Source of the DNA: Escherichia phage vB_EcoM-RPN226
Sequence record: OL770073.2
DNA length: 64,000 nucleotides
Reading direction: 5' to 3' (one strand)
Numbering within the stretch: the first letter of the stretch is position 1; every line of letters begins with the position of its first letter. Below the pieces are notes generated by a model, which made no database searches, had not been told where the DNA came from, and was given only the letters and a program-made list of their open reading frames with translations. Of this stretch, positions 1 through 64,000 are shown one piece after another. The position numbers were made by a program, and so were the translations under genes.

Positions 1-33
1 AAACGGTATATATAATGGCATCAACTCGATAAC

Positions 34-249
34 ATGAGATTGATTATGAGAACTGAGGTTGTGGTGTTTACACTCCATGAGTCTGGAAAGTCATTCATTG
101 AAATTGCTCGTGAATTGAACTTACAGGCGAAAGAAGTGGCTGTATTATGGGCTCGAGCTATGACTGCTAAGAATAAATTTGAGACTCGAGAAAAAGTTGT
201 CTATAGAAAAAGACATATTAATAAAAAGGTGAAAAATGGAACAGTATGA
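34..249 (+). CDS. hypothetical small protein, possible helix-turn-helix DNA-binding (T4 24.3-like position)
   Basis: 71-aa ORF upstream of rnlB, same strand; IEIARELNLQAKEVAVLWARAM segment resembles an HTH; position matches T4 24.2/24.3 region. Confidence 0.4.
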   Translation: MRLIMRTEVVVFTLHESGKSFIEIARELNLQAKEVAVLWARAMTAKNKFETREKVVYRKRHINKKVKNGTV

Positions 250-514
250 TCTTTATGAAAATGAATCTTTTGCTAATCAATTACGTGAAAAAGCACTTAA
301 AAGTAAACAGTTTAAACTAGAGTGTTTTATTAAAGATTTTTCGGAACTTGCTAATAAAGCAGCTGAACAAGGTAAAACATATTTTAGTTATTATTGTACT
401 GCTCGCGATAAATTGATTACTGAAGAAATTGGTAATTGGCTGAGAAAAGAAGGATTTAGCTTTAAAGTCAATAGTGATCAGCGTGATGGTGATTGGTTAG
501 AAATTACATTTTGA
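236..514 (+). CDS. hypothetical protein (T4 24.2-like position)
   Basis: 92-aa ORF overlapping the previous stop and ending 10 nt before rnlB; no recognisable motif. Confidence 0.4.
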   Translation: MEQYDLYENESFANQLREKALKSKQFKLECFIKDFSELANKAAEQGKTYFSYYCTARDKLITEEIGNWLRKEGFSFKVNSDQRDGDWLEITF

Positions 515-523
515 GGATTAATT

Positions 524-1528
524 ATGTTTAAAAAGTATAGCAGTCTTGAAAATCATTACAACTCTAAATTTATTGAAAAACTTTATAGTTTAGGATTGAC
601 TGGCGGCGAATGGGTAGCTCGTGAAAAGATTCATGGCACAAATTTCTCACTGATTATTGAACGCGATAAAGCAACTTGTGCTAAACGTACTGGACCTATT
701 CTTCCTGCTGAAGATTTCTTTGGGTATGAAATTATTCTAAAGAATTACGCTGACTCCATTAAAGCAGTACAAGATATTATGGAAACTTCAGCAGTTGTAT
801 CTTATCAAGTCTTCGGTGAATTCGCTGGACCTGGCATTCAGAAGAATGTCGATTATGGCGATAAAGATTTTTATGTATTTGACATTATTGTTACTACCGA
901 AAGTGGTGATGTGACTTATGTCGATGATTATATGATGGAATCATTCTGTAATACATTTAAATTTAAAATGGCTCCACTTTTGGGTCGTGGTAAATTTGAA
1001 GAACTTATTAAATTGCCAAATGATTTAGATTCTGTCGTCCAGGATTATAATTTTACAGTAGACCATGCTGGATTAGTTGATGCAAATAAATGCGTTTGGA
1101 ATGCTGAAGCAAAAGGCGAAGTATTTACCGCTGAAGGTTATGTATTGAAACCTTGTTATCCTTCTTGGATGCCTAATGGCAATCGTGTAGCTATTAAATG
1201 CAAGAACTCTAAATTTAGCGAAAAGAAAAAGTCTGATAAGCCTATTAAAGCTAAAGTTGAACTGTCAGAAGCTGATAATAAATTGCTGGTAATTTTAGCT
1301 TGCTACGTTACACTGAACCGAGTAAATAACGTTATTTCTAAAATTGGCGAAATTGGTCCAAAAGATTTTGGAAAGGTGATGGGACTAACTGTTCAAGATA
1401 TTTTGGAAGAAACTTCTCGTGAAGGTATTACTTTAACTCAAGCGGATAATCCTTCCTTGATTAAGAAGGAATTAGTTAAAATGGTACAAGATGTACTTCG
1501 TCCGGCTTGGATTGAATTGGTAAGTTAA
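524..1528 (+). CDS. rnlB: RNA ligase 2 (Rnl2, nick-sealing RNA ligase)
   Basis: 334-aa protein [12 protein letters not shown]...; ligase motif I lysine in EKIHGTN; near-identical to remembered T4 Rnl2 (gene 24.1). Confidence 0.9.
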
Positions 1529-1530
1529 AT

Positions 1531-1560
1531 AAAAAGGGACCTTTCGGTCCCTTTGTTTTA
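1531..1560. terminator. bidirectional rho-independent terminator between rnlB and gene 24
   Basis: hairpin AGGGACC-TTTC-GGTCCCT flanked by T-runs on both strands. Confidence 0.7.
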
Positions 1561-2841
1561 TTCATCAACGATAATTTTTGGTAATTTAACACCTAATAAA
1601 ACAGACAAATCTGAACGACCCGCCATTTTATCCATGTCTCCACCATCAATTATTCTTGCTTCTTTTTCATCTTTTGCTACAGTGTAAGGATTTGCAGATA
1701 AAGCATATCTAACCAATAAACCGATAGATGGTTGTAAGCTTTCTGGATCAACCACAACTTTAAATGCACCTACATGTTCAGGGTCATCTAAGTCGAGACC
1801 TTCTGTATACGGAGCATAGAAAATTGATCCGACAATTTCTTTTTCACCAATATTTTCTACTACGCCAACGATTACATAATCTAATGGGCTGTTAGTATCG
1901 CAATAAAGCGGTAAACCATTAGCTAAGAACCCATAGGCATTTTGTGAAAGATATTTATCATCTTCTGGTTTATGTTTTAACCAACCTGATGCAGCAAGAA
2001 TCGCAGCGGCACGAGCTGAAGCAACACAGAACGTTGCAGTATAAGTTGATTCTTTTTGGATATGCGAAACCATTTCACATACCATTCGGTATAATGAACG
2101 ACCAGCTTCAGGTGCAGATGCATAACTCAAATCGATGAATCCACTATCAGTAATTCCTGTAACTTTATAGCGTTTTGACACTGTAATCAAAGACTGCAGA
2201 ATATCTTTATTGATTTCATCTGCCATTTCAGTTGCAAGCAAATCTTCCAAGAAATTAGGAGCATCGAATCCATTTGCTTCTAAATCTTGCGCTAATTCAA
2301 CTGTGATGCCAGTTTTAAGTTTACGAGATTTAACCGCGGTTTGCCATTTATTAATCTGGAATCTAGCATCCGCAATTTCACTATCAGAGCTTTCAAATTT
2401 GCTTGTTGACGCTGCGTCAGAAAATAGACGAACCTTTAAAAGAACAATTGCAATCTGAAGAGCTAGCTCTAAGTCACTTTCTTGAATATCTGCAAATGGT
2501 GTATCTTCTAACACTTTATAGACGATATTATTATATTTGAATAAATCGCCTTTATTGAGAGTTAATTTAGACTCTTCTGTTAATTCTGTGATTTGTTCTC
2601 GGTCTACGTATCCAGCTTCGCCAGCATAAGTAGCACCAGTTTTAAATGTAAATTCGTTATCTGGGTTAAGGTATTTGATACCGTAAAAAGCAGCAACAGG
2701 TTGATTAGTTCTTTGCGTTGCTACAATGTCAGAATATATTAATTTAGTGGTAGCGCGAGTCAAAGCAACGAGATTTGGGCGACCGATTGAGTTGCTATTC
2801 GTTGTGGTTGATTCGCGCAGAAGTTCGTTGATTTTAGCCAT
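1558..2841 (-). CDS. 24: head vertex protein gp24
   Basis: 427 aa, gp23-like fold paralog, sits next to gene 23 as in T4; late promoter TATAAATA upstream on minus strand. Confidence 0.9.
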   Translation of the reverse strand: MAKINELLRESTTTNSNSIGRPNLVALTRATTKLIYSDIVATQRTNQPVAAFYGIKYLNPDNEFTFKTGATYAGEAGYVDREQITELTEESKLTLNKGDLFKYNNIVYKVLEDTPFADIQESDLELALQIAIVLLKVRLFSDAASTSKFESSDSEIADARFQINKWQTAVKSRKLKTGITVELAQDLEANGFDAPNFLEDLLATEMADEINKDILQSLITVSKRYKVTGITDSGFIDLSYASAPEAGRSLYRMVCEMVSHIQKESTYTATFCVASARAAAILAASGWLKHKPEDDKYLSQNAYGFLANGLPLYCDTNSPLDYVIVGVVENIGEKEIVGSIFYAPYTEGLDLDDPEHVGAFKVVVDPESLQPSIGLLVRYALSANPYTVAKDEKEARIIDGGDMDKMAGRSDLSVLLGVKLPKIIVDE

Positions 2842-2868
2842 TGCGCTTTCCTTTTGGTTTATATGATT

Positions 2869-2876
2869 TATTTATA
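2869..2876 (-). promoter_or_regulatory. late promoter (TATAAATA) for gene 24
   Basis: TATTTATA on plus strand 28 nt upstream of gene 24 start; second copy at 2899-2906. Confidence 0.6.
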
Positions 2877-2915
2877 CTTTTCACGTGATGTGATAAAATA
2901 TTTATAGGAGGATTT

Positions 2916-4427
2916 ATGTCTATTGATATTTATAAAGATAAAAATGGCAAGCTGAACAAGAACTGGAAAATGATACACGCTAAACACCCTGAAATCATTG
3001 ATAGTATTGAGTTGCCATATGATGACCCTAAAACAAAAATCGTTTTAGCGATAAACGGAATGACAGAACTTAGCCGCTGTAAAAACTGTGGTGTTGAGAT
3101 GGATATCTCGAAGCTTGGCTCAGATTATTGCTCTAGAAAGTGTTCAGCTAACTCATCTGAAGTTAAGAGGAAAAAGCTTGATAGCATTAATCTTGAAGAA
3201 CGCGGCAAAAAAATTTCTGAATCTCTTAAAGGTAAATCCACTGCAAAATCTTGGAATACTCGTAAGAAAAAGTATGGTGAAAAAGGATTTAGCCAAACTG
3301 GGATAGAAGCTATCAAAAATAACGGAGTTAATTCTAGCGAAAAACGAATTAATACAATGATTACCCGTTATGGAGTTAAAAACCCGTTTCAACTGGAAAG
3401 CGTGATTGAAACTATATCCAAGGTTCAAACAGAGAATAACACCGCACGAAACCATTTACCCGGTTGGCTGTATGATAAGAATAAATTTAAACAAGTTTAT
3501 TCTAAATCTGGAATTAGAGGAATAATCAAAAAATCTGGCTGCGGTGCAAATTTAGCATATGTTTTATCACGTGAATATCAGCTCCGAGATATGAAAACTA
3601 CTTCGGCCGAAACAGAGATTCTGAGTTTTATTAATGAACTCGGGTTTGAAGCAGAGAAGACGCGCCAAGTGATAGCACCTTTTGAGCTGGATATCTATGT
3701 CCCAGAGAAGAAGCTTGCTATTGAGTTCAACGGTCTTTACTGGCACAGTTCAGGCTCAAAGGAACAGGACATTATTAAGAATAACCATCTCAAAAAGACT
3801 GAGATGTGTGAAGCACAAGGAATTCATCTGCTGCATATCTTCGAGAATGAATGGGTAGATGATACTAAACGCGAGATATGGAAATCGGTTATTAGAAATA
3901 AACTTGGTAAATCTGAACGCATCTATGCGCGTAAATGTAAGGTACATCCGGTTGATTCTAGAGCTGCTAAAGAGTTTTGTGAGTATAACCATTTACAGGG
4001 TCATGTCCCATTCCAGAATGCCCTGGGTTTATTCTATAACGATGAATTAGTACAGTTGGTCACATTTGGCAGAGGCCGCTATCAAGGTAAAACCGAATTA
4101 CTTCGTATGTGCACAAAACGTGGATACAGCGTAGTAGGTGGTGCTTCAAAACTTCTCAAGGATAAGAAATTTATTTCTTATGCTAACCGTAGATGGTCTA
4201 TGGGTAATGTGTATCAACAGATCGGTATGAAACAGATTGGTGTTACTCCGCCGTGTGACTATTATTTTGATAAAGGCCGTCTGTATCACAGGTCAAGTTA
4301 TATGAAACACTTATTAAAAGACAAGCTCAAAGTTTTTGATGAAAATCTTAGCGCGATAGAAAACTGTTATAACAACAAAATAAGAAGAATTTGGGATTGT
4401 GGTAATATAGTTTATGAATCCCAATAA
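2916..4427 (+). CDS. putative homing-endonuclease-like protein with Vsr/PD-(D/E)xK-type nuclease core and N-terminal Cys cluster
   Basis: 503-aa ORF antisense to the late cluster between genes 23 and 24; strong RBS taggagga; CKNCG...CSRKC zinc-finger-like cluster; FELDIYVPEKKLAIEFNGLYWHS resembles Vsr/DUF559 motif; no GIY-YIG motif. Confidence 0.55.
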   Translation: MSIDIYKDKNGKLNKNWKMIHAKHPEIIDSIELPYDDPKTKIVLAINGMTELSRCKNCGVEMDISKLGSDYCSRKCSANSSEVKRKKLDSINLEERGKKISESLKGKSTAKSWNTRKKKYGEKGFSQTGIEAIKNNGVNSSEKRINTMITRYGVKNPFQLESVIETISKVQTENNTARNHLPGWLYDKNKFKQVYSKSGIRGIIKKSGCGANLAYVLSREYQLRDMKTTSAETEILSFINELGFEAEKTRQVIAPFELDIYVPEKKLAIEFNGLYWHSSGSKEQDIIKNNHLKKTEMCEAQGIHLLHIFENEWVDDTKREIWKSVIRNKLGKSERIYARKCKVHPVDSRAAKEFCEYNHLQGHVPFQNALGLFYNDELVQLVTFGRGRYQGKTELLRMCTKRGYSVVGGASKLLKDKKFISYANRRWSMGNVYQQIGMKQIGVTPPCDYYFDKGRLYHRSSYMKHLLKDKLKVFDENLSAIENCYNNKIRRIWDCGNIVYESQ

Positions 4428-4435
4428 ACGAAAAA

Positions 4436-4467
4436 AAGGGAACCCGAAGGTTCCCTTTTTATTTTCT
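4436..4467. terminator. bidirectional terminator between 503-aa gene and gene 23
   Basis: hairpin GGGAACC-CGAA-GGTTCCC with A-run before and T-run after. Confidence 0.7.
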
Positions 4468-4477
4468 AAATTAAATC

Positions 4478-6043
4478 TTAGATACCTTTCACGTATACAC
4501 GGCGGAAGTAAGCATTTTTACCAAGGCTATTCAGAATAGAAGGCATACCGCTCTGGATGCGAGAAGCCGGAGCCTGAGCAGCGGATTCTGCAAATGGGTT
4601 GATACCGATACCGTAACGAGTTTTGAAACCCATAACAGGCTGGAAATTTTTCGGATCAGAACCACGCAGCGGAGTCAGAGCTACATATGGAGCATAGTAA
4701 ATACCAGCATCCATTTCGTTCGGACCTTTATAACCTACAGTGAAATAATCCTGTTTAGCATACTGGTCGATATATACACGGTATTTACCACCCAGAACAC
4801 CAGCAAATACTGACTTGGTAGTATCAGTGTTAAAGCCGGTAGCCAGACCCTGTGCAGCATAAGAAATGCCAGTATCAACTGAAGCCAGAACGTTAACTAC
4901 GTTACGGGAAGCGATAATGAAGTTACCTTCACCACGACCGGTCTGACGAGCAATTTCAACTGCTTCTTTGTCAATCTGGAACAACAGAGCTTTAAAGGAT
5001 TCACCCGCCCAGCGAGCACCACGAATATCAATCGGATCCTGGAAGTCAAATACACCAGCTTTAGAACCCGGAGTCAGGGTCATACCAGATTTACCAACCT
5101 GAGCTGAGTAGTTAATCCAATCAACAACTTCACGGTTGATTTCCAGCATGATTTCGGTAGCCAGAATACCAGACAGTTCAGCATCAGCATCCATACCGTG
5201 AACAGCGCGGAGGTCTTGTGCTAATTCGATAGAGTAAGCAGCTTTCAGCTGACGAGATTTAGCTTCGATAACTTGTTTATCGATACGGAAGCCCATTTCA
5301 TTCCATGGGTTATCGGTAGAACCGTTGAAACTTTCCTGGAGTTCAGCGATAGAAGTAGCCATACCTTCAGCGATTTCTACCAGTGCACCAGCTTCCATTT
5401 GTTTCTTAATTTCAGCATCTAATTTAGCTGCGTCAGTTGCACTTGAACTAATTGTTACTTGAGCAGAAGCTTGCAGATACACAGTACCAGTGTCCTGGAA
5501 GAAGTGAGTATAGATATCACCTGCTGTGGTTTGTGTGCTAGCAGCCAGAGCTGCGAATTTCTTAGCAGCACCCTGACCAGAGAACATTGCATCTGGACCA
5601 TACATTGGGTGGAATGCTTCTTTAGCACCAGAAGCGACCGGGTCTTTACCATATACTGCGCGCAGTGCGAATACCTGGCCAGTCGGGCTGTTCATCGGCT
5701 GAACACCGCAAATATCGAAAGCAATCAGGTTAGGAATAGCACGACGTACCATACCCATAACAGCTGGGCCAATCTGAGTTACTGCGCCAGAAGTCTGACC
5801 TGCAGCGATGTTGGTAGCATTGTAACCGTGGTCACCGCCGATTTCAGCTTCTGTTAAGAAAGAACCAAATGCCTGAGCAATTTTTTCGTCTTTGTACTCT
5901 GGAGCTGTCTGGAAATCTTTTTCCTGGTTTTCAAAGATTTTAGCGATAATCGCTTGTTTGCTATTAGCAATTTCCGGTAAACCTTCACCTTCCAGTAATG
6001 GCTTCCATTTGTTCAAAAGTTCAGCTTTAGTTTTGATAGTCAT
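4478..6043 (-). CDS. 23: major capsid protein gp23
   Basis: 521 aa, MTIKTKAELLNKWKPLLEGEG... matches remembered T4 gp23 almost residue for residue. Confidence 0.95.
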   Translation of the reverse strand: MTIKTKAELLNKWKPLLEGEGLPEIANSKQAIIAKIFENQEKDFQTAPEYKDEKIAQAFGSFLTEAEIGGDHGYNATNIAAGQTSGAVTQIGPAVMGMVRRAIPNLIAFDICGVQPMNSPTGQVFALRAVYGKDPVASGAKEAFHPMYGPDAMFSGQGAAKKFAALAASTQTTAGDIYTHFFQDTGTVYLQASAQVTISSSATDAAKLDAEIKKQMEAGALVEIAEGMATSIAELQESFNGSTDNPWNEMGFRIDKQVIEAKSRQLKAAYSIELAQDLRAVHGMDADAELSGILATEIMLEINREVVDWINYSAQVGKSGMTLTPGSKAGVFDFQDPIDIRGARWAGESFKALLFQIDKEAVEIARQTGRGEGNFIIASRNVVNVLASVDTGISYAAQGLATGFNTDTTKSVFAGVLGGKYRVYIDQYAKQDYFTVGYKGPNEMDAGIYYAPYVALTPLRGSDPKNFQPVMGFKTRYGIGINPFAESAAQAPASRIQSGMPSILNSLGKNAYFRRVYVKGI

Positions 6044-6061
6044 TTGTGTTAACCTTTAAAA

Positions 6062-6871
6062 TTAGAAACGAGATGCGACTTTCGCATATACACTTACAAT
6101 ATCTTCTGCACCAGGTGCAGCTTTATCTTCTACAGCTTCAGTGACGAAATTCAGTCCGGCTGCTTCAGTATCAGGAGTATTTATACCCTCAGTAATAGTG
6201 CTTTCATCTTTATTAGACTTCTTCACCATTTCTACGATGGCACTCAATTTATTTGAGAATTCATCTGAATAATCCATACCTTCGACCAGAGCAGAGACTT
6301 TTTCTTTTTGAGACTCAGTCAGATCTTTAGTACTTTCGCTCAATGCCACTTCACGCTGCACATAATTGATATATGCGTCACGCTTATTGAGTTCTTCGAA
6401 CAGACGAGCTGATTCTTCTTTATGTTCTTGCAGCTCTTCTTCCATTTCAGCCACAACATCAACTGATTCTTCTGGAACAACAACGTTGTGTTCAACAAAG
6501 AGCTCTTTTAATCCACCAAGCATGGATTCAAACAGTTCGGCTTTGATGCCTTTATCAACTGCTAATTTATTTTCAGCGAGCCATTCTTTCGCAAGATGGT
6601 CAATGAATTTAGAAGCTTGCTCAGCGATTTTCTTCTCAGCTTTTTCTTCGGCTTCTTCTTTATTTTTTTCTACTTCTTCTTCTGCTTTTTCAGCAATTTT
6701 AGCGATATGAGATTCAGCTAATTTAACGGCGTGCTGCTTGACGGTAGCTTCGAATACAGTGCCGAAAGTTTCTTTTGCTTCCGGAGAAATATTAACTGAT
6801 TCGAAAATACTATCAAGAGCAACGGAAGCATCAATTTTTTGCGCTTCAGCAATCAGTTGTTCTTTAAGCAT
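6062..6871 (-). CDS. 22: prohead scaffolding core protein gp22
   Basis: 269 aa, highly acidic and coiled-coil rich, position between 21 and 23. Confidence 0.85.
   Translation of the reverse strand: MLKEQLIAEAQKIDASVALDSIFESVNISPEAKETFGTVFEATVKQHAVKLAESHIAKIAEKAEEEVEKNKEEAEEKAEKKIAEQASKFIDHLAKEWLAENKLAVDKGIKAELFESMLGGLKELFVEHNVVVPEESVDVVAEMEEELQEHKEESARLFEELNKRDAYINYVQREVALSESTKDLTESQKEKVSALVEGMDYSDEFSNKLSAIVEMVKKSNKDESTITEGINTPDTEAAGLNFVTEAVEDKAAPGAEDIVSVYAKVASRF
6178..6185 (-). promoter_or_regulatory. late promoter (TATAAATA) for gene 23, inside gene 22
   Basis: TATTTATA on plus strand about 135 nt upstream of gene 23 ATG. Confidence 0.55.
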
Positions 6872-6898
6872 TTTGTAGTCCTGTTGTTTAGATAATAA

Positions 6899-6906
6899 TA
6901 TTTATA
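6899..6906 (-). promoter_or_regulatory. late promoter (TATAAATA) for gene 22
   Basis: TATTTATA on plus strand 28 nt upstream of gene 22 start. Confidence 0.55.
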
Positions 6907-7540
6907 ACGCTTTTTTCATGGCCTCTGCAAGAGCCATATAGGCGTCATCGGCACTTGTATCGGCTTCCGCCGTCTGTGATTCGGTAATTTCCTTAGGAGT
7001 TACCCATGCATCTGGAGCACTTGGACCCCATACTGCATCAACACCTACAGTTAATTTGAATCCTTCGTTTACGATACGATAACCTTTATTTGTGTCAGTC
7101 AATGAACCTAATCCACGAGAAGAAACTCCTGGAATCCATCCGGCACGAATATTAGCTGCTAATTTATCTCCAGGACCGTGGTCACCTTCAATAACACGAG
7201 CTCGTCCGTATACGTCATTTCCTTTCCACCACATATCTTCTATAATGATAGCGGCTTGCATCGGGTCAACATTAGCGCGTGGAGGATGATTTAATTCTCC
7301 GAGAGCTTGTTTAGTTAAAACTTGCTCATTAATATAGTCTTTTACCGCTTTTTCTAATATGCGTTTTGGATAAAGACGTTTATTTCTATTGACGACTTCT
7401 GCTTGCATGAATATTCCTTCGATGTATAAACCCGGTTTTAAACCTAAGTCTTTTCCATCGTGGGATTCAAGCATTGGCACACCATCAATAATTTCGCCAG
7501 GTTGACCCCAAGTTTCAATTAGTAATTGGGGTTCATTCAT
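6902..7540 (-). CDS. 21: prohead core protease gp21
   Basis: 212 aa, position and length match T4 gp21. Confidence 0.85.
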   Translation of the reverse strand: MNEPQLLIETWGQPGEIIDGVPMLESHDGKDLGLKPGLYIEGIFMQAEVVNRNKRLYPKRILEKAVKDYINEQVLTKQALGELNHPPRANVDPMQAAIIIEDMWWKGNDVYGRARVIEGDHGPGDKLAANIRAGWIPGVSSRGLGSLTDTNKGYRIVNEGFKLTVGVDAVWGPSAPDAWVTPKEITESQTAEADTSADDAYMALAEAMKKAL

Positions 7541-7965
7541 TAGCTTAATCCTAATGCTTTACGGCGTTTAAGAGCTTTTTTACGCTTACGCTGAGCACGA
7601 GATTGACCTGCTGGATTGGCAATCTTCGTTTTGGTAGCTTTGCGAGCAATTTGTCTACGTTTTGCTTTAGACAGCCCAGTGGTTTGAAATGCATTGCGTT
7701 CGCGTGTTTTGCGATCTTTAGTACGTGTAATTTCACCACGAGCTGAAACGTGCTTAACAATGAATTCATTTAACGGCATGTTTTCATTAATAGAAGCTAA
7801 TGCAACTGCTAAATCAGTTTCATCATCAAGCATATTCTCGACAATTGTATTTATATCGTCTTTATTTAAAGCAGAAGACAATTCGTCAAAGCGACCCTGT
7901 GCTTCAGGAATAAGTGCTTCGACATTCTCGAGAACTAATTCATGAGTTTCAGGGATCAGAAGCAT
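7540..7965 (-). CDS. 68: prohead core protein gp68
   Basis: 141 aa, basic C-terminus, overlapping start/stop with neighbours as in T4. Confidence 0.75.
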
Positions 7966-8206
7966 TATTCATCATCCTCGTCTTCGTCATCTTCGTCAGA
8001 GTCTTTGTCTTTTTTGTCGTCTTTATCATCACCATCTTCGTCATCATCCTCGTCTTCAGGTTCTTCACCTTCGATTAAGAAATTACGAGCGATAGCGATT
8101 TTTTCTTCTTTAATTAAATCAATCGTTCTTGCAGCCATGGCTTCAGCAAATAATTTACGAGCGGCTACGAGGTCGTTTGATTTAATAGCTTCAATTAAAC
8201 CTTCCA

Positions 8207-8207
<1 letters not shown>
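7965..8207 (-). CDS. 67: prohead core protein gp67
   Basis: 80 aa with poly-acidic D/E-rich C-terminal tail, position between 20 and 68. Confidence 0.75.
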
Positions 8208-9832
<1,625 letters not shown>

Positions 9833-9864
9833 TTAAGCAGGATGGGGATTTCTCCCCATTCATT

Positions 9865-10356
9865 TTATTCCCAATAATCGAGAGCGAGAGTTACTTCAAA
9901 GGTTTGGATTTCATTGTTTGAATCCCAATCTAATTGAAGTTCACCCACGTTAGTAGGCCACAGACCTTTAATTTCGACTTCTTTTGTTACAGTTTTAGCG
10001 TCACGAGCATATTGGCGAACAACAGCGCTCTTTTTATACTCTGCTGGTTTTCCACCAGTAATTTCGTTCCCTTGCCCAGCAGCAATGCTTTGCCAATCAA
10101 CAAACTTCTGGCGAGCATCATGTGCCTCATCGTTCATTACTGTAACAGTCCAGTCATCGAATGTACGATCGCCTGCTACGTTAATTTTACGGTTCATGAA
10201 TCCGACTGGAATTTTTTCTACAATACCAGCTGGTAAAGCAGTGGCTTTACATTGAAACGTAAAATTTTGTCCAAGATAAGAAATTTCTACTTGGAATAAG
10301 TTAGGTCGAGCAAAATCACCAGATTCAAACGCTCGTGTTACATCATCTACAAACAT
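9865..10356 (-). CDS. 19: tail tube protein gp19
   Basis: 163 aa, length and position match T4 gp19; two TATAAATA late promoters upstream. Confidence 0.9.
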   Translation of the reverse strand: MFVDDVTRAFESGDFARPNLFQVEISYLGQNFTFQCKATALPAGIVEKIPVGFMNRKINVAGDRTFDDWTVTVMNDEAHDARQKFVDWQSIAAGQGNEITGGKPAEYKKSAVVRQYARDAKTVTKEVEIKGLWPTNVGELQLDWDSNNEIQTFEVTLALDYWE

Positions 10357-10370
10357 ATTAGCCTCTGTAG

Positions 10371-10378
10371 TATTTATA
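10371..10378 (-). promoter_or_regulatory. late promoter (TATAAATA) for gene 19
   Basis: TATTTATA 15 nt upstream of gene 19 start. Confidence 0.6.
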
Positions 10379-10429
10379 TCCCTATGTTTAACCTAGGGCA
10401 TATAGAATTAAAGAATTAAGGATATAGTG

Positions 10430-10437
10430 TATTTATA
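10430..10437 (-). promoter_or_regulatory. second late promoter (TATAAATA) upstream of gene 19
   Basis: TATTTATA immediately downstream (minus sense) of hairpin 10439-10456. Confidence 0.5.
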
Positions 10438-10438
10438 T

Positions 10439-10456
10439 GGCCTGCCGAAACAGGCC
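10439..10456 (-). terminator. hairpin after HNH gene, before gene 19 late promoters
   Basis: GGCCTG-CCGAAA-CAGGCC stem-loop; no strong U-run. Confidence 0.4.
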
Positions 10457-10463
10457 TTTAGAA

Positions 10464-11069
10464 TCATTCTAGTAAATCCCAAAGATCTACGCTATTTCTT
10501 TTTGACTTTTCTCGGTTAGATTCCCAAGTGATTATTTCTAAATTTTTTACGCTTGCTATAATTTCCGGCGGAATTAAATTATCAAATCCATATTTGATAG
10601 ATACCTTGTGATCAAGTTGGTAAGCACCTTCTACGCCGCACAATCCTATTTTATCAGCATTCGGCCATTTTGACCAAATTTTTCTTATTTTAGCTGACTT
10701 AGTTATAGAATGAACTCTACTAGCATATAATGCAAACTCTTTTCTTTTACCAGTCCATCGAGGATGTTTATCGCCTCTTTGCCATGGTCTGCTTATTCCA
10801 GATTGAACTTCCGAATTTTTAATAGCAACTTGTTTAATGCTACATTTTCTACATGCATGTGTGGGTGTTCTATTTAAAAGCTGAATGCTTCTACTAAATT
10901 TAATACCACACAAATCACATTTAGCGTCAACTATTTTATTACTATTCTTTGGCATTAATTCTATTGGAACAGATATTGTATCATGATATGATACTTTATA
11001 TCCCAGAATTGTCGACCACATTTTTGAATGATTTCTTGGTTTTATTGTAACAAACTTAGAAATAATCAC
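10464..11069 (-). CDS. HNH homing endonuclease (mob-like) inserted between genes 18 and 19
   Basis: HNH motif YQLDHKVSIKYGFDNL...NLEIITWESNREK; Cys pairs CDLCG/CRKC; longest ORF starts at 11108 inside the gene-18 terminator hairpin, so a GTG at 11067-11069 after GAGG is the more plausible start (start uncertain). Confidence 0.7.
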   Translation of the reverse strand: MIISKFVTIKPRNHSKMWSTILGYKVSYHDTISVPIELMPKNSNKIVDAKCDLCGIKFSRSIQLLNRTPTHACRKCSIKQVAIKNSEVQSGISRPWQRGDKHPRWTGKRKEFALYASRVHSITKSAKIRKIWSKWPNADKIGLCGVEGAYQLDHKVSIKYGFDNLIPPEIIASVKNLEIITWESNREKSKRNSVDLWDLLE

Positions 11070-11086
11070 TTGTTTCCTCGAGAATA

Positions 11087-11100
11087 GGGGCCGAAGCCCC
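11087..11100 (-). terminator. hairpin immediately after gene 18 stop
   Basis: minus-sense GGGGC-TTCG-GCCCC stem with UUCG tetraloop. Confidence 0.5.
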
Positions 11101-11108
11101 ACAATCAA

Positions 11109-13088
11109 TTAACCTGCAAGACCAGTTAACTCATCGAAATCTGCACCAGTAGCAGTTGCGACGAAATTAAGTTGGATATAATTTATACTACGAGCCGGTT
11201 GAATGTAGAATGTTGCAACAAACTCATTTCTATCAATTACTGACGGAGTGTTATTTGTTGTATCGCAAACTACACGATATTCATAAATTCCACCGAGAGC
11301 TTTAATTCCCTGCAAGTACTGGGAAGTTTCTGTGCGGAACGATGAACGAGTAAACGCGTTGTTTAATTCGAACAAACGATATTTTGAACTACGTCCGATA
11401 TTCGTTTTTAACATATTAAACAGACGACGAACGTTAATACGATCAAATGGAGAAGGAACAGAAGTAGCTGTTTTATCACCATACAATACGTAACCATCAC
11501 CACCTGTACCGGTTACCGGGTTGATAGCTTCTTGATATAAACGGTCGCGCTGCGCCTGGCGAGTTTCAATAGCAAGTTTAATAACGTTAAGAATCTGGCC
11601 ACGATTATAACCAGCTGGAGACATCCAAGTCTGAGAAACGTTATCAGTTCTTGCACACAAACCAGCAATATCAGCTGCTAATGGAACCCAACGATTCACA
11701 TCATTATATTTGTCATACTGATACTTGTAGTTACCATCGATTGCTGCATAGGTTGAACTGATATTAAAGTTGTTATCAGTGTATGAACCTGCTGCAGTTC
11801 TCCAATTGACTAAGTTATCAACAGCACGAGTTACAGGAATTCCAACTACAGTTTCACGCGGTGGTGAGCACAGTACTAAGCAATCTTGGCGAGCATCACC
11901 AATTGAAACGACGTGTTTTTGGACAGTAGATGCTGTTTCTAAAGATTCGCCGGCGCAAGAACCCGCAATAAACAACTGAACGTCAACAGATTCACGGTCA
12001 GCAAAGAAGTCCCAAGCTTCCATCAAATCTCCTGCTGTCACTTCAGCATTTGATGATAATCCACCAGACAGAGTTAAAATTCCAGAGAAGCCTTCTGGCC
12101 AGTTTTGCGCAGTTGCAAAAATATATTCTGAACCACCTTTTGCGAAAAAGTCATCAATATAGATGTTACTATCGTAAATATCTTTTTCACCACGCTTTGT
12201 TGAAAGAACAACGCTTTGAACAATAGCATCATTGCGACGAACTATAATAGCGTATTGTGAATCAGTTTGTGGTCCATATCCAAACACTGCCTTGGCAGTA
12301 GATGCGCGGGTTCCGCCGCCTGGATAAATTGGAAGTAATGCAGAAGCCCCTTTTGCGTAGTCAGCTTTAGATACGATTTCAATTTCGATTTTATCGCCCA
12401 ACTCGCCTGGATAAAGAGCTACTACTCCTGGAATTCCATATTTTTCGAGATTTGCTTGAAAGTCAACAGCTGTCATAGCAGCTTCGGCATTTTCAATTTC
12501 AGCTAATAAAATACCAGAATCAGTAATAATTTTTCCAAGAGTTATTACTGCAGCTAAACCAGAGGAAGACGAAGAAATTTCCGCGGTCCAGTTAGAACCT
12601 AATGCTGGATATTCGCCTACTTCTTTCGCTTTAGCGATAATTTTTGCGGTAGGAATATTAATTTTCTTAATTTTTCCATCAGCATCTACTTCGGTAACTT
12701 TACATTCTGTTTCAATGTCTTCTGAAACATACTTAACCGTGATTTTATCTCCAACCGCGTAGTTACTACCTGGGGTAGAAATAGTGTATTCAATATTACC
12801 GGCAATCGGAGATGAGTTTTTAGCGGTATCTCTATCGACAGCACGCACAACTCGCAAATCATTTCCGTATTGTAAGAAATTCATTGCAGACATAAAATAG
12901 TCAGCAGTTTCAGCTGTAGGTTGACCAAAAGTATTAACTAAATCTACTTCGTTTGTAACCTGTTTAATTTGAAAAGCAGGACCCCACTGGAATTTACCGG
13001 CCAAAGCTGCTGTACCAGTAGAGTTATTAACCACGGTGCTTTGAACCGTAGTTTCTTTGAGCTCAATGCCCGGAGATAATAAAGTCAT
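11109..13088 (-). CDS. 18: tail sheath protein gp18
   Basis: 659 aa, matches T4 gp18 length and order. Confidence 0.95.
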   Translation of the reverse strand: MTLLSPGIELKETTVQSTVVNNSTGTAALAGKFQWGPAFQIKQVTNEVDLVNTFGQPTAETADYFMSAMNFLQYGNDLRVVRAVDRDTAKNSSPIAGNIEYTISTPGSNYAVGDKITVKYVSEDIETECKVTEVDADGKIKKINIPTAKIIAKAKEVGEYPALGSNWTAEISSSSSGLAAVITLGKIITDSGILLAEIENAEAAMTAVDFQANLEKYGIPGVVALYPGELGDKIEIEIVSKADYAKGASALLPIYPGGGTRASTAKAVFGYGPQTDSQYAIIVRRNDAIVQSVVLSTKRGEKDIYDSNIYIDDFFAKGGSEYIFATAQNWPEGFSGILTLSGGLSSNAEVTAGDLMEAWDFFADRESVDVQLFIAGSCAGESLETASTVQKHVVSIGDARQDCLVLCSPPRETVVGIPVTRAVDNLVNWRTAAGSYTDNNFNISSTYAAIDGNYKYQYDKYNDVNRWVPLAADIAGLCARTDNVSQTWMSPAGYNRGQILNVIKLAIETRQAQRDRLYQEAINPVTGTGGDGYVLYGDKTATSVPSPFDRINVRRLFNMLKTNIGRSSKYRLFELNNAFTRSSFRTETSQYLQGIKALGGIYEYRVVCDTTNNTPSVIDRNEFVATFYIQPARSINYIQLNFVATATGADFDELTGLAG

Positions 13089-13116
13089 TTTTAATCCTCT
13101 TTAATATGCTTTAATA

Positions 13117-16257
<3,141 letters not shown>

Positions 16258-16298
16258 GATTTCTCCTAATCTGGGCTTTAATTAGTTTATAATATTTA

Positions 16299-18809
<2,511 letters not shown>

Positions 18810-18822
18810 TTAAAAATCCTTT

Positions 18823-18838
18823 GGGGCCTTGCGGCCCC
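18823..18838 (-). terminator. hairpin between wac and gene 13
   Basis: GGGGCC-TTGC-GGCCCC stem-loop followed by T-rich run on minus strand. Confidence 0.5.
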
Positions 18839-18841
18839 ATG

Positions 18842-20299
18842 TTATGCTGGTGATAAAAAGGTAGAAAGTAGTACCCATTCGCCGTCTTTACGAACGTAAG
18901 CTTGGCCATCTTTTGGAGCTTCAGGAATATAACCTGCTTCCTGTAAAGTCTGAACATCCCCCTGTAATGAAGATACATTACTTTTAATACTATGCATTTC
19001 TTGATTAATAGAAGAAATGTTAGTTTCATTAGCTTTTATTGAATTAGTTAATCCGCGCTCTTCTACTGTTGAACCATTTGGATTTGTGCCGCTTACTAGT
19101 TTATTTAGTGCAACAACTTGGCCTTTAATTCCAGTAGTGTTATTACCAATTTCAACTTGTAAGTTTTGAACATCATTGTTCAGTCTATTAACTGAAGTTT
19201 CAACAGTTGAAACCCTATTTAAAAGAGACCCAGGAGGAGAAGGCTGACCTCCACTAGAATCAGTTCCAACGATTTGGTTTAGCCATGAAACGTTTGCTCG
19301 TAGTCCAGATGAAGTGTTTTCACCAACAATTCCATTTAAAAACTCAATTGATGTTGTATTATCTTTAATTTGACCTTTAATACTAGAAGGAATATCATCT
19401 GAGCCAATTGACGTTTCAATGACAGTCAATCGTTGTTTAATACCTCCGCTTTTATTTAGTTCATCATTTAAAGCTGAAACTTCTCGTGTATTAGTGTTAA
19501 CATCTGTGATTATTGAAGTATTTCCTGGATATCCAATAGAAGTTTTGATAGATTTAATTTCGGAACTAAGATTAATCTGCGATTGATCTAAATTATGAAC
19601 ACGTGAATATATGCTTTCACTGAATGAAGATGGTCTTTGTCCAAGCTCTTGTCTAAGATTTCCGACTTCAATTGTCAGTGAACCTACATCAGATTCAATA
19701 AATTTTTCTTCCAAATCACTTAGACGTATTCCTTGGGAAGTTATAGCATCTGTATTATTAATGATGCGGTGCTTCATACCCGTGCTGCTATTTCCTACAA
19801 CAGGAAGACCATTAATATCTTGCCCAGCATATTGTCCTAATTCCCTTTTAATCCATAACAAATCATTTCTAATCGTTCTATAAACTGAATTTGCTTGCGA
19901 ATTAAATGGACCAATATCAGAAAGAATATTATCAACCGTAGTATTTGTGCCATTTAATATATCAGTATGTTCATTCGTGAGTGTCTTTAAATTTGATATA
20001 TCATTTTTATTAACACTGATCTGTGATAGCGCTTCTATATCTCCTGATACATCTAAAATGTCTTGAATGGTTTTAATATCTTCCTGAGATGTTTCAATGG
20101 CAGTTTTAAGAATTCCTACATTTTCGTCGAGAACCTCGACATTTTTAAACACAGAAACAGTTGGTCTATTCATTGACCCATCGTTTCCATACTTAGTACT
20201 AGCTCCTAATATTTCTTCACCATTTTTAATCCATGAAATACGTTCCTGACCTTCGCCAGGAACGCTATCAACAAAAGGTAACTCTTTTAATTCAATCAT
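18842..20299 (-). CDS. wac: fibritin (whisker antigen control)
   Basis: 485 aa, long coiled-coil repeats and C-terminal foldon-like [27 protein letters not shown]. Confidence 0.85.
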
Positions 20300-20308
20300 T
20301 TGTAATCC

Positions 20309-21859
20309 TTAGTAATGAATTTTAATAATATAGTTTAATGATATATTCCATGGTCTAGTTTCATAACCAATTAATCCTTCACGATTAAGTGTACCAAGGG
20401 CATCTCTCGGTCCACCCAATTCAAATCCATCATTAGTGAAGTATGAAGCATTATCCCAGTCGGCATATTTTCTAGTTCCAAGATATCCTTGATAAACGGA
20501 CGCACCAAATGGAGCTTCATGTCTTTGGTATTCTCCCCAACCACCAGCATGTTTATGGTATGACATTTGTTGTGCCTGAACGCCACCAACATGCATTCCG
20601 TCGCATCCTACACCAAGTCTATCCTTCCCATAGCCATCTTGTCCTCGTTGATTTAAAATATGACCGCCCGTGCCAGCTCCTCTGACGAAAAGACCTCGCA
20701 TATCAGGAATGCCAGGGTTATTCCAATCACCACCAAATCTTGTTCCAACTGTGTTTCTATAATCAGGATATTGATCTCCTGACACTGTTCCACCATGGCA
20801 CATAATCCAACCCGGAGGTGCTGAATCTCCCGCAAACATCATAATAGTTCCAACTGGAACCCTTTCTGACGCATATCTTTCAGTGGCAACAGGTTGATCG
20901 CCATTTTTCCACATTCCGCCGCGCGACCAAATTCCGTTTGCTGTAAGATGGTCTAAATTTAAAGAACCATTAATAGTTTGTCCACCACGAGTATTAATTA
21001 CATCTGCGTTCCATGCTAATGCACCAGAGCTATCACCTTCAGGGGCAATACCGGCTTGCGTCGTTAATTTTACCACCCCACGCATAGAACCAGTAGCTCC
21101 TCGACCATTTAGTGTTTCACCTGTTACTGCAACATCTCCTAAATTACTGTTAATTTCCGATTGTGTTCCTAAACGTATAACACCCTTATATTCTTGTGTT
21201 GCAACAGAATTCATAAAGGTATACGGAGAAATTGCATATCCTTCGCGGAGAGTTCCTTGACGAGTTTGCGCAACAGTAGATAATTGAACTACACCTCTCA
21301 CAGATTCTGATGCAGTATCTTCGGAAGGAGCTATTTGTGAAATTAATTTTATTGCAAGTTTTTGCGTTTTTAATGGAGTCATTGCCGTAGTATCATCAAC
21401 TCCAGCTAAAGCTGCAGGTGTAGATGATATTTTAATAACCCCGTTTGATGACTCAGACGAATATCTATTTTGGAACACATCGTCAGTATGGTATTTCAGT
21501 TTTTGCGGCGTTATTGATGAATTATTATCTGAGCCTTCTAATGTTTCTTCATTTGTTGAATAGCGCGTTAAACCATACTTAGTTTCAGTAGCATTTGGAT
21601 ACAATAATCTTGTTGCTAATGTAGCTGGTGTAACGATTTTAGAATTATTAGTTCCATCTAAAACCTCTTGCTCTGACGCAATCATTGCTATTCCTTTAAC
21701 TTCCATAGTTGCATCAGGAATACCATTTATGCCGATATTACTTATTTTTGATAATGCAGACTGCACTGTCGTGACAGTGTCAGGAAAATTCGATCCAATA
21801 GGATCGAATTTAACATATTTTGATTCATTTGATACGTGCTGATATGTATTGTTACTCAT
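20309..21859 (-). CDS. 12: short tail fiber gp12
   Basis: 516 aa, position after gene 11, Ser/Thr/Gly-rich fibre-like composition. Confidence 0.85.
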
Positions 21860-22515
21860 GCTATTCTCTCAAAATAATAAAATACTGTAGGTTGTGTGTG
21901 ACTATCTAGCGTGACAGTTTGCGCACCTAATAATTGCCAAGTTCCGTATCCAGGTTTAGAAGGAGAAATTATTTCCTGTTTGAAAGTAATTCCTTTATCA
22001 GAGTATTGTTCTAAGATATGTTCTTGGTTATCTAAATACTTAACTTGTATTTTATTTCCTATGGTAGGATGGTCTTCAAATGAATCAATTGCAATAAATT
22101 TTGCAACCATTTCCTGTAGAGCTGTTCTAACGGCACTGGTAAATTCGATTGAAGTCATTCCGTTGGTAGCTTTAACAGGAATGCCAAACATGTTAACAAT
22201 AACTGGGTCACCCGGTTTGGCTGAAGTATCAGTAACAGTTCCTTCAAATGACCAATAGTCTGTTTGCTGCACGCCAGTAGGAGATACGCCGCTTATATTA
22301 ACTAATACAGCTCCAACTTGTTGCTCTGCCATATTTCTAACATCATTGATAGCAGATTCTACATTTGGGTCATAAAAACCCTTTGCTATTTGTGAAATTG
22401 TTACAGCGCCTACTGGCTGATTATTCATAACCGAAATATCATTTTTCTTAGTTCTAAAACCAAGAAAATCTGCTAAGCGGGAAATAACTCCCGCTTTATT
22501 ATTAAGTAAACTCAT
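21856..22515 (-). CDS. 11: baseplate wedge protein gp11
   Basis: start at [10 protein letters not shown] gives 219 aa as in T4; ATG overlaps gene 10 stop. Confidence 0.85.
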
Positions 22516-24320
22516 TATGCAATCCTTATCCAACGGTATACAGTAATAGACGGTTGAATATTACTAATATTAGCAGGAGGAGTATGTGAAGAGTTTGTTG
22601 TTGCGTAATCTTCACGGTATTTTGTATATATAGGACCAGTTTCATCTGGGTCATATTGGCAACCTCCAATAATAACCGATCCATTTTCGTCTTCAATTAA
22701 AACTCTTTCGTCGGTTTTAGTTGCAGGAAGATTTGCGTTTTCAAGCGTTACTGATGTTGTTCCAACCGTTCCACCGGCAGTATGTGAAGGATTTCCACTA
22801 GAATCTAAATCATTATTGTTTAAAGCAAAGTTTGGATCCGTAACATCATCATTCCATCCTACTAAAACTTGTCCTTTACCAAATAATTTCCATGAACCAA
22901 ATCCCATATAAGTCACCGGATTATTTGGATTTATAGCATTTTCATAAATTGAACCTACAGGATAAATGCTATCGAAAATAGATGATATTGAATTATACGT
23001 TCTAGTATAAGAATCAACTTTTTCAACATTTGGCCAACCGATTTTATCGAAATCTGTTAAGGCCACATCACCAGTAACTTCAGTAGATGATCCTTTGCTA
23101 ACATAGCGGTCATCAGTCAATTCAATAATGTCATCTTTTTCTAAAAGAGTTCCTAAATCGTTATTGAACCATGTTATAACGATAATGTCACCTGATTCAA
23201 ATTTTCTATCAAATAAAAGACTGGTAGGTTTTCCATCTTCATATTCTATAGAATAATCTGTGTTTGATTCTTTCCATTCGCCACCAAGAGATATACATCC
23301 TTCTTGTGTATCTGAACTAGCGCCTTCACACAAAAACAGAGGATATCCAGCTGTTCCAGCCTGCTGCTGTAAAATTCCATTAAAACGAACCTCAAGAGAG
23401 TTAGGATTAATGGGTTCACCAGGAATTAATCCAAATGCAGAAAATGGAATTGATTTCATCGCCGATAAATCAGTAACATAAATGCTTCCTTCTAAAGAAG
23501 TCTTTGATGTTAGTTTTGAATCTAGTACTTTTATTTGGCGTCTAGTATATGAACTTCTCCATTGTGATACACCATCCATAAATGTTTCAATTTGAACAGT
23601 GTCACCAATATTACAAGGCTGTCTTAATCGAATATTAAATCCATCAAGAGGAACTAATTCGCCTTCATTTTCGCCCGGAGAGCCAAAGTCACTGTTTTCG
23701 CTAAATACATCACCGTAATACAATTCGTTACCACGATGTTTTACTCTGATGTTATTGACATTATAACTAGTTCCATTAAAAACATCTAAAAAGTCTGTTT
23801 GCCCTTGAACTTCGACTAAAAATTCTTTACGAGCTACATTACTAATGTCTGAACTAATAATTTTATCAATTTGCTTATTTTTGACATACTCCCAGCGTCC
23901 TGGAGCGCAATAAACGAGCTCTAAATCACTAAATTGAATATTAATTTCAACTGACGATGACGACCCTTTAATTGTATCTCCGGAAGCAGCTACTAAAGTA
24001 ACTGGATTGATGTTCCATGTAGCGAATACGTCTCTAGCTCTAATTACCTTGTTGTAATCATTAACAGTTCCTTTAGGAAGTTGTAGAGTTACTCTTCCAG
24101 ACGAAGTATTAATGGCATATGATTTTCCCCATTCTGCCGTTAGTGTTTGTCCAGATGAAGCATTATAAGTTTTCCAGGCACCGGCTGAATATGGAACATC
24201 TCCATCACCAAGTTCATAATAAAGTTCATCAAAGTTTTCATTTATTTTTATACCACCTTTACGCAGGTAGTCACCGGTACCATCATCAACAACATTACCG
24301 ATATTAATATTTTGTTTCAT
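22515..24320 (-). CDS. 10: baseplate wedge protein gp10
   Basis: 601 aa, order and length as T4. Confidence 0.85.
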
Positions 24321-25186
24321 TATTGAGCCACCCCGATTTTCTGCGTAGCGATAACTTTAACTGCTGCTCTCATACCGACAGTTGAAGAACTTATAGTCGC
24401 CGTTACATAATTTTCTTTAATACTAAATGCAATATTAGCGATTTCGTCTTCTTCGGTTTCATTCCCAACCCGCATGACAGCATATTCAGAAGAAATGACC
24501 GTTGAATTAACAGTATCTACAAGAATATTTATTTCTGCCGTTTTAATTTTTCTTCCATCTACCGATTGACACGTAACTAGTAATTTAGCCATATTGTATT
24601 CAGTACGATGAAATAATGGAATGTCAACTGATCCGGATGTAGAAATATTCCATGTACCTTCAGCCGGTGATTCCTTTTGGCCAAACATACTTTCAATAGA
24701 ATAATTCCAAACTGACGTAGAATTATCAGATGAAATACAACGTAAAGTAACTTTACTATATGGGCTAGTTACTACCAAATTACCTGAAACACCTTTAATT
24801 GAATCAATCGCTTGAATCGTTAAAGGATTGGTAACTGATATAGATCCATTTGAGTTAATAAATTCAACGCAATCACCAAGTTCGCCTCTTTCAATGATAA
24901 CTTTAACACCTACAGCAGAGGTATCAATATCGTGTCTAGTACCAACTTTCACCGGAGTTGCGTACTCTGTGATAGAATGCTTTTGATAATATCCAGTAGC
25001 ATGGATAATTTGGCCGTCAGCACCAGTACCATTTGCTACTGCCATTTTACGCTGATCGCCAAACGCGTTATAAATTGCATTAAAATCACTATTAATTTTA
25101 TTACCACCGTCGAATAAGATATCACCAGTAGAAGCGTTACCAATTTCGCCGGTATCAATCAATTTCTTTGGTTCTTGAATGAACAT
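24320..25186 (-). CDS. 9: baseplate wedge protein gp9 (long tail fiber socket)
   Basis: 288 aa, order and length as T4; late promoter at 25211-25218. Confidence 0.85.
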   Translation of the reverse strand: MFIQEPKKLIDTGEIGNASTGDILFDGGNKINSDFNAIYNAFGDQRKMAVANGTGADGQIIHATGYYQKHSITEYATPVKVGTRHDIDTSAVGVKVIIERGELGDCVEFINSNGSISVTNPLTIQAIDSIKGVSGNLVVTSPYSKVTLRCISSDNSTSVWNYSIESMFGQKESPAEGTWNISTSGSVDIPLFHRTEYNMAKLLVTCQSVDGRKIKTAEINILVDTVNSTVISSEYAVMRVGNETEEDEIANIAFSIKENYVTATISSSTVGMRAAVKVIATQKIGVAQ

Positions 25187-25210
25187 AGCGGTTTCCTTAT
25201 GAGTTTATAG

Positions 25211-25218
25211 TATTTATA
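25211..25218 (-). promoter_or_regulatory. late promoter (TATAAATA) for gene 9
   Basis: TATTTATA between palindromic hairpin and gene 9 start. Confidence 0.6.
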
Positions 25219-25226
25219 AAGAAAAA

Positions 25227-25244
25227 GGGAGCCCATGGGCTCCC
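25227..25244 (-). terminator. palindromic hairpin terminator after gene 8
   Basis: perfect palindrome GGGAGCCCATGGGCTCCC followed (minus sense) by TTTTTC and the gene 9 late promoter. Confidence 0.6.
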
Positions 25245-25249
25245 TTAAT

Positions 25250-26254
25250 TTAAAATGTAAACAGAATATTGATTTCTTCCGTTTGATCCATTGCCATAAT
25301 AATAGGTGGCCTATTTTCCATATAAATCATTTCGCCCGAATGCCTCATTAAATCTTCCGGATCATAATAATCCTTTTCAGCTTTAACGTTTGGGTCATTT
25401 GGATGAGCTTTAGCTTCAAGAGGATTCGTGATTATTGATATTTGCCTAAATCCTTTATTTCCCGGCAGTGCAGCTTCAGGAAAATAAACTGAATCTAAAT
25501 ATGCTTTAAAACGGATAGTATTTGCCTTAACACGGTAAATTAATCCAAAATCATCTTGCTGCCATGTGAGATTATCTTCATACCCCCATCTAGTCGGATC
25601 TTCTTTTAATTCCTCAGGCCAAGGAACCACGATATATTCATTCGTGCATCTGTTTATAGATACATCAGGCGGAATCTCAAAAAGATATTCCCATACATAC
25701 CCGTCTCCAGGTTCGATTGTTCCTTCCGCGTCTCCTCGACCTTCAGGAGGAGTCATTGACCTAACAGAAGGAGTCCATTTTCCACCTAGCTTAAGGCATT
25801 CATCCTTATTAGTTAAAGACTCAATTGAGCACATTCCAGTATCAGGAACATCTAAACAACGATATACTAACCAGCCTGCGCCTGATTCGGTAGCGTTGTA
25901 AGGAGCTGAGTTACACACTACAATATCGTTAATTCTAAATGTGTATGGATCCGGATATCTAGTATCTCCCCAATCTCGACGAGGAATAACTGCATCAAGC
26001 ATAGATGGAAGAACCTTCACGGTTCCCATCATATGAGTCCACATGTCAGTTACACCTAACACAGAATCGGTGGGATGAGGTGGGGCAAATCCCACCTCAT
26101 TTTCGTTTGATGACCACGGTTCTGATCTTCCAAATGTAATAAAGATAGTGTTTTTATCCGGACCACTTCCAATTGAATTATAAAAATTCAACATTTTTTC
26201 TGTTCTAAATTTTGAAGTAACTATCGCACGATAGATAACACTTGAATCATTCAT
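25250..26254 (-). CDS. 8: baseplate wedge protein gp8
   Basis: 334 aa, order and length as T4. Confidence 0.85.
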   Translation of the reverse strand: MNDSSVIYRAIVTSKFRTEKMLNFYNSIGSGPDKNTIFITFGRSEPWSSNENEVGFAPPHPTDSVLGVTDMWTHMMGTVKVLPSMLDAVIPRRDWGDTRYPDPYTFRINDIVVCNSAPYNATESGAGWLVYRCLDVPDTGMCSIESLTNKDECLKLGGKWTPSVRSMTPPEGRGDAEGTIEPGDGYVWEYLFEIPPDVSINRCTNEYIVVPWPEELKEDPTRWGYEDNLTWQQDDFGLIYRVKANTIRFKAYLDSVYFPEAALPGNKGFRQISIITNPLEAKAHPNDPNVKAEKDYYDPEDLMRHSGEMIYMENRPPIIMAMDQTEEINILFTF

Positions 26255-29200
26255 CTATTTTAACCTGTGTTGGATTTTCAGGGTCTCTTGGATTTCCTAT
26301 ATTATCTTTTAGACGTTTATTAACTAAATCTCTAAATTGCGCAAATGTTGTTCCAGATGCATCAAATAGAGGACTCATTAATTTACGTCGTTCAGATGGC
26401 AATTGACCTTGAAATATTGAATTGTTATTTTCAGCATTATAGTCATCAGGAAGAGGATATTCTACGCCAGCCATTGGGCCAGGCTCGTAAATTGCTTCGC
26501 CTGTTACTGAATCATGTTCGATTTCACCGGTTGGAGTTAATTTAGCTACTCTATCAGCATATTCAGTAGGCAATCCAGAATCCCATTTATAGTTTTTGTA
26601 TTTATTAATTATAGTCTCTGTATGTTTAAGAGTTAAACCAACATTAATAAACATTGTTAAAAGAGTAATTGCTATAAATCCAAATCCTACTGGATGAACA
26701 AAACGAATAACGTCAGATTTCCAACGGGAAGAAGGCAAATTGGATTTAATTTTCATTACATAATATGATCGACTTCTATTAATATAGTCTATATTATTTT
26801 GAAGCAAATCCTTCCCTTTAACTCCACGAATAATTTCGCCTTCAAAACTAGGAAGTCTTTCTGCTTTAACTTCTTGACCGGCAATCAATCTTCCCAAAAG
26901 ATTATGAATAGTTACGGTCCATTGCAATTTACCGTTAGAATAACTTCTTTCTATATAAGTAACATTACATCTTCCTGTAGCTGTATAAATTGTTTGTCCT
27001 ACTAAGTCTTCAGTCAAAGAATCAGATTGAACGATTATATCATATTCAGTACCAGCCCCAGATTCAATTTCAATTTCAACTTCTTCATTATAAAGAACTT
27101 TAAAAAGAAATTTGTACGATGCTTCAATTCCTTTAGTGGAATAAAAATCATAGCTGCGTGATTCGAAAAATCTTGCAACAGCATCGCGTTTGTCAGCATT
27201 CAAATAAATGTTTCTTTTATATATCTCTGACCACAAATATTCCCATGCATGCTCTTCTCGTGGATATTTGTTACGAATTAAATTTCGTAAATTGTTATAC
27301 TGAGTTCCATATCCATCAGAAAGATATTGAATATATGCTTCGCAAAATGCCTCAAAATTCGAATCCTGTAACAAATAAGAATCAGGCATCATTGTGCCAA
27401 TCAATGGTCTTAAATCAGGGTCAGCTAATCCACGCTCTTCTTCGGGCGACCAAGGAGTTTCATGCTCTTGGTTTTGTAAAAATGCTTTTAAAAATACTTC
27501 AGTTGGTTTCCAAATAATTTCTACGGTATCTCTAACACGATAGTTAAAATCATAGTAAGAAATTATTTCACCAGAGGCTTTATAGAAAAGCATCCCAGAT
27601 GCATATTTTTTAAATCCAGTGAATTTAACATTTGGCATTACTATAGTACAATCGCCATCATCCCAGTATTCATGAACTAATCTATCTGGTGATGTTTCAG
27701 GAATATTTTCTATAACTTTAGTGTATTTTAAATCAGCATAAACTACTACAACCCTATCAGAGTTGTTTATCCAACAACGTGTGTTAGATTTTTTAGACCA
27801 GTTAAAGAATGGTTCTGCATAGTATTTCATCGGCTGAGGAGTAAAAGTTTCCCAATCAGACTTTTCATCTGCTATAAATGCCATCATATGATAATGCTTA
27901 TCAGCTAGCCATTCACGAGGAAATTCATATTTAACAGCACCGATTAACTGATATTTCGCTGCAGTTTCAGGGTCATTAACAATGTTATCACTTAAAAATT
28001 TAAAATTACTCGAAGACAGAGAAACTAATTTACCATCAGTTGACATATTCGCATATCCAGGTTGAATACGTCTTCTTTCTTCTTCAGTGTTGCCAAAAAC
28101 TCTTTTCCATGTTTTCGTGGCATGATTTAAAACATATATTCCTTTATCGGCAGAATCAATTATTTTTGATGTTCTAGGATTAGCATTTAATGTTTCAACT
28201 TCTCCAACAATAAGAGCAAAAACTTTATCACCAATAGAATCCATTTTATAACATACTGCTTTAGGATTTCCAGTTATAGTCATCGTATCAGGTTCAAATA
28301 GCCTTTCCGAATATGTTGGAGATAATGGGTCAGAATCTATAGGTGCATTACTCGTTTTTATGTATCTAACTTTGTCTCTGGCGACAACGTAAATGTAATC
28401 ATCGGTGCAAGTAATAGCTTCTGCAATGCGGTATACATTAGCTGGCAAAGTCGCGTAAGTGGCAAAAATTTCTACATCAAATCCTAGATGTAATTGGTCG
28501 CCAAGTTTAGCAAATGTTATATCCTGCGAACTAAATCTGACATCATCAGCTGACCATCTAACATCAGTAGATTTGCGGCCATAGAAAATCTTGTCGTATC
28601 CTAGAACGTATGTTGTGTTTGCAGATTGGTAATATACTGTCTTAGATAAAGGATATCCTACGCGGTCATTGAAGAGTTTTACAGCTTTCCAAGTTTGTCC
28701 TTTATCATTAGATACTTTAACTACAGGTTGATAACGCTCAAAAAGATATAGAATCCCTTCTGATTCCATCAAATAAACTCGGTTAATATCCTTACATACT
28801 TGCTGAATAGAACCTTGTATTTCATGATACTCATTTTCACCAATAATAAAATTACTTATTGATGAAACATCAACATATGATGGGCTGAATTGAAACGATT
28901 CGTTCATCAATGCAGCCATTATAGTGTCATTGTTAAAATTGACATAGTCAGAATTATTAAGAGTAAATTTTTCCTGAATGAATTTATTAGCTAATTGCAT
29001 TTCAATCATGTTTTGAAATGTATAAGCGTTTGTAGCAAAAGTTTCAAACTCTTCAGTATAAATCCAATCAGACTGCTCAAAATCCTGCGCAGCTGTAGCT
29101 ACTCTAATAATGTACGATGTCAATGGATTAGCGTTATCAAAAAAGAAGCTGTTATTTGCAGTATATCCTAAGTTAATCCATCTGTATTGATTACTCGGGA

Positions 29201-29345
29201 GATTTTCCCCCGAGTTTGTTTTTGTCTCAGCGATTTCTACAAAATAGTAGAAATTAGCACCAACGTCATCCCAGCGTACTTGCACCTGATTTGCGGATAA
29301 CTTGGAAATTCTGAGACTAGTGACTGAAGGTGCTTTTACTGTCAT
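26247..29345 (-). CDS. 7: baseplate wedge protein gp7
   Basis: 1032 aa, order and length as T4. Confidence 0.9.
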   Translation of the reverse strand: MTVKAPSVTSLRISKLSANQVQVRWDDVGANFYYFVEIAETKTNSGENLPSNQYRWINLGYTANNSFFFDNANPLTSYIIRVATAAQDFEQSDWIYTEEFETFATNAYTFQNMIEMQLANKFIQEKFTLNNSDYVNFNNDTIMAALMNESFQFSPSYVDVSSISNFIIGENEYHEIQGSIQQVCKDINRVYLMESEGILYLFERYQPVVKVSNDKGQTWKAVKLFNDRVGYPLSKTVYYQSANTTYVLGYDKIFYGRKSTDVRWSADDVRFSSQDITFAKLGDQLHLGFDVEIFATYATLPANVYRIAEAITCTDDYIYVVARDKVRYIKTSNAPIDSDPLSPTYSERLFEPDTMTITGNPKAVCYKMDSIGDKVFALIVGEVETLNANPRTSKIIDSADKGIYVLNHATKTWKRVFGNTEEERRRIQPGYANMSTDGKLVSLSSSNFKFLSDNIVNDPETAAKYQLIGAVKYEFPREWLADKHYHMMAFIADEKSDWETFTPQPMKYYAEPFFNWSKKSNTRCWINNSDRVVVVYADLKYTKVIENIPETSPDRLVHEYWDDGDCTIVMPNVKFTGFKKYASGMLFYKASGEIISYYDFNYRVRDTVEIIWKPTEVFLKAFLQNQEHETPWSPEEERGLADPDLRPLIGTMMPDSYLLQDSNFEAFCEAYIQYLSDGYGTQYNNLRNLIRNKYPREEHAWEYLWSEIYKRNIYLNADKRDAVARFFESRSYDFYSTKGIEASYKFLFKVLYNEEVEIEIESGAGTEYDIIVQSDSLTEDLVGQTIYTATGRCNVTYIERSYSNGKLQWTVTIHNLLGRLIAGQEVKAERLPSFEGEIIRGVKGKDLLQNNIDYINRSRSYYVMKIKSNLPSSRWKSDVIRFVHPVGFGFIAITLLTMFINVGLTLKHTETIINKYKNYKWDSGLPTEYADRVAKLTPTGEIEHDSVTGEAIYEPGPMAGVEYPLPDDYNAENNNSIFQGQLPSERRKLMSPLFDASGTTFAQFRDLVNKRLKDNIGNPRDPENPTQVKIDE

Positions 29346-31324
29346 TGTGATATAGGCTCCAAATCGATAGTTAAGTATTGTGGACGTAAATCATTTTCAA
29401 ATACAATCAGTGAACCATCGCGTGTGAAAATAACATCGTCTATTGGATCAGAATATAGCTCAATAGTCTGAACCTCAAATTTATCGGATGTTAAATTAAT
29501 TTTAGCGATATTCCAATAAATCATGTCAGCTGGATAATTTATTTCACCGATAACGTAGTATTTGTCGCGTCCATCGGAACTTGCTAATTTATTAAAATCA
29601 TTGCCTGTATATGGCTGAATGTTTTCATTTTCTGTAACATCGCCAGAAGCAAATGGACCAATAATAACTTTACCAATTCCTTTAGAATCTCGGTCTGTTG
29701 ATACTATGCGAACGTCATATAATACATCTTCTTCTAAACCAGTATCAGGATTTACAACCTTTCGTCCAGAATTAAATGAAAACGTATTAGATTCCATAGA
29801 ACGATCTTTTATTTGATTATTGTATTTAATACCTGCTTCAGGCGTTTTATAGAAGTTTTGTACTTCACGAACAATTTGAATTGTCGCTGATGAACCAATG
29901 ATAGAATGATCTGCATCATCTACATATGTCAACATCTTAGATTTAGCGAAAGATGAGTTAAAAATTTCTACGTCTTCGGTATAATAACGATCAATTTTAT
30001 CAATTATTTGACCTTCGAGCCACTGTTCGGATTCTTGCAGCTTATTTAAAGCATATGTGACTTTTAAATTAGTCTTAATAAAAAGATAATTAGGAGAAAT
30101 AATTGATGGCGTAATAGGAGCTAAATTATAGTCTTTGAGATAATTTTTAATATCTTCGCGCTGTACAGTAGTTAAATACAACCCTGATTTAGGTTTAGCC
30201 GCAATAAATGCATAACCAGGTTTAGTAGAATCAGTGAAAGTCTGAACTGCTTGAATAATAGAACCAAATCTCTCTGAGACGAATGTATCATAGTCAGTTG
30301 CAGTTACGCAGCGTTGCTGGGTTTCGCGTTTAATAGTACCCAATTCGCGAATACGTTCAATATCTTCTGGATCGCCGCCGCCATCTGCCCCAACAAAATC
30401 TGGGTCATCGTTTGGATTTTCATTAATGTTGATGACAGTTATATTTGTTAATGTATCTGCATATGAAAATCCGACTGCGCCATTCGCATCTGCGCCGTTA
30501 GTACTGATGTACTCAATAACAATCGTAGAGTTCTGAGTAGGTTTAAGACCCCCAATATAATTAGCAGTCAATGCTCCTTCTGCCGCATTAACAGAAATCT
30601 CACCTTCACCAAAATAAAACTCAGTATTTCCATCAATAGTTTCACGCATGTAGTAAATTGTTGATGTAGAACCAGCATGAACCATTGACTTTCTTGTCCA
30701 GTTAATCCATTCTGCTCCATCAACGTACAGTTTAACTTGGTTTCTATCTATATTTTTGTCATAAATGATAATAGGTGTTAATTTATCATAAATGATTTCA
30801 GTTCTTACTATACGTCCCTGGGCTAATTTTAAACGCGGAAAATACTGGTTATTTTTATCGCGAATAGCAATAACATCTTCGGTAGATACAAAGTTATAAG
30901 GATTAACTGAAGTATCTTTTGCATATGCTAAAAAGCGAGTACCACGAGGAATAGTAATGTAATTTCTATTCAATGCATCTGTACAAGTTAGCATAATTTC
31001 AGTTTGAGCAGCTGATTTTGAAGTAGGTAAATATCCATTATCTTGTGCCGCTTGAACTACTGAACTACGTAAGTTAGCAGTACGCATAAAACTTTCATAC
31101 ACGGCAGCATTACCAAACTGCTGAATGTATAATGTATTATAAGCCAAAAGGTCGCACAGAACGTTTAATCTTGAGCCTTCAAAATCATAATCCAAAAATT
31201 CATTTTGGCCATTAAGCCATTCAATGAGGTTTTGTTTTATTTCAGCAAATGTACCCCCGACGAATATCTCGGGAATAGCATTTGCTGTTCTTGTTAATTG
31301 ATAATTTACAGGGGTATTTGCCAT
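29342..31324 (-). CDS. 6: baseplate wedge protein gp6
   Basis: 660 aa, order and length as T4. Confidence 0.9.
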   Translation of the reverse strand: MANTPVNYQLTRTANAIPEIFVGGTFAEIKQNLIEWLNGQNEFLDYDFEGSRLNVLCDLLAYNTLYIQQFGNAAVYESFMRTANLRSSVVQAAQDNGYLPTSKSAAQTEIMLTCTDALNRNYITIPRGTRFLAYAKDTSVNPYNFVSTEDVIAIRDKNNQYFPRLKLAQGRIVRTEIIYDKLTPIIIYDKNIDRNQVKLYVDGAEWINWTRKSMVHAGSTSTIYYMRETIDGNTEFYFGEGEISVNAAEGALTANYIGGLKPTQNSTIVIEYISTNGADANGAVGFSYADTLTNITVININENPNDDPDFVGADGGGDPEDIERIRELGTIKRETQQRCVTATDYDTFVSERFGSIIQAVQTFTDSTKPGYAFIAAKPKSGLYLTTVQREDIKNYLKDYNLAPITPSIISPNYLFIKTNLKVTYALNKLQESEQWLEGQIIDKIDRYYTEDVEIFNSSFAKSKMLTYVDDADHSIIGSSATIQIVREVQNFYKTPEAGIKYNNQIKDRSMESNTFSFNSGRKVVNPDTGLEEDVLYDVRIVSTDRDSKGIGKVIIGPFASGDVTENENIQPYTGNDFNKLASSDGRDKYYVIGEINYPADMIYWNIAKINLTSDKFEVQTIELYSDPIDDVIFTRDGSLIVFENDLRPQYLTIDLEPISQ

Positions 31325-31332
31325 TTTAAATC

Positions 31333-31626
31333 CTATTTAATGAATACTTTAGATGATGCCTGAGCCACAGTATCACCGCATGATATTGGATCAGCCATTT
31401 GAACAGCTTTCTTTCCAGTGACATATACCTTAGAAGTTCTAGGTTGTGTCACTCCGCCATGTGTTTCATATGGCTTTTTAATTTCTGTATGTTCTGTAAT
31501 TGGATCACCTGCTACGAGAACAGCAATTCCTCCAGTGAATACTTTACTTTGTGTAGCATTCACAACCGTTGGAGGCCATGCTTCATGGCCGGCAGTAACA
31601 CACTTATCATAACTTAATCCTGACAT
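31333..31626 (-). CDS. 5.4: PAAR-repeat tail spike tip protein gp5.4
   Basis: 97 aa, small beta-rich protein with Cys/His pairs, position between 5.1 and 6. Confidence 0.8.
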
Positions 31627-32163
31627 TTATGGCCTCTCATACACGTAGCTTCTCAATTTATTAGCCCAACGACTCCAATTTCCAACTATAGTTTTTGTAT
31701 AATTTTTAACAAGAGTTTTTCTTATTGGAGCTGGAGGATTCGTTGGTTCAGTAGTATCAGAAGATGACCTAGAATTACTGCCAGAACCTCCAGATTCACC
31801 TTGTTCTTGATAGTCATATATTAATGTTACTTCGTAAGTGAATGTCTTCTGGAGGTTTTGAGGAGCTTTCCATAGATATAACTGAGTATTAGAATCAGTT
31901 GGAAGGTCTTCCCATGAAGCAGCAGTTTTAAATTCATTATCTAAACGATATTTCAACACATCATTTCCAAATCCAAACACAGATTCATACGTTCCATATA
32001 AACGATTTTCTTCTACTAAAATCCCAGGAGTTTCTTCGTAACTAGTTATATTTATAGATACTAACGTTTCACCTGTTTCTAATTGAGCGGTAAAGGTGAC
32101 GTCGATAGAAGAACCTTCCATGGATTCTCCTAAATCAGCGCTCATTGGAAGTATATTAGCCAA
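31627..32163 (-). CDS. 5.1: hypothetical protein (T4 5.1-like position)
   Basis: 178 aa, position between gene 5 region and 5.4. Confidence 0.55.
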
Positions 32164-33022
32164 TTGTTGAATTCTCTAATGATGTAAATTTATAATCACA
32201 TTTTTTCAACGCTTTTAAAATTGCGTTATAACTTACATCCGGGAGGTCGTGTTCAATTGCTTTTTCTCTAAACCATTTGTATTTCTGTGGATGTGGTTTT
32301 CCCAAATCCTCCCAAAGTTTTTTGACTTTTTCTATACTAATCCAAGGTTCAACTGATCTTAGTTTTTTATTTCTAGCATCTAATCTCGATTTTCTTATCA
32401 AAGGATCATTCCATGATTGTTTCGTTCCTTCTATTTTTCCTGGATGATTGATTAATTTGTTTCTATATTCATCAGATTTCCATAAAGATTTAACGGTATT
32501 AGAAATACGAATTTTTAATGTTGGATCATTTTCAAAAGCAGTTTTCATCGCATTACTCATTTTCTTTCGATATTCTGGCGATGCGCATCTTTCTTTGTTT
32601 ATTTTAGATATTTTCTCTGAAAATTCTTTAGTTGACGTTGATTTAGCTAATGCCTTCAATTGAGCTTTCCTATATTCAGGATTAGACCACATTCTCTTCA
32701 AATCTTCGGATGAAAAACCATCACCGCCGGATTTTATATTGGTACATAGAATATCAGATGATTTATATTTCGAAATCCAATATCTTTCTCTTGAATTGAG
32801 GATTTCATAAGTAGAAACAAATTCAATTATTTCAAAATCTATTTTATAACCAGGTTTATTACGTATCTTTTTAATATAATCACCGGAACCTCTATACTTA
32901 TCATTTTCTAAATCAAAATATCTAGATTCATGTTTACCAATATAAACCCGTACTAATCCTTTCGGATTAGTAACGGTTGTTTTATATATGTATCTAAATT
33001 GAACTGTGTTAGATTTTTTCAT
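32156..33022 (-). CDS. segC: GIY-YIG homing endonuclease (segC-like) between genes 5 and 5.1
   Basis: N-terminal GIY-YIG motifs FRYIYKTTV...VRVYIGKH...RERYWISKYKS; basic C-terminal DNA-binding region; late promoter overlapping gene 5 stop. Confidence 0.75.
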   Translation of the reverse strand: MKKSNTVQFRYIYKTTVTNPKGLVRVYIGKHESRYFDLENDKYRGSGDYIKKIRNKPGYKIDFEIIEFVSTYEILNSRERYWISKYKSSDILCTNIKSGGDGFSSEDLKRMWSNPEYRKAQLKALAKSTSTKEFSEKISKINKERCASPEYRKKMSNAMKTAFENDPTLKIRISNTVKSLWKSDEYRNKLINHPGKIEGTKQSWNDPLIRKSRLDARNKKLRSVEPWISIEKVKKLWEDLGKPHPQKYKWFREKAIEHDLPDVSYNAILKALKKCDYKFTSLENSTIG

Positions 33023-33038
33023 AATTCACCTCTGGAAT

Positions 33039-33046
33039 TATTTATA
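33039..33046 (-). promoter_or_regulatory. late promoter (TATAAATA) for segC-like gene, overlapping gene 5 stop
   Basis: TATTTATA on plus strand 17 nt upstream of the GIY-YIG ORF start, followed by SD GAGGTG. Confidence 0.55.
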
Positions 33047-34772
33047 AACCTACGTCTATACGGCTACCATCAATTGTGTATTGACCAGATGAAATAGAAC
33101 TCATAGATGCCATTTTTTCTGTCCAATCTCCACCAACGTCCCAATCAACTGTCCCAGCAACTTTCCAAGAAAGATTTCCATTTACTGTATTAGTCTGATT
33201 TCCTTCAACTAAAGTGGTAGCATCCCCTTTAACTGTAATGTCAGCATTACCTTCAACTACAATAGTAACATTACCTTTGACTAGGATAGTTCCATTACCT
33301 TCAACTGTCTTAGTTTCATCGCCACGTACAAATATTGTATTGCTTCCATCTATTTGATGGAGACGATTATCCATGTTGTAATAAATTTCTGATCCACCGA
33401 CGTTAGTCTTTTTATCGCCAGCTACCAAAAAATTACCATCAGCATTTGTTATATCATACAAATTATCAACAGTTTTTCTTGTTCTTCTTCCTGATGGTGA
33501 TACTTCCTCATATGTTCCAGTTGGATGAACTAATCTGTATCGTTCTTGTCCCGGGGTATCGTCAAATTCCTGAATATGACCGCTTTCAGTTTCCATTGTG
33601 TGAACATACGGATATTCACCTTTATATGAAGAAACAGGTTCTTTGAATAAAATTCTTGAATCATTCGGAATAGGAGGGTCAGCCGGGTCAGAAGACTTTG
33701 CTACAGTAGCAGCCATTGCCGACAAAGACCTAGCTGGTGTTTTCACTTCAATACCATATGATTCCAAATTACCGGTAAGAATAATCATGGTAACACGGGA
33801 TGCACGGCCTTTTGTTTGTTGATACCACAATGAATCACGACCAGCTTTATATGCTTTTTCCCAATCTCCGGCTAACATAGCAGTTAACATTGTGTTAAAT
33901 TTAGCTACACCGCCAACGCCCATCTGAAATGCCATATTTTCTAACGCCATTTGACGAGAACGATTAACTGCCTGCCAAACTGGGCCAACTTTAGAATGTG
34001 ATTTAATGTCACGTTGCATATCAGCTAAATCACGTTCAAATAAAGTTACCGCTTCTTCCATTGTAATAGAACCTGGATTTCCGGTAATTTCACGACCAAC
34101 TTGTTTTGATAAAACTTTATTAATTTGGGCCATATCACGAACTGGCTGCTTCATGATAAGATGACCAATACCAATTGTCGGATATCCTTCGGTATCCCAA
34201 TAAACTTTTAGTCTTAATCCTTCATCGCGGCGAAGCATTTCAGCCATTGACATATTTGGATTATCATCAATTGGAATCTCTGATAGTGGTCTATCATCAG
34301 GATTTATCGCAGTGTCTAAATTACTATCTTGGATAATATTAGAAGACGAATCATATCCTACTTCTCCGCCTTGGTTTAATACGTTAGTATCATTTCCTAG
34401 ACGTCTAGGATACTGTCCAGTCGGGTCAGAAAATCCTTCAAGTCTATTAGGCTTTTCGCGAACTATTCCACCATACGTGCCAAGGACAATTCCGTTAGTT
34501 TTCCATTTGTCTAAAAAATGACCATAAACTCTAGTTCCTTCTACCGGACCAGTAACGGAGCCTCCAATTCCAGACATTGCTGCAGAAGTTATAGGTTGAA
34601 TAACTGACATCCATGGTAATTTATCAGTTGGAATACCCATTACATCACCTTGCGCTCTTTGAGGTGGATGCAGACCAACCACACGAACACGAACACGACC
34701 TAATTTTAATGGGTCCATTCTATCTTCAACAACACCAACAAACCAATTAAGGTTATTACTTATCATTTCCAT
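33042..34772 (-). CDS. 5: baseplate hub / tail-associated lysozyme gp5
   Basis: 576 aa; central lysozyme-like domain; C-terminal beta-helix repeats VEGNxxxxVxGxxT. Confidence 0.9.
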   Translation of the reverse strand: MEMISNNLNWFVGVVEDRMDPLKLGRVRVRVVGLHPPQRAQGDVMGIPTDKLPWMSVIQPITSAAMSGIGGSVTGPVEGTRVYGHFLDKWKTNGIVLGTYGGIVREKPNRLEGFSDPTGQYPRRLGNDTNVLNQGGEVGYDSSSNIIQDSNLDTAINPDDRPLSEIPIDDNPNMSMAEMLRRDEGLRLKVYWDTEGYPTIGIGHLIMKQPVRDMAQINKVLSKQVGREITGNPGSITMEEAVTLFERDLADMQRDIKSHSKVGPVWQAVNRSRQMALENMAFQMGVGGVAKFNTMLTAMLAGDWEKAYKAGRDSLWYQQTKGRASRVTMIILTGNLESYGIEVKTPARSLSAMAATVAKSSDPADPPIPNDSRILFKEPVSSYKGEYPYVHTMETESGHIQEFDDTPGQERYRLVHPTGTYEEVSPSGRRTRKTVDNLYDITNADGNFLVAGDKKTNVGGSEIYYNMDNRLHQIDGSNTIFVRGDETKTVEGNGTILVKGNVTIVVEGNADITVKGDATTLVEGNQTNTVNGNLSWKVAGTVDWDVGGDWTEKMASMSSISSGQYTIDGSRIDVGL

Positions 34773-35346
34773 AAGATTTCTCCATTATACGTATAAGGTC
34801 GTTCATAAATGAATTGATGTCTGATTTTGCTATTATTTTTATTTGACGAAGTTTTTCATTTTCAAGAACAGCAGCTTCATACGTATCGACCGCAGCAAGT
34901 GCTCCTTCATATTGAGGATATTTTCTAGCTTTATCGCCTTTGTCATACCAAACATATGGATTATCATCGTATGATATTAAATTATAAAATTTTTCACCGT
35001 TCTCATTCACATGATATACTATTTGGTCTCCACCTACATTTTTGTATTTTTGTATAGATGCTTGATAAGCAGCTTCTTGTGAAGTAATCCATCCATAATA
35101 CGGATCATAATTATCATTACACATCAATAAAACCCAATACAACTGTGGATTTCCATATATAGCATTTGCTAATTCTTCCGGGCGTGGTGAACCTTTAATA
35201 TAATAAGTACGTAAACGGTATCCCGCAAGAGCGCGTTTGAAATAGTCTTTATAGTTTCTAAAAATATCTGTCATAGGAATAGTCGGCGCGTTTTTATTCA
35301 CCGTTTTGGCCGCATATTCAATCGGATCAAAAAATGTAAAGAGCAT
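34756..35346 (-). CDS. 53: baseplate wedge protein gp53
   Basis: 196 aa, overlaps gene 5 start, late promoter upstream. Confidence 0.85.
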   Translation of the reverse strand: MLFTFFDPIEYAAKTVNKNAPTIPMTDIFRNYKDYFKRALAGYRLRTYYIKGSPRPEELANAIYGNPQLYWVLLMCNDNYDPYYGWITSQEAAYQASIQKYKNVGGDQIVYHVNENGEKFYNLISYDDNPYVWYDKGDKARKYPQYEGALAAVDTYEAAVLENEKLRQIKIIAKSDINSFMNDLIRIMEKSYGNDK

Positions 35347-35359
35347 GGGCCCTCCTGTT

Positions 35360-35367
35360 TATAAATA
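35360..35367 (+). promoter_or_regulatory. late promoter (TATAAATA) for gene 4
   Basis: TATAAATA on plus strand 27 nt upstream of gene 4 ATG; back-to-back with the gene 53 late promoter. Confidence 0.55.
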
Positions 35368-35374
35368 TATTATC

Positions 35375-35382
35375 TATTTATA
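35375..35382 (-). promoter_or_regulatory. late promoter (TATAAATA) for gene 53
   Basis: TATTTATA on plus strand about 30 nt upstream of gene 53 start. Confidence 0.55.
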
Positions 35383-35393
35383 AGGAGAATCCA

Positions 35394-35846
35394 ATGGCAT
35401 ATTCTGGAAAATGGGTTCCTAAAAATATATCAAAATATAGAGGTGACCCTAAAAAAATTACGTATAGATCAAATTGGGAAAAATTCTTTTTTGAATGGTT
35501 AGATAAAAATCCAGAAATTATTGCATGGGGTAGTGAAACAGCAGTAATTCCTTATTTTTGTAATGCAGAAGGGAAAAAACGTAGATACTTCATGGATATT
35601 TGGATGAAAGATTCTTCTGGACAAGAATTTTTTATTGAAATAAAACCTAAAAAAGAAACACAACCACCAGTTAAACCGGCACATCTAACAACTGCAGCGA
35701 AGAAAAGATTTATGAATGAAATTTATACATATTCCGTTAATACTGATAAATGGAAAGCAGCGCAATCTTTAGCTGAAAAGCGTGGAATAAAATTTAGAAT
35801 TCTAACAGAAGATGGATTAAGAGCTCTTGGCTTTAAGGGGGCATAA
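35394..35846 (+). CDS. 4: head completion protein gp4
   Basis: 150 aa, divergent from gene 53, TATAAATA late promoter at 35360-35367. Confidence 0.85.
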
Positions 35847-36670
35847 TGGCTATTTTTCAAATAATTAATGAAAGCACTCCCCAAGTTCCAAAGGTTAAGC
35901 AATCATTAAACGAAAAGAAATGGATTCAGATAGGTCTTGAATACAAAAAGGCCAAAGCAAAAGGAATGACAGGAAAGCAATTTGCCGAAGAAAGAGGAAT
36001 CAAATACTCTACGTTTACTTCGGCAATGTCAAAATATGCTTCAGGAATTAAAACGGCTGAAAAGATTCAAAAGCTTGAATCAAAACCAATGAATAAACTC
36101 AATAAGCAAGAAAGACAACTGCTTATGATAAATTCATTCAGGCAAACATTGCGTGATAAAATTCGTAATGAAGGTGCAGCAATTAATAATAAAACCAGAA
36201 AGTGGTTTGCTGAAACTATTAAGCAAGTAAAAGGACATAAAGTTGTTCGCCCGCAGCCGGGACGAATATATGCTTTTGCTTATGATGCTAAACACAAAGA
36301 AACTCTTCCTTATTGGGATAAATTTCCTTTGATAATTTACCTCGGTTTAGGTAAACATAATTTAATGTACGGATTGAACTTGCACTATATTCCACCTAAA
36401 GCTCGTCAACAGTTTCTAGAAGAGCTTTTAAAGCAATATTCAAATACACCTACTATTACTAATAAAACGAAATTAAAAATTGATTGGAGTCAAGTGAAAG
36501 GATTTAGGGGTGCAGACCAAATGATTAAGGCATATATACCTGGTAATATTATGGGTAGCCTTGTTGAAATCGCCCCGAAAGACTGGGCGAACGTTGTGTT
36601 AATGCCACTCCAAAGCTTCTACTCCAAAGGAAAACGTTTCTCTGCAAACAAAGTCTGGTCAAATATCTAA
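35846..36670 (+). CDS. 2: DNA end protector protein gp2
   Basis: 274 aa, position and length as T4 gp2. Confidence 0.85.
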
Positions 36671-36776
36671 TTCTATTATCTTCCATTCTTTTCTATTGTT
36701 TGTTCTAAATGGAATTGAATGGAAGAGACCTAAAACCATTATACCACCAACAGTTATAAAGCATTATGAGGAATAT

Positions 36777-37307
36777 ATGTCGCAAGCTCTGCAACAAATT
36801 TTTAACCAAGCCAATACAACTAACTTTGTAGTATCAATACCACACAGTAATACTACATCTGCTTTTACTTTAAACGCTCAGTCAGTTCCTATTCCAGGAA
36901 TTAGAATACCTGTTACTGATACCGTGACTGGACCGTTTGGACTAGGCCGAGCACAACGCCCAGGAGTTACATTTGAGTACGATCCACTCATCGTGAGATT
37001 TATAGTTGATGAAGAGCTTAAGTCGTGGATAGGAATGTATGAATGGATGCTAGGAACTAGTAACTATCTTACAGGCGAAAATACTGCCCAAAAAACAGGT
37101 CCTGAATACATTACGCTTTACATTTTAGATAATAGTAAAACTGAAATCGTGATGTCAATAAATTTTTATAAGCCTTGGGTTTCTGACCTGTCTGAAGTAG
37201 AATTTAGCTACACGGAAGATTCAGACCCAGCCTTAGTATGCACAGCAACGATTCCTTATACGTATTTTCAAGTAGAAAAAGATGGTAAAATTATAGCAGA
37301 AGTTTAA
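36777..37307 (+). CDS. 3: tail completion / sheath stabiliser gp3
   Basis: longest ORF starts 36696; ATG at 36777 after GAGGAA gives 176 aa as in T4. Confidence 0.8.
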   Translation: MSQALQQIFNQANTTNFVVSIPHSNTTSAFTLNAQSVPIPGIRIPVTDTVTGPFGLGRAQRPGVTFEYDPLIVRFIVDEELKSWIGMYEWMLGTSNYLTGENTAQKTGPEYITLYILDNSKTEIVMSINFYKPWVSDLSEVEFSYTEDSDPALVCTATIPYTYFQVEKDGKIIAEV

Positions 37308-37331
37308 TGCTTAAGTTTCATGTGTTATAAT
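37305..37331 (+). promoter_or_regulatory. MotA-dependent middle promoter for gene 1
   Basis: MotA box TTAATGCTTAA (TGCTTAA 37308-37314) followed by TATAAT at 37326-37331. Confidence 0.55.
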
Positions 37332-37356
37332 CTTAACTAAATTTGAGGAGAAACAT

Positions 37357-38069
37357 ATGAAACTAATCTTTTTAAGTGGTGTAAAGCGTAGTGGAAAAGA
37401 TACTACCGCAGATTTTATCATGAATAATTATTCTGCAGTTAAATATCAACTTGCTGGTCCTATTAAGGATGCATTGGCTTATGCATGGGGTGTATTTGCA
37501 GCAAACACTGACTATCCTTGTTTAACTCGTAAAGAGTTTGAAGGAATTGACTATGATCGTGAAACTAATTTAAATCTGACTAAATTAGAAGTAATTACGA
37601 TTATGGAACAAGCATTTTGCTATCTTAATAGTAAAAGCCCAATTAAAGGTGTGTTTGTTTTTGATGACGCAGTTAATTTCGTAGCATTTAACAAGATTGC
37701 TGACGTTATAAATAATATTGAAGATCAATGGTCAGTCCGTCGTCTGATGCAAGCCCTAGGTACGGATTTGATTGTTAATAACTTCGACCGCATGTATTGG
37801 GTAAAATTATTTGCTTTAGATTATCTTGATAAATTTAACTCAGGTTATGATTATTATATCGTTCCTGATACTCGTCAAGATCATGAAATGGATGCGGCTA
37901 GGGCGATGGGTGCTACAGTAATTCATGTAGTTCGTCCTGGTCAAAAATCCAATGATACTCATATTACAGAAGCTGGATTGCCAATTCGTGATGGCGATTT
38001 AGTAATTACAAACGATGGTTCTCTTGAAGAACTTTTTTCTAAAATTAAAAATACACTAAAGGTACTATA

Positions 38070-38070
<1 letters not shown>
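37357..38070 (+). CDS. 1: deoxynucleoside monophosphate kinase gp1
   Basis: 237 aa, P-loop GVKRSGKDT; MotA-box middle promoter upstream. Confidence 0.9.
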
Positions 38071-38767
<697 letters not shown>

Positions 38768-38779
38768 TTTCACAAAGTT

Positions 38780-38810
38780 GTTTACACGTTGATGAGGTAG
38801 TGATACTATT
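38780..38810 (+). promoter_or_regulatory. early promoter (GTTTAC -35, GATACTAT -10) for IPI-like gene
   Basis: GTTTAC at 38780-38785; -10 flanked by inverted repeat GATGAGGTA/TACCTCATC. Confidence 0.6.
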
Positions 38811-38839
38811 ACCTCATCAAAATTAATTAGGAAAATAAA

Positions 38840-39112
38840 ATGAAAACTTTCAAAGAATTTATCAATGAAGCTGCTTTTAACGAAAAAGTAAAAATTAGCA
38901 AAGCTGTCAAGACTATGATTGATAACATCAATTACCTATATGGTATTGATTTAACTGACTATGTAACAGTTGGTAACAAACGTAACTATTTCGTGTTTGA
39001 CATCTCTGAACTTGACCAGAATCAAATTAACAACATTGAGCGTTTTGCTAATGATAAGGGTCTTCGACACGAGCCTGGTGGCTATAAAAAATACGCAATT
39101 TATTTAAAATGA
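38840..39112 (+). CDS. ipI: internal protein I-like (capsid-targeted, candidate anti-restriction protein)
   Basis: 90 aa, N-terminal capsid targeting sequence MKTFKEFINEA with gp21-type cleavage sites after Glu; own early promoter at 38780. Confidence 0.65.
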   Translation: MKTFKEFINEAAFNEKVKISKAVKTMIDNINYLYGIDLTDYVTVGNKRNYFVFDISELDQNQINNIERFANDKGLRHEPGGYKKYAIYLK

Positions 39113-39145
39113 GTTTACTTTTAGATGGGGTAGTGATACTATTAC
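39113..39145 (+). promoter_or_regulatory. early promoter (near-duplicate of the 38780 promoter)
   Basis: GTTTAC at 39113-39118; shares GGTAGTGATACTATTACC with the 38780 promoter. Confidence 0.6.
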
Positions 39146-39170
39146 CCTATCAACTACAGAGGAGAATAAA

Positions 39171-39353
39171 ATGAAACGTTGTGAATTAATTCGAAATGTT
39201 GCTATTGCAATTTCTGCTTCCGCTTTTAGTTTTTCAATGTTTGTTGGATTTATATGCGGATTATTAACTACAGCAGAAAATGTGTTTTCACTTGTAGTAG
39301 CATTTTTAATTGGTTTAATCGCTATCGTTATGGATAAAATTTCTAAAGGTTAA
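39171..39353 (+). CDS. small hydrophobic membrane protein
   Basis: 60 aa with two predicted TM helices, early promoter at 39113, RBS gaggag. Confidence 0.45.
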   Translation: MKRCELIRNVAIAISASAFSFSMFVGFICGLLTTAENVFSLVVAFLIGLIAIVMDKISKG

Positions 39354-39355
39354 TA

Positions 39356-39643
39356 ATGATTCTTTATGCGAAAGTATCGTCCGTTGAAAATGGATATAAA
39401 TATGATCAAGATGCGGCTAAAGCCTTGATTGATGATTATGGCATTTTAACATGTTTTGAAGTTGAAAAGGTTTACATTGACCGTTCATCTTCTCAAGTTA
39501 AATTAGTAAAGGAAGACCGTAAATTTAATACAGTAAATTTTGATTTCTTTATTGAAACAGAAAAAGGTCCTCTTGAATATGATATTTTCAAGAATCCTTT
39601 GGGTCTTGAATGCATCGTAAATATGTATTATCATAAATGGTAA
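39356..39643 (+). CDS. hypothetical protein
   Basis: 95-aa ORF translationally coupled to previous (TAATAATG). Confidence 0.45.
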   Translation: MILYAKVSSVENGYKYDQDAAKALIDDYGILTCFEVEKVYIDRSSSQVKLVKEDRKFNTVNFDFFIETEKGPLEYDIFKNPLGLECIVNMYYHKW

Positions 39644-39671
39644 ATATGCTTTAAGAATTATTTGTTATTAT
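39644..39671 (+). promoter_or_regulatory. candidate MotA-dependent middle promoter for tRNA cluster
   Basis: ATGCTTTAA (TGCTTTA 39647-39653) followed by TATTAT at 39666-39671. Confidence 0.45.
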
Positions 39672-39740
39672 TAACTCATATCGCACTGATTAATACCCTC
39701 TATCATCAAGGGTTCTTGCTTGAGAGCCTTTGTTAATAAT

Positions 39741-39813
39741 TGGGAATTAGCCAAGTTGGTAAGGCATAGCACTTTGACTGCTAGATGCAAAGGTTCGAGT
39801 CCTTTATTCCCAG
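39741..39813 (+). tRNA. tRNA-Gln (anticodon TTG)
   Basis: acceptor stem TGGGAAT/ATTCCCA, T-arm GGTTCGAGTCC, anticodon loop CTTTGAC read by hand. Confidence 0.8.
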
Positions 39814-39814
39814 C

Positions 39815-39901
39815 GCGAGAATGGTCAAATTGGTAAAGGCACAGCACTTAAAATGCTGCGGAATGATTTCCTTGTGGGTTCGAGTCCCACTTCTCGTACC
39901 A
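39815..39901 (+). tRNA. tRNA-Leu (anticodon TAA)
   Basis: acceptor GCGAGAA/TTCTCGT, long variable arm, T-arm GGTTCGAGTCC, encoded CCA; forms a dimer unit with tRNA-Gln. Confidence 0.8.
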
Positions 39902-39907
39902 AAGTTT

Positions 39908-39979
<72 letters not shown>

Positions 39980-39992
39980 AAATTTAATTTAC

Positions 39993-40065
39993 TCCGTGTA
40001 GCTCAGTTTGGTAGAGCGTCTGCTTTGGGAGCAGAATGTCGCAGGTTCAAATCCTGCCGCGGAGA
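39993..40065 (+). tRNA. tRNA-Pro (anticodon TGG)
   Basis: D-arm TAGCTCAGTTTGGTAGAGC, anticodon loop TTTGGGA, T-arm GGTTCAAATCC. Confidence 0.8.
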
Positions 40066-40067
40066 CT

Positions 40068-40154
40068 GGAGGCGTGGCAGAGTGGTTTAATGCACCGGTC
40101 TTGAAAACCGGCAGTCGCTCCGGCGACTCATAGGTTCAAATCCTATCGCCTCCG
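40068..40154 (+). tRNA. tRNA-Ser (anticodon TGA)
   Basis: acceptor GGAGGCG/CGCCTCC, long variable arm, anticodon loop CTTGAAA, T-arm GGTTCAAATCC. Confidence 0.8.
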
Positions 40155-40161
40155 TAATTTC

Positions 40162-40234
40162 GCTGATTTAGCTCAGTAGGTAGAGCAACTCACTTGTAAT
40201 GAGGATGTCGGCGGTTCGATTCCGTCAATCAGCA
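40162..40234 (+). tRNA. tRNA-Thr (anticodon TGT)
   Basis: acceptor GCTGATT/AATCAGC, D-arm TAGCTCAGTAGGTAGAGC, anticodon loop CTTGTAA, T-arm GGTTCGATTCC. Confidence 0.8.
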
Positions 40235-40240
40235 TATCAA

Positions 40241-40312
40241 GGCCCTGTAGCTGGAAGGTTCAAGCAAGCGACTCATAATCGCCAGATGGTGGTTCAATTC
40301 CACCCAGGGCCA
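40241..40312 (+). tRNA. tRNA with CAT anticodon (Ile by T4 analogy, would be called Met by anticodon alone)
   Basis: acceptor GGCCCTG/CAGGGCC, anticodon loop CTCATAA, T-arm GGTTCAATTCC. Confidence 0.7.
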
Positions 40313-40319
40313 TATTTTG

Positions 40320-40360
40320 GGAACATAAATACTCTTAGAAATAGGAGATATTTATGTTCC
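40320..40360 (+). promoter_or_regulatory. 12-bp perfect hairpin sequestering segB start codon; SD in loop
   Basis: GGAACATAAATA (40320-40331) pairs with TATTTATGTTCC (40349-40360); ATG 40354-40356 in 3' arm; loop carries AGGAGA; 5' arm contains CATAAATA, a near-late-promoter. Confidence 0.6.
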
Positions 40361-41019
40361 ATTACACTTATAAAATAACAAATAAAATTAATAATAAAAT
40401 CTATATAGGCGCTCATTCTACCGAAAATTTAGATGATGGATATATGGGTTCTGGTAAATTATTAAAAAGAGCCCAAGACAAGTATGGTATAGAAAATTTC
40501 TCTAAAGAAATATTAGAGTTCTTTGACGATAAAACCTCTATGTTTGAGTCAGAAAAGAATATTGTGACTGAAGAGTTTTTAAAGCGCCCTGATGTTTATA
40601 ATTTGAAATTAGGTGGTGAAGGTGGTTGGGACCATTTAAACACTAAAGAATATTTGGATAAAAAGAAAGAAGCTTCCTTAAAAGGGGCTGCTGCTTTTAA
40701 AACCAGATTTGAGAACGACCCAGACCTTAAAGAAAAATATCGTAAAATGGGTTCAGAAAGGTTTAAACAGCTTTGGGATAATCCTAAGTATAGAGAGAAA
40801 TTTTTAAATACTAAATCTTTCTTGGGTAAGACCCATACTCCTGAAACTATTAATAAAATGAAAGAATCTCACGCCAAAAATAAACACCAACAAGGCGAAA
40901 AGAATTCCCAATTTGGTATGATGTGGATTCATTCATTAGATGAAAAAGTTTCTAAACGTATTAAGAAAACTGACCCAATTCCAGAAGGATGGTTTAAAGG
41001 TCGAAAAATGAAATTTTAA
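40354..41019 (+). CDS. segB: GIY-YIG homing endonuclease SegB-like, embedded in tRNA cluster
   Basis: 221 aa, GIY-YIG motifs YTYKITN...KIYIGAH; start codon sits in the 3' arm of a 12-bp perfect hairpin. Confidence 0.8.
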   Translation: MFHYTYKITNKINNKIYIGAHSTENLDDGYMGSGKLLKRAQDKYGIENFSKEILEFFDDKTSMFESEKNIVTEEFLKRPDVYNLKLGGEGGWDHLNTKEYLDKKKEASLKGAAAFKTRFENDPDLKEKYRKMGSERFKQLWDNPKYREKFLNTKSFLGKTHTPETINKMKESHAKNKHQQGEKNSQFGMMWIHSLDEKVSKRIKKTDPIPEGWFKGRKMKF

Positions 41020-41022
41020 TTA

Positions 41023-41099
<77 letters not shown>

Positions 41100-41415
41100 G
41101 ACAAGAAACCGGGTCGCTACCGGTAAGTCGTCGGACTGATGTTCCCTGAGTAAGGAATTGTGTTAATAAATCTTTATGATTTGTTGATGCCCTCTTACAT
41201 CACAGCAGAAACGGCGCTCAGAATTATCGATTCGAGGAAATATCTTTGCCGTAAGCCGAGTAGCGTTTTTGACGGAACGTTCGGATATGGTCGAGATATG
41301 GCCTTTTAAAAATATTGAGTAGCGTCAACTACTTAATAACCGGGTTCGAATCCCGGCGTTTCGTACAAACACTTGCCTTAGCAGGTGGAACCCCGACAAG
41401 GTTGCCGCAAGGCTT
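41100..41415 (+). ncRNA. small stable RNA region (T4 species 1/2, rnaC/rnaD-like, tRNA-like 3' element)
   Basis: about 320 nt non-coding between tRNA-Arg and a rho-independent terminator; contains tRNA-like T-arm CCGGGTTCGAATCCCGG; boundaries uncertain. Confidence 0.4.
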
Positions 41416-41443
41416 AGCCCCAGCCGAAAGGTTGGGGCTTTTT
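41416..41443 (+). terminator. rho-independent terminator after stable-RNA region
   Basis: AGCCCCAGCC-GAAA-GGTTGGGGCT hairpin plus TTTT. Confidence 0.7.
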
Positions 41444-41445
41444 AG

Positions 41446-41453
41446 TATAAATA
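41446..41453 (+). promoter_or_regulatory. late promoter (TATAAATA) for CTS-protein gene at 41493
   Basis: TATAAATA directly after terminator 41416-41443. Confidence 0.5.
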
Positions 41454-41492
41454 TAGTAGTGTATTAAATCACGAATTAAAACAGGAAATAAG

Positions 41493-41966
41493 ATGAAATC
41501 ATATGCTCAATTTTTAAATGAAGTGGCGTTAAATGAAGCATCCGCTTCAGATGTTCGCGCTGTAGCAACTGCTGCTATTAAAGCTGGTAAATATTCTTAT
41601 AAAGATGCTTCTGATGAATCCCGGTACAAGTTCTACGACGATATGAGAGCTGAAGGCTTTGTGGGTAACTATGTTACCACCGCCTGGAAAAGCCTGGTTG
41701 CTACTGGTGCGGCTTTCGAAAAACCTTCCGGTAAACCTGCTCCTAAAGCAGATCCTAAAGCTGCACAAGAAAAAAATATTGTTAAAGGAATTATCGCTAA
41801 ATATGAAGCTATCCTTAAAGAGCTTTTAGTAATCAAAACCGAAGGCCAAAAGTTAGCCCGTGCTTATAGTTTCAAAGACAACCCACATGCTCATGACCTA
41901 GAGTATGTTGAAGACATCCAAAAAATTATTAAAGACCGCATTTGGTCTGCTAAACAAATCAAATAA
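41493..41966 (+). CDS. capsid-targeted internal-protein-like protein
   Basis: 157 aa, N-terminal CTS MKSYAQFLNEVALNEA, flanked by two copies of the same terminator hairpin and preceded by TATAAATA. Confidence 0.55.
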   Translation: MKSYAQFLNEVALNEASASDVRAVATAAIKAGKYSYKDASDESRYKFYDDMRAEGFVGNYVTTAWKSLVATGAAFEKPSGKPAPKADPKAAQEKNIVKGIIAKYEAILKELLVIKTEGQKLARAYSFKDNPHAHDLEYVEDIQKIIKDRIWSAKQIK

Positions 41967-41972
41967 CATTTT

Positions 41973-42000
41973 AGCCCCGACCGAAAGGTTGGGGCTTTTT
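41973..42000 (+). terminator. rho-independent terminator after CTS-protein gene (near-duplicate of 41416 terminator)
   Basis: AGCCCCGACC-GAAA-GGTTGGGGCT hairpin plus TTTTT. Confidence 0.7.
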
Positions 42001-42121
42001 GATATCTAGGCCTTTCTGGACCTCTCTAGGCATCATTTAGTTTATACCCTTTATAATATATTATCCTATCCTTTAATTGCCCATCCCTGCCCTAGAATTC
42101 CCTAAAACTTTTTAAAAATTT

Positions 42122-42177
42122 TTTCACAAAACGGTTTACATCCCCGTTCTTCCATGGTACTATACAACTATCAACTA
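42122..42177 (+). repeat. dispersed early-promoter module repeat, copy 1 of 3
   Basis: TTTTCACAAAAC..GTTTACA..GGTACTATACAACTATCAACT also at 54913-54968 and 56375-56408. Confidence 0.6.
42134..42166 (+). promoter_or_regulatory. early promoter module
   Basis: TTTTCACAAAAC upstream element, GTTTAC at 42134-42139, GGTACTATACAACTATCAACT -10 region. Confidence 0.6.
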
Positions 42178-42207
42178 CTGATACAGAAAAACAACTTGGA
42201 GAATGAA

Positions 42208-42471
42208 ATGGATAATTACGGCGAACTGTTCAACTTCTTTATGAAATGCGTTTCAGAAGATTTCGGTCGTACAGTGAATGATATTAAAGTTATCGGTCCT
42301 GATCATCCGATGTTTGAAACTTACGCAGTAATGGGTAATGAAGATGGTCAGTGGTATACTGTAAAGGTTGTGATTAACATGTTCACTGCTGAAGGTTATG
42401 TTAAACTGTCTTCTAAAGTTTACCATGATAACGACGAAATCGCAGAAGAATATTTTAATAATATGAAATAA
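42208..42471 (+). CDS. hypothetical protein
   Basis: ATG at 42208 after GGAG, downstream of early promoter at 42134; longest ORF start 42154 lies inside the promoter. Confidence 0.45.
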   Translation: MDNYGELFNFFMKCVSEDFGRTVNDIKVIGPDHPMFETYAVMGNEDGQWYTVKVVINMFTAEGYVKLSSKVYHDNDEIAEEYFNNMK

Positions 42472-42526
42472 GTTTACATAGGCTCATGATTGAGATATTA
42501 TGAGCCTATAATTTGAGGAAACTGTT

Positions 42527-43057
42527 ATGTCTCTTTATACCGAACTGAATGAAACTTCCGAAAAATCTTTTGATGGTATCTTATCAATAATGCAAAAGCA
42601 GGTATTAGAACAGCTTAGTGAAGCCGCAAGCAACGGACATAAGGCTTGTCGAATCCCAAGCCCACATCGTCGCCTGTATGAACGCCCTCTTATTAATTGG
42701 CTAGAAAGCGAAGGTCTTACAGTTAAGATTTGTCCTGCCAAATTTGATGTCCCACGTATTCTTAATATTTACTGGGATAAACCGATTGAGAAACCGATTG
42801 AGAAAAGTGAACCTTGGGTTGTCAATGTAAAAACATATGATAATGGATGCTCACTTGAGGTGTCTGCTGTAATTAAAGGCACTCACGGTGAAAAATCGTG
42901 GGGTTGGCCTGGCAAAGATAAAGAAATCGTGTTAAGTGTAAAAGCTACTAGTATTAGTACTCCTATAGCTAAAAGCATTATCGCCGCCGCTGTTGAAGAA
43001 GCTGAACGAATTTGTAAAATTAAAAATAGTTTACATCTCTTAAATAGCATGATATAA
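42527..43057 (+). CDS. hypothetical protein
   Basis: 176-aa ORF with RBS gaggaa; internal KPIEKPIEK duplication. Confidence 0.45.
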   Translation: MSLYTELNETSEKSFDGILSIMQKQVLEQLSEAASNGHKACRIPSPHRRLYERPLINWLESEGLTVKICPAKFDVPRILNIYWDKPIEKPIEKSEPWVVNVKTYDNGCSLEVSAVIKGTHGEKSWGWPGKDKEIVLSVKATSISTPIAKSIIAAAVEEAERICKIKNSLHLLNSMI

Positions 43058-43100
43058 TTCTTCCACAGATTTTAATTTTTAATCAACCTAAGGAAATACT

Positions 43101-43694
43101 ATGAACACACTGAAGAAAATTGTTGAGTTTATTCGCACTAAACTTGGTTCTGCTATGGCTAAAAATCTATCTGTTGAAGAACAGTATACTGCTGCAGCAG
43201 CAAAACTTCTTGATAAAATTAAAGACCTAAAAACTGCTTCTGTTAAATCTATTAATGAAGAAAAACGTATTCGTGAACTTGTTATCGAAAAGAATCGACA
43301 AGCCGAATCAAAAGAGCGTGAAATTCGCAAACTTCTTTCCGAAGGTCAAGATGTAACAATGCATGCTAAGCTCGGTTTACTATATCGTCGAACAGCTGAG
43401 CAGTTGACTACTAAAGCTGATGGTTATGCTGAAATGCGAATTGAAATCGCCAAGAAAGTAGTTGAGTTAGATGATGCTCGTCAAGAACTTGCAGTTAAAT
43501 TGGAATATATCCGTGAAACTCGTGCGGCAAATGCCCTTGGAATTAGTACTGCCGATGATGTAGTTGAAATTGCAGCACTGACTAAGGTTGATATTGAAGA
43601 TACCCTTGCTCGAGTTGAAACCTTTAATGGTAATATTTCCGGGGTTGAAACTACCTCTGCCGATGTTCAGGAATACATTAATTCTCTGAAATAA
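43101..43694 (+). CDS. coiled-coil protein (possible PspA/IM30-like)
   Basis: 197 aa almost entirely heptad-like helical sequence; RBS aaggaaa; followed by hairpin terminator. Confidence 0.4.
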
Positions 43695-43700
43695 TGATAA

Positions 43701-43714
43701 GGGGCTTCGGCCCC
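43701..43714 (+). terminator. hairpin after coiled-coil protein gene
   Basis: GGGGC-TTCG-GCCCC; same 14-nt hairpin as downstream of gene 18; weak U-run. Confidence 0.45.
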
Positions 43715-43735
43715 TATTACTTGGAGTAAATAGGA

Positions 43736-44344
43736 ATGAAAATGCAAAGTGATTTCAATTCAATGTTTGAAGAGTTCCAAAGACATGTTGATGTTCCAGA
43801 CCAATTACTAAATGCTCTTAAACGTATGGCAAAAGGACGTAATTACTATTGGGGGTCTTCATATGAAACTGATGAAAGTCTTTCTGGAAGATTTTCTAGA
43901 GGTAAAAAGTCTTTAATACGTCCTGGAATACTTATTAACAGTATTGAATCAATTCATTCATTGACGTGTGATTTTGATGTTGAATTTACTGATTTCATTT
44001 CTCCTGAATGGACAGTTTGTTATTTAAACGACGATTTTGATTATCTCGGTGTTTATAGTTTAAGTGACGCATGGTTTAAACGTAACTTACAAAAGTCAAA
44101 TTTATTCTATATTGATACTACAGTAAAATTTCAGGGAAAGAAATATTTCTTTACTCTTATAGTTGATTCTGAAACGAAGCATGAAAATAAACGTATTCTT
44201 AGTAAAAGGAATATCTTGAATATTGTTGATGATCTTTTTGATAAATTCGTGGAAAATCCTAATTTTGAAAGCGATTTATTATTAGAAAAATTTGTTAAGG
44301 AATGTAGAGAATATGTCAAAGCCATCACTATACCTTCCAAGTAA
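43736..44344 (+). CDS. hypothetical protein
   Basis: 202-aa ORF with RBS ggagtaaatagga. Confidence 0.45.
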   Translation: MKMQSDFNSMFEEFQRHVDVPDQLLNALKRMAKGRNYYWGSSYETDESLSGRFSRGKKSLIRPGILINSIESIHSLTCDFDVEFTDFISPEWTVCYLNDDFDYLGVYSLSDAWFKRNLQKSNLFYIDTTVKFQGKKYFFTLIVDSETKHENKRILSKRNILNIVDDLFDKFVENPNFESDLLLEKFVKECREYVKAITIPSK

Positions 44345-44705
44345 ACCTGTGAAGTATGAATTAAAGCGCCAGCTAATTCCTACCGATGTATTAATGGGTC
44401 CTGTGGTAGCTGTATCATTTGTAATTCTATTGATTGCTGGAATGGTTATAGACGTTATGACAGATATTGAATCTGACGTAATATTTGGAGCAACGTTAAT
44501 TCTTCCATTAGCAGTTCCATTTTTATTGGTACCTGTAAATTGGGTAGGATATTGGTATCAAGGAAGGCATTATCGTAAACGTGTACGTGAATGGAAAGCT
44601 CAGTGTAAAAAGATTAAAAAGGAACACCAGCTTAAACTAAATATGTATGAATTTAATGAAATTATGAAATTTGTTAAGGAATCACGATGCAAAAGCCAAA
44701 ACTAA
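44313..44705 (+). CDS. small membrane protein
   Basis: two predicted TM helices; start chosen at MSKPSLY, uncertain. Confidence 0.4.
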   Translation: MSKPSLYLPSKPVKYELKRQLIPTDVLMGPVVAVSFVILLIAGMVIDVMTDIESDVIFGATLILPLAVPFLLVPVNWVGYWYQGRHYRKRVREWKAQCKKIKKEHQLKLNMYEFNEIMKFVKESRCKSQN

Positions 44706-45049
44706 ATAAAGTCAAATATTCTTTTTCTGAGTCATTTTTAATTTTTGCTGTGGCGTTGGCTGCAGCTCTTGCGGGTAGTCTTTTTGGATTGTTAATTGAC
44801 TGTCTTATTTTAAACATCGACGGCACAGTAAATATAACAGAAGTTTGGAGTGAACTTCGTTTTACTATAGCGATTTCATTATTTTCATTCTTTGGCACCA
44901 TGCTATTTTTTCATTATGATAATTTTAAAATAAATTGGCAAAGAAAAAAGGATTACAAAATACAATTAAAAGAATATAATAGCTACATGTCTTATATTGA
45001 AAATGAATCAATGAAAGAGTTTGTGATTGATTGCAGGAAATTAAAATGA
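44687..45049 (+). CDS. small membrane protein
   Basis: 120 aa with hydrophobic helices, overlaps neighbours. Confidence 0.4.
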   Translation: MQKPKLNKVKYSFSESFLIFAVALAAALAGSLFGLLIDCLILNIDGTVNITEVWSELRFTIAISLFSFFGTMLFFHYDNFKINWQRKKDYKIQLKEYNSYMSYIENESMKEFVIDCRKLK

Positions 45050-45486
45050 AAACATTATCAGCTGGTATTATCTTTATGACAGAAGATAAAGATTTATTTA
45101 TGGGTCGGGTTACTGGTTCTCGTAAGCCTGGAATGATGGCACATCGCTGGGATATTCCAAAGGGCCATGTAGAAAATTCTGATTTAAGCGCATTAGATGC
45201 AGCACGAAGAGAATGTTTAGAAGAGACTGGTTTTAACAATTATAATCCAGGCCTTCTAGAAGACCTAGGTGTATTTAAATATTCTAGTAATAAAGACTTA
45301 CAGTTATTTTATTATACGATTCCAGTAGAGCATGAGATGTTTAGAAATTGCCATTGCGAGTCTTATTTTGAAAATAAAGATGGTGTTATGATTCCAGAGA
45401 TGGATGCTTTTGCTCTTATTCCTCGTACCCAGTGGCAATATGTGATGGGTCCTTCACTTTATCGAATAATGAACAGCCTCTTTTAA
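45031..45486 (+). CDS. nudE: Nudix hydrolase NudE
   Basis: 151 aa with Nudix box GHVENSDLSALDAARRECLEETGF; directly upstream of e. Confidence 0.85.
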   Translation: MQEIKMKTLSAGIIFMTEDKDLFMGRVTGSRKPGMMAHRWDIPKGHVENSDLSALDAARRECLEETGFNNYNPGLLEDLGVFKYSSNKDLQLFYYTIPVEHEMFRNCHCESYFENKDGVMIPEMDAFALIPRTQWQYVMGPSLYRIMNSLF

Positions 45487-46289
<803 letters not shown>

Positions 46290-46290
46290 T

Positions 46291-46320
46291 GTTTACTTCC
46301 TCCAAGGACTTTGATACTAT
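46291..46320 (+). promoter_or_regulatory. early promoter upstream of denV remnant
   Basis: GTTTAC at 46291-46296 and GATACTAT at 46313-46320. Confidence 0.55.
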
Positions 46321-46347
46321 ACATTCATCAACTACTTGGAGGAAATT

Positions 46348-46422
46348 ATGACTCGTATCAATTTAACAACTTCAGAATTATTTCTGGTGGTAAGGCTTAA
46401 ACAGTTTACGCTTAAGTATTAA
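46348..46422 (+). pseudogene. denV: denV (endonuclease V) remnant: first codons only
   Basis: early promoter plus RBS GGAGG plus ATG encoding MTRINLT (T4 DenV N-terminus), then divergence and a stop after 24 codons. Confidence 0.5.
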
Positions 46423-46433
46423 TATGATATAAT
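46403..46433 (+). promoter_or_regulatory. candidate early promoter for IPIII-like gene
   Basis: GTTTAC at 46403-46408 and TATAAT at 46428-46433 (19-nt spacer, weaker). Confidence 0.4.
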
Positions 46434-46463
46434 TACTCTATCAAAACAAACAAGGAAACAAAA

Positions 46464-47060
46464 ATGAAAACGTATCAAGAATTTATCGCCGAAGCTTCTG
46501 TAGGAAAGGTCCAAGGCATTAATAAAGATGAGTGGACTTACCGAGGAAACGGCTTTGACAACCCAGGAAACGGCTTTGACCCTAAAACAGCCCCTATTGA
46601 ACGGTATTTAGCTACAAAGGCTTCCGACTTTAAAGCTTTCGCCTGGAAAGGACTTCGCTGGCGTACCGACCTAAATATTGAAGTTGACGGACTTAAATTT
46701 GCTCATATTGAAGATGTTGTTGCTAGTAACTTGGACGCAGCTTTTGTTAAAGCTGACTTTGACCTTCGTCGCTGGAATTTAAAACTGTTCTCTAAACAGA
46801 AAGGTCCTGTGTTTGTGCCTAAAGCTGGTAAATGGGTTATTGATAATAAATTAGCTAAGGCTGTCAACTACGCTGGTCTTGAATTCGCCAAGCACAAATC
46901 ATCATGGAAAGGTCTTGATGCAATGGCTTTCCGTAAAGAATTTGCCGATGTTATGGCTAAAGGCGGCTTTAAGGCAGAAATAGACACCTCTAAAGGTATG
47001 TTTAAGGACGCTAATGTTCAGTACGCTTATGCCGTTGCTAATGCAGCCCGTGGTAATTAA
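46464..47060 (+). CDS. ipIII: internal protein (IPIII-like, capsid-targeted)
   Basis: 198 aa, CTS MKTYQEFIAEA. Confidence 0.65.
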   Translation: MKTYQEFIAEASVGKVQGINKDEWTYRGNGFDNPGNGFDPKTAPIERYLATKASDFKAFAWKGLRWRTDLNIEVDGLKFAHIEDVVASNLDAAFVKADFDLRRWNLKLFSKQKGPVFVPKAGKWVIDNKLAKAVNYAGLEFAKHKSSWKGLDAMAFRKEFADVMAKGGFKAEIDTSKGMFKDANVQYAYAVANAARGN

Positions 47061-47237
47061 TAAGGCCTATACTTAGGCCTATTTACATTCAAATAACATG
47101 GGAACAACCTGGACCTCATGATTCTATGAGGGATTCCCGCCAACCTGTAATAAGGTCGAGCCCAAGTGCGGTAATGGGTAAATACAGAAATGGACAATTC
47201 ACGCGCCATGGAATGGCCCAAATTTAGAGAGAATAAA

Positions 47238-47777
47238 ATGAGAACATTTTTAACTGGTCCTTATCTATCCCTGATGAATGCTTTTACACACCATTCTGAT
47301 GCTAGAGTAGAAGAAATTTGTAAGAACGGTTATGCCCCACCATTTGAAGACGTACTCAAGCAGTACTGTACACTTCGTTTAGACGGCGGCAGACAATCAG
47401 GTAAATCGACTGCAGTAACTAATTTTGCTGTTAATTGGCTGCACGACGGTGGAACAGTTATTGTTCTTTCTAATACTTCAGCTTATGCTAAAATTTCTGC
47501 TGGCAACATTAAAAAAGAATTTTCTCGTTATTCTAGCGATGATATTAGATTCCGTTTATTTACTGATTCTGTCCGTAGTTTTATTGGCAATGAAGGTTCT
47601 AAATTCCGCGGATTAACGCTTTCTCGTATTCTGTATATAATTGACGAGCCTATTAAAGCTCCTGATATGGATAAGATTTACAATGTCCATATTAAAGCAA
47701 TACAGCACTGCTGCAAAAGCAAATATTGCATCGGCGGTATTGCTCGTCCTCAATTTTTTGTGATTGGAATGCAATGA
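47238..47777 (+). CDS. small P-loop NTPase-like protein
   Basis: Walker A-like GGRQSGKST and Walker B-like ILYIIDEP; start at ATG 47238 after AGAGAGA. Confidence 0.45.
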   Translation: MRTFLTGPYLSLMNAFTHHSDARVEEICKNGYAPPFEDVLKQYCTLRLDGGRQSGKSTAVTNFAVNWLHDGGTVIVLSNTSAYAKISAGNIKKEFSRYSSDDIRFRLFTDSVRSFIGNEGSKFRGLTLSRILYIIDEPIKAPDMDKIYNVHIKAIQHCCKSKYCIGGIARPQFFVIGMQ

Positions 47778-48082
47778 TGACCACTATTGAAGTTTTTGAG
47801 TATTGTTATAACAGCCCAGTATGCAATAAAAGGGCTGTTGTAGAAAATTACGAGATTTACCATTTTAAACCTAAACGATATCGTTTGACTAAAGGTCCGT
47901 TTGCAGGGCAGCAGGTTCTTTGTACTGCTCCTAATGCAAGATTAATGAATAAAATTCCATATTTTACCATGGAATTTATTGATGGGCCTTTTAAAGGACT
48001 AATCACACAGAGTTTAATGGCATATGATTCTGAGCCATTTTTAATTAAAGAGCAATCTTGGATAAATTTATTTTCTAATTGA
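47774..48082 (+). CDS. hypothetical protein
   Basis: ATGATGA overlap with previous gene; Cys-rich N-terminus. Confidence 0.4.
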
Positions 48083-48090
48083 GAGGTTAT

Positions 48091-48453
48091 ATGAAAGCAT
48101 ATCAAATTCTTGAAGGCACGCATAAAGGTACTATTTATTTTGAAGACGGTATTCAAGCACGAATTATTGTCTCTAAAACCTTTAAAGAGGACTCTTTTGT
48201 AGACCCAGAAATTTTCTATGGTTTGCATGCCCGTGAAATTGAAATTGAGCAACAGCCTACAGTTAAAATTGAAGGTGGTCAACACCTGAACGTTAACGTT
48301 CTGCGCCGTGAAACTCTGGAAGATGCAGTTAAGCATCCAGAAAAATATCCGCAGCTGACCATCCGTGTATCCGGTTATGCAGTTCGCTTTAACTCTCTGA
48401 CTCCGGAACAGCAGCGCGACGTTATCGCTCGTACCTTTACCGAGAGTTTGTAA
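48091..48453 (+). CDS. autonomous glycyl radical cofactor GrcA/YfiD-like protein (T4 Y06I-like)
   Basis: C-terminal 60 aa including glycyl-radical motif RVSGYAV matches E. coli GrcA as I remember it; start ATG 48091 after GAGAGG. Confidence 0.85.
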
Positions 48454-48674
48454 TGGCAAAGATAATTATTGAAGGTTCTGAAGATGTGCTAAATGCTTTC
48501 GCCGAGTGGTTTAGTAATTCAGGCGAACAGCAATTTAATGAAGCGTGGAACATGGGTGATATTAGTGGAATTTATCCTACGACAGAAATTTCTGTTCAGG
48601 GATATGGCATTCATGAACCTATTCATTTAGTTGAATATGATTTGGGTACTGGTGAGGAAGTAAAATATGATTGA
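48453..48674 (+). CDS. hypothetical protein
   Basis: 73 aa, TAATG coupling to upstream gene. Confidence 0.4.
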   Translation: MAKIIIEGSEDVLNAFAEWFSNSGEQQFNEAWNMGDISGIYPTTEISVQGYGIHEPIHLVEYDLGTGEEVKYD

Positions 48675-48933
48675 AGATATTAAGGGTTATAAGCCACATA
48701 CTGAAGAGAAAATCGGTAAAGTGAATGCTATCAAAGATGCTGAAGTTCGTTTAGGACTTATTTTTGATGCTTTATATGACGAATTCTGGGAAGTGCTAAA
48801 TAATTGCGAAGACTATGAATTCGCGAAGAATTATGCTGAAAGCATCGATCAGTTAACTATTGCTAAAACGAAGCTCAAAGAAGCCAGTATGTGGGCTTGT
48901 CGCGCAGTGTTTCAACCAGAGGAAAAATATTAA
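48667..48933 (+). CDS. hypothetical protein; positional candidate for vs.4 (Acb2-like cyclic-oligonucleotide sponge)
   Basis: 88-aa acidic helical protein; fifth small ORF between the IP locus and regB, the position vs.4 holds in T4; assignment positional only. Confidence 0.4.
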
Positions 48934-49211
48934 TGGCTCAATTAAGCGCAGGGTTTGGTTATGAGTATTATACTGCCCCTCGTCGTGTATCTGTTGCTCC
49001 TAAGAAAATTCAAAGTCTTGATGACTTCCAGGAAGTAGTCCGTAAAGCTTTCCAGGACTATGCACGTTATCTTAAAGAAGATTCGCAGGACTGTCTCGAA
49101 GAAGATGAAATTGCTTACTATGAGCAGCGTCTTGAACAGCTTAAAAACCTACATGAGGTTCGTGCAGAAGTTACAAAGTCTATGAATAAATTGATTAGAT
49201 TTAAAGAATAA
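48933..49211 (+). CDS. hypothetical protein
   Basis: start MAQLSAGF overlapping previous stop (TAATG). Confidence 0.4.
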
Positions 49212-49213
49212 CT

Positions 49214-49253
49214 GTTTACTTTTCCTCTTGACTGTGGTATAATTTTTCTATCA
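49214..49253 (+). promoter_or_regulatory. early promoter for regB
   Basis: GTTTAC 49214-49219, TGgTATAAT with TATAAT at 49248-49253. Confidence 0.65.
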
Positions 49254-49270
49254 GTTAAGAGGAGAATAAC

Positions 49271-49732
49271 ATGACTATCAACACAGAAGTTTTTATCCGT
49301 CGAAATAAACTCCGTCGTCACTTTGAGTCGGAGTTTCGTCAAATTAACAATGAGATTCGTGAGGCATCAAAAGCAGCAGGGGTCTCATCGTTTCATCTAA
49401 AATATTCTCAGCATCTTCTTGATCGTGCAATTCAACGGGAGATCGATGAGACATATGTTTTTGAATTATTCCATAAAATAAAAGACCATGTTTTAGAAGT
49501 TAATGAATTCCTGAGTATGCCTCCGCGTCCTGACATTGACGAGGATTTTATTGATGGGGTTGAATATCGTCCTGGGCGTTTAGAAATCACAGATGGAAAT
49601 CTTTGGCTTGGATTTACAGTTTGTAAACCTAATGCGAAGTTCAAAGACCCGTCACTTCAATGTAGGATGGCCATTATCAACAGTCGTCGTTTACCAGGAA
49701 AGGCTTCTAAAGCAGTAATTAAAACTCAATGA
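49271..49732 (+). CDS. regB: endoribonuclease RegB
   Basis: 153 aa, matches T4 RegB length and position; early promoter with TATAAT at 49248. Confidence 0.8.
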   Translation: MTINTEVFIRRNKLRRHFESEFRQINNEIREASKAAGVSSFHLKYSQHLLDRAIQREIDETYVFELFHKIKDHVLEVNEFLSMPPRPDIDEDFIDGVEYRPGRLEITDGNLWLGFTVCKPNAKFKDPSLQCRMAIINSRRLPGKASKAVIKTQ

Positions 49733-49739
49733 GGTAAGC

Positions 49740-50285
49740 ATGAGAAAAGCACTACTCGCTGGTCTATTGGCCATTTCAATGATGGCACATAGCTCCGAGC
49801 ATACTTTCAGTAATGTCCAACTCGATAACATGCGTTACGCGTATCAATTCGGGGAACAATTTTCTAAGGATGGAAAATATAAAACACACAAAAATATCCA
49901 CAAGAGCGGATTAGGTCATATAATGGCTGCTATTTTATGGCAAGAAAGCTCTGCCGGAGTTAATTTAAAATCTAAGCCAAAGCATCATGCCTACGGAATG
50001 TTCCAAAATTATTTGCCGACCATGCGTGCAAGAGTTAAGGAACTTGGTTATAATATGACCGATGCCGAAATAAAAAGAATGTTGAATAAACGGTCCAATT
50101 CAGCTTCCTGGGCGTACATTGAACTTTCTTATTGGTTAAATATACATAAGGGTGATATAAGAAAGGCAATATCCTCTTATAATTCGGGATGGAATGTTAA
50201 AGCAGGTTCTAAATATGCTTCTGAAGTCCTAGAAAAGGCTAATTACCTTAAAAATAATAAACTTTTGGAAATAGTAAATGACTAA
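49740..50285 (+). CDS. secreted lytic transglycosylase-like protein
   Basis: N-terminal signal peptide; SLT-like motifs WQESS, GMFQ, SYNSG. Confidence 0.5.
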   Translation: MRKALLAGLLAISMMAHSSEHTFSNVQLDNMRYAYQFGEQFSKDGKYKTHKNIHKSGLGHIMAAILWQESSAGVNLKSKPKHHAYGMFQNYLPTMRARVKELGYNMTDAEIKRMLNKRSNSASWAYIELSYWLNIHKGDIRKAISSYNSGWNVKAGSKYASEVLEKANYLKNNKLLEIVND

Positions 50286-50625
50286 AATTTTGGTTTTATG
50301 CATAGGATTAATTTCATTTTCTGCTTCTGCGTCAGCAGATGCATCATATACTGAAATTAGAGAATATGTAAACCGTACTGCCGCGGATTATTGTGGGAAA
50401 AATAAAGCATGCCAAGCTGAATTTGCGCAGAAATTAATATATGCATATAAAGACGGGGAAAGAGATAAATTAAGCAGATACAAAAATGATACTTTATTAA
50501 AACGATATGCTAAAAAGTGGAATACCTTAGAATGTTCAGTTGCGGAGGAGAAAGATAAAGCCGCTTGTCATTCAATGGTTGACCGTTTGGTAGATTCTTA
50601 TAATCGAGGATTGAGTACTAAATGA
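50278..50625 (+). CDS. secreted/periplasmic small protein
   Basis: 115 aa, signal peptide MTKILVLCIGLISFSASASA, four Cys. Confidence 0.45.
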   Translation: MTKILVLCIGLISFSASASADASYTEIREYVNRTAADYCGKNKACQAEFAQKLIYAYKDGERDKLSRYKNDTLLKRYAKKWNTLECSVAEEKDKAACHSMVDRLVDSYNRGLSTK

Positions 50626-51089
50626 TTGTAAAATATATCAAGGGCGATATTGTCGCCCTGTTTTCTAAAGGTAATAATATTGCTCATGGGTGTAATTGTT
50701 TTCATACAATGGGCGCCGGTGTGGCAGGACAATTAGCAAAGGCTTATCCAAAAATTCTGGAAGCTGATAAACTACAGACTGAATGGGGTGATGTAACTAA
50801 ACTTGGTTCTTATTCAGTCTATGAAAAATACTTTAGGACCCATAAAGCTTATTGCTTTAATCTTTATACACAGTTTGAGCCGGGACCTAATTTTGAGTAC
50901 TTTGCTTTAATGAATTGTATAATAGAATTAAATGAATTCGGAAAGAATAAAATAACAAAGCCTGTAATTTATATGCCAAGAATTGGTGCAGGTATCGGTG
51001 GCGGAAACTGGGATGTAATCGAAGAGATTTTAGATACGTATTCCACTAAACTAGAAATTGTGATTGTTGATTGGGAACCATTATTATGA
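50622..51089 (+). CDS. macro-domain-like protein (possible ADP-ribose derivative processing)
   Basis: motif AHGCNCFHTMGAGVAGQLAKAYP and later PRIGAGIGGGNW, reminiscent of Poa1-type macro domains. Confidence 0.45.
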   Translation: MIVKYIKGDIVALFSKGNNIAHGCNCFHTMGAGVAGQLAKAYPKILEADKLQTEWGDVTKLGSYSVYEKYFRTHKAYCFNLYTQFEPGPNFEYFALMNCIIELNEFGKNKITKPVIYMPRIGAGIGGGNWDVIEEILDTYSTKLEIVIVDWEPLL

Positions 51090-51298
51090 ATATACATTAT
51101 CCACATCCATACGACCCAAAGAATAAGGCAGTAATTATTCGTCAATGGGAACGCATTTGCCGTACTAAATGTCCAATTAATAGTCCGCATGATGTAGATA
51201 AAGACTACATTGGAACATTCGTCGAATATACCTTTATTGATAAGAAAGGTCGTAAACAGCATGTAGAAGAATACTGCTTAAAGGTGACATGGTTATGA
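51086..51298 (+). CDS. hypothetical protein
   Basis: start MNIHYPH overlapping previous stop. Confidence 0.4.
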   Translation: MNIHYPHPYDPKNKAVIIRQWERICRTKCPINSPHDVDKDYIGTFVEYTFIDKKGRKQHVEEYCLKVTWL

Positions 51299-51480
51299 GT
51301 TTAAGTAAAGAACAAAAAGACAAACTCTTTTCTCTTATCCATGGAGTTATGGATAAAAATAGTGAATTGGAAAAAGTTTGTGATGAATGCGGTCCTTTTA
51401 GCGCAAACGAGTACGAAGAACTTTCTAAAGAATTCGATAATAAAGAACAAGAACTCATTGATTATATAAATTCCTTATGA
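51289..51480 (+). CDS. hypothetical protein
   Basis: 63-aa ORF in operon context. Confidence 0.35.
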   Translation: MVMSLSKEQKDKLFSLIHGVMDKNSELEKVCDECGPFSANEYEELSKEFDNKEQELIDYINSL

Positions 51481-51665
51481 TTACTCGCGAACAAAAGAAC
51501 GAAATATTATTTTTAGTTAGTGAAATTATTAGTTTAGAAAAGGATTTGTCTTTTGAATTATCTTCTGATTATGGAGATGACGAAACATATTACGAATTAG
51601 TAAAATCTATCGATAAAGCTGAAAATGATTTAAAAACATATTTAGAAAATTTAACTAAGGGCTAA
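51477..51665 (+). CDS. hypothetical protein
   Basis: 62-aa ORF in operon context, similar length and composition to the preceding ORF. Confidence 0.35.
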   Translation: MITREQKNEILFLVSEIISLEKDLSFELSSDYGDDETYYELVKSIDKAENDLKTYLENLTKG

Positions 51666-51666
51666 G

Positions 51667-52248
51667 ATGGCGAGTTTAATTTTTACTTATGCAGCAATGA
51701 ATGCTGGAAAATCTGCTTCTCTTTTGACTGCTGCGCATAATTATAAAGAACGTGGAATGAGTGTATTAGTTCTTAAGCCTGCTATTGATACTCGCGATTC
51801 TGTCTGTGAAGTCGTTTCTCGCATTGGAATTAAGCAGGAAGCGAATATTATTACAGATGATATGGATATTTTTGAGTTCTATAAATGGGCTGAAGCACAA
51901 AAAGATATTCATTGCGTATTTGTAGATGAAGCACAGTTTTTAAAAACTGAACAGGTGCATCAATTAAGCCGAATTGTCGATACATATAATGTTCCTGTTA
52001 TGGCTTATGGTCTAAGGACTGATTTCGCTGGAAAATTATTTGAAGGTTCTAAAGAACTTTTGGCGATTGCAGATAAACTTATTGAACTAAAAGCAGTTTG
52101 TCATTGCGGTAAAAAAGCGATTATGACAGCTCGATTAATGGAAGATGGAACACCAGTTAAAGAAGGTAATCAAATCTGTATTGGTGATGAAATTTATGTT
52201 TCTTTGTGCAGAAAACATTGGAATGAATTAACTAAAAAGCTCGGTTAG
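51667..52248 (+). CDS. tk: thymidine kinase
   Basis: 193 aa, P-loop AMNAGKSAS, C-terminal Cys cluster; matches T4 Tk. Confidence 0.9.
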   Translation: MASLIFTYAAMNAGKSASLLTAAHNYKERGMSVLVLKPAIDTRDSVCEVVSRIGIKQEANIITDDMDIFEFYKWAEAQKDIHCVFVDEAQFLKTEQVHQLSRIVDTYNVPVMAYGLRTDFAGKLFEGSKELLAIADKLIELKAVCHCGKKAIMTARLMEDGTPVKEGNQICIGDEIYVSLCRKHWNELTKKLG

Positions 52249-52290
52249 TGCAAAAGTTATAAATAGGTTTATCTAACTAAAGGGGTATAT

Positions 52291-52503
52291 ATGCTACAAT
52301 TAACTGAAAAGCAACTTCGCAATCTTACTGTTCTTCAATTAGATGAAATTCGTAGGGAAGTTGGAAATATCATTTCAGCTTTGCGTCGAGAAGTATCACT
52401 CAACCAATCTCCGGCAGACTATACTAGATTGCGAAATTTTGAAAAATACCTTGATAAAGTTAAGGCCGTGCATCGGCACAAAGTAAATACAGGACAAAAA
52501 TGA
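52291..52503 (+). CDS. hypothetical protein (rI.-1-like position)
   Basis: 70-aa ORF with RBS aaagggg. Confidence 0.4.
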
Positions 52504-52515
52504 TAGGAGGCCTTT

Positions 52516-52809
52516 ATGGCCTTAAAAGCAACGGCACTATTTGCCATGCTAGGATTAGCGTTTGCTTTATCTCCACCGATTGAAGCGAATGTCGATCCTC
52601 ATTTTGATAAATTTATGGAATCTGGTATTAGACATGTTTATATGCTTTTTGAAAATAAAAGCGTAGAATCATCTGAACAGTTCTATAGTTTTATGCGAAC
52701 GACCTATAAAAATGACCCGTGCTCTTCAGATTTTGAATGTATAGAGCGAGGCGCGGAGATGGCACAATCATACGCTAGAATTATGAACATTAAATTGGAG
52801 ATTGAATGA
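52516..52809 (+). CDS. rI: lysis inhibition regulator RI
   Basis: 97 aa with N-terminal signal-anchor; matches remembered T4 RI. Confidence 0.7.
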   Translation: MALKATALFAMLGLAFALSPPIEANVDPHFDKFMESGIRHVYMLFENKSVESSEQFYSFMRTTYKNDPCSSDFECIERGAEMAQSYARIMNIKLEIE

Positions 52810-53192
52810 AATTCAGCGACTTTTCACAAAGTGGAAAACCTTCAAAGGCAGATGAATACTTAGGTTTATTAATGGCTGCACAAGCTTATTTTCATTCTGC
52901 GCATTTTGAAACTAAAAGTTATGCTAGACACAAAGCATACGATTTTATTTTCTCTGAGTTGCCAGATTTGATTGATAAATTTGGTGAGCAATATTTGGGG
53001 TATTCTGGTAGAAAATACACACCTTCTATTCCAGATGCCAGTAAACTTCCTACCGACACAATTAAAATGATTGATCGCATACTAGACCAATCTAACAGCA
53101 TTTACAAAGAAATGCCTCCAGCCATTCAAAGCACGATAGATGATATTACTGGAATGTTTTATCAAAGTAAATATCTTCTTTCTCTCGAATAA
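52806..53192 (+). CDS. hypothetical protein (rI.1-like position)
   Basis: 128 aa, ATGA overlap with rI, followed by terminator. Confidence 0.45.
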
Positions 53193-53196
53193 CATT

Positions 53197-53220
53197 AGTC
53201 TCCTTCGGGAGACTTTTTTC
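53197..53220 (+). terminator. rho-independent terminator after rI.1-like gene
   Basis: AGTCTCC-TTCG-GGAGACT hairpin followed by TTTTTTC. Confidence 0.7.
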
Positions 53221-53229
53221 ATTTTACCG

Positions 53230-53262
53230 GTTTACTTTCCACTTGAGCTGTGATACTATACA
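53230..53262 (+). promoter_or_regulatory. early promoter
   Basis: GTTTAC 53230-53235, GATACTATACAACC -10 region. Confidence 0.6.
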
Positions 53263-53287
53263 ACCATCAGATAAAGAGGAGAACATC

Positions 53288-53476
53288 ATGAAAATTGAAG
53301 CACTTAATAAAGAAGGAAATATCTACGTCATCATTAATGGTGATTTTTTCGTCGACATGGATGAAGTTACCAGTGAAGAACTTGTAGAACTTCTTAAGAA
53401 ACGTTATGATATGTGTGATGAAGCTGCAACTCATATGGCGTGTGCAATATTCTCTCTTTCATATGTGGTGGAATAA
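53288..53476 (+). CDS. hypothetical protein
   Basis: start ATG 53288 after AAAGAGGAGAA, downstream of early promoter. Confidence 0.4.
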
Positions 53477-53679
53477 TGATTAGTATCGAACAAGCAGATA
53501 AAATTAAAGAATTGGTAGCTTTAATTCGCAAAGCAGATGAGGAACTTAGTGACTTTGCTTGGTTTTCGTCAGGCATTGCAAATAAAGGCGCTGAAGAACT
53601 TGAAGCTAAAGTTGATAATGCTGTAGAAGCTTTAGATATGTTTCTTGATGAAATTATCGATCACAATACGAGAGTTTAA
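53476..53679 (+). CDS. hypothetical protein
   Basis: start MISIEQADK overlapping previous stop. Confidence 0.4.
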   Translation: MISIEQADKIKELVALIRKADEELSDFAWFSSGIANKGAEELEAKVDNAVEALDMFLDEIIDHNTRV

Positions 53680-53681
53680 GT

Positions 53682-53882
53682 ATGCTGACACACGAACAGT
53701 TTGAAAAAATCATTAAATTAGCACGTGATGTTGAAATAGATTCATATCAATTAGCAGTTGAGCATTGTGAAGGATATTCATATGAAGGTATAGCAGCAGC
53801 TAAAAGAGATTTGGATGAATCTAAAGCTAAGTTAGTTCAATATCTTGAAATGATTAGGTGGAATAATGAAAACTGTAGTTAA
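53682..53882 (+). CDS. hypothetical protein
   Basis: 66-aa ORF, similar helical composition to previous small ORF. Confidence 0.4.
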   Translation: MLTHEQFEKIIKLARDVEIDSYQLAVEHCEGYSYEGIAAAKRDLDESKAKLVQYLEMIRWNNENCS

Positions 53883-54876
53883 GTCTTATTTTGGTAGTCA
53901 TCTTTATGGAACTTCTACTCCAGAATCTGATGTAGATTTTAAAGAAATCTTTGTTCCTCCTGCTCGTGATATTCTTATTGGAAATGTTAAAGAGCATATG
54001 AGCAAAAACACTAACAACACATCATCTAAAAACACTAAAGATGATATTGACCATGAACTATACAGTCTTAAGTATTTCTTTAAATTAGCAGCAGATGGTG
54101 AAACCGTAGCATTGGATATGCTCCACACTCCACCTGAACTGGTAGTTAAATCTGATTTGCCTGATGTATGGAAGTTTATTCAAGACAATCGTTCTCGTTT
54201 TTATACGACTAACATGAAATCCTATTTAGGATATGTCCGCAAGCAAGCTTCTAAATACGGTGTCAAGGGTTCTCGTTTGGCCGCATTACGTGATGTATTG
54301 AAAGTAGTTAATCAAATCCCTGACCAGTGGGTCGACTATCAAGAAGGAATCCCTGATAGACTTCGTCGCACTAAAGTTGAAGATATTAAGCATCGTCTTC
54401 CAGAAAACGAGTTCTGCGAATGGGTATTCTATAATCATGAGAAAACAGGCCCGCAAACGTTCTATACTGTGTTGAGTCGTAAATATCAGACTACACTTTC
54501 TCTTATTGAGCTTAAGCAGTCTTTGAATAAACTTGATGCTGAATATGGTGAACGTGCTCGTAAAGCTGAAGCGAATGAGGGTATTGACTGGAAAGCTCTG
54601 AGTCATGCTTGTCGTGGTGGACTCCAACTATTGGAAATTTACAAAACCGGTGACTTAGTTTATCCACTTCAAGACGCTCCATTTATTCTCGACGTGAAGC
54701 TGGGTAAGCATCCATTTAAAACTGTTCAAGAGTTTTTGGAAGATGTGGTCGATCAAGTAGAAGCAGCATCCATTGAAGCTTCTAAGAACGGTATGCAACA
54801 AAAAGTAGACATGGGTTTCTGGGATGACTTCCTTGAGAGGGTTTATCTTGAAAACCATCGAAGTTATTATAAATGA
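53866..54876 (+). CDS. Pol-beta-superfamily nucleotidyltransferase-like protein
   Basis: N-terminal signature GSHLYGTSTPESDVDFKEIFV (GS, spacer, DxD); 336 aa; followed by strong terminator. Confidence 0.55.
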   Translation: MKTVVKSYFGSHLYGTSTPESDVDFKEIFVPPARDILIGNVKEHMSKNTNNTSSKNTKDDIDHELYSLKYFFKLAADGETVALDMLHTPPELVVKSDLPDVWKFIQDNRSRFYTTNMKSYLGYVRKQASKYGVKGSRLAALRDVLKVVNQIPDQWVDYQEGIPDRLRRTKVEDIKHRLPENEFCEWVFYNHEKTGPQTFYTVLSRKYQTTLSLIELKQSLNKLDAEYGERARKAEANEGIDWKALSHACRGGLQLLEIYKTGDLVYPLQDAPFILDVKLGKHPFKTVQEFLEDVVDQVEAASIEASKNGMQQKVDMGFWDDFLERVYLENHRSYYK

Positions 54877-54878
54877 TA

Positions 54879-54907
54879 GGGAGCCTTCGGGCTCCCTTTT
54901 TTATTTC
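54879..54907 (+). terminator. rho-independent terminator after nucleotidyltransferase gene
   Basis: GGGAGCC-TTCG-GGCTCCC hairpin followed by TTTTTTATTT. Confidence 0.75.
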
Positions 54908-54926
54908 AAAAATTTTTCACAAAACT

Positions 54927-54965
54927 GTTTACAAGCATAAAGCTTTATGGTACTATACAACTATC
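54927..54965 (+). promoter_or_regulatory. early promoter module for AAA+ ATPase gene
   Basis: TTTTCACAAAAC upstream element, GTTTAC 54927-54932, GGTACTATACAACTATCAACT. Confidence 0.6.
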
Positions 54966-54990
54966 AACTGATACGGATTTGGAGAATAAA

Positions 54991-55959
54991 ATGAAAACTG
55001 TAACTATCAATAAGGGTATCTACTTCGGTAAAGAAATCTCTGGAACTTTTGAGCTCTTAGGCGAATGGTTCCCAGATAATGCTCCGGTAGATGCACAAGG
55101 AGATGGTAAAGTTTTTGTTGAAATTGACGGTAAACGTCGCGGTGTTTGGGTTTACAAATCAGATATTTCATATGATGGTGTAAAAGTTGAAGAAGTTAAA
55201 GAATCGTATGAAGATATGAAAACCCGCATTAATAAAAGATTTAACGTTATGGGAATGATGACGAACGGTATTATTAATGGAAATATTCGTTCATTAATTA
55301 TCTCTGGCGCAGCAGGTATTGGTAAAACGTATTCTTTAGATAAAGCTTTAAATAAAGCAAATGATATTGGATACATTGAATATAAAAGCATTAATGGTAA
55401 AATCTCTGGTATTGGTCTTTATGAGCAGCTTTGGAATAATCGTGAAGAGAATTCTGTCCTTTTGATTGATGATGTGGATGTTTTCTCTGATATGGATATT
55501 CTTAATCTTCTAAAAGCCGCTCTGGACACCGGAGAGACCCGTAAAGTCTGCTGGAGCACTGCGTCTTCTTACTTAGAAGAAAAAGGCATTGAGCGTGAGT
55601 TTGAATTTAAAGGAACGATTGTTTTTATCACAAACGTTGACATTGACCGCGAATTAGACCGTGGTACTAAACTTGCTCCACACTTACAAGCATTAGTGTC
55701 CCGCTCAGTTTATTTGGATTTGGGTGTTCATACTAATGAAGAAATTATGGTCAGGGTTGAAGATGTTATTCTTTCAACTGACATGATGCAAAAGCGCGGT
55801 CTTTCTGATGAAGAAACTTATAAAGCATTATCATGGATGAAAGTTAATGTTAATCGTTTACGCAATGTTTCACTGCGTACTGCTCTTTATCTTGCTGACT
55901 TTATTATGACCGACAAAAACGGTTGGGAAGAAATTGCTGAGGTTACTCTTCTGAAATAA
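54991..55959 (+). CDS. AAA+ ATPase
   Basis: Walker A GAAGIGKT, Walker B VLLIDDVD; start ATG 54991 after GGAG. Confidence 0.6.
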   Translation: MKTVTINKGIYFGKEISGTFELLGEWFPDNAPVDAQGDGKVFVEIDGKRRGVWVYKSDISYDGVKVEEVKESYEDMKTRINKRFNVMGMMTNGIINGNIRSLIISGAAGIGKTYSLDKALNKANDIGYIEYKSINGKISGIGLYEQLWNNREENSVLLIDDVDVFSDMDILNLLKAALDTGETRKVCWSTASSYLEEKGIEREFEFKGTIVFITNVDIDRELDRGTKLAPHLQALVSRSVYLDLGVHTNEEIMVRVEDVILSTDMMQKRGLSDEETYKALSWMKVNVNRLRNVSLRTALYLADFIMTDKNGWEEIAEVTLLK

Positions 55960-56060
55960 TTCATAAGAGGACTTCTATGACAAAAAGGCAGTTCAGAAAT
56001 AGATTATATGGACTGCCATTTAAAAGATGACTAGAATTAAACTGGTGAATGGAGGTAGTG

Positions 56061-56363
56061 ATGTTATACTCAAAGGCTCGTGAAATTTACGAAACTAAGA
56101 TTAAAGAAGCAGTATTTCAATTCGCAACGACAATGCGATGGACAAATGACTGGGAGTATTCAAAAAATCATAAGAAGCCCATGGTGACAAGAAAGGCTCA
56201 TATGTTAGTGTTAATAGACCGTGAGCAGATTAAAGCCCGAGAAGCCCTCCAGAATCATAAAAAGGCTGCCTTTGAATGGTTTATGGATAACACTGCTCCT
56301 GAGACTAAGAAAGCAGTAAGCGCATGGTTCAGTGGAAAAAATTGTGAAAGAAGTTTCTTTTAG
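56061..56363 (+). CDS. hypothetical protein
   Basis: start after GGAGGTAGTG. Confidence 0.4.
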   Translation: MLYSKAREIYETKIKEAVFQFATTMRWTNDWEYSKNHKKPMVTRKAHMLVLIDREQIKAREALQNHKKAAFEWFMDNTAPETKKAVSAWFSGKNCERSFF

Positions 56364-56365
56364 TG

Positions 56366-56405
56366 GTTTACAAGACTGTTCCTCTGTGGTACTATACAAC
56401 TATCA
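56366..56405 (+). promoter_or_regulatory. early promoter module
   Basis: GTTTAC 56366-56371, GGTACTATACAACTATCAACT. Confidence 0.6.
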
Positions 56406-56423
56406 ACTATGGAGGAACACAAA

Positions 56424-56951
56424 ATGAATGCTAAAGATATTTTCAACTTGGTAAATTACAACGATGGTAAATTTAAATCTGAAGCACAAAGCAAGTTCTT
56501 TAATGACATCTCAATCGGAGGTGAAATCACAGTTGATGGAGGACAAATTTACAAATCCCGTTGGAATTGGATCGTTATTATTGATGAGATTGGTATTGTC
56601 GAAATTTACAAAAATACGAATAAAAATCGTACATTACACTGGTCTCGTGATACTAACGAACAGTACAAAAAGGATAAAGCATCTAAATTATCTCGTGTAA
56701 CTCAAGAAGATATTGAGTTCATCAAGAAAGATATTTTAATGTATGATAACTTAATTGCTGAAGAGCAAGCTGTTATTGATAAATTTGATGAGATTAAAGC
56801 TTCTCGTGAAATTCCTGATTTTATGAAAGAATCAGTAAATGAACGATACACTCTCATTTCAGAGCGTATTGAAACTTACAAAAAGCAAAGAGCTGAACGC
56901 CAAAATACTCTTCGGAAGTTTGAAGAACGGTTAAAGACGGTACTCGCATAA
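56424..56951 (+). CDS. hypothetical protein with C-terminal coiled coil
   Basis: start ATG 56424 after GGAGGAA, downstream of early promoter. Confidence 0.45.
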   Translation: MNAKDIFNLVNYNDGKFKSEAQSKFFNDISIGGEITVDGGQIYKSRWNWIVIIDEIGIVEIYKNTNKNRTLHWSRDTNEQYKKDKASKLSRVTQEDIEFIKKDILMYDNLIAEEQAVIDKFDEIKASREIPDFMKESVNERYTLISERIETYKKQRAERQNTLRKFEERLKTVLA

Positions 56952-57006
56952 CCGCTTTATACCAAGGATGGTATAATGGTTCTAAGCCCTTTTAATTGAG
57001 ATTATT

Positions 57007-57414
57007 ATGAAACAGTTGATAATTAAAAGATTGAATTTATTGATATGTTGTTTATGTGTAGTAGTTGCATACGGTTATTACGCAATTAATGATTATATGC
57101 ATTATAAAGATTATGATGTTACTGTAGTTAATACCATTACAGGAACACAAGGAAAAGGGTCTAGTTTATCGTTTATTGCCGTATATGAACTTAAAGACGG
57201 TTATAGATTTAGTGAATATATTTCCCCAGAGATGTATTCTTCAATAGAAAAAGGTGATAATATTACTGTAAGTTTACGTCCTTTCGACGTAAAACAGACA
57301 CTGTTTGATAATATTGTTTGGTTCTTTGGGATGGTATTAGTTCAATCCGTGTGTGGCGCTTATGTAGTCTGTTCAATCATATTCTGTGTATTTAGTAAAA
57401 TTGAAATTGAGTGA
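57007..57414 (+). CDS. membrane protein
   Basis: N-terminal and C-terminal hydrophobic helices. Confidence 0.4.
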   Translation: MKQLIIKRLNLLICCLCVVVAYGYYAINDYMHYKDYDVTVVNTITGTQGKGSSLSFIAVYELKDGYRFSEYISPEMYSSIEKGDNITVSLRPFDVKQTLFDNIVWFFGMVLVQSVCGAYVVCSIIFCVFSKIEIE

Positions 57415-57421
57415 GGAAAAT

Positions 57422-58312
57422 ATGTCAGTAGTAATTAATAATGTTAATGCAGTAATTAAATCTTTAGTTAATAAAAAAATGATGAATGAATGGACTGTAT
57501 TTCGCCGTGGAGAGCCAGATAAATTTTTTCATAGATTTAACTCAACTCTGAATTTGAATGTTATTGACAGAGATGTTCATGCCGAAATTTTAGATAAGTT
57601 TAAAGTTGATATTGGATTTGGATTAGAAAAACATCTACAGCGAACAAATGGGTCTGGAATGAGTTTATCTAATCGCATTATGAAAGCCCTTAATAAAATT
57701 GGAGCATTGTCTCGTATTAACGCGAGTGAAATCCTTCGTAATTACAATAAAGGATATGACCTTTATGGTCGACTAATGCCGAAGTTATCATTTGACCAAA
57801 TGATTGCGGATTTGTGGGAAAATCAACGCCGATTATTAGCATTAGGCGCTCGATTAGCTAAAGGTCTAGATAAACAAATGATTTTTAAGACCAATAATAC
57901 AGAAGACCTTAAATGCTTTAAATTTAGTATTCGTGGCGATGATTATTACATCAGAGCCCACTCTACAGATTATGTTAATATGGGGCATCATCTCTGTTTA
58001 GCTTTTGAAGTTTTAAAAGAAGCTGGAACACTAGAATATTCATCTGGTGCTAAATGCCCTATTGGTTCAAGTTGTATTTTAATTTATCGACCGGATGAAT
58101 CCAGTTCAACTAAATTGCCTACAAAACCTGTGCTAGTTCGTAGTAACGAAAAACATTCTGAACAAATTGATTATTTTAATAAGCAGATTGAAGAGCTGAA
58201 TATTTCTATTCAACAATATGATGATGAAATTTTCAGACTATCTGAATTGAGTAGTAAAGCTAAATCTGAGCGTGAAAAGTTAATTAAAATTGTTGATTTA
58301 CTTAAATCTTAA
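57422..58312 (+). CDS. hypothetical protein with C-terminal coiled coil
   Basis: start MSVVINN after GAGTGAGGAAAA; C-terminal heptad segment. Confidence 0.45.
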   Translation: MSVVINNVNAVIKSLVNKKMMNEWTVFRRGEPDKFFHRFNSTLNLNVIDRDVHAEILDKFKVDIGFGLEKHLQRTNGSGMSLSNRIMKALNKIGALSRINASEILRNYNKGYDLYGRLMPKLSFDQMIADLWENQRRLLALGARLAKGLDKQMIFKTNNTEDLKCFKFSIRGDDYYIRAHSTDYVNMGHHLCLAFEVLKEAGTLEYSSGAKCPIGSSCILIYRPDESSSTKLPTKPVLVRSNEKHSEQIDYFNKQIEELNISIQQYDDEIFRLSELSSKAKSEREKLIKIVDLLKS

Positions 58313-58320
58313 GGAACACC

Positions 58321-59349
58321 ATGAAAACTCGTTCTCAAATTGAAGATATGGTTCGTAATGCCAGTTATACTCGTGATGTTATGACATTTTTGTGTGAAAA
58401 TAATTTAGACCCTGATAAAGTTAATCGTGTTATTCATCACTTTAAGTATACGAATAGCAGTGAATGGTTACGTCATTTTAGTAAAGCGGGGTATATTACA
58501 CAAATGACTGCTCGTGAGCAACTCACCGATTTCTGTAAAACCATTGATTATAAAAATCCTCTATTTGTTCAAGGCGTTGGTCAAAGTAAGGTCGATTTAT
58601 CATCTGGATTTTTCAATCCAAATCATTATCGTATTGAATGGAGATTTATTGCTCTGTTCCGTAGACAATTAAAGCAAATTTTGTCGACGGCTAGTCGATT
58701 AAAAGGTTCTGACATTAACTTAAAGAACCTGAAATTTGATGGTTATACTCTTCAGATGGAAGTAAGACCATTAAAAGAAAATAATAGAACTGCACGAATT
58801 AGCTTTAAACCTAATACAAAAAATTCTCTTTCAATTTGCGAATGCCTTAAATCACAGTTGACAGAAGCATTTAAGTATATGGATGTTGTTGCCGCTGTTC
58901 AGTCTAAGATTTTACCTCGTTTTGAGCGAAATTGGGAACATACAACAACGTATGAACTTGATATGATCGTTTCATTTAAATACGATTTTTTGAGAAAGGA
59001 CGAAGTCACGCAAGAGAAAAAGCAGGAAGTGCAAGATAACTTAAATTTAAATTTATCCAATTACTCATCAAACGATCCTAAATTTTGGATGTATAGCTCA
59101 AGCAATATAGATGCATGTAAACTTAATAAAGTGAGTTTTCTTCCTACTGAAAATTCAAATTTTAAACCTGTAGAAAAATGGCACGCTGACGCGATTGAGA
59201 AGTCTCTTAAGGCAGTAGATGATGAACTCGTTAAAGCGACCAATGAAGTGCTAGAAGCTGAAAAGGTGTTAGAACAAGCTCAGTCAAGGGTTAAAAATCT
59301 GACAAAGCAACGTTCTAAACTGAACAATGCACTAAATGCACTGAACTAG
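58321..59349 (+). CDS. hypothetical protein with C-terminal coiled coil
   Basis: 342 aa, RBS taaggaacacc, C-terminal coiled coil. Confidence 0.45.
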   Translation: MKTRSQIEDMVRNASYTRDVMTFLCENNLDPDKVNRVIHHFKYTNSSEWLRHFSKAGYITQMTAREQLTDFCKTIDYKNPLFVQGVGQSKVDLSSGFFNPNHYRIEWRFIALFRRQLKQILSTASRLKGSDINLKNLKFDGYTLQMEVRPLKENNRTARISFKPNTKNSLSICECLKSQLTEAFKYMDVVAAVQSKILPRFERNWEHTTTYELDMIVSFKYDFLRKDEVTQEKKQEVQDNLNLNLSNYSSNDPKFWMYSSSNIDACKLNKVSFLPTENSNFKPVEKWHADAIEKSLKAVDDELVKATNEVLEAEKVLEQAQSRVKNLTKQRSKLNNALNALN

Positions 59350-59378
59350 TTTACTTTGCCACAAGGATGTGGTATAAT
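59349..59378 (+). promoter_or_regulatory. early promoter
   Basis: GTTTAC 59349-59354, TGgTATAAT with TATAAT at 59373-59378. Confidence 0.65.
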
Positions 59379-59406
59379 GTTCTTACTTTCTACTGAGGAG
59401 ATTAAT

Positions 59407-60333
59407 ATGACTCGTAAACATTATATTGATTATTTTGACAGTCTTATTACTAAACACCACAATTATCAGATCGGACACAGAGCAGTAATTAATAATATTC
59501 TTCGTGATTTCCTTCAATATGTTGGCCAGGAAAATCATATCTGTAAAGATACTCAAAACGCTTATTCTCATTCGTTAGGCAATTTGCTTGAATGGTTTAA
59601 ACGTTCTCGTATGTTATCTTCTACTGTAGCTCGCGATAACATTAAAAACTTTATGAAGCCGAGATTCATTAAAACTGCGACATCTATAACCGATTTGGTT
59701 GAATTTACTATTATTAACGATGTTAAAAAGACCCATTTAGCTGATTGGTTATCTACCATTCCTGAAACTAAATTTGCTGATAAATTCGCTTGTCAATTCA
59801 ATGACCAAGTGAATATGCTTTTTAAGCATGCTCGTAAACTATTTACCGCGGGCGATGACCGTACAAATACAGTTCATGTTAAGGACTGGGTTATTGCTGA
59901 TGAAGTAACACACAAACCAGGTGGTTCATCAGTATTAATTAATATCCAGGTTCCTTATTATTACTCACGTAATCTCGGCACCATGACAGCTAGAGAAATT
60001 AATAAGCATAACAAAACTATTCGTTCGTTGTCTTATAAACTCTGCACGATGGTGGAGATGATGGACGTAGTGGAAATGTATGATGAAACCGAAGATAATG
60101 ATTCAATGCTGTACAGTTCACGCATTCTAATTAAACTGAAGAACCCTAATACGTATAAGCCAGTTGTAAAAGAACCTAAAGTAGAAAAGGTTGATAACTT
60201 GAGCGAAGAACGTGAATATCTCAATGCTCGTTTGATTGAAGTTGAAGCCCAAATTGCAGAACACACCAAATTGTTAAAAGCTCTTAATGCAAAAGCAAAT
60301 GGTTTACGTAATGCTATTGAGGTACTGAAATGA
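59407..60333 (+). CDS. hypothetical protein with C-terminal coiled coil
   Basis: start ATG 59407 after GAGGAG, downstream of TATAAT early promoter. Confidence 0.45.
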   Translation: MTRKHYIDYFDSLITKHHNYQIGHRAVINNILRDFLQYVGQENHICKDTQNAYSHSLGNLLEWFKRSRMLSSTVARDNIKNFMKPRFIKTATSITDLVEFTIINDVKKTHLADWLSTIPETKFADKFACQFNDQVNMLFKHARKLFTAGDDRTNTVHVKDWVIADEVTHKPGGSSVLINIQVPYYYSRNLGTMTAREINKHNKTIRSLSYKLCTMVEMMDVVEMYDETEDNDSMLYSSRILIKLKNPNTYKPVVKEPKVEKVDNLSEEREYLNARLIEVEAQIAEHTKLLKALNAKANGLRNAIEVLK

Positions 60334-60626
60334 AAAAGCGCTTATTAGAAGATATTGCCGAAGCTTCAGATTTTCCTGAATGGACTCCATGCGCTGGGTT
60401 TGATAAAGGGCTGCTAGTTACCGACGATTTAGACTTTAAACCTCCAGCATGGGATGCCATTATGGCTATGGTTAGTCGTCGTGAGCAATCTTCTAAGAAT
60501 GTTCCAAACTGTCCAAAGTGTGGTACTGAACAGGTACAATTAGTTCATTGGCAGACTAGTAATCTTCGTTATAAATGTCGTCATTGTAAACACCGATTTG
60601 ACCGAGAAGAAAATGACCAAGCGTAA
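60330..60626 (+). CDS. zinc-ribbon protein
   Basis: CPKCG...CRHCKHRF four-Cys zinc ribbon; ATGA overlap with upstream gene. Confidence 0.45.
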
Positions 60627-60855
60627 AGAATATATGGAGACTGCTGAAAAGGCAGTCCGTGAATTAGCAATAGCTTATTATAATGAACATGGTAAATTTC
60701 CTGATAGATACAGCGTGCTTAAATCAGCTTTAACTCGTTCATATAAAAATATGCTATCAGAAGTAAGTGATATTATATACAAACATAAAGAACAAACAGG
60801 TCAAAGTCTTGATTACGACGAGACTTTTAAACAAGTACTAGGAATTAAGGAATAA
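60613..60855 (+). CDS. hypothetical protein
   Basis: start chosen at ATG 60613 after GAGAAG. Confidence 0.35.
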
Positions 60856-60856
60856 T

Positions 60857-61120
60857 ATGTTTAAAGTATATGGTTATGATAGCAACATCCATAAATGTGT
60901 GTATTGCGATAATGCAAAACGTCTCTTGACTGTGAAGAAACAGCCGTTTGAATTTATCAACATTATGCCAGAAAAAGGTGTTTTTGATGATGAGAAAATC
61001 GCTGAGCTTCTGACTAAACTAGGTCGTGATACTCAAATTGGATTGACGATGCCTCAGGTATTTGCTCCTGATGGAAGTCATATTGGTGGATTTGACCAAT
61101 TGCGGGAATACTTTAAATGA
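60857..61120 (+). CDS. nrdC: thioredoxin/glutaredoxin NrdC
   Basis: 87 aa with CVYC active site; matches T4 thioredoxin. Confidence 0.9.
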   Translation: MFKVYGYDSNIHKCVYCDNAKRLLTVKKQPFEFINIMPEKGVFDDEKIAELLTKLGRDTQIGLTMPQVFAPDGSHIGGFDQLREYFK

Positions 61121-61332
61121 TGTTCGAAGGAACTGATTATATCCATGACTACCGCGGAAGCGCGGTATATGTAGGTGATGAAGTCGCAGTTTATTACGGG
61201 TATGGAACTTTGATGACAGCAAAGGTTATTCAAATTAAAAATGGCCGCGCTAAACTCGAAGTTTATTATTCTAACGGTGAAAGGTCTATTTCTAAATGGA
61301 AATATGGCGATTGCATGGTCAAACTGGGGTAA
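61117..61332 (+). CDS. hypothetical protein
   Basis: 71-aa ORF, ATGA overlap with nrdC. Confidence 0.35.
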   Translation: MMFEGTDYIHDYRGSAVYVGDEVAVYYGYGTLMTAKVIQIKNGRAKLEVYYSNGERSISKWKYGDCMVKLG

Positions 61333-61334
61333 AT

Positions 61335-61505
61335 ATGATTTACGATATTAGTGTATCAAGAACTCCGTCAATGGTTACTATTCCTGCCGAAGAATTAGAT
61401 CGTCTTCAGAAAATTGAAGAGCTTCTTTGGGAAATTGAATCTGATTTGCCATCAGGATTAGAATCCTGGATTGATTATGAAGAACTTAATAAATTGCGAA
61501 ATTAA
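61335..61505 (+). CDS. hypothetical protein
   Basis: start at MIYDISVS after previous stop. Confidence 0.3.
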   Translation: MIYDISVSRTPSMVTIPAEELDRLQKIEELLWEIESDLPSGLESWIDYEELNKLRN

Positions 61506-61515
61506 TTGGTGAAAA

Positions 61516-61836
61516 ATGAATATTGAAAATAAATTAGATGTTGATGCAGTTCTGAGTGAAATCATCGAAGACCATGATGCATTTTCAGAAAATTATGATT
61601 TCGATTTTTCGGATTATCTTAAACCTGTCGAAATAGAAGATTGGGTACAAGATGGCAAATGCCAATATCGGCAGTGTGTTTATTTTAGTCCAAAACATAA
61701 CGTTCATGTGTCTGTAAATGAATCTCGCTCAGGTTCTTACCATTCTGACTGGTATTATGCAGTTCCGACTGTTGAACTAGTCGAGCCCCGTGAACGTGTA
61801 GTAACTCAGACAATACGAGAATGGATTACGCTATAA
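61516..61836 (+). CDS. hypothetical protein
   Basis: 106-aa acidic ORF. Confidence 0.4.
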   Translation: MNIENKLDVDAVLSEIIEDHDAFSENYDFDFSDYLKPVEIEDWVQDGKCQYRQCVYFSPKHNVHVSVNESRSGSYHSDWYYAVPTVELVEPRERVVTQTIREWITL

Positions 61837-61941
61837 AACCCTGGTGGGCGGCTAGATGGGAAACTGTAGAGCCAGAGCCGGAAGAACCGGTTTACACTGA
61901 TGAAGAAACAGTATATAATGAACCAACGATAAATGACTTAA

Positions 61942-62406
61942 TTGATATGGAGATGGGACATGATTACAGTAGATAAGTGGTTTAGAATTAATCGTGCTGA
62001 TAAAGGGCTGTGTAATTATTGGCCGGAACTTAGTGCAGGTACTGTCTTTAAAGTTCGTGAACTTGCAAAAGAATGCGAAGATGATATAGAACCTGATACT
62101 GGAATTATTGAAATTGAACTTTCTGATGGAAAGATTATTAACATCTACGATAAGCCAATTACGTATTGGTGCTTGTGGAATACTGAATCAGTAGAAAATG
62201 GCGAGATTGAAGAAGTTGTAGAACGAGTTGATCAAGCTATTCATAAACCTAAAGCCGCTTTTCAAGGTGAACGCATTTCATATGCATTAGCTAAATTAGC
62301 TGCGCAAGAAAATAACGATGGTTATGAAGGAAATTTGATGCAAGCTGCGGCAGAATATATTGAATGGCTTGAAACTCAAATTTCTTTTTCTGACCGAGCG
62401 TTTTAA
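61942..62406 (+). CDS. pin: hypothetical protein, positional candidate for Lon protease inhibitor PinA
   Basis: 154-aa ORF directly upstream of gene 49 where pin sits in T4; start uncertain. Confidence 0.45.
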   Translation: MIWRWDMITVDKWFRINRADKGLCNYWPELSAGTVFKVRELAKECEDDIEPDTGIIEIELSDGKIINIYDKPITYWCLWNTESVENGEIEEVVERVDQAIHKPKAAFQGERISYALAKLAAQENNDGYEGNLMQAAAEYIEWLETQISFSDRAF

Positions 62407-62425
62407 TACTTGAAAATAATAAATA

Positions 62426-62455
62426 CCCTTATCTATTCAAGGTAAGGGTTTTATT
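62426..62455 (+). terminator. candidate terminator/attenuator between pin-like gene and gene 49
   Basis: CCCTTA-11 nt loop-TAAGGG stem followed by TTTTATT. Confidence 0.4.
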
Positions 62456-62929
62456 ATGTTATTGACTGGCAAATTGTACAAAGAAGAAAAACAAAAATTT
62501 TATAATGCACAAAACGGTAAATGCTTAATTTGCCAACGAGAACTAAATCCTGATGTTCAAGCTAATCACCTTGACCATGACCATGAATTAAATGGACCGA
62601 AAGCTGGAAAGGTACGTGGATTGCTATGTAATCTCTGTAATGCTGCAGAAGGTCAAATGAAGCATAAATTCAATCGTTCTGGCTTAAAGGGACAAGGTGT
62701 TGATTATCTTGAATGGCTAGAAAATTTACTTACTTATTTAAAATCCGATTACACCCAAAATAATATTCACCCTAACTTCGTTGGAGATAAATCAAAGGAA
62801 TTTTCTCGTTTAGGAAAAGAGGAAATGATGGCTGAGATGCTTCAAAGAGGATTTGAATATAATGAATCTGACACTAAAACACAATTAATAGCTTCATTTA
62901 AGAAGCAGCTTAGAAAGAGTTTAAAATGA
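62456..62929 (+). CDS. 49: endonuclease VII (Holliday junction resolvase)
   Basis: 157 aa, zinc-binding CLICQ...CNLCN and HLDHDH motif; matches T4 gp49. Confidence 0.9.
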   Translation: MLLTGKLYKEEKQKFYNAQNGKCLICQRELNPDVQANHLDHDHELNGPKAGKVRGLLCNLCNAAEGQMKHKFNRSGLKGQGVDYLEWLENLLTYLKSDYTQNNIHPNFVGDKSKEFSRLGKEEMMAEMLQRGFEYNESDTKTQLIASFKKQLRKSLK

Positions 62930-63469
62930 CAATTGAAAAAGAAATTGAAGGATTGATTCATAAAACTAATAAAGACCTTTTAAACGAGAATGCTAATAAA
63001 GATTCTCGTGTTTTTCCAACTCAACGGGACCTTATGGCTGGTATTGTGTCTAAACACATTGCCAAAAATATGGTCCCGTCTTTTATTATGAAAGCGCATG
63101 AAAGCGGAATTATTCATTTCCATGATATTGATTATTCCCCTGCTCTTCCATTTACTAATTGCTGTTTAGTAGATTTAAAAGGAATGCTTGAGAACGGATT
63201 TAAGCTCGGTAATGCACAGATTGAAACTCCTAAATCAATCGGTGTTGCTACTGCAATTATGGCACAAATTACTGCACAGGTTGCTTCCCATCAATATGGC
63301 GGAACGACTTTTGCGAATGTAGATAAAGTACTTTCTCCTTATGTTAAACGCACCTATGCAAAACATATTGAGGACGCAGAAAAATGGCAAATCGCTGATG
63401 CGTTGAATTATGCCCAATCTAAAACAGAAAAAGATGTATACGATGCATTCCAAGCTTATGAGTTAACGT
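62926..63469 (+). CDS. nrdD: anaerobic ribonucleotide reductase NrdD, exon 1 (interrupted by group I intron)
   Basis: ATGA overlap with gene 49; reading frame continues into intron sequence; exon/intron junction position approximate. Confidence 0.75.
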
Positions 63470-63667
63470 AAGTCAAGCTCATGTAAAATCTGCCTAAAAC
63501 GGGAAACTCTCACTGAGACAATCCGTTGCTAAATCAGCAGTAGCTGTAAATGCCCAACGACTATCCCTGATGAATGTAAGGGAGTAGGGTCAAGCGACCC
63601 GAAACGGCAGACAACTCTAAGAGTTGAAGATATAGTCTGAACTGCATGGTGACATGTAGCTGTTTAT

Positions 63668-63691
63668 CCTCGTATAAATATGAATACGAGG
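63668..63691 (+). promoter_or_regulatory. hairpin containing late promoter and Shine-Dalgarno of I-TevII
   Basis: 7-bp stem CCTCGTA/TACGAGG; TATAAATA at 63673-63680 in 5' arm/loop; GAGG SD in 3' arm; ATG at 63699. Confidence 0.6.
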
Positions 63692-63698
63692 TGAAACG

Positions 63699-64000
63699 AT
63701 GAAATGGAAATTAAGAAAAAGCTTAAAAATTGCCAATTCTGTAGCATTTACCTATATGGTAAGATTTCCTGATAAGTCTTTTTATATAGGTTTTAAAAAA
63801 TTCAAAACTATATATGGTAAAGATACAAATTGGAAAGAATACAATTCGTCATCTAAGCTTGTTAAAGAAAAGCTTAAAGATTATAAAGCTAAGTGGATAA
63901 TTCTTCAAGTTTTTGATTCTTATGAATCGGCCCTTAAACATGAAGAAATGCTTATTAGGAAATATTTTAATAACGAATTTATTCTTAATAAATCTATAGG
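63699..64000 (+). CDS. intron-encoded GIY-YIG homing endonuclease I-TevII (partial, 3' end outside window)
   Basis: MKWKLRKSLKIANSVAFTYMVRFPDKSFYIGFKK... GIY-YIG motifs; preceded by TATAAATA and hairpin-embedded SD. Confidence 0.85.
   Translation, partial: MKWKLRKSLKIANSVAFTYMVRFPDKSFYIGFKKFKTIYGKDTNWKEYNSSSKLVKEKLKDYKAKWIILQVFDSYESALKHEEMLIRKYFNNEFILNKSI

Follow-up and report, generated by a model that had tools for sequence, protein, structure and literature searches.

The junction between rnaC and e.8 in the genome of Escherichia phage vB_EcoM-RPN226 carries a 557-bp module in which a late promoter and a 157-codon open reading frame (ORF) are followed by a repeat of the rnaC terminator hairpin. 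The product of the ORF is a new, unnamed member of the known class of internal proteins (Ips) of T-even phages, at a locus that has so far not been counted among the Ip loci, and the module as a whole is, on balance, likely to be a self-contained late-gene cassette for this protein. The analysis covers a window of 64,000 nucleotides (record OL770073.2) that belongs to the genus Tequatrovirus; its tRNA/stable-RNA region matches 697 phage records, the closest being Escherichia phage sutha (99.3% identity). We refer to the ORF as gene 1 and to a second gene, which occupies the same junction in some relatives, as gene 2. Coordinates are those of the window unless another phage is named, and all features described lie on the plus strand.

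Anatomy of the module and its gene

The module follows a cluster of tRNA and stable-RNA genes. Upstream in the cluster lie seven tRNA genes (39741-40312), an ORF for a homing endonuclease with the size and position of T4 segB (40354-41019), a tRNA-Arg gene (41023-41099), a homologue of T4 rnaD (about 41104-41217) and, as the last gene of the cluster, the homologue of rnaC, or species 1 stable RNA (41227-41365), in which 138 of 139 bases are those of T4 rnaC. The right flank is likewise held in common with T4. It comprises an early-type promoter-like site (TTTACA, 17 nt, TACTAT; 42135-42163), kept in T4, at which the next transcription unit begins on the e.8 side, and the e.8 homologue itself (42208-42471), identical to T4 e.8 at 256 of 264 bases (97%). 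The flanks of the cassette are 97-99% identical to T4, and rnaC and e.8 lie 853 bp apart in the window versus 295 bp in T4.

Gene 1 is enclosed by a direct repeat of 35 nt with 89% identity and a spacing of 557 bp. The left copy (41414-41448) contains a stem-loop at 41416-41439 with a T-run to 41443, and the right copy (41971-42005) a stem-loop at 41973-41996 with a T-run to 42000. The earlier note had described near-identical 28-bp terminators on both sides of the gene and the motif TATAAATA in front of it, and both descriptions hold. The hairpins, at 41416-41443 and 41973-42000, share 26 of their 28 bases, and both score as intrinsic terminators, with a 10-bp stem, seven G-C pairs, a GAAA loop and a T-run; the predicted folding energy is -20.6 kcal/mol for each and is equalled by no shuffled sequence. 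A T4-type late promoter core, TATAAATA, is found at 41446-41453, 2 nt past the left T-run and 40 nt from the ATG of the ORF. The left hairpin is the terminator of the tRNA/rnaC transcription unit and the right hairpin that of the cassette gene; each is also the recombination joint on its side, and the left one is the sole hairpin in T4 and PST. With up to three mismatches allowed, these are the only two places in the 64-kb window where the hairpin 28-mer occurs; 100 shuffles give an expectation of 0.00. A ribosome-binding site, AGGAAA, can be read directly from the sequence at 41483-41488. The same gene is present at the same locus in RB51 (RB32ORF132c / RB51ORF140) and in Yersinia phage fD1 (g140), with 84-86% amino-acid identity, and the RB51 GenBank record describes RB32ORF132c as ‘flanked by 34 bp imperfect direct repeat’.

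The ORF at 41493-41966 is a real gene under purifying selection (dN/dS 0.18, window versus RB51). In the same comparison, divergence is unevenly spread along the gene, with dS 1.2 and dN 0.20 for codons 17-80 and dS 0.31 and dN 0.02 for codons 81-157. Positive selection as the source of the higher divergence of the N-domain was rejected, since dS is raised as well; the difference in dS between the two halves indicates mosaic ancestry. Some phages carry frameshifted or truncated copies (P0007-P0009), as expected of a dispensable accessory gene.

The encoded protein matches the profile of phrog_2280, a PHROG annotated as function unknown, over its full length (residues 1-157, E = 2.3e-54). An AlphaFold2 model with a mean pLDDT of 74 predicts a confident three-helix N-domain (about aa 17-75), a disordered linker rich in Pro, Lys and Ala (aa 76-87) and, at lower confidence, a C-terminal helical hairpin (aa 88-154). 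An in-frame deletion of 24 residues in the matching linker of gene 2 from phage CT01 is consistent with a flexible tether. Foldseek comparison of the model with the PDB returned nothing with E < 2, and with BFVD only the protein's own homologues; a sequence-profile search of the PDB gave no usable match (best E 0.63), and searches of Pfam, NCBIfam and PADLOC gave no matches. These fold, profile and family searches give no hint of an activity. Two annotated internal proteins, PST IpIV and RB51 Ip4, are likewise 157 aa long, yet they are unrelated to the window protein.

The leader and the evidence for packaging

The 157-aa protein opens with MKSYAQFLNEVALNEA. Its N-terminus can be written MKSYAQFLNE-VALNE-A, in which codons 1-15 (41493-41537) specify a capsid targeting sequence (CTS), MKSYAQFLNE, and a second unit, VALNE. 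In IPIII, the first 10 residues are enough to package foreign proteins, residues 4 and 7 are key to targeting and residues 8 and 10 to processing, and the gp21 prohead protease cleaves after Glu (review of Black laboratory work, PMC9026906). The window leader has Y4, F7, L8 and E10 where IPIII has Y4, F7, I8 and E10, so that residues of the same kind stand at all four mapped positions, and the earlier note was right to place the CTS of the internal proteins at the start of this protein. Two L-N-E sites, of the L-x-E type used by gp21, span residues 8-10 and 13-15; the small residue that comes next in this motif is V at the first and A at the second. A cut after Glu10 and/or Glu15 would trim the 17.3-kDa product to about 15.7-16.3 kDa, with a pI of 9.2-9.3 for the mature protein. 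Judged by the positions that experiments have mapped, the leader is a CTS, with putative gp21 sites. Ser3 and Gln6 differ from the canonical MKTYQEF, which counts against this explanation.

The leader is also what connects the protein to its class. In blastp against 16 annotated Ips from T4, PST, RB51, RB69 and the window, the match is confined to the first 12-31 residues, and the protein without its leader has no match to the same 16. A regular expression for CTS-like leaders finds four ORFs in the window versus 0.01 expected in shuffles; the other three occupy the classical ipI and ipII/ipIII loci and are annotated by PHROGs as internal head or virion protein. Among homologues of gene 1, the leader takes forms such as MKTYNEFLMTE, MKSYAEFLTE, MKFKEFLAE, MLEYSEFLKELFCE, MLKFNEFLAE and MISFNEFVDGNLITE, all of which stop just ahead of a conserved AS(A/S)(S/T)(D/E)(V/I), where the conservation of the predicted mature part begins. 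A variable leader followed by a conserved mature part is the pattern that would be expected of a cleaved targeting peptide.

Evidence from virions comes from Yersinia phage fD1 (phiD1), in which g140 (67942-68415 of that genome, 157 aa) is the same gene at the equivalent locus. The g140 product is listed as ‘PPAP’, phage-particle-associated, on the basis of LC-MS/MS of ultracentrifuge-purified virions (Skurnik et al., 2021, PMC8309999 Table S3); the last column of the table reads ‘No’ for g140, which we take to mean without T4 homologue. The fD1 list is unspecific, because it takes in 113-137 of 277 predicted products (41-49%) together with 672 host proteins, and enzymes such as DenV, NudE and lysozyme are among its entries (PMC8309999). 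The detection of g140 thus supports packaging without settling the question. An unspecific particle list would also agree with a protein that is not packaged at all, the leader being a relic of recombination with an Ip gene and the product an ordinary late cytoplasmic accessory protein. Leaders are indeed exchanged among alleles (MKSYAQFLNEVALNE, MKTYNEFLMTE, MKSYAEFLTE), which shows that this segment recombines. Nevertheless, we regard an unpackaged product as improbable: every homologue, across four genera, retains Phe7, an aromatic residue in position 4 and a site of the L-x-E type right in front of the conserved mature N-terminus, as a relic would not be expected to do; 10 N-terminal residues are enough for packaging in the case of IPIII (PMC9026906); and g140 was above the detection threshold in fD1. 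That the 157-aa protein is packaged and processed is, in our judgement, probable, and we hold this with good confidence.

Polymorphism and ancestry of the locus

Comparison across relatives reveals four states of the junction. T4 has a single hairpin and then directly the region upstream of e.8 (GGGGCTTTTT|GGTATCTAAGCC), with no gene in between; Yersinia phage PST shows this empty arrangement too, and T2, where the query matches over a short 294-bp span, is likewise empty. Gene 1 alone is present in the window, sutha and RB51. Both genes are present in Nami, EcNP1 and many others, in the order gene 1, the same hairpin again, gene 2. Gene 2, a second CTS gene of 187 codons that begins MKTYAEFLTEAAKLPSE... 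and ends at a different hairpin, is the only gene at the site in RB14, G3F7 and FL44. In all states, divergence begins right after the run GGGGCTTTTT or GGGCTTTTT of the hairpin tail, and the sequence past the joint is AGTATAAATA for gene 1, AGTTTGAATCAC for gene 2 and G(G/A)TATCTAGG for the e.8 flank. Two expectations of the earlier note, that T4 has no gene of this kind at this spot and that the locus behaves as a cassette, are borne out by these four states of presence and absence with their joints at the hairpin.

The same note had called the gene “extra”, and here the distribution speaks against it, since gene 1 is not rare. By tblastn it is found in 511 phage records (467 with 80% or more of the protein covered); the figure for gene 2 is 165. 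Gene 1 is present in about 450-510 sequenced T4-like genomes, and its family in roughly two thirds of sequenced T4-like coliphages. In a sample of 60 records, evenly spaced down the ranking of the 697 matches, about 33 have gene 1 only, 7 both genes, 2 gene 2 only and 7 an empty site; 10 match at the left flank only. The gene is polymorphic and non-essential, being absent from T4, T2 and PST and frameshifted in some phages.

Cassettes would be deleted or transferred by recombination between the hairpin repeats, over a length of 34-35 nt between copies of identical type and of about 9 nt, GGGCTTTTT, between unlike hairpins, and such recombination would account for the lack of a gene at this site in T4, T2 and PST. 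The repeated terminators could also be the passive by-product of a single old insertion or deletion, the locus being no site of active exchange. There are only two copies of the hairpin in 64 kb, so it is no dispersed element, and the module has no recombinase or homing endonuclease inside it. We give this very little credence in view of the four combinations of two unrelated-looking CTS genes with identical joints, of RB69 (Mosigvirus), in which gene 2 stands in the hairpin and e.8-flank context of the Tequatrovirus alleles, and of the mosaicism of gene 1 noted above (dS 1.2 in the N-half versus 0.31 in the C-half).

Beyond the close relatives, 1.84 billion representative proteins were searched with a profile, and only 11 relatives emerged. 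All of those that could be placed belong to T4-like phages, and most have a CTS-like leader. In Klebsiella phage KpnM6E1 (Jiaodavirus), the homologue comes directly after tRNA genes; over 85 residues, its N-domain shows 58% identity to that of the window protein, and the two proteins differ in the C-terminal domain. This gene has a hairpin upstream, and its junction, GGGGCTTTTTAGTATAAATAT, is identical to that of the window. In Yersinia phage fHe-Yen9-01 (Tegunavirus), a hairpin and then TATAAATA precede two genes in tandem, of which gp154 resembles gene 2 (24% identity over 190 residues) and gp153 gene 1. In the reference sequence of RB69 (Mosigvirus), gene 2 is found at the equivalent spot in frameshifted form. 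To judge from these arrangements, the order of terminator, late promoter and CTS gene after a tRNA cluster is old. Gene 1 is widespread, its position after the tRNA-cluster terminator recurs in T4-like Jiaodavirus phages of Klebsiella, and Yersinia phage fHe-Yen9-01 has hairpin, late promoter and CTS gene in the same order. T4, T2 and PST therefore appear to be deletion derivatives, and the empty state most likely arose by deletion between hairpin repeats rather than by gain in the window phage.

The relation between the two genes is more distant. Gene 2 of Nami also matches phrog_2280 (E = 2.5e-53), so that genes 1 and 2 fall in one PHROG. Compared directly, they share only the 12-residue leader in blastp and, in hhalign, only one 26-residue C-terminal helix at 36% probability. 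Bridging sequences such as P0012 combine the ‘TPDLY’ segment of the Yersinia proteins with the ‘...DRIWS.K.IK’ ending of gene 1. It is plausible on these similarities that genes 1 and 2 are paralogues from an ancient tandem duplication.

Relation to known systems and possible function

The Ips are diverse injected proteins that have the leader alone in common (PMC3012670; PMC12373910). Gene 1 resembles the T-even members of the class in that its product has an N-terminal CTS with a gp21 site of the L/I-x-E type, is small and basic and has a mature part unrelated to the others; in that it is non-essential and varies in presence between close relatives; and, less certainly, in that association with the virion has been reported for a homologue, in the unspecific fD1 list. 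It differs from them in lying at the rnaC/e.8 junction, a third site besides the ipI and ipII/ipIII loci, in the two-domain build of its product with an N-domain conserved over four genera, and in its promoter. Only the late promoter would drive the window gene, and the other three Ip genes of the window lie behind early-type promoters and not TATAAATA, which counts against the assignment favoured here. Silas et al. (2025, PMC12373910) refer to ‘the two Ip loci’. The location outside these two loci is descriptive of the class and does not define a mechanism.

All GenBank records sampled label the gene 1 product ‘hypothetical protein’, and none names an Ip. A T-even series Ip4-Ip10 has reportedly been described by Repoila et al. 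1994 and Bair et al. 2007. The annotators of RB51 gave the names Ip4 and Ip5 to proteins that resemble members of the published series and left the gene 1 ORF unnamed, and for this reason gene 1 is probably not one of the published Ip4-10. RB14ncORF136c and RB69ORF148c/149c correspond to gene 2 and not to gene 1. The GenBank records of these genes, of RB32ORF132c and of fD1 g140 give no function and make no mention of a CTS. In a search of the literature, the names RB32ORF132c, RB14ncORF136c and RB69ORF148c/149c were found nowhere and the leader strings in no paper.

The architecture of the module is reminiscent of the PeSL (promoter-early stem-loop) cassettes, through which T4-type genomes undergo modular shuffling (Arbiol et al., 2010, PMC2839356; Comeau et al., 2014, PMC4122927). 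Both combine a terminator hairpin and a promoter in one fused element, which borders variable ORFs and lies at the joints of indels between close relatives. Unlike in PeSLs, the promoter is the late TATAAATA and not an early one of sigma-70 type, the nearest early-type promoter being about 135 nt past the right repeat copy; the hairpin, present twice in the 64-kb window, is no dispersed element; and the module ends a stable-RNA operon.

We propose that gene 1 would be transcribed late from TATAAATA and that the leader would dock the 157-aa protein into the scaffolding core of the prohead, where gp21 would cut it off after Glu10 and/or Glu15, leaving a basic protein of about 16 kDa in the head. 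The mature protein would be ejected with the DNA and could act at once on infection, ahead of phage gene expression. Ip1, Ip2 and Ip3 each inhibit one distinct type IV restriction enzyme of the GmrSD type (Silas et al., 2025, PMC12373910). By analogy with these three, the protein would most likely serve as a stoichiometric inhibitor of a single host defence protein, one that attacks glucosyl-hmC DNA as it enters, with specificity coming from the conserved N-domain or from the exchangeable C-domain. On that analogy we consider the case for an anti-defence factor evenly balanced. A role against type IV restriction is plausible, and a GmrSD-family enzyme as the target is rather doubtful. When ip4-10 were set against GmrSD variants, no new pair was found (Silas et al., 2025, PMC12373910), so membership of the Ip class does not predict a GmrSD target. 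Moreover, 58% identity of the N-domain between phages of E. coli and Klebsiella is more than would be expected of an inhibitor in a fast arms race.

The unusual conservation of the N-domain across genera would sit more easily with a protein that is packaged through its CTS and has a structural or DNA-associated role in the head, as a basic filler, a counter-ion or a helper of core assembly of the kind proposed for IPIII. The pI of 9.2-9.3, the all-helical model and the linker rich in Lys, Pro and Ala are in keeping with such a role, as are the aberrations of head assembly in IPIII mutants (PMC9026906). We nevertheless think a structural role unlikely. The gene is missing in T4, T2 and PST, and broken copies occur (P0007-P0009 and gene 2 of RB69), so it is dispensable for head assembly; in addition, anti-restriction targets are now known for all three T4 Ips (PMC12373910). 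Inhibition of a host defence stays the preferred function, at the strength given above.

Several GmrSD subtypes that are active on T-even phages are still without a known inhibitor, among them five active systems of the cloned panel CLS_001-020 (PMC12373910). Since the phrog_2280 proteins are probably outside the tested ip1-10 set, they could inhibit one of these subtypes or another defence. One tentative view of the whole, which we rate as somewhat less than an even prospect, is that the rnaC/e.8 junction constitutes an unrecognised third Ip locus. It would house an old tandem pair of two-domain, injected phrog_2280 proteins, kept in T4-like phages of E. coli, Klebsiella and Yersinia and lost from T4 and T2, both laboratory phages; these proteins may inhibit one of the partnerless GmrSD subtypes active on T-even phages or a defence other than type IV. 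The joint of terminator and late promoter would then amount to an equivalent of the PeSL for late genes.

Host immunity encounters the injected internal proteins before any other protein of the phage. The phrog_2280 family is common in T4-like coliphages, is not found in T4, T2 or PST and lies outside the usual Ip loci, which makes it a ready candidate for the next pair of inhibitor and defence, rather than a new kind of system. The four-state polymorphism of the junction shows, in a simple natural setting, how genes are shuffled at a terminator hairpin, and the family may help to explain differences in host range between therapeutic T4-like phages.

A second gene with a capsid targeting sequence at the cassette site

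The site occupied by the 157-aa Ip-type target holds a second gene with a capsid targeting sequence (CTS) in 165 phage records. This gene, here gene 2, encodes 187 aa beginning MKTYAEFLTEAAKLPSE..., is assigned to the same PHROGs family as the target (phrog_2280), and ends in a terminator hairpin of its own, unlike that of the cassette. It is found in phage Nami (L002 3793-4356; coordinates here and below are local to each sequence stretch) and RB14 (L006 6001-6564), and in two altered forms: in the RB69 reference (L009 11429-11991) a frameshift splits it into ORF149c and ORF148c, and in CT01 (L010 1201-1689) 24 aa of the linker are missing in frame, between two KISK repeats.

The two hairpin copies that bound the cassette are distinguished by a dinucleotide swap, AG (window 41422-41423) versus GA (41979-41980). 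In either order, the two bases still pair with the TT of the opposite arm through one A-U and one G-U. Phage sutha has GA in both copies.

Surroundings of the cassette

Adjoining the cassette, the e.8–e.6 interval is another small polymorphic slot: in place of T4 e.7, the window has a 176-aa, RB32ORF130c-like ORF (42527-43057; phrog_6869), and RB14, PST and fD1 have a 58-aa ORF instead. The stable RNAs rnaD (species 2) and rnaC (species 1), at 41104-41365, are 91% and 99% identical to those of T4, respectively, and matched no Rfam family at gathering thresholds.

The neighbouring segB/tRNA region is a mosaic, since sutha, the closest phage in the cassette region, has different content there, namely tRNA-Tyr, tRNA-Asn and a 184-aa ORF in place of segB. 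In the window (40354-41099), as in T4, where it encodes a GIY-YIG homing endonuclease, segB lies between a tRNA with anticodon CAU and tRNA-Arg. The former (40241-40312) is called tRNA-Met (CAT) by ARAGORN, and its counterpart in T4 and RB51 is annotated as tRNA-Ile with a CAU anticodon. The tRNA-Arg (UCU) of the window does not align at all with T4 tRNA-Arg.

Other genes with a capsid targeting sequence

Three further ORFs of the window carry a CTS: a 90-aa Ip at the ipI locus (38840-39112; phrog_7673), which differs from T4 IPI; a 93-aa acidic Ip (pI 5.5) directly 3´ of gene e (46008-46289), which shares with the target an extended leader ending ...LNEA; and a 198-aa IPIII homologue (46464-47060). 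The promoters in front of all three are of the early type (GTTTAC... followed by TACTAT or TATAAT) rather than the T4-type late-promoter core TATAAATA.

More distant homologues of the target occur in Klebsiella phage KpnM6E1 (L012 2483-3016) and in Yersinia phage fHe-Yen9-01 (L011 1922-3037), where two paralogues stand in tandem, in reversed order relative to the Tequatrovirus pair. In these distant homologues the target's N-domain is retained, at 58% identity, but the C-terminal domain is another one and includes a 'TPDLY' segment, which suggests that domains have been exchanged within this family of putative injected proteins.

Follow-up and report, generated by a model that had tools for sequence, protein, structure and literature searches.

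A denV remnant between the internal-protein genes of a T4-like phage, probably left by a deletion between short direct repeats

The stretch of DNA analysed here, called the window throughout, covers 64 kb of the genome (∼166 kb) of a T4-like phage (Tequatrovirus). Over 20 kb, its best matches in the phage collection reach only 94–96% identity, and for this reason the source is identified as a phage other than T2, T4 or T6. The locus of interest lies downstream of the lysozyme gene e and consists of a short scar between two intact genes for internal proteins (IPs), IPa on the left and an ipIII-like gene on the right (Table 1). The IPa protein is 100% identical to the product of the gene located 5′ of denV in phage 236Ecol005PP and matches phrog_3499 ('internal head protein') at 1.2e-46. 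The ipIII-like protein is 90.4% identical to T4 IPIII and matches phrog_5341 at 2.7e-114, and the domain PF26861 (Phage_T4_IpIII) is recorded on an identical ipIII gene in a Logan assembly. The PHROG matches of both flanking IP genes, and of IPb, the IP gene that is deleted in the source phage, are all to internal head or virion proteins. A capsid-targeting N-terminal motif (MKTYQEFIAE or a close variant) is present in IPa, in the ipIII product (MKTYQEFIAE) and in the IPb of relatives (MKMYQEFIAE); the role of this targeting signal in the internal proteins of T4 has been described (PMC12373910). IP genes of the flanking type encode injected inhibitors of type IV restriction enzymes and are variable among T-even phages (PMC12373910), a variability consistent with plasticity of the denV/IP block.

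Several features of the neighbourhood were recorded besides the scar. The e allele is unusually divergent, with at most 92.4% nucleotide identity to any of 711 matching phage records, whereas the DNA that flanks it reaches 96–99%. Two T4 late-promoter motifs, TATAAATA, are found at 45489 and 45502, 13 nt apart and immediately 5′ of e, and could also feed the e–IP unit. The vs.8 homologue is split in two frames, with residues 1–32 encoded at 47126–47221 and the rest at 47190–47777. This split is common to most relatives, whereas T4 has a single 219-aa ORF; either a frameshift has occurred in T4 or in the others, or the N-terminal extension is non-coding. Folding of the GC-rich segment 47060–47245 was not significant (z = −1.2), and an Rfam scan of 45400–47800 returned chance-level matches only.

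Table 1. Features of the locus between nudE and the vs.8 and vs.7 homologues (positions in the window).
Feature	Position	Strand	Details
nudE	45031-45486	+	
Lysozyme gene e	45523-46011	+	
IPa, gene for a 93-aa internal head protein	46008..46289	+	Intact left neighbour of the scar
Predicted early-type promoter of denV, retained	46291..46320	+	GTTTAC 46291-46296; 18-nt spacer; TGaTACTAT 46312-46320
Hairpin with a 10-bp stem	46297..46344	+	46297-46306 pairs with 46335-46344
denV codons 1-7 (MTRINLT), sole remainder of the gene	46348..46368	+	Alignment to the intact denV of relatives ends there
Chimeric 24-codon ORF plus TAA	46348..46422	+	denV codons 1-7, then 17 codons of the IPb 3′ end
Deletion junction	46362..46368	.	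Single copy of TTTAACA (7-nt direct repeat)
3′ end of the deleted IPb	46369..46400	+	Frame of the 86-aa allele ends in GGKA, stop codon at 46398-46400
Predicted early-type promoter, native to the next IP gene	46404..46433	+	GTTTAC 46404-46409; TGaTATAAT 46425-46433
ipIII-like gene for a 198-aa internal virion protein	46464..47060	+	Intact right neighbour of the scar
Terminator-like GC hairpin	47063..47080	+	Closes the e–IP transcription unit
vs.8 and vs.7 homologues	after the 47063-47080 hairpin	+	

An earlier note on this DNA had described an early promoter, a Shine–Dalgarno sequence GGAGG and an ATG in front of a shortened denV. All three were found, the Shine–Dalgarno sequence at 46338–46342 and the ATG at 46348, with the −10 hexamer of the promoter reading TACTAT, not a perfect TATAAT. 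The same GTTTAC-N18-TGaTACTAT arrangement precedes denV in T4, and the promoter segment, which is identical in phage Lutter, is annotated 'promoter' there. The note had also placed a second promoter within the remnant, and this one (sigma-70 scan score 10/12, with an upstream TG) does precede the ipIII-like gene. It was not made by the deletion described below, being present inside the 3′ end of IPb in the denV+ relatives, as in every relative aligned, and annotated 'promoter' by the depositors of Lutter; these alignments identify it as the native promoter of the next IP gene. Both sites fit the T4-type early promoter, with GTTTAC at −35, a spacer of 17–18 nt, a TATAAT-like −10 and often a TG before it. 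They are predicted promoters, presumably active, and the deletion only brought two pre-existing elements within 113 nt of each other.

The denV Shine–Dalgarno sequence sits in the 3′ arm of a hairpin with a predicted fold of −17.8 kcal/mol (z = −4.8). T4 has a hairpin at the same place (NC_000866 65356–65415, minus strand), alike in shape and different in stem sequence, that is, with covariation. Sequestering of the ribosome-binding site is known at T4 gene e, and the denV hairpin resembles that case. The 5′ arm of the hairpin is located in the spacer of the denV promoter, downstream of the −35 and upstream of the −10 element; only transcripts reading through from upstream could therefore form the structure.

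The sequence MTRINLT had been named in the earlier note as the N-terminus of DenV, and correctly so: T4 DenV (NC_000866) begins with MTRINLTLVSEL, and MTRINLT is exactly its first seven residues. At the protein level the match of the remnant to DenV spans 7–12 residues, with a tblastn E value of 6.7 that is no better than chance. The identification as denV is grounded instead in the synteny of the DNA. The left flank (46000–46368) is 96.8–98.8% identical to IPa plus the start of denV in 236Ecol005PP, HMD-9, PaulHMueller and JQD51. The right flank, from 46356 onwards, is 94–96% identical to the 3′ end of IPb plus the ipIII promoter in 236Ecol005PP, HMD-9 and PaulHMueller, while that of JQD51 realigns only from 46388. 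The alignments of the two flanks overlap in a short repeat only. By its orthologous position and its 5′ region up to codon 7, the remnant DNA descends from denV, and it has the layout of promoter, hairpin and Shine–Dalgarno sequence in common with T4 denV. Synteny with the denV+ relatives thus bears out the view that this is a genuine denV remnant whose regulatory front end was kept.

The reading frame, translated as MTRINLTTSELFLVVRLKQFTLKY and followed by a stop codon, does end after 24 codons, as had been stated. It does not simply diverge from denV, as had also been stated: codon 7 of denV is fused to the tail of IPb by a deletion of 627/628 bp. The 17-residue tail follows the reading frame of the 91-aa IPb allele through the IPb 3′ end and equals the last 17 residues of that allele at 15/17 positions; tblastn of the tail gave 89% identity over IPb residues 73–91. 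This chimeric ORF came about by accident, as a side product of the deletion. Its 24-aa product has no Pfam or PHROG match and falls outside PF03013 (Pyr_excise) and phrog_1183, membership of which requires a significant profile match over a domain of ∼130 aa; in the same profile search the DenV of 236Ecol005PP, used as a control, matched the two families at 3.3e-14 and 2.4e-62, respectively. Catalysis by T4 endonuclease V relies on the N-terminal amine of Thr2 with Glu23, plus Arg22 and Arg26. The 24-aa ORF has Thr2 and Arg3, but its homology to DenV ends at residue 7, beyond which there is no DenV sequence, and its residue 23 is K, not Glu23.

The denV+ phages compared were 236Ecol005PP, HMD-9, PaulHMueller (Bas45) and Lutter, all close Tequatrovirus relatives, with the gene order e – IPa – denV (137 aa) – IPb (86 or 91 aa) – (IPc) – ipIII. 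Three of them, 236Ecol005PP, HMD-9 and PaulHMueller, resemble the source phage in the gene order around the scar, with flanks 95–99% identical, and differ from it in carrying an intact 137-aa DenV and an IPb of 86 or 91 aa; on this comparison they are taken to show the ancestral state of the locus. In the relatives, the segment missing from the source phage codes for a 137-aa protein with 91% identity to T4 DenV and with matches to Pyr_excise (PF03013) and phrog_1183, and for most of the internal head protein IPb, which in turn matches phrog_35655 and phrog_2667. The gap measures 628 bp against PaulHMueller and 627 bp against 236Ecol005PP, because the IPb alleles of these two references differ by one nucleotide. 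This 1-nt indel separates an 86-aa form ending in GGKA, the commoner one, from a 91-aa form ending in LKQFTLKY (compare our loci L001 2370–2651 versus L013 1469–1729, L004 and L003).

In PaulHMueller and 236Ecol005PP the heptanucleotide TTTAACA occurs at denV codons 5–7 and again ∼60 nt before the IPb stop. An exact 7-nt repeat therefore bounds the 628-bp segment at both ends, and one copy is kept in the source phage at the junction. A short direct repeat at both breakpoints with a single copy left is what distinguishes a microhomology deletion, although a 7-nt repeat in AT-rich DNA is not by itself statistically unusual. Illegitimate deletions in T4 are classically recognised by a short repeat of which one copy is left behind, and the deletions studied in rII are of this type. 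The denV scar is like the rII deletions in the copy that stays at the junction and differs from them in origin, those having been selected in the laboratory and the scar being a natural allele. We consider it highly probable that 46291–46433 was left as a scar when a single illegitimate deletion of ∼628 bp, mediated by microhomology, took place in a Tequatrovirus, and that the scar belongs to a phage without pyrimidine-dimer glycosylase.

The course of events would have been as follows. In an ancestor with the order e – IPa – denV – IPb – ipIII, denV codons 8–137 would have been removed, together with roughly the first 70 codons of IPb, by recombination or by slippage of replication between the two TTTAACA repeats. 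Kept on the left would be the denV promoter, the ribosome-binding site and the hairpin in which it is buried, the ATG and seven denV codons; kept on the right, the tail of IPb carrying the native ipIII promoter. An ORF without Glu23 and the remaining fold would yield no pyrimidine-dimer glycosylase, and transcripts starting at the denV promoter would now simply run on into ipIII. The other possibility raised in the earlier note, a displacement of denV by an IP cassette, is rejected: the denV+ relatives have ipIII at the same position, and an IP gene, IPb, was destroyed while none was inserted.

The exact junction, CGTATCAATTTAACAACTTC, had 0 matches in the viral contigs of IMG/VR. Positions 43464–50060 of the window (6597 bp), junction included, recur with 100% identity in an independent Logan assembly, that of SRR27297327. 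Among the records of the phage collection, only ECO07P2 (OP172785) carries the contiguous 180-nt scar. Its deletion junction and left flank are identical to those of the source phage, and the remnant is unannotated in its record; it differs by seven substitutions in the ∼100 nt to the right of the junction, and by an extra 104-aa IP gene (IPc) that follows the scar and precedes ipIII and that the source phage lacks. The two phages descend from one ancestral deletion, or else the same repeat was used twice. IPc lies between the scar or IPb and ipIII in ECO07P2 (L005 2674–2988) and PaulHMueller (L013 1793–2107), preceded by the same promoter and leader, which suggests that IP cassettes are gained and lost through these promoter/leader repeats.

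We searched the window for DenV by tblastn, as the earlier note had proposed, and found no intact denV and no homologue elsewhere in its 64 kb. One candidate for a second denV-like gene, at 62768–62914 (tblastn E = 4.7e-4 in a search of the window only), was discarded: it belongs to gp49 endonuclease VII (62456–62929; PF02945 plus the dimerisation domain PF09124), for which BLASTP gave no DenV alignment. The weak tblastn alignment pairs DenV residues 56–101 with the C-terminal dimerisation domain of gp49. In the complete 166-kb genome of ECO07P2 there is no DenV match better than E = 1.3. Phages that bear DenV almost always have a single copy (1125 places in 1119 records), and in every Tequatrovirus inspected denV is located between e and vs.8. 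It is very likely that the source phage has lost denV altogether, and the loss of the pyrimidine-dimer glycosylase proposed in the earlier note is upheld as very probable by the absence of DenV from the window and from the ECO07P2 genome. The predicted UV sensitivity of the phage is close to that of T2 or of T4 v− mutants, and the phage would have to rely on the repair systems of the host and on its own recombination repair.

Loss of denV at this locus is not confined to the source phage and ECO07P2. HEMP5 has lost 517 bp, so that denV codon 31 runs into the IPb 3′ end; ZCEC14 has lost 572 bp, between approximately codon 38 and the ipIII promoter; and the class formed by Phaginator, G8, G4498, BF15 and Shinka has lost 310 bp, between codon 3 and approximately codon 105, with IPb intact. 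All of these resemble the source phage in having lost denV from the same locus by an internal deletion that kept the promoter and the start. Their breakpoints differ, and they are therefore independent events.

T2 and T6, by contrast, show neither a DenV homologue nor a denV promoter in the syntenic interval from e to vs.7. They are, like the source phage, Tequatroviruses without pyrimidine-dimer glycosylase, and unlike it they retain no trace of the gene or its promoter: the order is e – another IP – vs.8 in T2, whereas in T6 e leads directly to a regB-like gene. The T6 region (AP018814 60489–61506) goes from e straight to this gene, without ipII, ipIII, denV and vs.6–8, and that of T2 (AP018813 61427–63484) has a different, 157-aa ORF after e and then a vs.8 with a frameshift; neither record has reliable product names. 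The lack of denV at the T2 locus fits the classical observation that T2 is without the v function of T4. Streisinger in 1956 and Harm in 1963 reportedly found T2 to be about twice as UV-sensitive as T4, owing to this missing function. In the source phage the promoter, the ribosome-binding site and seven codons are still present, so its loss is recent and the mechanism still legible. By a rough count, 225–277 records carry a T4-type denV, versus ∼660 with a Tequatrovirus-like e gene, figures made imprecise by duplicate RefSeq/GenBank records and laboratory derivatives of T4; the gene is thus accessory and absent from many relatives. The literature searched for denV loss in T-even or Tequatrovirus phages contained no relevant report, the results being dominated by dengue virus.

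Other explanations of the scar were weighed against a single deletion. The brevity of the protein match, with its chance-level E value, would suit a short ORF that merely starts with MTRINLT and is unrelated to denV. The probability of such a coincidence is close to nil, since ∼370 nt of upstream and start sequence are 97–99% identical to the denV 5′ region of the relatives and the promoter, hairpin and Shine–Dalgarno sequence are arranged as in T4 denV; the DNA alignments refute it. A denV that has moved, with an intact copy in the ∼100 kb outside the window and the scar as its old empty site, would agree with the extent of genome inspected (64 kb) and with the habit of T-even accessory genes to shift loci, T4 denV lying after ipII and the gene here between IPa and IPb. 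This is very improbable in view of the failure to find a match either in the window or in ECO07P2, which has the same junction, of the single copy in nearly all DenV-positive phage records and of the constant position of denV between e and vs.8 in the Tequatroviruses inspected. We give equally little credence to an artefact, be it an assembly error at the IP leaders and promoters, which are repeated sequences, or a deletion acquired during laboratory propagation. The near-identical 5′ ends and promoters of IP genes (36-nt repeats) can confuse assemblers, and T4-type phages readily throw deletions in culture. However, the junction lies in the TTTAACA repeat and not in a repeated IP leader, the Logan assembly of SRR27297327 gives an identical 6.6 kb, and ECO07P2, an independent isolate from another host, shares the junction; moreover, an origin of the deletion in the laboratory would leave the identity of the sequence unchanged.

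Somewhat less remote, though still improbable, is that the front end (promoter, hairpin, Shine–Dalgarno sequence and ATG) has been recruited by the downstream anti-restriction IP gene or genes, for which it would act as an early-expression or translated-leader module, with the 24-aa peptide or its translation being functional. If this were true, the scar would be functional rather than inert. The promoter, Shine–Dalgarno sequence and ATG are indeed kept in all four of the four independent deletion alleles, and the hairpin is conserved by covariation with T4. Yet retention of the 5′ end is the default outcome of an internal deletion and needs no selection to explain it. The remnant ORFs of the four alleles (9 to 46 codons) are wholly different in length and sequence, the tail of the present one already has two substitutions relative to IPb, and ipIII has a strong predicted promoter of its own 113 nt downstream, also in the denV+ relatives. 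Nothing requires a function for the front end or for the 24-aa peptide, the remnants of the four alleles sharing no coding sequence.

Taken together, these results describe the scar, on the reading as a microhomology deletion, as an ordinary and explained case of accessory-gene decay, a known kind of event in related phages that raises no new biological question. Annotations of the source phage and of ECO07P2 should list them as denV-negative, and both are expected to be UV-sensitive, a status that is relevant if such phages are produced, treated with UV or released for therapy. For the T-even phages, the scar is a clear and datable example of the loss of an accessory gene by short-repeat deletion, and it belongs to a denV/internal-protein block between e and vs.8 that has been repeatedly eroded, with no fewer than four independent denV deletion alleles, not counting T2 and T6.

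Follow-up and report, generated by a model that had tools for sequence, protein, structure and literature searches.

How does a virulent phage come to carry a protein whose last 60 residues are those of a host protein, and what would that protein do in the infected cell? The question is raised by an open reading frame (ORF) of Escherichia phage vB_EcoM-RPN226 (record OL770073.2), located at 48091 to 48453 of a 64,000-nt stretch of DNA that was analysed as a whole and is hereafter called the window. An initial annotation of the letters had read this ORF as a GrcA/YfiD-like glycyl-radical spare part with a C-terminus acquired from the host, and had proposed that it repairs the radical domain of a phage NrdD. 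We hold it to be very probable that the ORF is vs.6 (Y06I) of a T4-type phage, that it encodes an autonomous glycyl radical cofactor, and that it is an old phage homologue in which the 3′ ~175 nt have been swapped for E. coli grcA.

The ORF corresponds to vs.6 of a T4-like phage

The source phage of the window is T4-like and belongs to Tequatrovirus. T4 lysozyme is encoded at 45523 to 46011, and the block vs.8-vs.7-vs.6-vs.5-vs.4 is collinear with the 63-65 kb region of T4, on the opposite strand. Many Tequatrovirus records carry a 100% identical Vs.6 protein. The features of the locus are the following.

48081 to 48086, plus strand: Shine-Dalgarno-like GAGAGG, 4 nt 5′ of the ATG, overlapping the vs.7 stop codon TGA (48080-48082); read from the sequence
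48091 to 48453, plus strand: vs.6 coding sequence, 120 aa plus TAA; from the ORF list, protein matches, Pfam Gly_radical and PDB 6owr
48091 to 48268, plus strand: phage-native 5′ part, aa 1-59; GC 0.34, GC3 0.23; no DNA alignment to grcA; remote homologue of the GrcA N-terminus
48269 to 48441, plus strand: E. coli grcA-derived tract, aa 60-117, glycyl radical domain; GC 0.50, GC3 0.46
48373 to 48375, plus strand: Gly95 codon GGT, predicted radical glycine in RVSGYAV; from the sequence and the alignments to 6owr and 1h16
48442 to 48453, plus strand: final three codons and stop (GAG AGT TTG TAA), variable among phages; E. coli has GAA AGC CTG TAA

The program-made ORF list places the start at a TTG codon (48079), which would give 124 aa. 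The ATG at 48091 is the true start, because of the Shine-Dalgarno-like sequence and the agreement with all annotated orthologues, and it is also the start given by the initial annotation. At the other end, the vs.6 stop and the vs.5 start overlap (TAATG, 48451-48455), the vs.5 ATG beginning at 48453. A scan around the gene indicated no promoter dedicated to vs.6 (8 promoter-like sites, versus 10 expected from shuffled sequence). We infer that vs.6 is the Y06I of the biochemical literature, because it is the sole GrcA-like locus in the listed T4-type records (one per record) and its size fits that of the ~14 kDa Y06I.

The surroundings of the gene show further departures from T4. In vs.7 (ORF 47726-48082), the segment 47781-47900 is ~50% identical to T4 and fFiEco06 and 97-100% identical to Mosigvirus mogra, RPN187 and LF82-7, while the remainder of the gene is T4-like (92-98%). 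Recombination between phage genera has left a patch here, ~200-300 nt upstream of the vs.6 gene, and this is the reason why most Tequatrovirus matches are split into two aligned pieces. T4 nucleotides 56456-57300, where the homing endonuclease gene mobD and the beginning of mobD.1 lie, had no blastn match in the window, which suggests that this phage is devoid of mobD, with the junction at ~53856, adjoining nrdC.11 (ORF 53866-54876). The nrdC.1-nrdC.3 region (59410-61121) is 77% identical to T4, compared with ~95% for its neighbours.

Vs.6 combines a PFL-type radical domain with a divergent GrcA N-terminus

The assignment of the ORF to GrcA/YfiD-like spare parts was borne out. Pfam Gly_radical (PF01228) matches aa 60-101 (E = 2.5e-18, 67 bits; cut-off 22.2), and the top solved relative in a phmmer search of the PDB is E. 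coli YfiD/GrcA (6owr, E = 9e-42). Second comes pyruvate formate-lyase (PFL), residues 697-759 (1h16, E = 5e-26), with 49/63 residues identical (78%). The radical domain is of the PFL type, other glycyl radical enzymes appearing in the PDB search at E = 4e-12 or weaker. Residues 61-120 of Vs.6 are identical to GrcA 68-127 at all 60 positions, RVSGYAV included, just as the initial annotation had stated; neither a low identity to GrcA nor loss of the radical Gly motif, the two signs named as speaking against a GrcA relationship, is seen. Around the motif, aa 91-100 align identically to both 6owr and 1h16, Gly95 being the equivalent of GrcA G102 and PflB G734.

The N-terminal half is divergent, as had also been claimed: its identity to GrcA is 36% over 39 aa (BLASTP E = 1e-5). 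When profiles of the phage N-terminal half and of the bacterial GrcA N-terminal half were compared with hhalign, they matched over 59 columns (probability 95.4%, E = 1.7e-8). The 5′ half of vs.6 thus encodes a remote, full-length homologue of the GrcA N-terminus and no foreign filler. Against the NCBIfam equivalog TIGR04365 (spare_glycyl), Vs.6 scores 154.9 bits (alignment aa 20-120) and E. coli GrcA 233.9; the phage protein stays under the cut-off of 170 because its N-terminus is divergent. Vs.6 nevertheless has the size of the small stand-alone (~14 kDa) cofactor, with 120 aa of which the C-terminal half is the glycyl radical domain. Taking together size, PFL-type domain, motif and homologous N-terminus, Vs.6 can be classed, by predicted structure, among the autonomous glycyl radical cofactors.

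The radical-domain segment matches E. coli grcA at the DNA level

Nucleotide alignment to E. coli grcA had been proposed as a way to detect recent transfer, and it did reveal one. ORF nucleotides 179-363 (48269-48453) align to grcA with 96.8% identity (179/185, E = 2e-80) in 5,426/5,426 complete E. coli genomes, a match well outside what chance would give. The leading 178 nt give no DNA alignment to grcA, and at most 51% of the vs.6 ORF is covered in any E. coli genome. Within 48269-48441 there are 3 differences from E. coli grcA (48306, 48339 and 48441), all of them synonymous. Base composition changes at the same place: GC is ~0.31-0.36 upstream of the junction and 0.46-0.51 in the 3′ part, and GC3 goes from 0.18-0.25 in the phage 5′ half to 0.39-0.46 in the tract, E. 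coli grcA having 0.44. In the vs.6 gene of this phage, GC3 rises from 0.23 to 0.46 at the junction. A class of E. coli phages that seemed to carry a longer grcA-like tract (grcA nt 155-384) was discarded; BLAST had extended the match through chance similarity, and alignment placed the same junction in these phages.

In this phage, T4 and a Mosigvirus, the tract shows 96.6-98.3% identity to E. coli grcA and no more than 91% to grcA of any of 80 other bacterial species; the donor was Escherichia. The vs.6 gene is a mosaic: in an old diverged phage grcA homologue, the 3′ ~175 nt, which correspond exactly to the radical domain, were replaced by recombination with E. coli grcA. The earlier claim of acquisition from the host is hence upheld for this 3′ segment, by E. 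coli-specific DNA identity, the jump in GC3 and the vertical descent of bacterial grcA, and does not extend to the gene as a whole, which is an older phage homologue.

Strong purifying selection acting on an anciently shared domain, codons included, could in principle keep the tract close to E. coli without any transfer, and the domain is indeed highly conserved as protein across phage and bacterial homologues. Other phages, however, keep the same protein domain at 63-85% nucleotide identity and with a phage-like GC3; in jumbo phage fHe-Yen9-04, the domain has a GC3 of 0.10 and 63% nucleotide identity to E. coli. Moreover, T4 compared with Jiaodavirus KP179 or Karamvirus CC31 has diverged at synonymous sites to the same extent in the two halves of the gene (pS 0.47-0.61). 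The preference for E. coli over all other species, the sharp junction and the jump in composition also speak against it. Protein-level constraint thus does not explain the near-identity of the tract, and we count this explanation, to which we give hardly any credence, as refuted.

As near-identity alone carries no direction, the same data might be read as E. coli having taken the 3′ part of its grcA from a T-even phage. Both halves of E. coli grcA nevertheless diverge to a similar extent from those of other bacteria (5′/3′ identity: Citrobacter 88/92, Salmonella 84/84, Enterobacter 85/85 and Klebsiella 84/86%), which fits vertical descent; the GC3 of the tract matches that of E. coli (0.44) and not that of the phage (~0.2); and the tract is present in all 5,426 E. 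coli genomes. A reverse transfer, which we likewise count as refuted, is extremely improbable. Since both bacterial halves diverge in step with phylogeny and the composition of the tract is host-like, the direction of transfer was from host to phage.

The tract postdates the divergence of the two phage genera

The junction was aligned in three Tequatrovirus and four Mosigvirus genes. All of them share one sharp 5′ junction, with GTTAAAATT on its 5′ side and GAAGGTGGTCAACAC on its 3′ side, and variability among them is renewed only in the last three codons, so the 3′ edge of the tract probably lies at these codons and the stop (48442 to 48453). Over 174 nt (48271-48444), the number of differences from E. 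coli grcA is 1 in T4, fFiEco06 and RPN187, 2 in mogra, 3 in LF82-7 and phiC120, 4 in this window, 26 in KP179 and 34 in CC31. When Tequatrovirus and Mosigvirus genes are compared with each other, the 5′ half gives pS values of 0.28-0.40 and the tract values of 0-0.115 (Fisher p 0.006 to 2.6e-5), and sliding windows show 70-88% identity in the flanks and 97-100% in the tract. The tract is therefore younger than the separation of Tequatrovirus and Mosigvirus.

The replacement is recent, either post-dating the separation of the two genera or having passed between them. Separate entries at the same homology-defined boundaries, or one entry followed by phage-to-phage recombination, might each have produced the present distribution, and the data fit both equally. 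The phage-to-phage route is available, because the 5′ part of vs.7 (~47781-47900) of this phage is itself Mosigvirus-like.

GrcA homologues are spread among phages

Homologues of Vs.6/GrcA were found in 1,588 phage records, comprising T4-like phages of several genera, T5-like phages, jumbo phages, and Aeromonas and Vibrio phages. Those outside the Tequatrovirus/Mosigvirus group (Jiaodavirus, Slopekvirus, Karamvirus, Krischvirus, T5-like Demerecviridae, Aeromonas and Vibrio T4-likes, and Eneladusvirus jumbo phages) have the same architecture, with a conserved GGQHLNVNV...RVSGYAVRF domain, and occupy genomic positions different from that of vs.6. In T5-like phage Stitch, for instance, the homologue adjoins a tRNA cluster. 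The DNA of their radical domain is 63-88% identical to any bacterial grcA sampled, with a best value of 89.8% for KP179, and they therefore show no recent E. coli patch; none was seen in RB49, CC31 and the T5-likes. A full-length host-like grcA was not found among the phage homologues.

The phages of Klebsiella and Enterobacter were compared with the grcA of their hosts. The LLDAVEH variant, typical of Klebsiella and Salmonella GrcA, occurs in Klebsiella phages KP179 and Matisse, and the Jiaodavirus tract is 88-90% identical to Klebsiella-type grcA, compared with 83% to E. coli. No near-identical donor was found for Klebsiella and Enterobacter phages among 80 bacterial grcA loci and in a metagenome scan for the LLDAVEH variant, the best bacterial identities being 89.8% for KP179 and 84% for Matisse. 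Enterobacter phage CYPEBC003 carries E. coli-type and no Enterobacter-type residues. The Jiaodavirus gene may reflect an older conversion event; for KP179 and Matisse, any transfer would be older or would come from an unsampled donor. In KP179 (Jiaodavirus; locus positions 301-663), GC3 of vs.6 is 0.20 in the 5′ half and 0.56 in the tract, above that of E. coli grcA.

Several records of this family deserve mention on their own. In T4-type phage RB55 (KM607002.1, 63123-64094), a 13-nt deletion (GTTATGCAGTTCG) eliminates the codons for Gly-Tyr-Ala-Val in the radical motif and puts the remainder out of frame, and the vs.6 ORF is unannotated in the record; RB55 carries either a natural or laboratory pseudogene, in which case vs.6 is dispensable in culture, or else a sequencing error. 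Gene order around the homologue is nrdD-nrdG-vs.6-nrdC-nrdH in Aeromonas phage Ah1 (locus positions 2367-5947), where nrdG and vs.6 share 4 nt; Yersinia jumbo phage fHe-Yen9-04 (locus positions 2779-7043) has the order nrdD-g131-grcA-g133-g134-nrdG. Labels given to the family are inconsistent: 'hypothetical protein', 'pyruvate formate-lyase', '2-ketobutyrate formate-lyase', 'formate acetyltransferase', 'acetyltransferase-related protein' and, in Stitch, 'ribonucleotide reductase subunit'. PHROG 1209 still bears the label 'unknown function', although the biochemistry dates from 2001.

Vs.6 is predicted to rescue host PFL

In the genomics literature, vs.6 was listed among the conserved T4 ORFs without known function, with a guess at nucleotide metabolism (Nolan et al., 2006; PMC1524935). 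Its biochemistry had been described earlier. In the passages that PMC8683613 and PMC13450708 devote to the work of Knappe's group (Wagner et al., 2001; BBRC 285:456), YfiD and T4 Y06I, once activated by PFL activase, are each reported to bind oxygen-cleaved PFL and to restore its activity. The radical passes from GrcA G102 to PflB C419 (PMC12338860). As Vs.6 of this phage is identical to T4 Y06I at 118/120 positions, we predict by analogy that it is a PFL spare part as well.

The steps of PFL rescue are established for E. coli YfiD and T4 Y06I, and near-identity carries them over to the protein studied here. The host PFL activase PflA would install the radical on Gly95 of Vs.6; the C-terminal domain of Vs.6 would then dock into a host PFL in which oxygen has cut the radical domain at G734; the radical would move from Vs.6 to PflB C419, and pyruvate would again be converted into acetyl-CoA plus formate. 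Taking into account that the phage shuts off host expression, Vs.6 could keep fermentative energy, acetyl-CoA and formate flowing in a microaerobic infection. The benefit to the phage would accordingly lie in the supply of energy or of formate.

Vs.6 might alternatively act as a manipulator, its phage-type N-terminal half redirecting the radical domain, for example by sequestering PflA or by occupying PFL, and so altering carbon flux. That half is conserved among phages while being ~27-36% identical to the bacterial GrcA N-terminus, and in YfiD the N-terminus affects how PFL-AE installs the radical, a role which has been called enigmatic (PMC13450708). The sequence nevertheless gives no sign of an added domain, and the passage of PMC8683613 on T4 Y06I has it reconstituting PFL as YfiD does. 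We consider such a manipulator very improbable, and favour PFL rescue.

Direct repair of NrdD is unlikely

The initial annotation also stated that NrdD, a glycyl-radical enzyme, is encoded in the same window. This is correct for the first exon and the start of the intron, which are all that the end of the window contains; the glycyl-radical end of the protein falls outside.

62926 to 63471, plus strand: nrdD exon 1 (context, outside vs.6), 181 codons, followed by an in-frame stop inside the group I intron

The T4 nrdD region matches window positions 62342-64000 at 95.8%. The gene is broken after codon 181 by the group I intron, as in T4, where I-TevII is annotated inside the intron. The NrdD radical domain and nrdG are located beyond the end of the window; in blastn and tblastx searches of the window with the T4 nrdD region, no nrdG was found, the match being restricted to 62926-64000. 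Ten further ORFs, most of them between 53866 and 60333, were examined by Pfam as NrdD candidates and none is NrdD.

The idea that Vs.6 serves as a spare radical domain for the phage NrdD, taking the place of an oxygen-cleaved C-terminus, draws on genome context. In Ah1 and fHe-Yen9-04 the GrcA homologue is part of the nrdD/nrdG cluster, NrdD is present in every checked phage group with a GrcA homologue, and nucleotide metabolism was also what Nolan et al. had guessed. The proteins themselves tell otherwise. Vs.6 has no similarity to the C-terminal 117 aa of T4 NrdD (BLASTP E = 17, with the motif region unaligned), T4 NrdD terminates in RRTCGYLGNPNERGFNLGKNKEIMHRVKHQ preceded by a Cys-rich segment, and the homologues of Ah1 and of the jumbo phage are PFL-type too. 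The activity attributed to the protein in the relevant passage of PMC8683613 is PFL rescue with PFL activase, and in T4-type phages vs.6 lies ~14 kb from nrdD. As Vs.6 lacks similarity to the NrdD C-terminus, whereas its domain is identical to that of GrcA and shares 49/63 residues with PflB, direct repair of NrdD, as had been proposed, appears quite unlikely, and we assign it a very low probability.

The gene neighbourhoods are explained equally well by PFL-made formate as reductant of NrdD, formate being the reductant of NrdD1-type class III reductases, T4's included (PMC4493059). Because PFL makes formate, an indirect link is plausible, and is the simplest reading: sustained PFL activity would support anaerobic dNTP synthesis along with energy supply. 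In a broader and more speculative form, which we put forward as possible and rather less than even in probability, the radical module of vs.6 would be repeatedly overwritten by the grcA of the current host, in a one-domain conversion, and the gene might be kept because PFL formate feeds the phage NrdD. Such a need would account for the presence of GrcA homologues within nrdD/nrdG clusters of unrelated phages.

Significance and comparison with known systems

Both vs.6 and what its product does biochemically have been on record since 2001, and no new biology is claimed for them here. Phage genomics papers seem to have overlooked that biochemistry, and the published function could replace the inconsistent annotations of the family, including that of PHROG 1209. 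In the limited set of papers searched there was no earlier report of the DNA-level mosaic, which, with its dating, is at most a modest addition to a known gene. Its interest lies in offering a clean and datable case of a virulent phage acquiring a segment of a host gene through recombination with a homologue that it already carried, with a donor identifiable to species and one recombination boundary at a domain edge. The repeated adjacency to nrdD/nrdG suggests, in addition, a metabolic link in which PFL would provide formate for dNTP synthesis by the anaerobic reductase at low oxygen.

The closest known system is T4 Vs.6/Y06I (NP_049730), the same gene in the same position (vs.8-vs.7-vs.6-vs.5) and of the same length (120 aa). 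The proteins differ at two residues, Q54 versus P and R73 versus H, and the genes by five synonymous and two non-synonymous changes. T4 vs.6 shares the mosaic junction and the E. coli-like tract; the neighbouring vs.7 has a Mosigvirus-type 5′ part in this phage, unlike in T4. E. coli GrcA (6owr) has the same radical motif and the same PFL-type domain, with the C-terminal 60 residues identical and DNA at 96.8%, whereas the N-terminal 59 aa of Vs.6 are ~27-36% identical to their E. coli counterpart and 7 residues shorter. The genes also differ in setting: vs.6 is expressed from a cluster of the phage early region, and the bacterial grcA locus lies between ung and eamB. In PflB, finally, the corresponding C-terminal domain (697-759) is the end of a 759-residue enzyme, while Vs.6 is a stand-alone 14-kDa protein; it is for this glycyl radical domain of PflB that the spare protein substitutes once oxygen has cleaved the enzyme at G734 (PMC8683613).

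Follow-up and report, generated by a model that had tools for sequence, protein, structure and literature searches.

Phage T4 carries, upstream of regB and between vs.5 and vs.3, the gene vs.4, whose 88-residue product, Vs.4 or Acb2 (NP_049728), is known from a crystal structure (PDB entry 7UQ2; PMC10097602). The protein forms a hexamer with three ligands and binds 3'3'-cGAMP with a Kd of ∼30 nM; the bases are stacked by Y8 and F82, and polar contacts to cGAMP are made by Y8, H11, K23 and R79 (PMC10097602). Formation of the hexamer needs L29, A66, A73 and A77 and, more mildly, F33. S74N, T12I and A77I are loss-of-function alleles, and in mutants of the interface and the helix cap both oligomerisation and cGAMP binding are abolished (PMC10097602).

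The Acb2 protein of PaMx33 (PDB entries 8H2J, 8H2X and 8IXZ; Huiting et al. 2023; Cao et al., PMC10312549) belongs to the same family and has the same hairpin fold, but possesses a second pocket, built from R67 and T74, through which the hexamer binds two cyclic trinucleotides. In T4 Acb2 (cGAMP Kd ∼84 nM in the same study) the trinucleotide pocket is closed by Y37, A57, L60, D61 and T64 together with the geometry of the helices, and no cA3 binding is observed, even for the D61R variant (PMC10312549). The decoy 2',3'-c-di-AMP is also a ligand of T4 Acb2, and its binding sets off the Panoptes (OptSE) defence (PMC12657218).

Two further anti-defence proteins are relevant for comparison. The hairpin domain of Tad1 (Thoeris anti-defence 1) is modelled jointly with that of Acb2 in Pfam family PF24729, and Tad1 is likewise a signal sponge. 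The signals sequestered by Tad1 are the gcADPR molecules of Thoeris, and the protein has structural elements beyond those of Acb2. Acb1 (gp57B of T4; PDB entry 7T26) shares the anti-CBASS function of Acb2, but it has an unrelated fold and acts by another mechanism, breaking the signals down as a phosphodiesterase where Acb2 sequesters them.

Here we describe an ORF in the window, i.e. the whole 64-kb stretch of DNA that was analysed, which we assign, with a probability of about 94%, as the acb2 (vs.4) anti-CBASS sponge gene of a T4-like phage. The coordinates of this gene and of other features are collected in Table 1.

Table 1. Location of vs.4/acb2 and of other features in the window.
Feature	Coordinates	Strand	Evidence or remarks
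acb1 (T4 gene 57B), cyclic-oligonucleotide phosphodiesterase	38312..38767	+	Pfam PF23474 Acb1, 201.5 bits; PDB 7T26, E = 7.2e-62
Cluster of eight tRNAs	39741..41099	+	Gln, Leu, Gly, Pro, Ser, Thr, Met-CAT, Arg
GIY-YIG homing-endonuclease-like ORF (221 aa)	40354..41019		Inserted before tRNA-Arg
98-aa ORF between e and ipIII	45993..46289	+	Internal ATG; region 45993..47060
vs.8 (195 aa)	47190..47777	+	T4 vs.8 162/194; PHROG 1488
vs.7	47774..48082	+	T4 vs.7 77/102; PHROG 2049
vs.6, GrcA-like autonomous glycyl-radical cofactor	48091..48453	+	Pfam Gly_radical, E = 2.5e-18; T4 Vs.6 118/120
vs.5 (73 aa)	48453..48674	+	PHROG 1986 over full length, E = 7e-42; T4 vs.5 match in two frames; DNA alignment
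Shine-Dalgarno GGTGAGGA of vs.4, within 3' end of vs.5	48651..48658	+	Read from sequence
vs.4/acb2 CDS, predicted cyclic-dinucleotide sponge	48667..48933	+	7UQ2, PF24729, PHROG 717, conserved functional residues
vs.3 (92 aa)	48933..49211	+	T4 Vs.3 89/92; PHROG 2037
Promoter-like site TTTACT-17-TATAAT with TG extension, just upstream of regB	49215..49243		Promoter scan
regB endoribonuclease, downstream anchor	49271..49732	+	Pfam REGB_T4, E = 1.4e-68; T4 RegB 152/153
tk.4, macro-domain protein	50622..51089	+	Pfam Macro, E = 1.6e-5; T4 Tk.4 137/155

Identification of the vs.4 orthologue

An earlier note on this DNA had proposed, on gene order only, that an ORF for an acidic, helical protein of 88 residues is the vs.4/acb2 gene. 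The ORF is found exactly at the site given there, running through 88 codons from ATG to TAA, and it is preceded by a Shine-Dalgarno sequence of which the GAGGA ends 8 nt upstream of the start codon. The encoded protein has a mass of 10.3 kDa and is indeed acidic, with 18 D+E against 12 K+R residues and a pI of 4.75. The assignment, at first positional, is now borne out by sequence alignment, Pfam, fold and synteny.

The protein can be aligned to T4 Vs.4 over 88 of 88 residues, 84 of which are identical. In a phmmer search of all PDB chains the crystal structure of the T4 protein (7UQ2, deposited as 'Vs.4') is the top match over the full length, with E = 2.8e-54, and PaMx33 Acb2 (8H2J and 8IXZ, named 'p26') follows as a weak second with E = 0.045, the latter protein being only ∼23% identical to Vs.4 of the window. 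The Pfam family PF24729 (Acb2_Tad1_hairpin) is matched over profile positions 1–58 of 58 with 70.9 bits, at a gathering cut-off of 27 bits. PHROG 717, the group from which Jenson et al. collected Vs.4 homologues (PMC10097602), is matched with E = 5.8e-32. Among the NCBIfam models none matched Vs.4, Acb1, Vs.5, Vs.3 or the 98-aa ORF. Orthology to T4 vs.4 and membership of the Acb2 family are established by these comparisons.

A homologue of vs.4 is present in 1247 of 50,697 phage records searched by tblastn. Eight records, those of ime09 (two), REP4, SF2-1, CT01, IME537 (two) and TB004, encode a protein that is 100% identical to Vs.4 of the window, whereas the surrounding DNA is only ∼95% identical. 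Neither the family nor the exact sequence of Vs.4 of the window is therefore new. In some records a gene within the vs block is named 'anti-CBASS protein 2'; in most deposited relatives vs.4 is labelled 'hypothetical protein'.

At the codon level, 11 synonymous and four non-synonymous differences separate the gene from its T4 counterpart, which is consistent with purifying selection at vs.4. A chance ORF was considered as well, and is ruled out by the homologues in the 1247 phage records and by the mostly synonymous nature of the differences from T4.

Genomic organisation of the vs.8–vs.3 block

The genes e, IPIII, vs.8 to vs.3, regB, vs.1, vs, tk.4 to tk.1 and tk follow each other on the plus strand, in an order that is collinear with the 59.7–67 kb region of T4 read in reverse. 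Each of the six ORFs between the internal protein (IP) genes and regB best-matches the T4 gene expected at its position, in agreement with the earlier proposal that they correspond to vs.8 to vs.3. The block of phage NR1 is collinear with that of the window as well, and the ORF at the vs.4 position is annotated there as Vs.4. A vs.4 orthologue at another ORF is ruled out by the gene-by-gene comparison with T4: in T4 and in the annotated relatives it is the ORF at this same position that is labelled vs.4.

The six ORFs are closely packed. The vs.8/vs.7 junction is an ATGA motif with a 4-nt overlap, vs.7 and vs.6 are separated by 8 nt, and vs.6 and vs.5 overlap by 1 nt in a TAATG motif. The vs.5 frame, ending with a TGA stop, overlaps the start of vs.4 by 8 nt (ATGATTGA), an arrangement that points to translational coupling of the two genes, and at the vs.4/vs.3 junction, again TAATG, the last base of the vs.4 stop codon is also the first of the vs.3 ATG. 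Because the junctions are overlapping or tight, the earlier description of the block as translationally coupled is a fair one; the description of all six ORFs as small does not hold for vs.8, with its 195 residues.

Two genes of the block differ from their counterparts in the T4 reference. T4 vs.5 (4382..4558 on the minus strand of our T4 locus, L002) lacks one C relative to the window and NR1 (TTTCG-CGAG), with the result that the frame changes after codon 17 and that the gene, of 58 codons, ends 36 nt before vs.4 rather than overlapping it as in the window. The T4 reference thus looks like a frameshifted form, the 73-residue vs.5 of the window matching PHROG 1986 over its full length. In the case of vs.8, the first 32 residues of the 219-residue Vs.8 annotated in T4 are encoded in the window at 47126..47221 (region 47126..47227), in a frame other than that of the main vs.8 ORF. 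The PHROG 1488 consensus begins at residue 19 of the 195-residue ORF, and in NR1 a protein of 179 residues is annotated. The long N-terminus of T4 Vs.8 is perhaps a peculiarity of T4 or else an artefact of annotation.

Only vs.5 separates vs.6, which encodes the glycyl-radical cofactor, from the anti-CBASS sponge gene downstream. A cofactor of this type (GrcA/YfiD-like) stands in for the part of pyruvate formate-lyase that oxygen has damaged.

The flanks of vs.4 were examined in 46 related viral contigs. In 37 of these regB lies downstream of vs.4; vs.3 is often missing, the order of vs.5 and vs.6 is swapped in places, vs.5 is not always present, and vs.6 is often absent from the stretch covered. 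On these comparisons the region around acb2 is a hot spot, if a small one, for the turnover of genes. Since vs.3, vs.5 and vs.6 are so variable, counting ORFs back from regB is not generally a safe way to locate vs.4, and a position-based call of the gene is not reliable in general; it worked here because the block is collinear with that of T4.

A scan for sigma-70 promoters between 45000 and 50500 yields 16 sites against 17.7 expected from shuffled sequence, and thus no excess. A pattern search for MotA boxes gives no site upstream of the vs.8–vs.3 block, and the region 47040–47240, read by eye, contains no convincing early promoter. As no clear promoter is found directly upstream of the block, the timing of vs.4 expression is taken from T4, by analogy with which the gene would be expressed early in infection.

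Fold of Vs.4

In the AlphaFold2 model, calculated from the single sequence with a mean pLDDT of 78, Vs.4 consists of two long helices, comprising residues 13–46 and 50–81, in accordance with the helical character ascribed to it previously. In a Foldseek search against 350,542 PDB chains the best matches of the model are chains A, D and B of 7UQ2 (E ∼1e-9, TM-score 0.61), followed directly by four chains of PaMx33 Acb2 (8H2X and 8H2J; E ∼1e-2) with a probability of 1.00; the model is a monomer of moderate confidence, and this ranking is driven in part by sequence identity. The remaining matches, with E > 0.1, are to helical hairpins of a general kind, either designed or natural. The similarity to PaMx33 Acb2, which is weak by sequence, is thus apparent in the fold.

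Superposition of the model on 7UQ2 gives a TM-score of 0.61 and an rmsd of 4.6 Å. A moderate score of this kind is expected, because the model is that of a monomer and the termini of the protein become ordered only within the hexamer. Vs.4 of the window is predicted to be a two-helix hairpin, and because it is 95% identical to the protein in the crystal structure this fold is not in doubt.

Ligand-binding residues and sequence variation

All of the residues known to contact cGAMP (Y8, H11, K23, S74, R79 and F82) are unchanged in Vs.4 of the window, as are the helix-cap residue T12 and the residues L29, F33, A66, A73 and A77 of the hexamer interface. The 12 positions tested experimentally in T4 Vs.4 are therefore identical in the two proteins (12/12), and the functional residues of the window protein are intact. 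Two of the cyclic-dinucleotide (CDN) contacts can also be recognised in PaMx33 Acb2, where Y11 and K26 are the equivalents of Y8 and K23.

To place the four substitutions, A43V, D45N, C50Y and L60I, by which the protein differs from T4 Vs.4, 40 distinct Vs.4 sequences from 46 T4-like viral contigs were aligned. The N-terminal (...VN.IK.AE) and C-terminal segments are almost invariant among these 40 homologues: Y8, H11 and K23 are conserved in 40 of 40, and S74, A77, R79 and F82 in every full-length sequence. Residues ∼37–65, around the tip of the hairpin, are hypervariable, and all four substitutions (V43, N45, Y50 and I60 in the window protein) fall within this stretch.

In two of the contigs (L046, 1201-1478, and L047, 1201-1472) the vs.4 frame stops early, and the lengths of the tblastn matches are not multiples of 3. 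These truncated genes could represent natural losses of acb2, favoured by Panoptes-type defences, or sequencing errors.

Predicted ligand range and mode of action

The residues that line the trinucleotide pocket are Y37, A57, I60, D61, T64 and T68 in Vs.4 of the window. The dual-pocket arrangement of the PaMx33/JBD67 type is absent: the equivalent of R67 is D61, as in T4, and that of T74 is T68. Because of the T4-type D61 and of pocket-lining residues as in T4 Acb2, binding of trinucleotides is not expected. On its sequence the protein is placed in the T4-type, CDN-only subgroup, and cyclic dinucleotides are its expected ligands.

The 95% identity to 7UQ2 and the conserved interface residues suggest that the helical hairpins assemble into an interlocked hexamer. 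Such a hexamer would contain three pockets, each lying between N- and C-terminal segments contributed by two protomers and each accommodating one CDN (3'3'-cGAMP or a related molecule). Within the pocket Y8 and F82 would stack on the bases, while Y8, H11, K23 and R79 would provide hydrogen bonds and salt bridges. By analogy with T4 Acb2, the affinity for cGAMP is predicted to be in the nanomolar range, and the protein would inhibit CBASS. The signal produced by the CD-NTase of the host would be sequestered, and not degraded, keeping CBASS effectors (e.g. the phospholipase CapV) under their activation threshold and allowing the phage to replicate. Cyclic-trinucleotide signals would, in T4-type phages, be left to the phosphodiesterase Acb1. 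The drawback that Panoptes poses for T4 Acb2 should, by the same analogy, apply to Vs.4 of the window too.

Alternative interpretations

It is conceivable, though very unlikely, that the four substitutions give this Acb2 orthologue a ligand range unlike that of T4 Acb2; such a variant might have gained binding of cyclic trinucleotides or 3'cADPR, or lost that of the Panoptes decoy 2',3'-c-di-AMP. A clash with cA3 has been proposed for L60, among other residues, of T4 Acb2 (PMC10312549), and L60F, at the position of I60 in the window, came out of a T4 escape screen (PMC10097602). The exchange of leucine for isoleucine is, however, conservative, and no residue occurs more often than isoleucine in this column (14 of 40 homologues); moreover, D61 and T68 are unchanged, and even D61R failed to confer cA3 binding on T4 Acb2, the pocket being closed by the geometry of the helices (PMC10312549). 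Some Acb2 homologues do bind 3'cADPR (PMC12393519), triggering of Panoptes via the decoy could select for specificity variants (PMC12657218), and the hairpin tip is hypervariable; yet positions 43, 45 and 50 lie at the distal end of the hairpin, a long way from the CDN pocket formed by the terminal segments, and the CDN-contact residues are all identical to those of T4. The allele is common to the ime09-like phages, and we consider it improbable that it differs from T4 Acb2 in specificity, be it in capture of the Panoptes decoy or in access to the pocket at position 60. If it did, the hypervariable tip would bear the marks of an arms race, fought either over the specificity of the sponge or over its recognition by the host.

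Still less credible is the idea that the orthologue is non-functional in the phage of the window, being silent or in decay. The lack of a sigma-70-like or MotA-box promoter directly upstream of vs.8–vs.3 would fit a silent gene, the truncated frames in L046 and L047 illustrate that vs.4 can be lost, and loss of acb2 is selected by Panoptes (PMC12657218). Against this, the frame in the window is intact and of full length, has a strong Shine-Dalgarno sequence and is coupled to vs.5; synonymous differences from T4 exceed non-synonymous ones, the identical protein has been kept in eight independently sequenced phage records, and no functional residue has been altered. An intact acb2 gene with the ligand range of T4 Acb2 is the preferred reading.

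Other genes in the window

The window also contains the gene for Acb1. This phosphodiesterase degrades cyclic di- and trinucleotides. With acb1 and acb2 both recognised by their sequences, the phage is equipped against CBASS with the same pair of genes as T4.

The gene order around vs.4 and the cluster of eight tRNA genes are those of a T4-like phage (Tequatrovirus). Among the phage records compared no sequenced phage is more than ∼95.5% identical over this block, so that the window comes from one more mosaic member of the genus. For denV and ipII, which in T4 lie between ipIII and vs.8, no tblastn match is obtained anywhere in the 64-kb window; of IPII only the 14-residue N-terminal targeting peptide has a match. 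The 98-aa ORF between e and ipIII has no Pfam or NCBIfam match, but it has an N-terminus similar to the capsid-targeting peptide found in internal proteins and probably encodes an alternative internal protein.

Further along the window, the tRNA cluster is interrupted before tRNA-Arg by the homing-endonuclease-like ORF. The macro-domain gene tk.4 differs noticeably more from its T4 counterpart than do the neighbouring genes vs, vs.1, regB and tk, for which the identity is 97–99%.

Biological implications

For a T4-like phage vs.4 is an ordinary gene, and the value of the present finding lies in its correct annotation as acb2. The presence of acb1 together with acb2 predicts broad evasion of CBASS. 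At the same time, carriage of acb2 predicts that the phage is sensitive to decoy-based systems such as Panoptes, which are triggered by Acb2.

What the first reader, a model, noticed from the sequence alone, without database searches (positions are those of the whole stretch)
50622..51089. Macro-like domain protein in the vs-tk early region
Motifs AHGCNCFHTMGAGVAGQLA and PRIGAGIGGGNW resemble Poa1-type macro domains that bind or process ADP-ribose derivatives. In a phage this could reverse ADP-ribosylation-based defence (DarT-type DNA ADP-ribosylation) or process ADP-ribose-1''-phosphate from RNA repair. The assignment is by motif memory only.
Basis: inference. Interest (0 to 1): 0.55.

Follow-up and report, generated by a model that had tools for sequence, protein, structure and literature searches.

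The report
Phage T4 Tk.4/AdfM macrodomain ortholog

Summary
The ORF at 50622-51089 (+) is real. It encodes 155 aa and contains both quoted motifs. It is the ortholog of phage T4 tk.4: 88% aa identity and the same regB-vs.1-vs-tk.4-tk.3-tk order.

The macro/A1pp assignment for tk.4 was published in 2006 and is in the T4 RefSeq record. A 2025 preprint (HIDEN-SEQ) found tk.4 as the only T4 gene depleted on a DarTG2 host. A clean knockout became DarTG2-sensitive, and the gene was named adfM.

Two refinements from this work:
- **Active site.** The family has an invariant Gln (Q84) where DarG and TARG1 have their catalytic Lys, plus an invariant Asn25. This is the arrangement of Streptomyces SCO6735, which cleaves thymidine-linked ADP-ribose from DNA. 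The protein is therefore not DarG-type, and it belongs to a different subfamily from the PhiKZ protein also named AdfM.
- **Divergence.** tk.4 is a divergence island: dS is 0.82 against about 0.1 in flanking genes, and dN/dS is 0.07. This indicates allele exchange under purifying selection.

Biochemistry of this protein remains untested.

The parts
50622..51089 (+). tk.4 / adfM ortholog: single-domain macrodomain protein of 155 aa (coordinates include the stop codon)
50682..50738 (+). Residues 21-39, AHGCNCFHTMGAGVAGQLA: first ADP-ribose-binding loop, with near-invariant H22 and invariant G23, N25, G33 and A35
   Evidence: Conservation across 63 and 121 family members. Aligns with the N-x-x-G-x-G loop of DarG, SCO6735, BT1257 and Poa1p.
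50694..50696 (+). Asn25 codon (AAT). It is equivalent to SCO6735 Asn27 (N27S nearly inactive), to the conserved Asn of DarG, and to PhiKZ AdfM N23
   Evidence: Invariant in 120 of 120 aligned residues. Alignment. Mutant data in PMC9411070 and PMC13309987.
50871..50873 (+). Gln84 codon (CAG). It occupies the position of the catalytic Lys of TARG1 (K84) and DarG (K80), and of the essential Gln85 of SCO6735
   Evidence: Invariant in 121 of 121. Alignments. SCO6735 Q85A is inactive (PMC9411070).
50976..51011 (+). Residues 119-130, PRIGAGIGGGNW: glycine-rich phosphate-binding loop. Gly126 sits where TARG1 has Asp125
   Evidence: P119, I121, G122, G124 and W130 are invariant. Aligned with PRIGCGLAGG of BT1257/SCO6735 and PRIGCGLDRLQW of TARG1.
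50278..50625 (+). vs (valyl-tRNA synthetase modifier), the upstream neighbour. Its stop overlaps the tk.4 start (ATGA)
51086..51298 (+). tk.3, the downstream neighbour. Its ATG at 51086 overlaps the tk.4 stop (ATGA), and the protein is 100% identical to T4 Tk.3

Best explanation
The ORF is the ortholog of phage T4 tk.4 (adfM), an early-region, single-domain macrodomain enzyme that works as an orphan antitoxin. When the host DarT2 toxin ADP-ribosylates thymidines in single-stranded phage DNA, which blocks replication, the protein binds the ADP-ribose in its macro cleft and hydrolyses the thymine-ribose bond. This restores unmodified DNA and lets the phage escape DarTG2. Its active site is the Gln type known from Streptomyces SCO6735: Gln84, held by Asn25, positions the distal ribose for water-mediated cleavage. 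It is not the Lys type of DarG or TARG1. Shown here: gene, orthology, fold, conserved residues and purifying selection. Shown in the literature for T4 only: tk.4 is required to resist DarTG2. Inferred: the enzymatic step for this protein, and the transfer of the phenotype to this 88%-identical allele.
Against: No biochemical assay of T4 Tk.4 or of this allele turned up in the literature searches; the T4 preprint itself infers the hydrolysis step. The DarG catalytic Lys is absent, and the family also lacks the longer 'mobile loop' of SCO6735/BT1257, so it is an exact copy of neither characterised enzyme. The allele differs from T4's at 18 of 155 residues. Catalytically dead SCO6735 still inhibits DarT in vitro, so protection without hydrolysis is conceivable. 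Databases label the family 'phosphatase'.
Confidence: 0.75

Rival explanations
1. It is an ADP-ribose-1''-phosphate phosphatase like yeast Poa1p (the 'phosphatase' label in RefSeq and PHROGs). It would clear a by-product of 2'-phosphotransferase RNA repair or splicing, with no role in defence.
Against: The label comes from domain naming (SMART A1pp, 2006), not from an assay. From general knowledge, T4's own RNA repair (Pnkp plus Rnl1) leaves no 2'-phosphate, so no Appr-1''-p is expected. The T4 knockout has a specific DarTG2 phenotype. The residue aligned with Poa1p S30 is Thr29. I could not establish what Poa1p has at the Q84 position.
Confidence: 0.07
2. It protects mainly without catalysis, by binding and inhibiting DarT2 or by shielding ADP-ribosylated DNA, as DarG partly does through direct toxin binding.
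For: Catalytically dead SCO6735 Q85A inhibited DarT in vitro more strongly than dead DarG or TARG1 (PMC9411070). The T4 data are genetic only.
Against: The protein is a bare macrodomain of 155 aa without DarG's C-terminal toxin-binding domain; it matches only positions 2-146 of the 338-position DarG profile. Strict invariance of N25 and Q84 points to selection on the active site. The PhiKZ macrodomain anti-DarT factor works enzymatically (PMC13309987).
Confidence: 0.08
3. Its main substrate is another ADP-ribosylated molecule: proteins modified by T4's own Alt, ModA or ModB, Glu/Asp-ADP-ribosylated host proteins, uracil-ADP-ribosylated RNA, or O-acetyl-ADP-ribose. DarT2 reversal would then be a side activity.
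For: SCO6735 and TARG1 also act on Glu/Asp-linked protein ADP-ribose and on uracil-ADP-ribose in RNA (PMC9411070; PMC13036486). JGI labels relatives 'O-acetyl-ADP-ribose deacetylase'. The family occurs in 2782 phage records across many host genera.
Confidence: 0.1

Closest known systems
Phage T4 Tk.4 = AdfM (anti-DarT factor Macrodomain; NP_049723; bioRxiv 10.1101/2025.11.20.689424)
   Same: Same length (155 aa) and 88% identity without gaps. Same position between vs and tk.3, with overlapping start and stop codons. Same conserved motifs.
   Different: 18 substitutions, for example G127 here where T4 has K127 in the glycine loop. At the DNA level the gene is far more diverged (85% identity, dS 0.82) than its 96-98% identical neighbours, so it is a different allele brought in by recombination. 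The closest database allele is 94.8% identical.
Streptomyces coelicolor SCO6735 and Bacteroides BT1257 (PDB 5E3B, 2FG1/2AFC), Gln-type ALC1/TARG1-like macrodomains
   Different: Only about 25-29% identity. The phage family lacks the 5-6 residue longer mobile loop that defines the SCO6735/BT1257 subclass. It is phage-encoded and serves counter-defence, not a cellular function.
DarG antitoxin of DarTG2 (PDB 5M31, 5M3I, 7OMU; NCBIfam NF048014)
   Different: 33 bits against an equivalog cut-off of 250. No C-terminal DarT-binding domain. Gln replaces the catalytic Lys80. No adjacent darT gene.
PhiKZ gp104, also named AdfM (PMC13309987)
   Same: A phage-encoded single macrodomain that counters DarTG2. 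Removal of ADP-ribose from DarT2-modified DNA was shown in vitro, and the N23A mutant is impaired.
   Different: It is a true DarG-like protein (E 9e-25 to Mtb DarG, with the FPTK lysine motif). It is barely alignable with the window protein (23 residues by BLASTP; hhalign probability 95.9). The shared name therefore covers two macro subfamilies, probably acquired separately.
Yeast Poa1p (PDB 6LFQ) and human TARG1 (PDB 4J5R)
   Different: Poa1p is known as an ADP-ribose-1''-phosphate phosphatase. TARG1 uses Lys84 and Asp125, which are Gln84 and Gly126 here.

Membership tests
Macro domain superfamily (Pfam PF01661) | Profile score above the curated gathering threshold | tested here: met
   25.3 bits against a cut-off of 22, covering residues 22-136 and profile positions 2-117 of 118
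Macro domain superfamily (Pfam PF01661) | Three-layer alpha/beta/alpha macro fold | tested here: met
Macro domain superfamily (Pfam PF01661) | Binds ADP-ribose or a derivative | not testable with these tools
   Only inferred, from conserved loop residues
T4 Tk.4 / AdfM orthologous group | Full-length high sequence identity to T4 Tk.4 | tested here: met
   137 of 155 residues identical, no gaps
T4 Tk.4 / AdfM orthologous group | Conserved position between vs and tk.3 in the regB-tk early block | tested here: met
T4 Tk.4 / AdfM orthologous group | Needed for growth on a DarTG2-expressing host | not testable with these tools
   Shown for T4 only
ALC1/TARG1-like macrodomain class | Closest structures are TARG1, DarG, SCO6735/BT1257 and Poa1p, not MacroD, viral or PARG types | tested here: met
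DarG antitoxin (NCBIfam NF048014 equivalog) | Score at or above the equivalog cut-off | tested here: not met
   33.1 bits against 250; PADLOC DarG 34.4 bits
DarG antitoxin (NCBIfam NF048014 equivalog) | Catalytic lysine (Lys80) | tested here: not met
   Gln84 aligns with it and is invariant in the family
DarG antitoxin (NCBIfam NF048014 equivalog) | C-terminal DarT-binding domain and an adjacent darT gene | tested here: not met
   155 aa, matching only profile positions 2-146 of 338. The neighbours are vs and tk.3.
SCO6735/BT1257 subclass | Gln at the catalytic-Lys position, held by a conserved Asn | tested here: met
   Q84 and N25 align with Q85 and N27 and are invariant
SCO6735/BT1257 subclass | Mobile loop about five residues longer than in DarG and TARG1 | tested here: not met
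   SCO6735 and BT1257 show insertions after the Gln that the window protein lacks
Poa1p-type ADP-ribose-1''-phosphate phosphatase | Residues mutated in the Poa1p structures (H23, S30, F152) and phosphatase activity | tested here: inconclusive
   H22 aligns with H23, and Thr29 aligns with S30. The middle of Poa1p could not be aligned reliably. Activity is not testable.
PhiKZ-type AdfM (gp104) | DarG-like sequence with the FPTK lysine motif | tested here: not met
   gp104 hits DarG at E 9e-25 but the window protein only at E 6e-4 over 23 residues

The most novel reading that the evidence does not exclude
T4-type AdfM would be a third mechanistic variant of thymidine-ADP-ribose hydrolase. It would be Gln-based like SCO6735 but with the short loop of DarG, and acquired by phages independently of the DarG-like PhiKZ AdfM. 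The sharp divergence island at tk.4 inside otherwise 96-100% identical Tequatrovirus genomes would reflect ongoing exchange of alleles matched to different DarT2 variants or to other ADP-ribosylating defences.
Probability: 0.3. Interest if true: 0.45.

Novelty: already known. Interest (0 to 1): 0.2.

Why it matters
DarTG systems stop phages by ADP-ribosylating their DNA, and macrodomain erasers are one way phages escape. Knowing that this phage carries an adfM allele predicts resistance to DarTG2-bearing hosts, which matters for host-range prediction and for choosing phages for therapy. The Gln-for-Lys active site and the allele mosaicism are modest additions. They suggest that the two proteins called AdfM are not mechanistically equivalent, and that tk.4 alleles could be compared for substrate or toxin specificity.

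Tried and rejected
It was rerun without that row.

2. I tried to learn which Poa1p residue sits at the Q84 position by adding a Poa1p fragment to a small profile. The alignment broke before that strand, so the point stays open.

3. A terminator-like hairpin inside the gene (50641-50659) was checked. It is identical in T4 and RB6, has a loop change in JS10 and is lost in Merlin. Its folding z-score is only -1.6. I treat it as not significant.

4. Apparent very low identity to T4 around 51,540-51,610 was an alignment artefact caused by extra ORFs in RB6 and JS10. Tk.2 and Tk.1 are 95% and 92% identical to T4.

5. The promoter scan gave no enrichment over shuffles: 15 found against 15.0 expected.

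Full report
**Observation**

The window carries an ATG-to-TGA ORF at exactly 50622-51089 on the + strand, encoding 155 aa. AHGCNCFHTMGAGVAGQLA is residues 21-39 and PRIGAGIGGGNW is residues 119-130. The ORF sits in a tight same-strand array. Its ATG overlaps the TGA of the upstream gene (ATGA, 50622-50625), and its TGA overlaps the ATG of the downstream gene (ATGA, 51086-51089).

**Identity of the gene**

Megablast of 50000-51700 finds 657 phage records, nearly all T4-like phages of Escherichia and Shigella, with best identity 94%. In the T4 RefSeq record the matching gene is tk.4 (NP_049723). It is annotated 'phosphatase; contains A1pp phosphatase motif' and is flanked by regB, vs.1 and vs upstream and by tk.3, tk.2, tk.1 and tk downstream. 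The window has the same order. The protein is 137/155 (88%) identical to T4 Tk.4 without gaps. The same synteny holds in RB6 (Tequatrovirus), JS10 (Dhakavirus) and Merlin (Moonvirus). Other GenBank records already call the gene 'macro domain protein' or 'Poa1p-like family protein'. A 2006 comparative paper reported A1pp domain matches for tk.4 orthologs (PMC1524935).

**Is it a macrodomain?**

- **Sequence profiles.** Pfam Macro (PF01661) scores 25.3 bits, above the gathering cut-off of 22, over residues 22-136. PHROG 335 ('phosphatase') matches at E 6e-67.
- **Solved structures, by sequence.** A single-sequence search finds BT1257 (E 4e-10), Poa1p (1.7e-08), SCO6735, DarG macrodomains and TARG1. 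A 63-sequence family profile raises these to 5e-18 (BT1257), 1.4e-15 (SCO6735), 6.5e-15 (TARG1), 8e-14 (Poa1p) and 5e-13 (Mtb DarG).
- **Predicted fold.** An AlphaFold2 model built on that alignment has mean pLDDT 95.1 and pTM 0.90. Foldseek against the PDB returns TARG1, Poa1p, BT1257 and DarG first.

The protein belongs to the ALC1/TARG1-like class.

**What is known about function**

The HIDEN-SEQ preprint (bioRxiv 10.1101/2025.11.20.689424) infected a DarTG2-expressing E. coli with a T4 transposon library. It found tk.4 as the single significant depleted gene. A clean tk.4 knockout was sensitised to DarTG2, and the gene was named adfM (anti-DarT factor Macrodomain). The authors state that enzymatic removal of ADP-ribose from DNA 'seems likely', so the hydrolysis step is inferred. 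I found no biochemical assay of Tk.4 in the library.

**How it most likely works**

I aligned the family profile with TARG1, SCO6735, BT1257 and the two DarG macrodomains.

- The window motif N-L-Y-T-Q(84)-F lines up with Y-L-I-T-K(84)-K of TARG1, with N-F-P-T-K(80)-K of DarG, and with N-M-I-G-Q(85)-H of SCO6735 and BT1257.
- The phage protein therefore has Gln where DarG and TARG1 have their catalytic Lys.
- It has Gly126 where TARG1 has Asp125.
- Q84 is invariant in 121 of 121 family sequences, and N25 in 120 of 120 aligned residues.

This is the active-site arrangement of SCO6735. That enzyme cleaves thymidine-linked ADP-ribose from DarT-modified DNA faster than DarG or TARG1. It does not act on guanosine-linked ADP-ribose, and it rescues DarT toxicity in cells. 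It is inactivated by Q85A and Q85E and almost inactivated by N27S. The authors propose a water-mediated mechanism in which Gln85, locked by Asn27, positions the distal ribose (PMC9411070). This makes thymidine-ADP-ribose hydrolysis by Tk.4 chemically plausible despite the missing Lys. It also predicts that N25 and Q84 are the residues to mutate.

The phage family is not a plain SCO6735 copy. It lacks the 5-6 residue longer 'mobile loop' that defines the SCO6735/BT1257 subclass.

**Relation to DarG and to the other 'AdfM'**

The protein fails every membership test for DarG itself:

- It scores 33 bits against an NCBIfam equivalog cut-off of 250.
- It has no C-terminal toxin-binding domain.
- It has no catalytic Lys.
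- It has no neighbouring darT gene.

It works like a DarG macrodomain but is not one.

A 2026 Cell Reports paper independently named PhiKZ gp104 'AdfM' and showed that it removes DarT2 marks in vitro (PMC13309987). That protein is genuinely DarG-like, with E 9e-25 to Mtb DarG and the FPTK motif conserved. It aligns with the window protein over only 23 residues by BLASTP, and hhalign gives probability 95.9. The shared name thus covers two different macro subfamilies.

**Evolutionary context**

Against T4, tk.4 is 85.3% identical at the DNA level, with dS 0.82. regB, vs.1, vs, tk.3 and tk are 96-98% identical, with dS 0.09-0.15. dN/dS for tk.4 is 0.07. Against RB6, the flanks are 95-100% identical, but the interior of tk.4 (about 50,700-51,050) drops to 38-57%. 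The gene is therefore a divergence island with sharp boundaries. It has been exchanged as an allele by recombination and kept under purifying selection. It is not a decaying or fast-adapting gene. Homologs occur in 2782 of 50,697 phage records across many host genera.

**Rivals**

- **Poa1p-like phosphatase.** This reading rests on domain naming and on structural closeness to Poa1p. It has no assay behind it, and (from general knowledge) no obvious source of substrate in T4 infection.
- **Non-catalytic inhibition of DarT2.** This is conceivable because dead SCO6735 inhibits DarT in vitro. However, the strict conservation of the active-site pair argues for catalysis.
- **Other substrates.** Protein Glu/Asp-ADP-ribose and uracil-ADP-ribose RNA are possible secondary activities, because SCO6735 and TARG1 have them.

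**Verdict**

It is the already described T4 tk.4/adfM gene in a T4-like phage, so its novelty is low. The Gln-type active site, the distinction from the PhiKZ AdfM and the allele mosaicism are modest refinements worth a bench test.

Noticed in passing
window 50700-51050 (interior of tk.4) compared with flanks 49271-50625 and 51086-52248: tk.4 is a sharp divergence island. Against T4 it has dS 0.82, compared with about 0.1 in the neighbouring genes, and dN/dS is 0.07. Against RB6 the flanks are 95-100% identical while the interior is 38-57% identical. This suggests allele replacement by recombination.
   Followed up: partly
window 50641-50659 (+), 20 nt inside tk.4: A GC-rich hairpin, AGGGCGA-TATTG-TCGCCCT, followed by GTTTTCT, was flagged as terminator-like. 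It is identical in T4 and RB6, has a loop change only in JS10, and is absent in Merlin. The folding z-score is only -1.6, so it is probably not meaningful.
   Followed up: yes
window 39741-41099 (+): A cluster of eight tRNA genes (Gln, Leu, Gly, Pro, Ser, Thr, Met, Arg), as expected for the T4 tRNA region.
   Followed up: no
L002 (RB6) 2155-2537 and L003 (JS10) 2143-2355: RB6 and JS10 carry one or two extra small ORFs between tk.3 and tk.2 that the window and T4 lack. Several megablast hits also show an insertion of about 370 bp here.
   Followed up: no
window 50278-50625 (vs): The HIDEN-SEQ preprint reports vs, the upstream neighbour, as the gene most strongly depleted in minimal medium compared with LB in T4. 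That would be a conditional requirement for this long-enigmatic gene.
   Followed up: no
literature: PMC13309987 and bioRxiv 10.1101/2025.11.20.689424: Two groups independently gave the name AdfM to non-orthologous macrodomain proteins: PhiKZ gp104 (DarG-like, Lys type) and T4 Tk.4 (Gln type). This is a naming collision that could mislead annotation.
   Followed up: yes

Follow-up and report, generated by a model that had tools for sequence, protein, structure and literature searches.

Three copies of a repeat in the early region of Escherichia phage vB_EcoM-RPN226 (OL770073.2) are, judged by their architecture, early sigma-70 promoters of the T4 type, standing before the genes e.8, nrdC.10, and nrdC.8. 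The window, as we use the term, is the whole 64,000-nucleotide stretch of this genome that was analysed. Such T4-like early promoters very probably also serve as short homology patches for cassette exchange, as held by the promoter-early stem-loop (PeSL) model. Both the promoters and the notion that they act as recombination joints are already in the literature, and the joint idea, which an earlier note on this DNA had raised from the letters, is a rediscovery of that model. Work on the early promoters of T4 goes back decades, and the joint model was published in 2010 and 2014, the latter including T4/PST. The value here is a check of the PeSL model against hundreds of sequenced Tequatrovirus genomes, and the outcome is mixed: the comparisons favor the model for one site out of the three and for several neighboring promoters, but do not make it general.

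A 3.5-kb segment around the repeats has matches in 830 phage records, the best being Tequatrovirus genomes (97-98% identity), and the match spans the genes nrdC.6-nrdC.11. By these matches the window is from a Tequatrovirus, a T4-like phage, and it is oriented in reverse of the T4 reference. GC skew and ORF orientation identify 35-64 kb as the leftward early region of a T4-type genome, lying on the + strand here. Comparison with the T4 reference gives nrdC.11 at 53866-54876 and nrdC.9 at 56049-56363, with its stop codon at 56361-56363, and, along with the ORF list, nrdC.10 at 54991-55959 with its ATG at 54991. The nrdC.8 coding sequence at 56424-56951 is taken from the ORF list and the T4 annotation and belongs to PHROG 2274, of unknown function. 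The e.8 coding sequence is an ORF with its ATG at 42208 and stop at 42471, assigned to PHROG 2678, also of unknown function, and named e.8 in related records. All of these genes are on the + strand.

The e.8 promoter copy is just downstream of the tRNA/segB/small-RNA region. That region has eight tRNA genes at 39741-41099 (Gln, Leu, Gly, Pro, Ser, Thr, Met, Arg). In the place of the segB homing endonuclease of T4, between tRNA-Met and tRNA-Arg, the window has a 221-codon ORF (40354-41019), and breakpoints in relatives are at 40312 and at 41023/41103. An Rfam scan of the whole window places no RNA family over the promoter modules and finds only tRNAs and a group I intron. The intron is at 63428-63659 (RF00028, 103 bits), the position expected for the T4 nrdD intron.

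An exact 21-mer, GGTACTATACAACTATCAACT, occurs at 42156-42176, 54949-54969, and 56388-56408, always on the + strand, with 0 expected, since 100 dinucleotide-preserving shuffles gave no match even with up to 3 mismatches allowed. Each copy lies at a fixed distance, 18 nt downstream of GTTTAC, and the pattern GTTTAC-N(15-19)-GGTACTAT is found in the window at these three places only. Farther upstream, TTTTCACAAAAYNGTTTAC is exact at 42121 and 54914 and missing from the third copy, as is the upstream block TTTTCACAAAAC.GTTTAC, which is exact in the other two; a 2-mismatch version of TTTTCACAAAAYNGTTTAC is found at another promoter, 38767. Over a 56-nt block, pairs of copies are alike at 40-43 of 56 positions (71-77%). 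The identical stretches among the three copies are -14..+8 (21-22/22) and GTTTACA (7/7), the UP block is alike at 11/12 in two copies only, and the 15-nt spacers are alike at only 4-8 of 15 positions. Because the spacers are not conserved, the three copies are not recent whole-module duplicates. The earlier note had described near-identical repeats of ~45 bp; the repeats are real, but their extent was overstated, and the coordinates given there hold for the first two copies but not for the third, where the start falls in the spacer and GTTTACA is actually at 56366-56372.

The pattern GTTTAC-N18-TAnnAT occurs on the coding strand at 12 sites in the early region of the window, and in nearly all of them TG precedes the -10, the DNA upstream is A/T-rich, and an SD-ATG follows after 25-45 nt. 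In the three repeats, GTTTACA is exact as the -35 at 42134, 54927, and 56366, and the -10 is TACTAT at 42158, 54951, and 56390, which is 18 nt after GTTTAC and 17 nt after TTTACA, with TGG directly 5' of TACTAT as an extended -10 in all three. Each promoter is upstream of, and co-oriented with, a prereplicative gene, and is followed by the SD and start codon of a small ORF.

At e.8, the A/T-rich UP-element block AAAACTTTTTAAAAATTTTTTCACAAAACG (42104..42133, +), within which TTTTCACAAAACGGTTTAC is exactly common with the nrdC.10 promoter, is followed by the core promoter at 42134..42176 (+; -35 GTTTAC 42134-42139, TGn 42155-42157, -10 TACTAT 42158-42163), and then by a 5'UTR starting at 42177 with the SD GGAGA at 42198-42202 preceding the e.8 ATG. 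At nrdC.10, the order begins with the intrinsic terminator of nrdC.11, AGGGAGCCTTCGGGCTCCCT and then a T run (54878..54903, +), found by the terminator scan and annotated as a rho-independent terminator in OL960581. Its stem at 54878-54897 and the T run are the stem-loop part of the nrdC.10 composite element. Next are the UP-element block ATTTCAAAAATTTTTCACAAAAC (54904..54926, +), a zone in which some relatives have crossovers, the core promoter at 54927..54969 (+; -35 54927-54932, TGn 54948-54950, -10 TACTAT 54951-54956), and the 5'UTR TGATACGGATTTGGAGAATAAAATG from 54970 (+), with an SD/RegB-like GGAGAATAAAA at 54981-54991. The A/T-rich UP region AAAAATTTTTCACAAAAC is present at both the e.8 and nrdC.10 promoters. 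The nrdC.8 core promoter at 56366..56408 (+; -35 56366-56371, TGn 56387-56389, -10 56390-56395) abuts the nrdC.9 stop codon and has neither a terminator nor a match to the UP block; its upstream region is A/T-rich, but lies inside the nrdC.9 coding sequence.

T4 carries identical promoter sequences at e.8, nrdC.10, and nrdC.8. The e.8 module is found upstream of the annotated e.8 in T4 strain 147, and OL960581 (phage SA20RB) annotates both nrdC sites as T4 early promoters. With the T4 architecture, these matches bear out the term early promoter as the earlier note had used it. The T4 early-promoter consensus has GTTTAC at -36..-31, an A-rich UP at about -40..-44, A-11, and T-7 (Nolan 2006, PMC1524935), and T4 early promoters have been characterized as "uber UP/-35/TGn/-10" promoters with additional consensus regions (Hinton 2010, PMC2988021). 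The repeats share with them GTTTAC(A), the 17-bp TTTACA-to-TAnnAT spacing, TGn, A-11/T-7, the A/T-rich UP, and the prereplicative position, and differ in nothing essential, although the sub-family of the trio has a -10 of TACTAT instead of TATAAT, followed by an invariant ACAACTATCAAC.

Because GTTTAC is -36..-31 in the published T4 numbering (PMC1524935), we infer +1 to be the A of ATCAAC, at 42170 for e.8, 54963 for nrdC.10, and 56402 for nrdC.8. Immediately after infection, E. coli sigma-70 RNA polymerase, unmodified or modified by Alt, would read the modules, with the UP element contacting the alpha C-terminal domains, GTTTACA at -36..-30 contacting sigma region 4, TGG at -15..-13 acting as the extended -10, TACTAT occupying -12..-7, and transcription starting at that A. 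The GGAG SD of the leader would also suit RegB/S1 cleavage: the leader GGAGAATAAAATG conforms to a Shine-Dalgarno sequence as well as to the RegB/S1 target, which is 11 nt of GGA plus an A-rich stretch (PMC1702504). An SD-start family, AGGAAAATAAAATGAAAAC (family D4), has five copies in the window, at 38829, 39160, 45035, 46453, and 54980; it too fits the GGA + A-rich RegB/S1 target, and it is a crossover zone at nrdC.10 and at 45020-45049.

The earlier note held the repeats to be far more conserved than promoter function alone needs. That goes too far for the UP, -35, TGn, and -10 elements, which are RNA polymerase contacts, but it has merit for the invariant -6..+8 block, for the 5'UTRs common to unrelated genes, and in view of the evidence of exchange between modules. 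We rejected an NAD-capping preference at the start site as the reason for the conserved start region, which fits the published consensus poorly.

The sub-family is wider than the trio, with no fewer than seven modules to a genome, which have -14..+8 in common and often the leader too. A 20-mer is present up to six times per T4-like genome in IMG/VR, before seven different genes, which are e.8, nrdC.10, nrdC.8, motA (its identity confirmed with PDB 6k4y), and three small ORFs. Leaders are common to unrelated genes, as with TGATACGGATTTGGAGAATAAAATGAAA before nrdC.10 and two other genes; spacers are chimeric between sub-family members; and one genome has the complete nrdC.8 module, from the -35 to the ATG including the spacer, before a different 37-codon ORF. 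The shared leaders, chimeric spacers, and duplicated nrdC.8 module together argue for common descent rather than convergence. In a ZN18-like genome (IMG/VR 2974787500; locus L006, 12097-12108), 17 of 460 positions at the nrdC.8 promoter depart from the window sequence, and 5 of the 17 substitutions fall within 9 nt, changing TACTATACAACT to TATTATTACCCT, which another promoter of that genome carries as its block. We read that cluster of substitutions as a probable gene-conversion patch. Across clades, the nrdC.10 and nrdC.8 promoters within one genome tend to share a discriminator, and the commonest discriminator is ACAACT here (12/57 promoters) and AGACCT in two more distant clades (7/23 and 22/63). 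The clustered patch, the duplicated modules before unrelated genes, and the lineage-specific blocks show, on comparison of these genomes, that modules exchange with one another; the sub-family would have a common descent and be kept alike by recombination or gene conversion between modules.

Pure functional convergence would be another way to arrive at such a family, with selection driving every copy to one optimal promoter and homology playing no causal part; breakpoints would then fall at promoters because each small cassette requires one and intergenic recombinants alone survive. It has in its favor that the conserved blocks are polymerase contact regions while the spacers differ, that nrdC.8 was never rearranged in the sample of relatives described below, and that promoterless junctions are also frequent joints, the enrichment at promoters not being significant. 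We nevertheless consider it unlikely, because it has trouble with leaders that have no known polymerase role (TGATACGGATTT...) being identical before unrelated genes, with the whole nrdC.8 module being duplicated elsewhere, spacer included, with the 5-in-9-nt conversion patch, and with chimeric promoters that switch exactly at shared blocks with 13-50 nt of overlap. The probability of the 21-nt identity is about 10^-5.8 per pair from the family column frequencies, taken from the other nine early promoters of the window, and experiments in RB49/phi1 have detected excised PeSL mini-circles (PMC2839356).

The invariant -6..+8 block, ACAACTATCAACT, could instead be an operator or recognition element for a phage factor, marking a separately regulated subclass of early promoters, with early shut-off or Alt-dependent stimulation as candidate roles; its uniformity would then come from the specificity of the factor and not from recombination. 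The block is outside the classical contacts, it is common to a defined subset that includes the motA promoter, its dominant form differs by lineage (ACAACT here versus AGACCT in other clades), and neither early shut-off nor the promoter specificity of Alt is understood (PMC2988021, PMC3014915). No such factor is known, however, both block types co-occur within Tequatrovirus genomes, mutational analysis (cited in PMC2988021) could not trace the Alt effect to any one position, and the conversion patch shows that nrdC.8 is retained when its block is swapped. We consider an operator improbable, more so than convergence.

Joints were looked for by comparing cassette boundaries in related genomes. 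For each site, a 651-bp query was compared with 50,697 phage records and 60 records were sampled evenly down the ranking. Breakpoints are found at one of the three modules, that of nrdC.10, where 23 of 52 sampled close relatives have an insertion or break at the promoter in the nrdC.11/nrdC.10 interval, in at least six insert architectures. Seven fetched relatives show the interval to be a combinatorial cassette array. There is no cassette in the window or in T4; cassette A, with ORFs of 150 and 264 bp, is in CM8 and Nami; cassette B, of 201 bp, is in JK38 and SH7; A and B are together in slur03; a 486-bp ORF is together with A in AV121; and a 291 + 198 bp pair is in BW-1 and T2. A PHROG scan of the genes and cassettes returned unknown function for all except a 161-aa cassette ORF of AV121, which has a weak ADP-ribosylase-like match.

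The junctions in this interval are chimeric inside the module, and switch in three zones. The first is the T-tract/UP/-35 block at 54894-54943, where junction sequences and BLAST overlaps give 39-50 nt in common (54894-54932 for BW-1 and 54894-54943 for AV121). The second is right after the -10, at ACTATCAA, 54967, and is used in CM8, JK38, SH7, and others. The third is GGAGAATAAAATGAAA, with 17-21 nt of overlap at 54979-54999. Direct repeats of the T-tract + UP + GTTTAC stand on either side of the BW-1 cassette. In Salmonella phage STML-198, a Gelderlandvirus, a cassette array of its own, with four ORFs, lies between the homologs of nrdC.11 and nrdC.10, and within it (locus L071, 1501-1547) a 47-bp block running from the -10 to the ATG is 95.7% identical to the nrdC.10 module of the window; it lacks a -35 and precedes a 180-bp ORF.

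A PeSL is a composite of a terminator, an early promoter, and an SD, flanking variable ORFs (Arbiol 2010, PMC2839356), with crossovers mapped between the -10 and the ATG and in the A/T-rich region (PMC2839356). The model was extended to T4/PST with the consensus TTTACW-N17-TAYWAT (Comeau 2014, PMC4122927), and the repeats fit that consensus. The nrdC.10 copy is also like a PeSL in joining a stem-loop, an A/T-rich region, an early promoter, and an SD/ATG in a hyperplastic region with variable small ORFs. It has all of the sequence features, and the e.8 and nrdC.8 copies only part of them. Unlike a PeSL, nrdC.8 has neither an upstream stem-loop nor variable neighbors, and has a hairpin spanning the promoter instead, and at e.8 the stem-loop is ~130 bp away and is itself the joint, rather than the promoter. 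Where the model applies, the short conserved blocks (13-50 bp) would be homology patches for the phage's own recombination system, because the small early genes each carry a module, and cassettes would be inserted, deleted, or replaced between modules, which is the published PeSL mechanism. We infer the recombination enzymology and the direction of the events from these patterns.

Arrays of this kind also bring to mind integron gene cassettes (attC/attI), an analogy that the PeSL authors drew too (PMC2839356). The likeness is in the small promoter-proximal cassette arrays and the combinatorial variation between close relatives; unlike integrons, there is no integrase among the flanking ORFs scanned, no fixed crossover site, and each cassette has its own promoter. 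That the modules are dedicated sites for site-specific recombination or transposition (integron-attC-like or MITE-like) and not substrates of general recombination is a possibility raised by the PeSL authors as well (PMC2839356), and the integron-like look of the arrays would suit it. We give it hardly any credence, since the modules have no terminal inverted repeats or target-site duplications, crossovers are spread over at least three module blocks and not one fixed site, the flanking ORFs scanned include no integrase-like gene, and many joints are at promoterless gene junctions. A MITE-like or duplicated mobile element is ruled out by the differing spacers, the absence of inverted termini and target duplications, and the unfixed crossovers. 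Cassette exchange is apparently by general recombination at short homologies.

The other two modules behave differently from that of nrdC.10. Among 49 sampled close relatives, nrdC.8 has no indel or rearrangement. The e.8 region is frequently rearranged, but at a stem-loop, TTAGCCCCGACCGAAAGGTTGGGGCTTTTT, ~130 bp upstream, and not in the promoter. The stem-loop is part of a 35-nt direct repeat, TTAGCCCCAGCCGAAAGGTTGGGGCTTTTT (family D13, 89% identity), with a left copy at 41414..41448 (+) and a right copy, the joint near e.8, at 41971..42005 (+; stem-loop 41973-41996), both terminator-like. The pair bounds a cassette ORF at 41493-41966 (157 aa, PHROG 2280), and T4, which has one stem-loop copy and not the cassette ORF, breaks at 41448/41971. 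In pSs-1, a further 564-bp ORF is inserted at the same stem-loop as this cassette.

The e.8 region also breaks at the next promoter, P42472. Between P42472 and P43029, e.7 has been replaced, over 42501-43084 of the window, from the -10/ATG of P42472 to the leader after P43029, and the gene following e.8 in the window is an ORF at 42527-43057 (176 aa, PHROG 6869) in place of T4 e.7. Crossovers inside the element are not confined to nrdC.10, and are seen at the early promoters P42472, P43029, and P59349. The earlier proposal, that the repeats are recombination joints that move cassettes, is supported for nrdC.10, with its chimeric junctions inside the module, and such joints are supported for these three promoters, but not for nrdC.8 or for the promoter of e.8. 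At 59398-59426, most relatives are ~1.04 kb longer, with an nrdC.4-like gene; the overlap there is 17-29 nt and takes in the SD, ATG, and first codons (ATGACTCGTAAACATTATAT), downstream of P59349. The window also lacks the mobD homing-endonuclease gene, a 1.7-2.3 kb insert in T4 and several relatives, whose junction at 53853-53875 is promoterless, with 20-23 nt of overlap where nrdC.11 starts.

To set these sites against other gene boundaries, we took a census of 49 gene junctions at 41-63 kb versus 16 aligned related stretches. About 21 of the 49 have breakpoints. Promoter-bearing junctions are broken in 6 of 9 cases, a count including the e.8 junction, whose breaks are at the upstream stem-loop and not at the promoter itself, versus 15 of 40 for promoterless junctions (Fisher p=0.146). 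With this p value over 49 junctions and 16 relatives, the difference is not significant and we claim no enrichment. Many of the broken promoterless junctions are ATGA-type stop/start overlaps, and one is the mobD insertion site. The qualitative evidence for exchange within modules is strong; the census does not show that modules are more recombinogenic than other gene boundaries. Selection against recombinants that break genes would by itself leave the surviving breakpoints in intergenic or promoter DNA, and much of the breakpoint pattern can be accounted for by selection for viable recombinants. A promoter module alone does not make a hotspot, as nrdC.8 illustrates, and promoterless gene junctions are joints about as often, which tempers the PeSL model.

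The hairpin at nrdC.8 belongs to a wider pattern. When each early-promoter module is folded from -36 to the ATG, strong hairpins are predicted to enclose 6 of the 12 early promoters, at 38789-38820, 39124-39151, 42478-42509, 46297-46344, 49220-49266, and 56377-56419, each with the -35/-10 spacer as its 5' arm. Three of them close just after the -10 (promoters 38780, 39113, and 42472), with dG of -16 to -18 kcal/mol and z of -2.7 to -5.9. The other three close on the promoter's own SD, at P46291 (small ORF at 46351), regB P49214, and nrdC.8, with dG of -17.7 to -22.4 and z of -3.8 to -5.8. For nrdC.8, the predicted RNA hairpin pairs the spacer with the SD region at 56377..56419 (+; dG -17.7 kcal/mol, z -3.76), with the conserved -10..+4 block as its loop. 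In a T4-like relative it has a dG of -23.2, and a distant clade retains it with arms of wholly different sequence. Neither of the two promoters directly preceded by a terminator (nrdC.10 and P53230) has a hairpin of this kind.

Arm sequences vary from promoter to promoter but remain complementary. Perfect stems of at least 7 bp between the spacer and downstream sequence occur in 17% of 101 non-redundant promoters from the fetched loci, versus 1.9% of permuted pairs. Complementarity of the spacer to the SD in 89 non-redundant modules is not significant overall versus permuted pairs (Mann-Whitney p=0.72), a null that is uninformative because any anti-SD pairs with any SD; the tail of the distribution is enriched, with 9% at or below -10 kcal/mol versus 2.3% permuted. 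Mismatches flanking the stems, as an indicator of RNA- versus DNA-level structure, are G-T in 33 cases and A-C in 18, which is suggestive only.

The 5' arm precedes the start site, which means that the hairpin could form in read-through RNA only. The folding predictions suggest a tentative reading, which we think has somewhat worse than an even chance of being right, that T4-like early promoters are built into RNA switches, in which read-through RNA would be masked and RNA from the promoter itself unmasked. Translation-initiation hairpins with internal promoters are known in T4 for e, soc, 49, and I-TevI (PMC3014915). As in those, the SD at nrdC.8, P46291, and regB P49214 is predicted to pair upstream of the start; unlike those, the internal promoter here is early sigma-70 and not late gp55, and the 5' arm is the promoter's own -35/-10 spacer. 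Such hairpins at early promoters were not described in the literature that we searched, a search that was not exhaustive. If confirmed, they would be of modest interest for T4 gene expression, carrying over to early promoters a logic that until now has been described for late ones only, and would explain why spacer and leader co-vary and why the hairpin is absent from the terminator-preceded modules.
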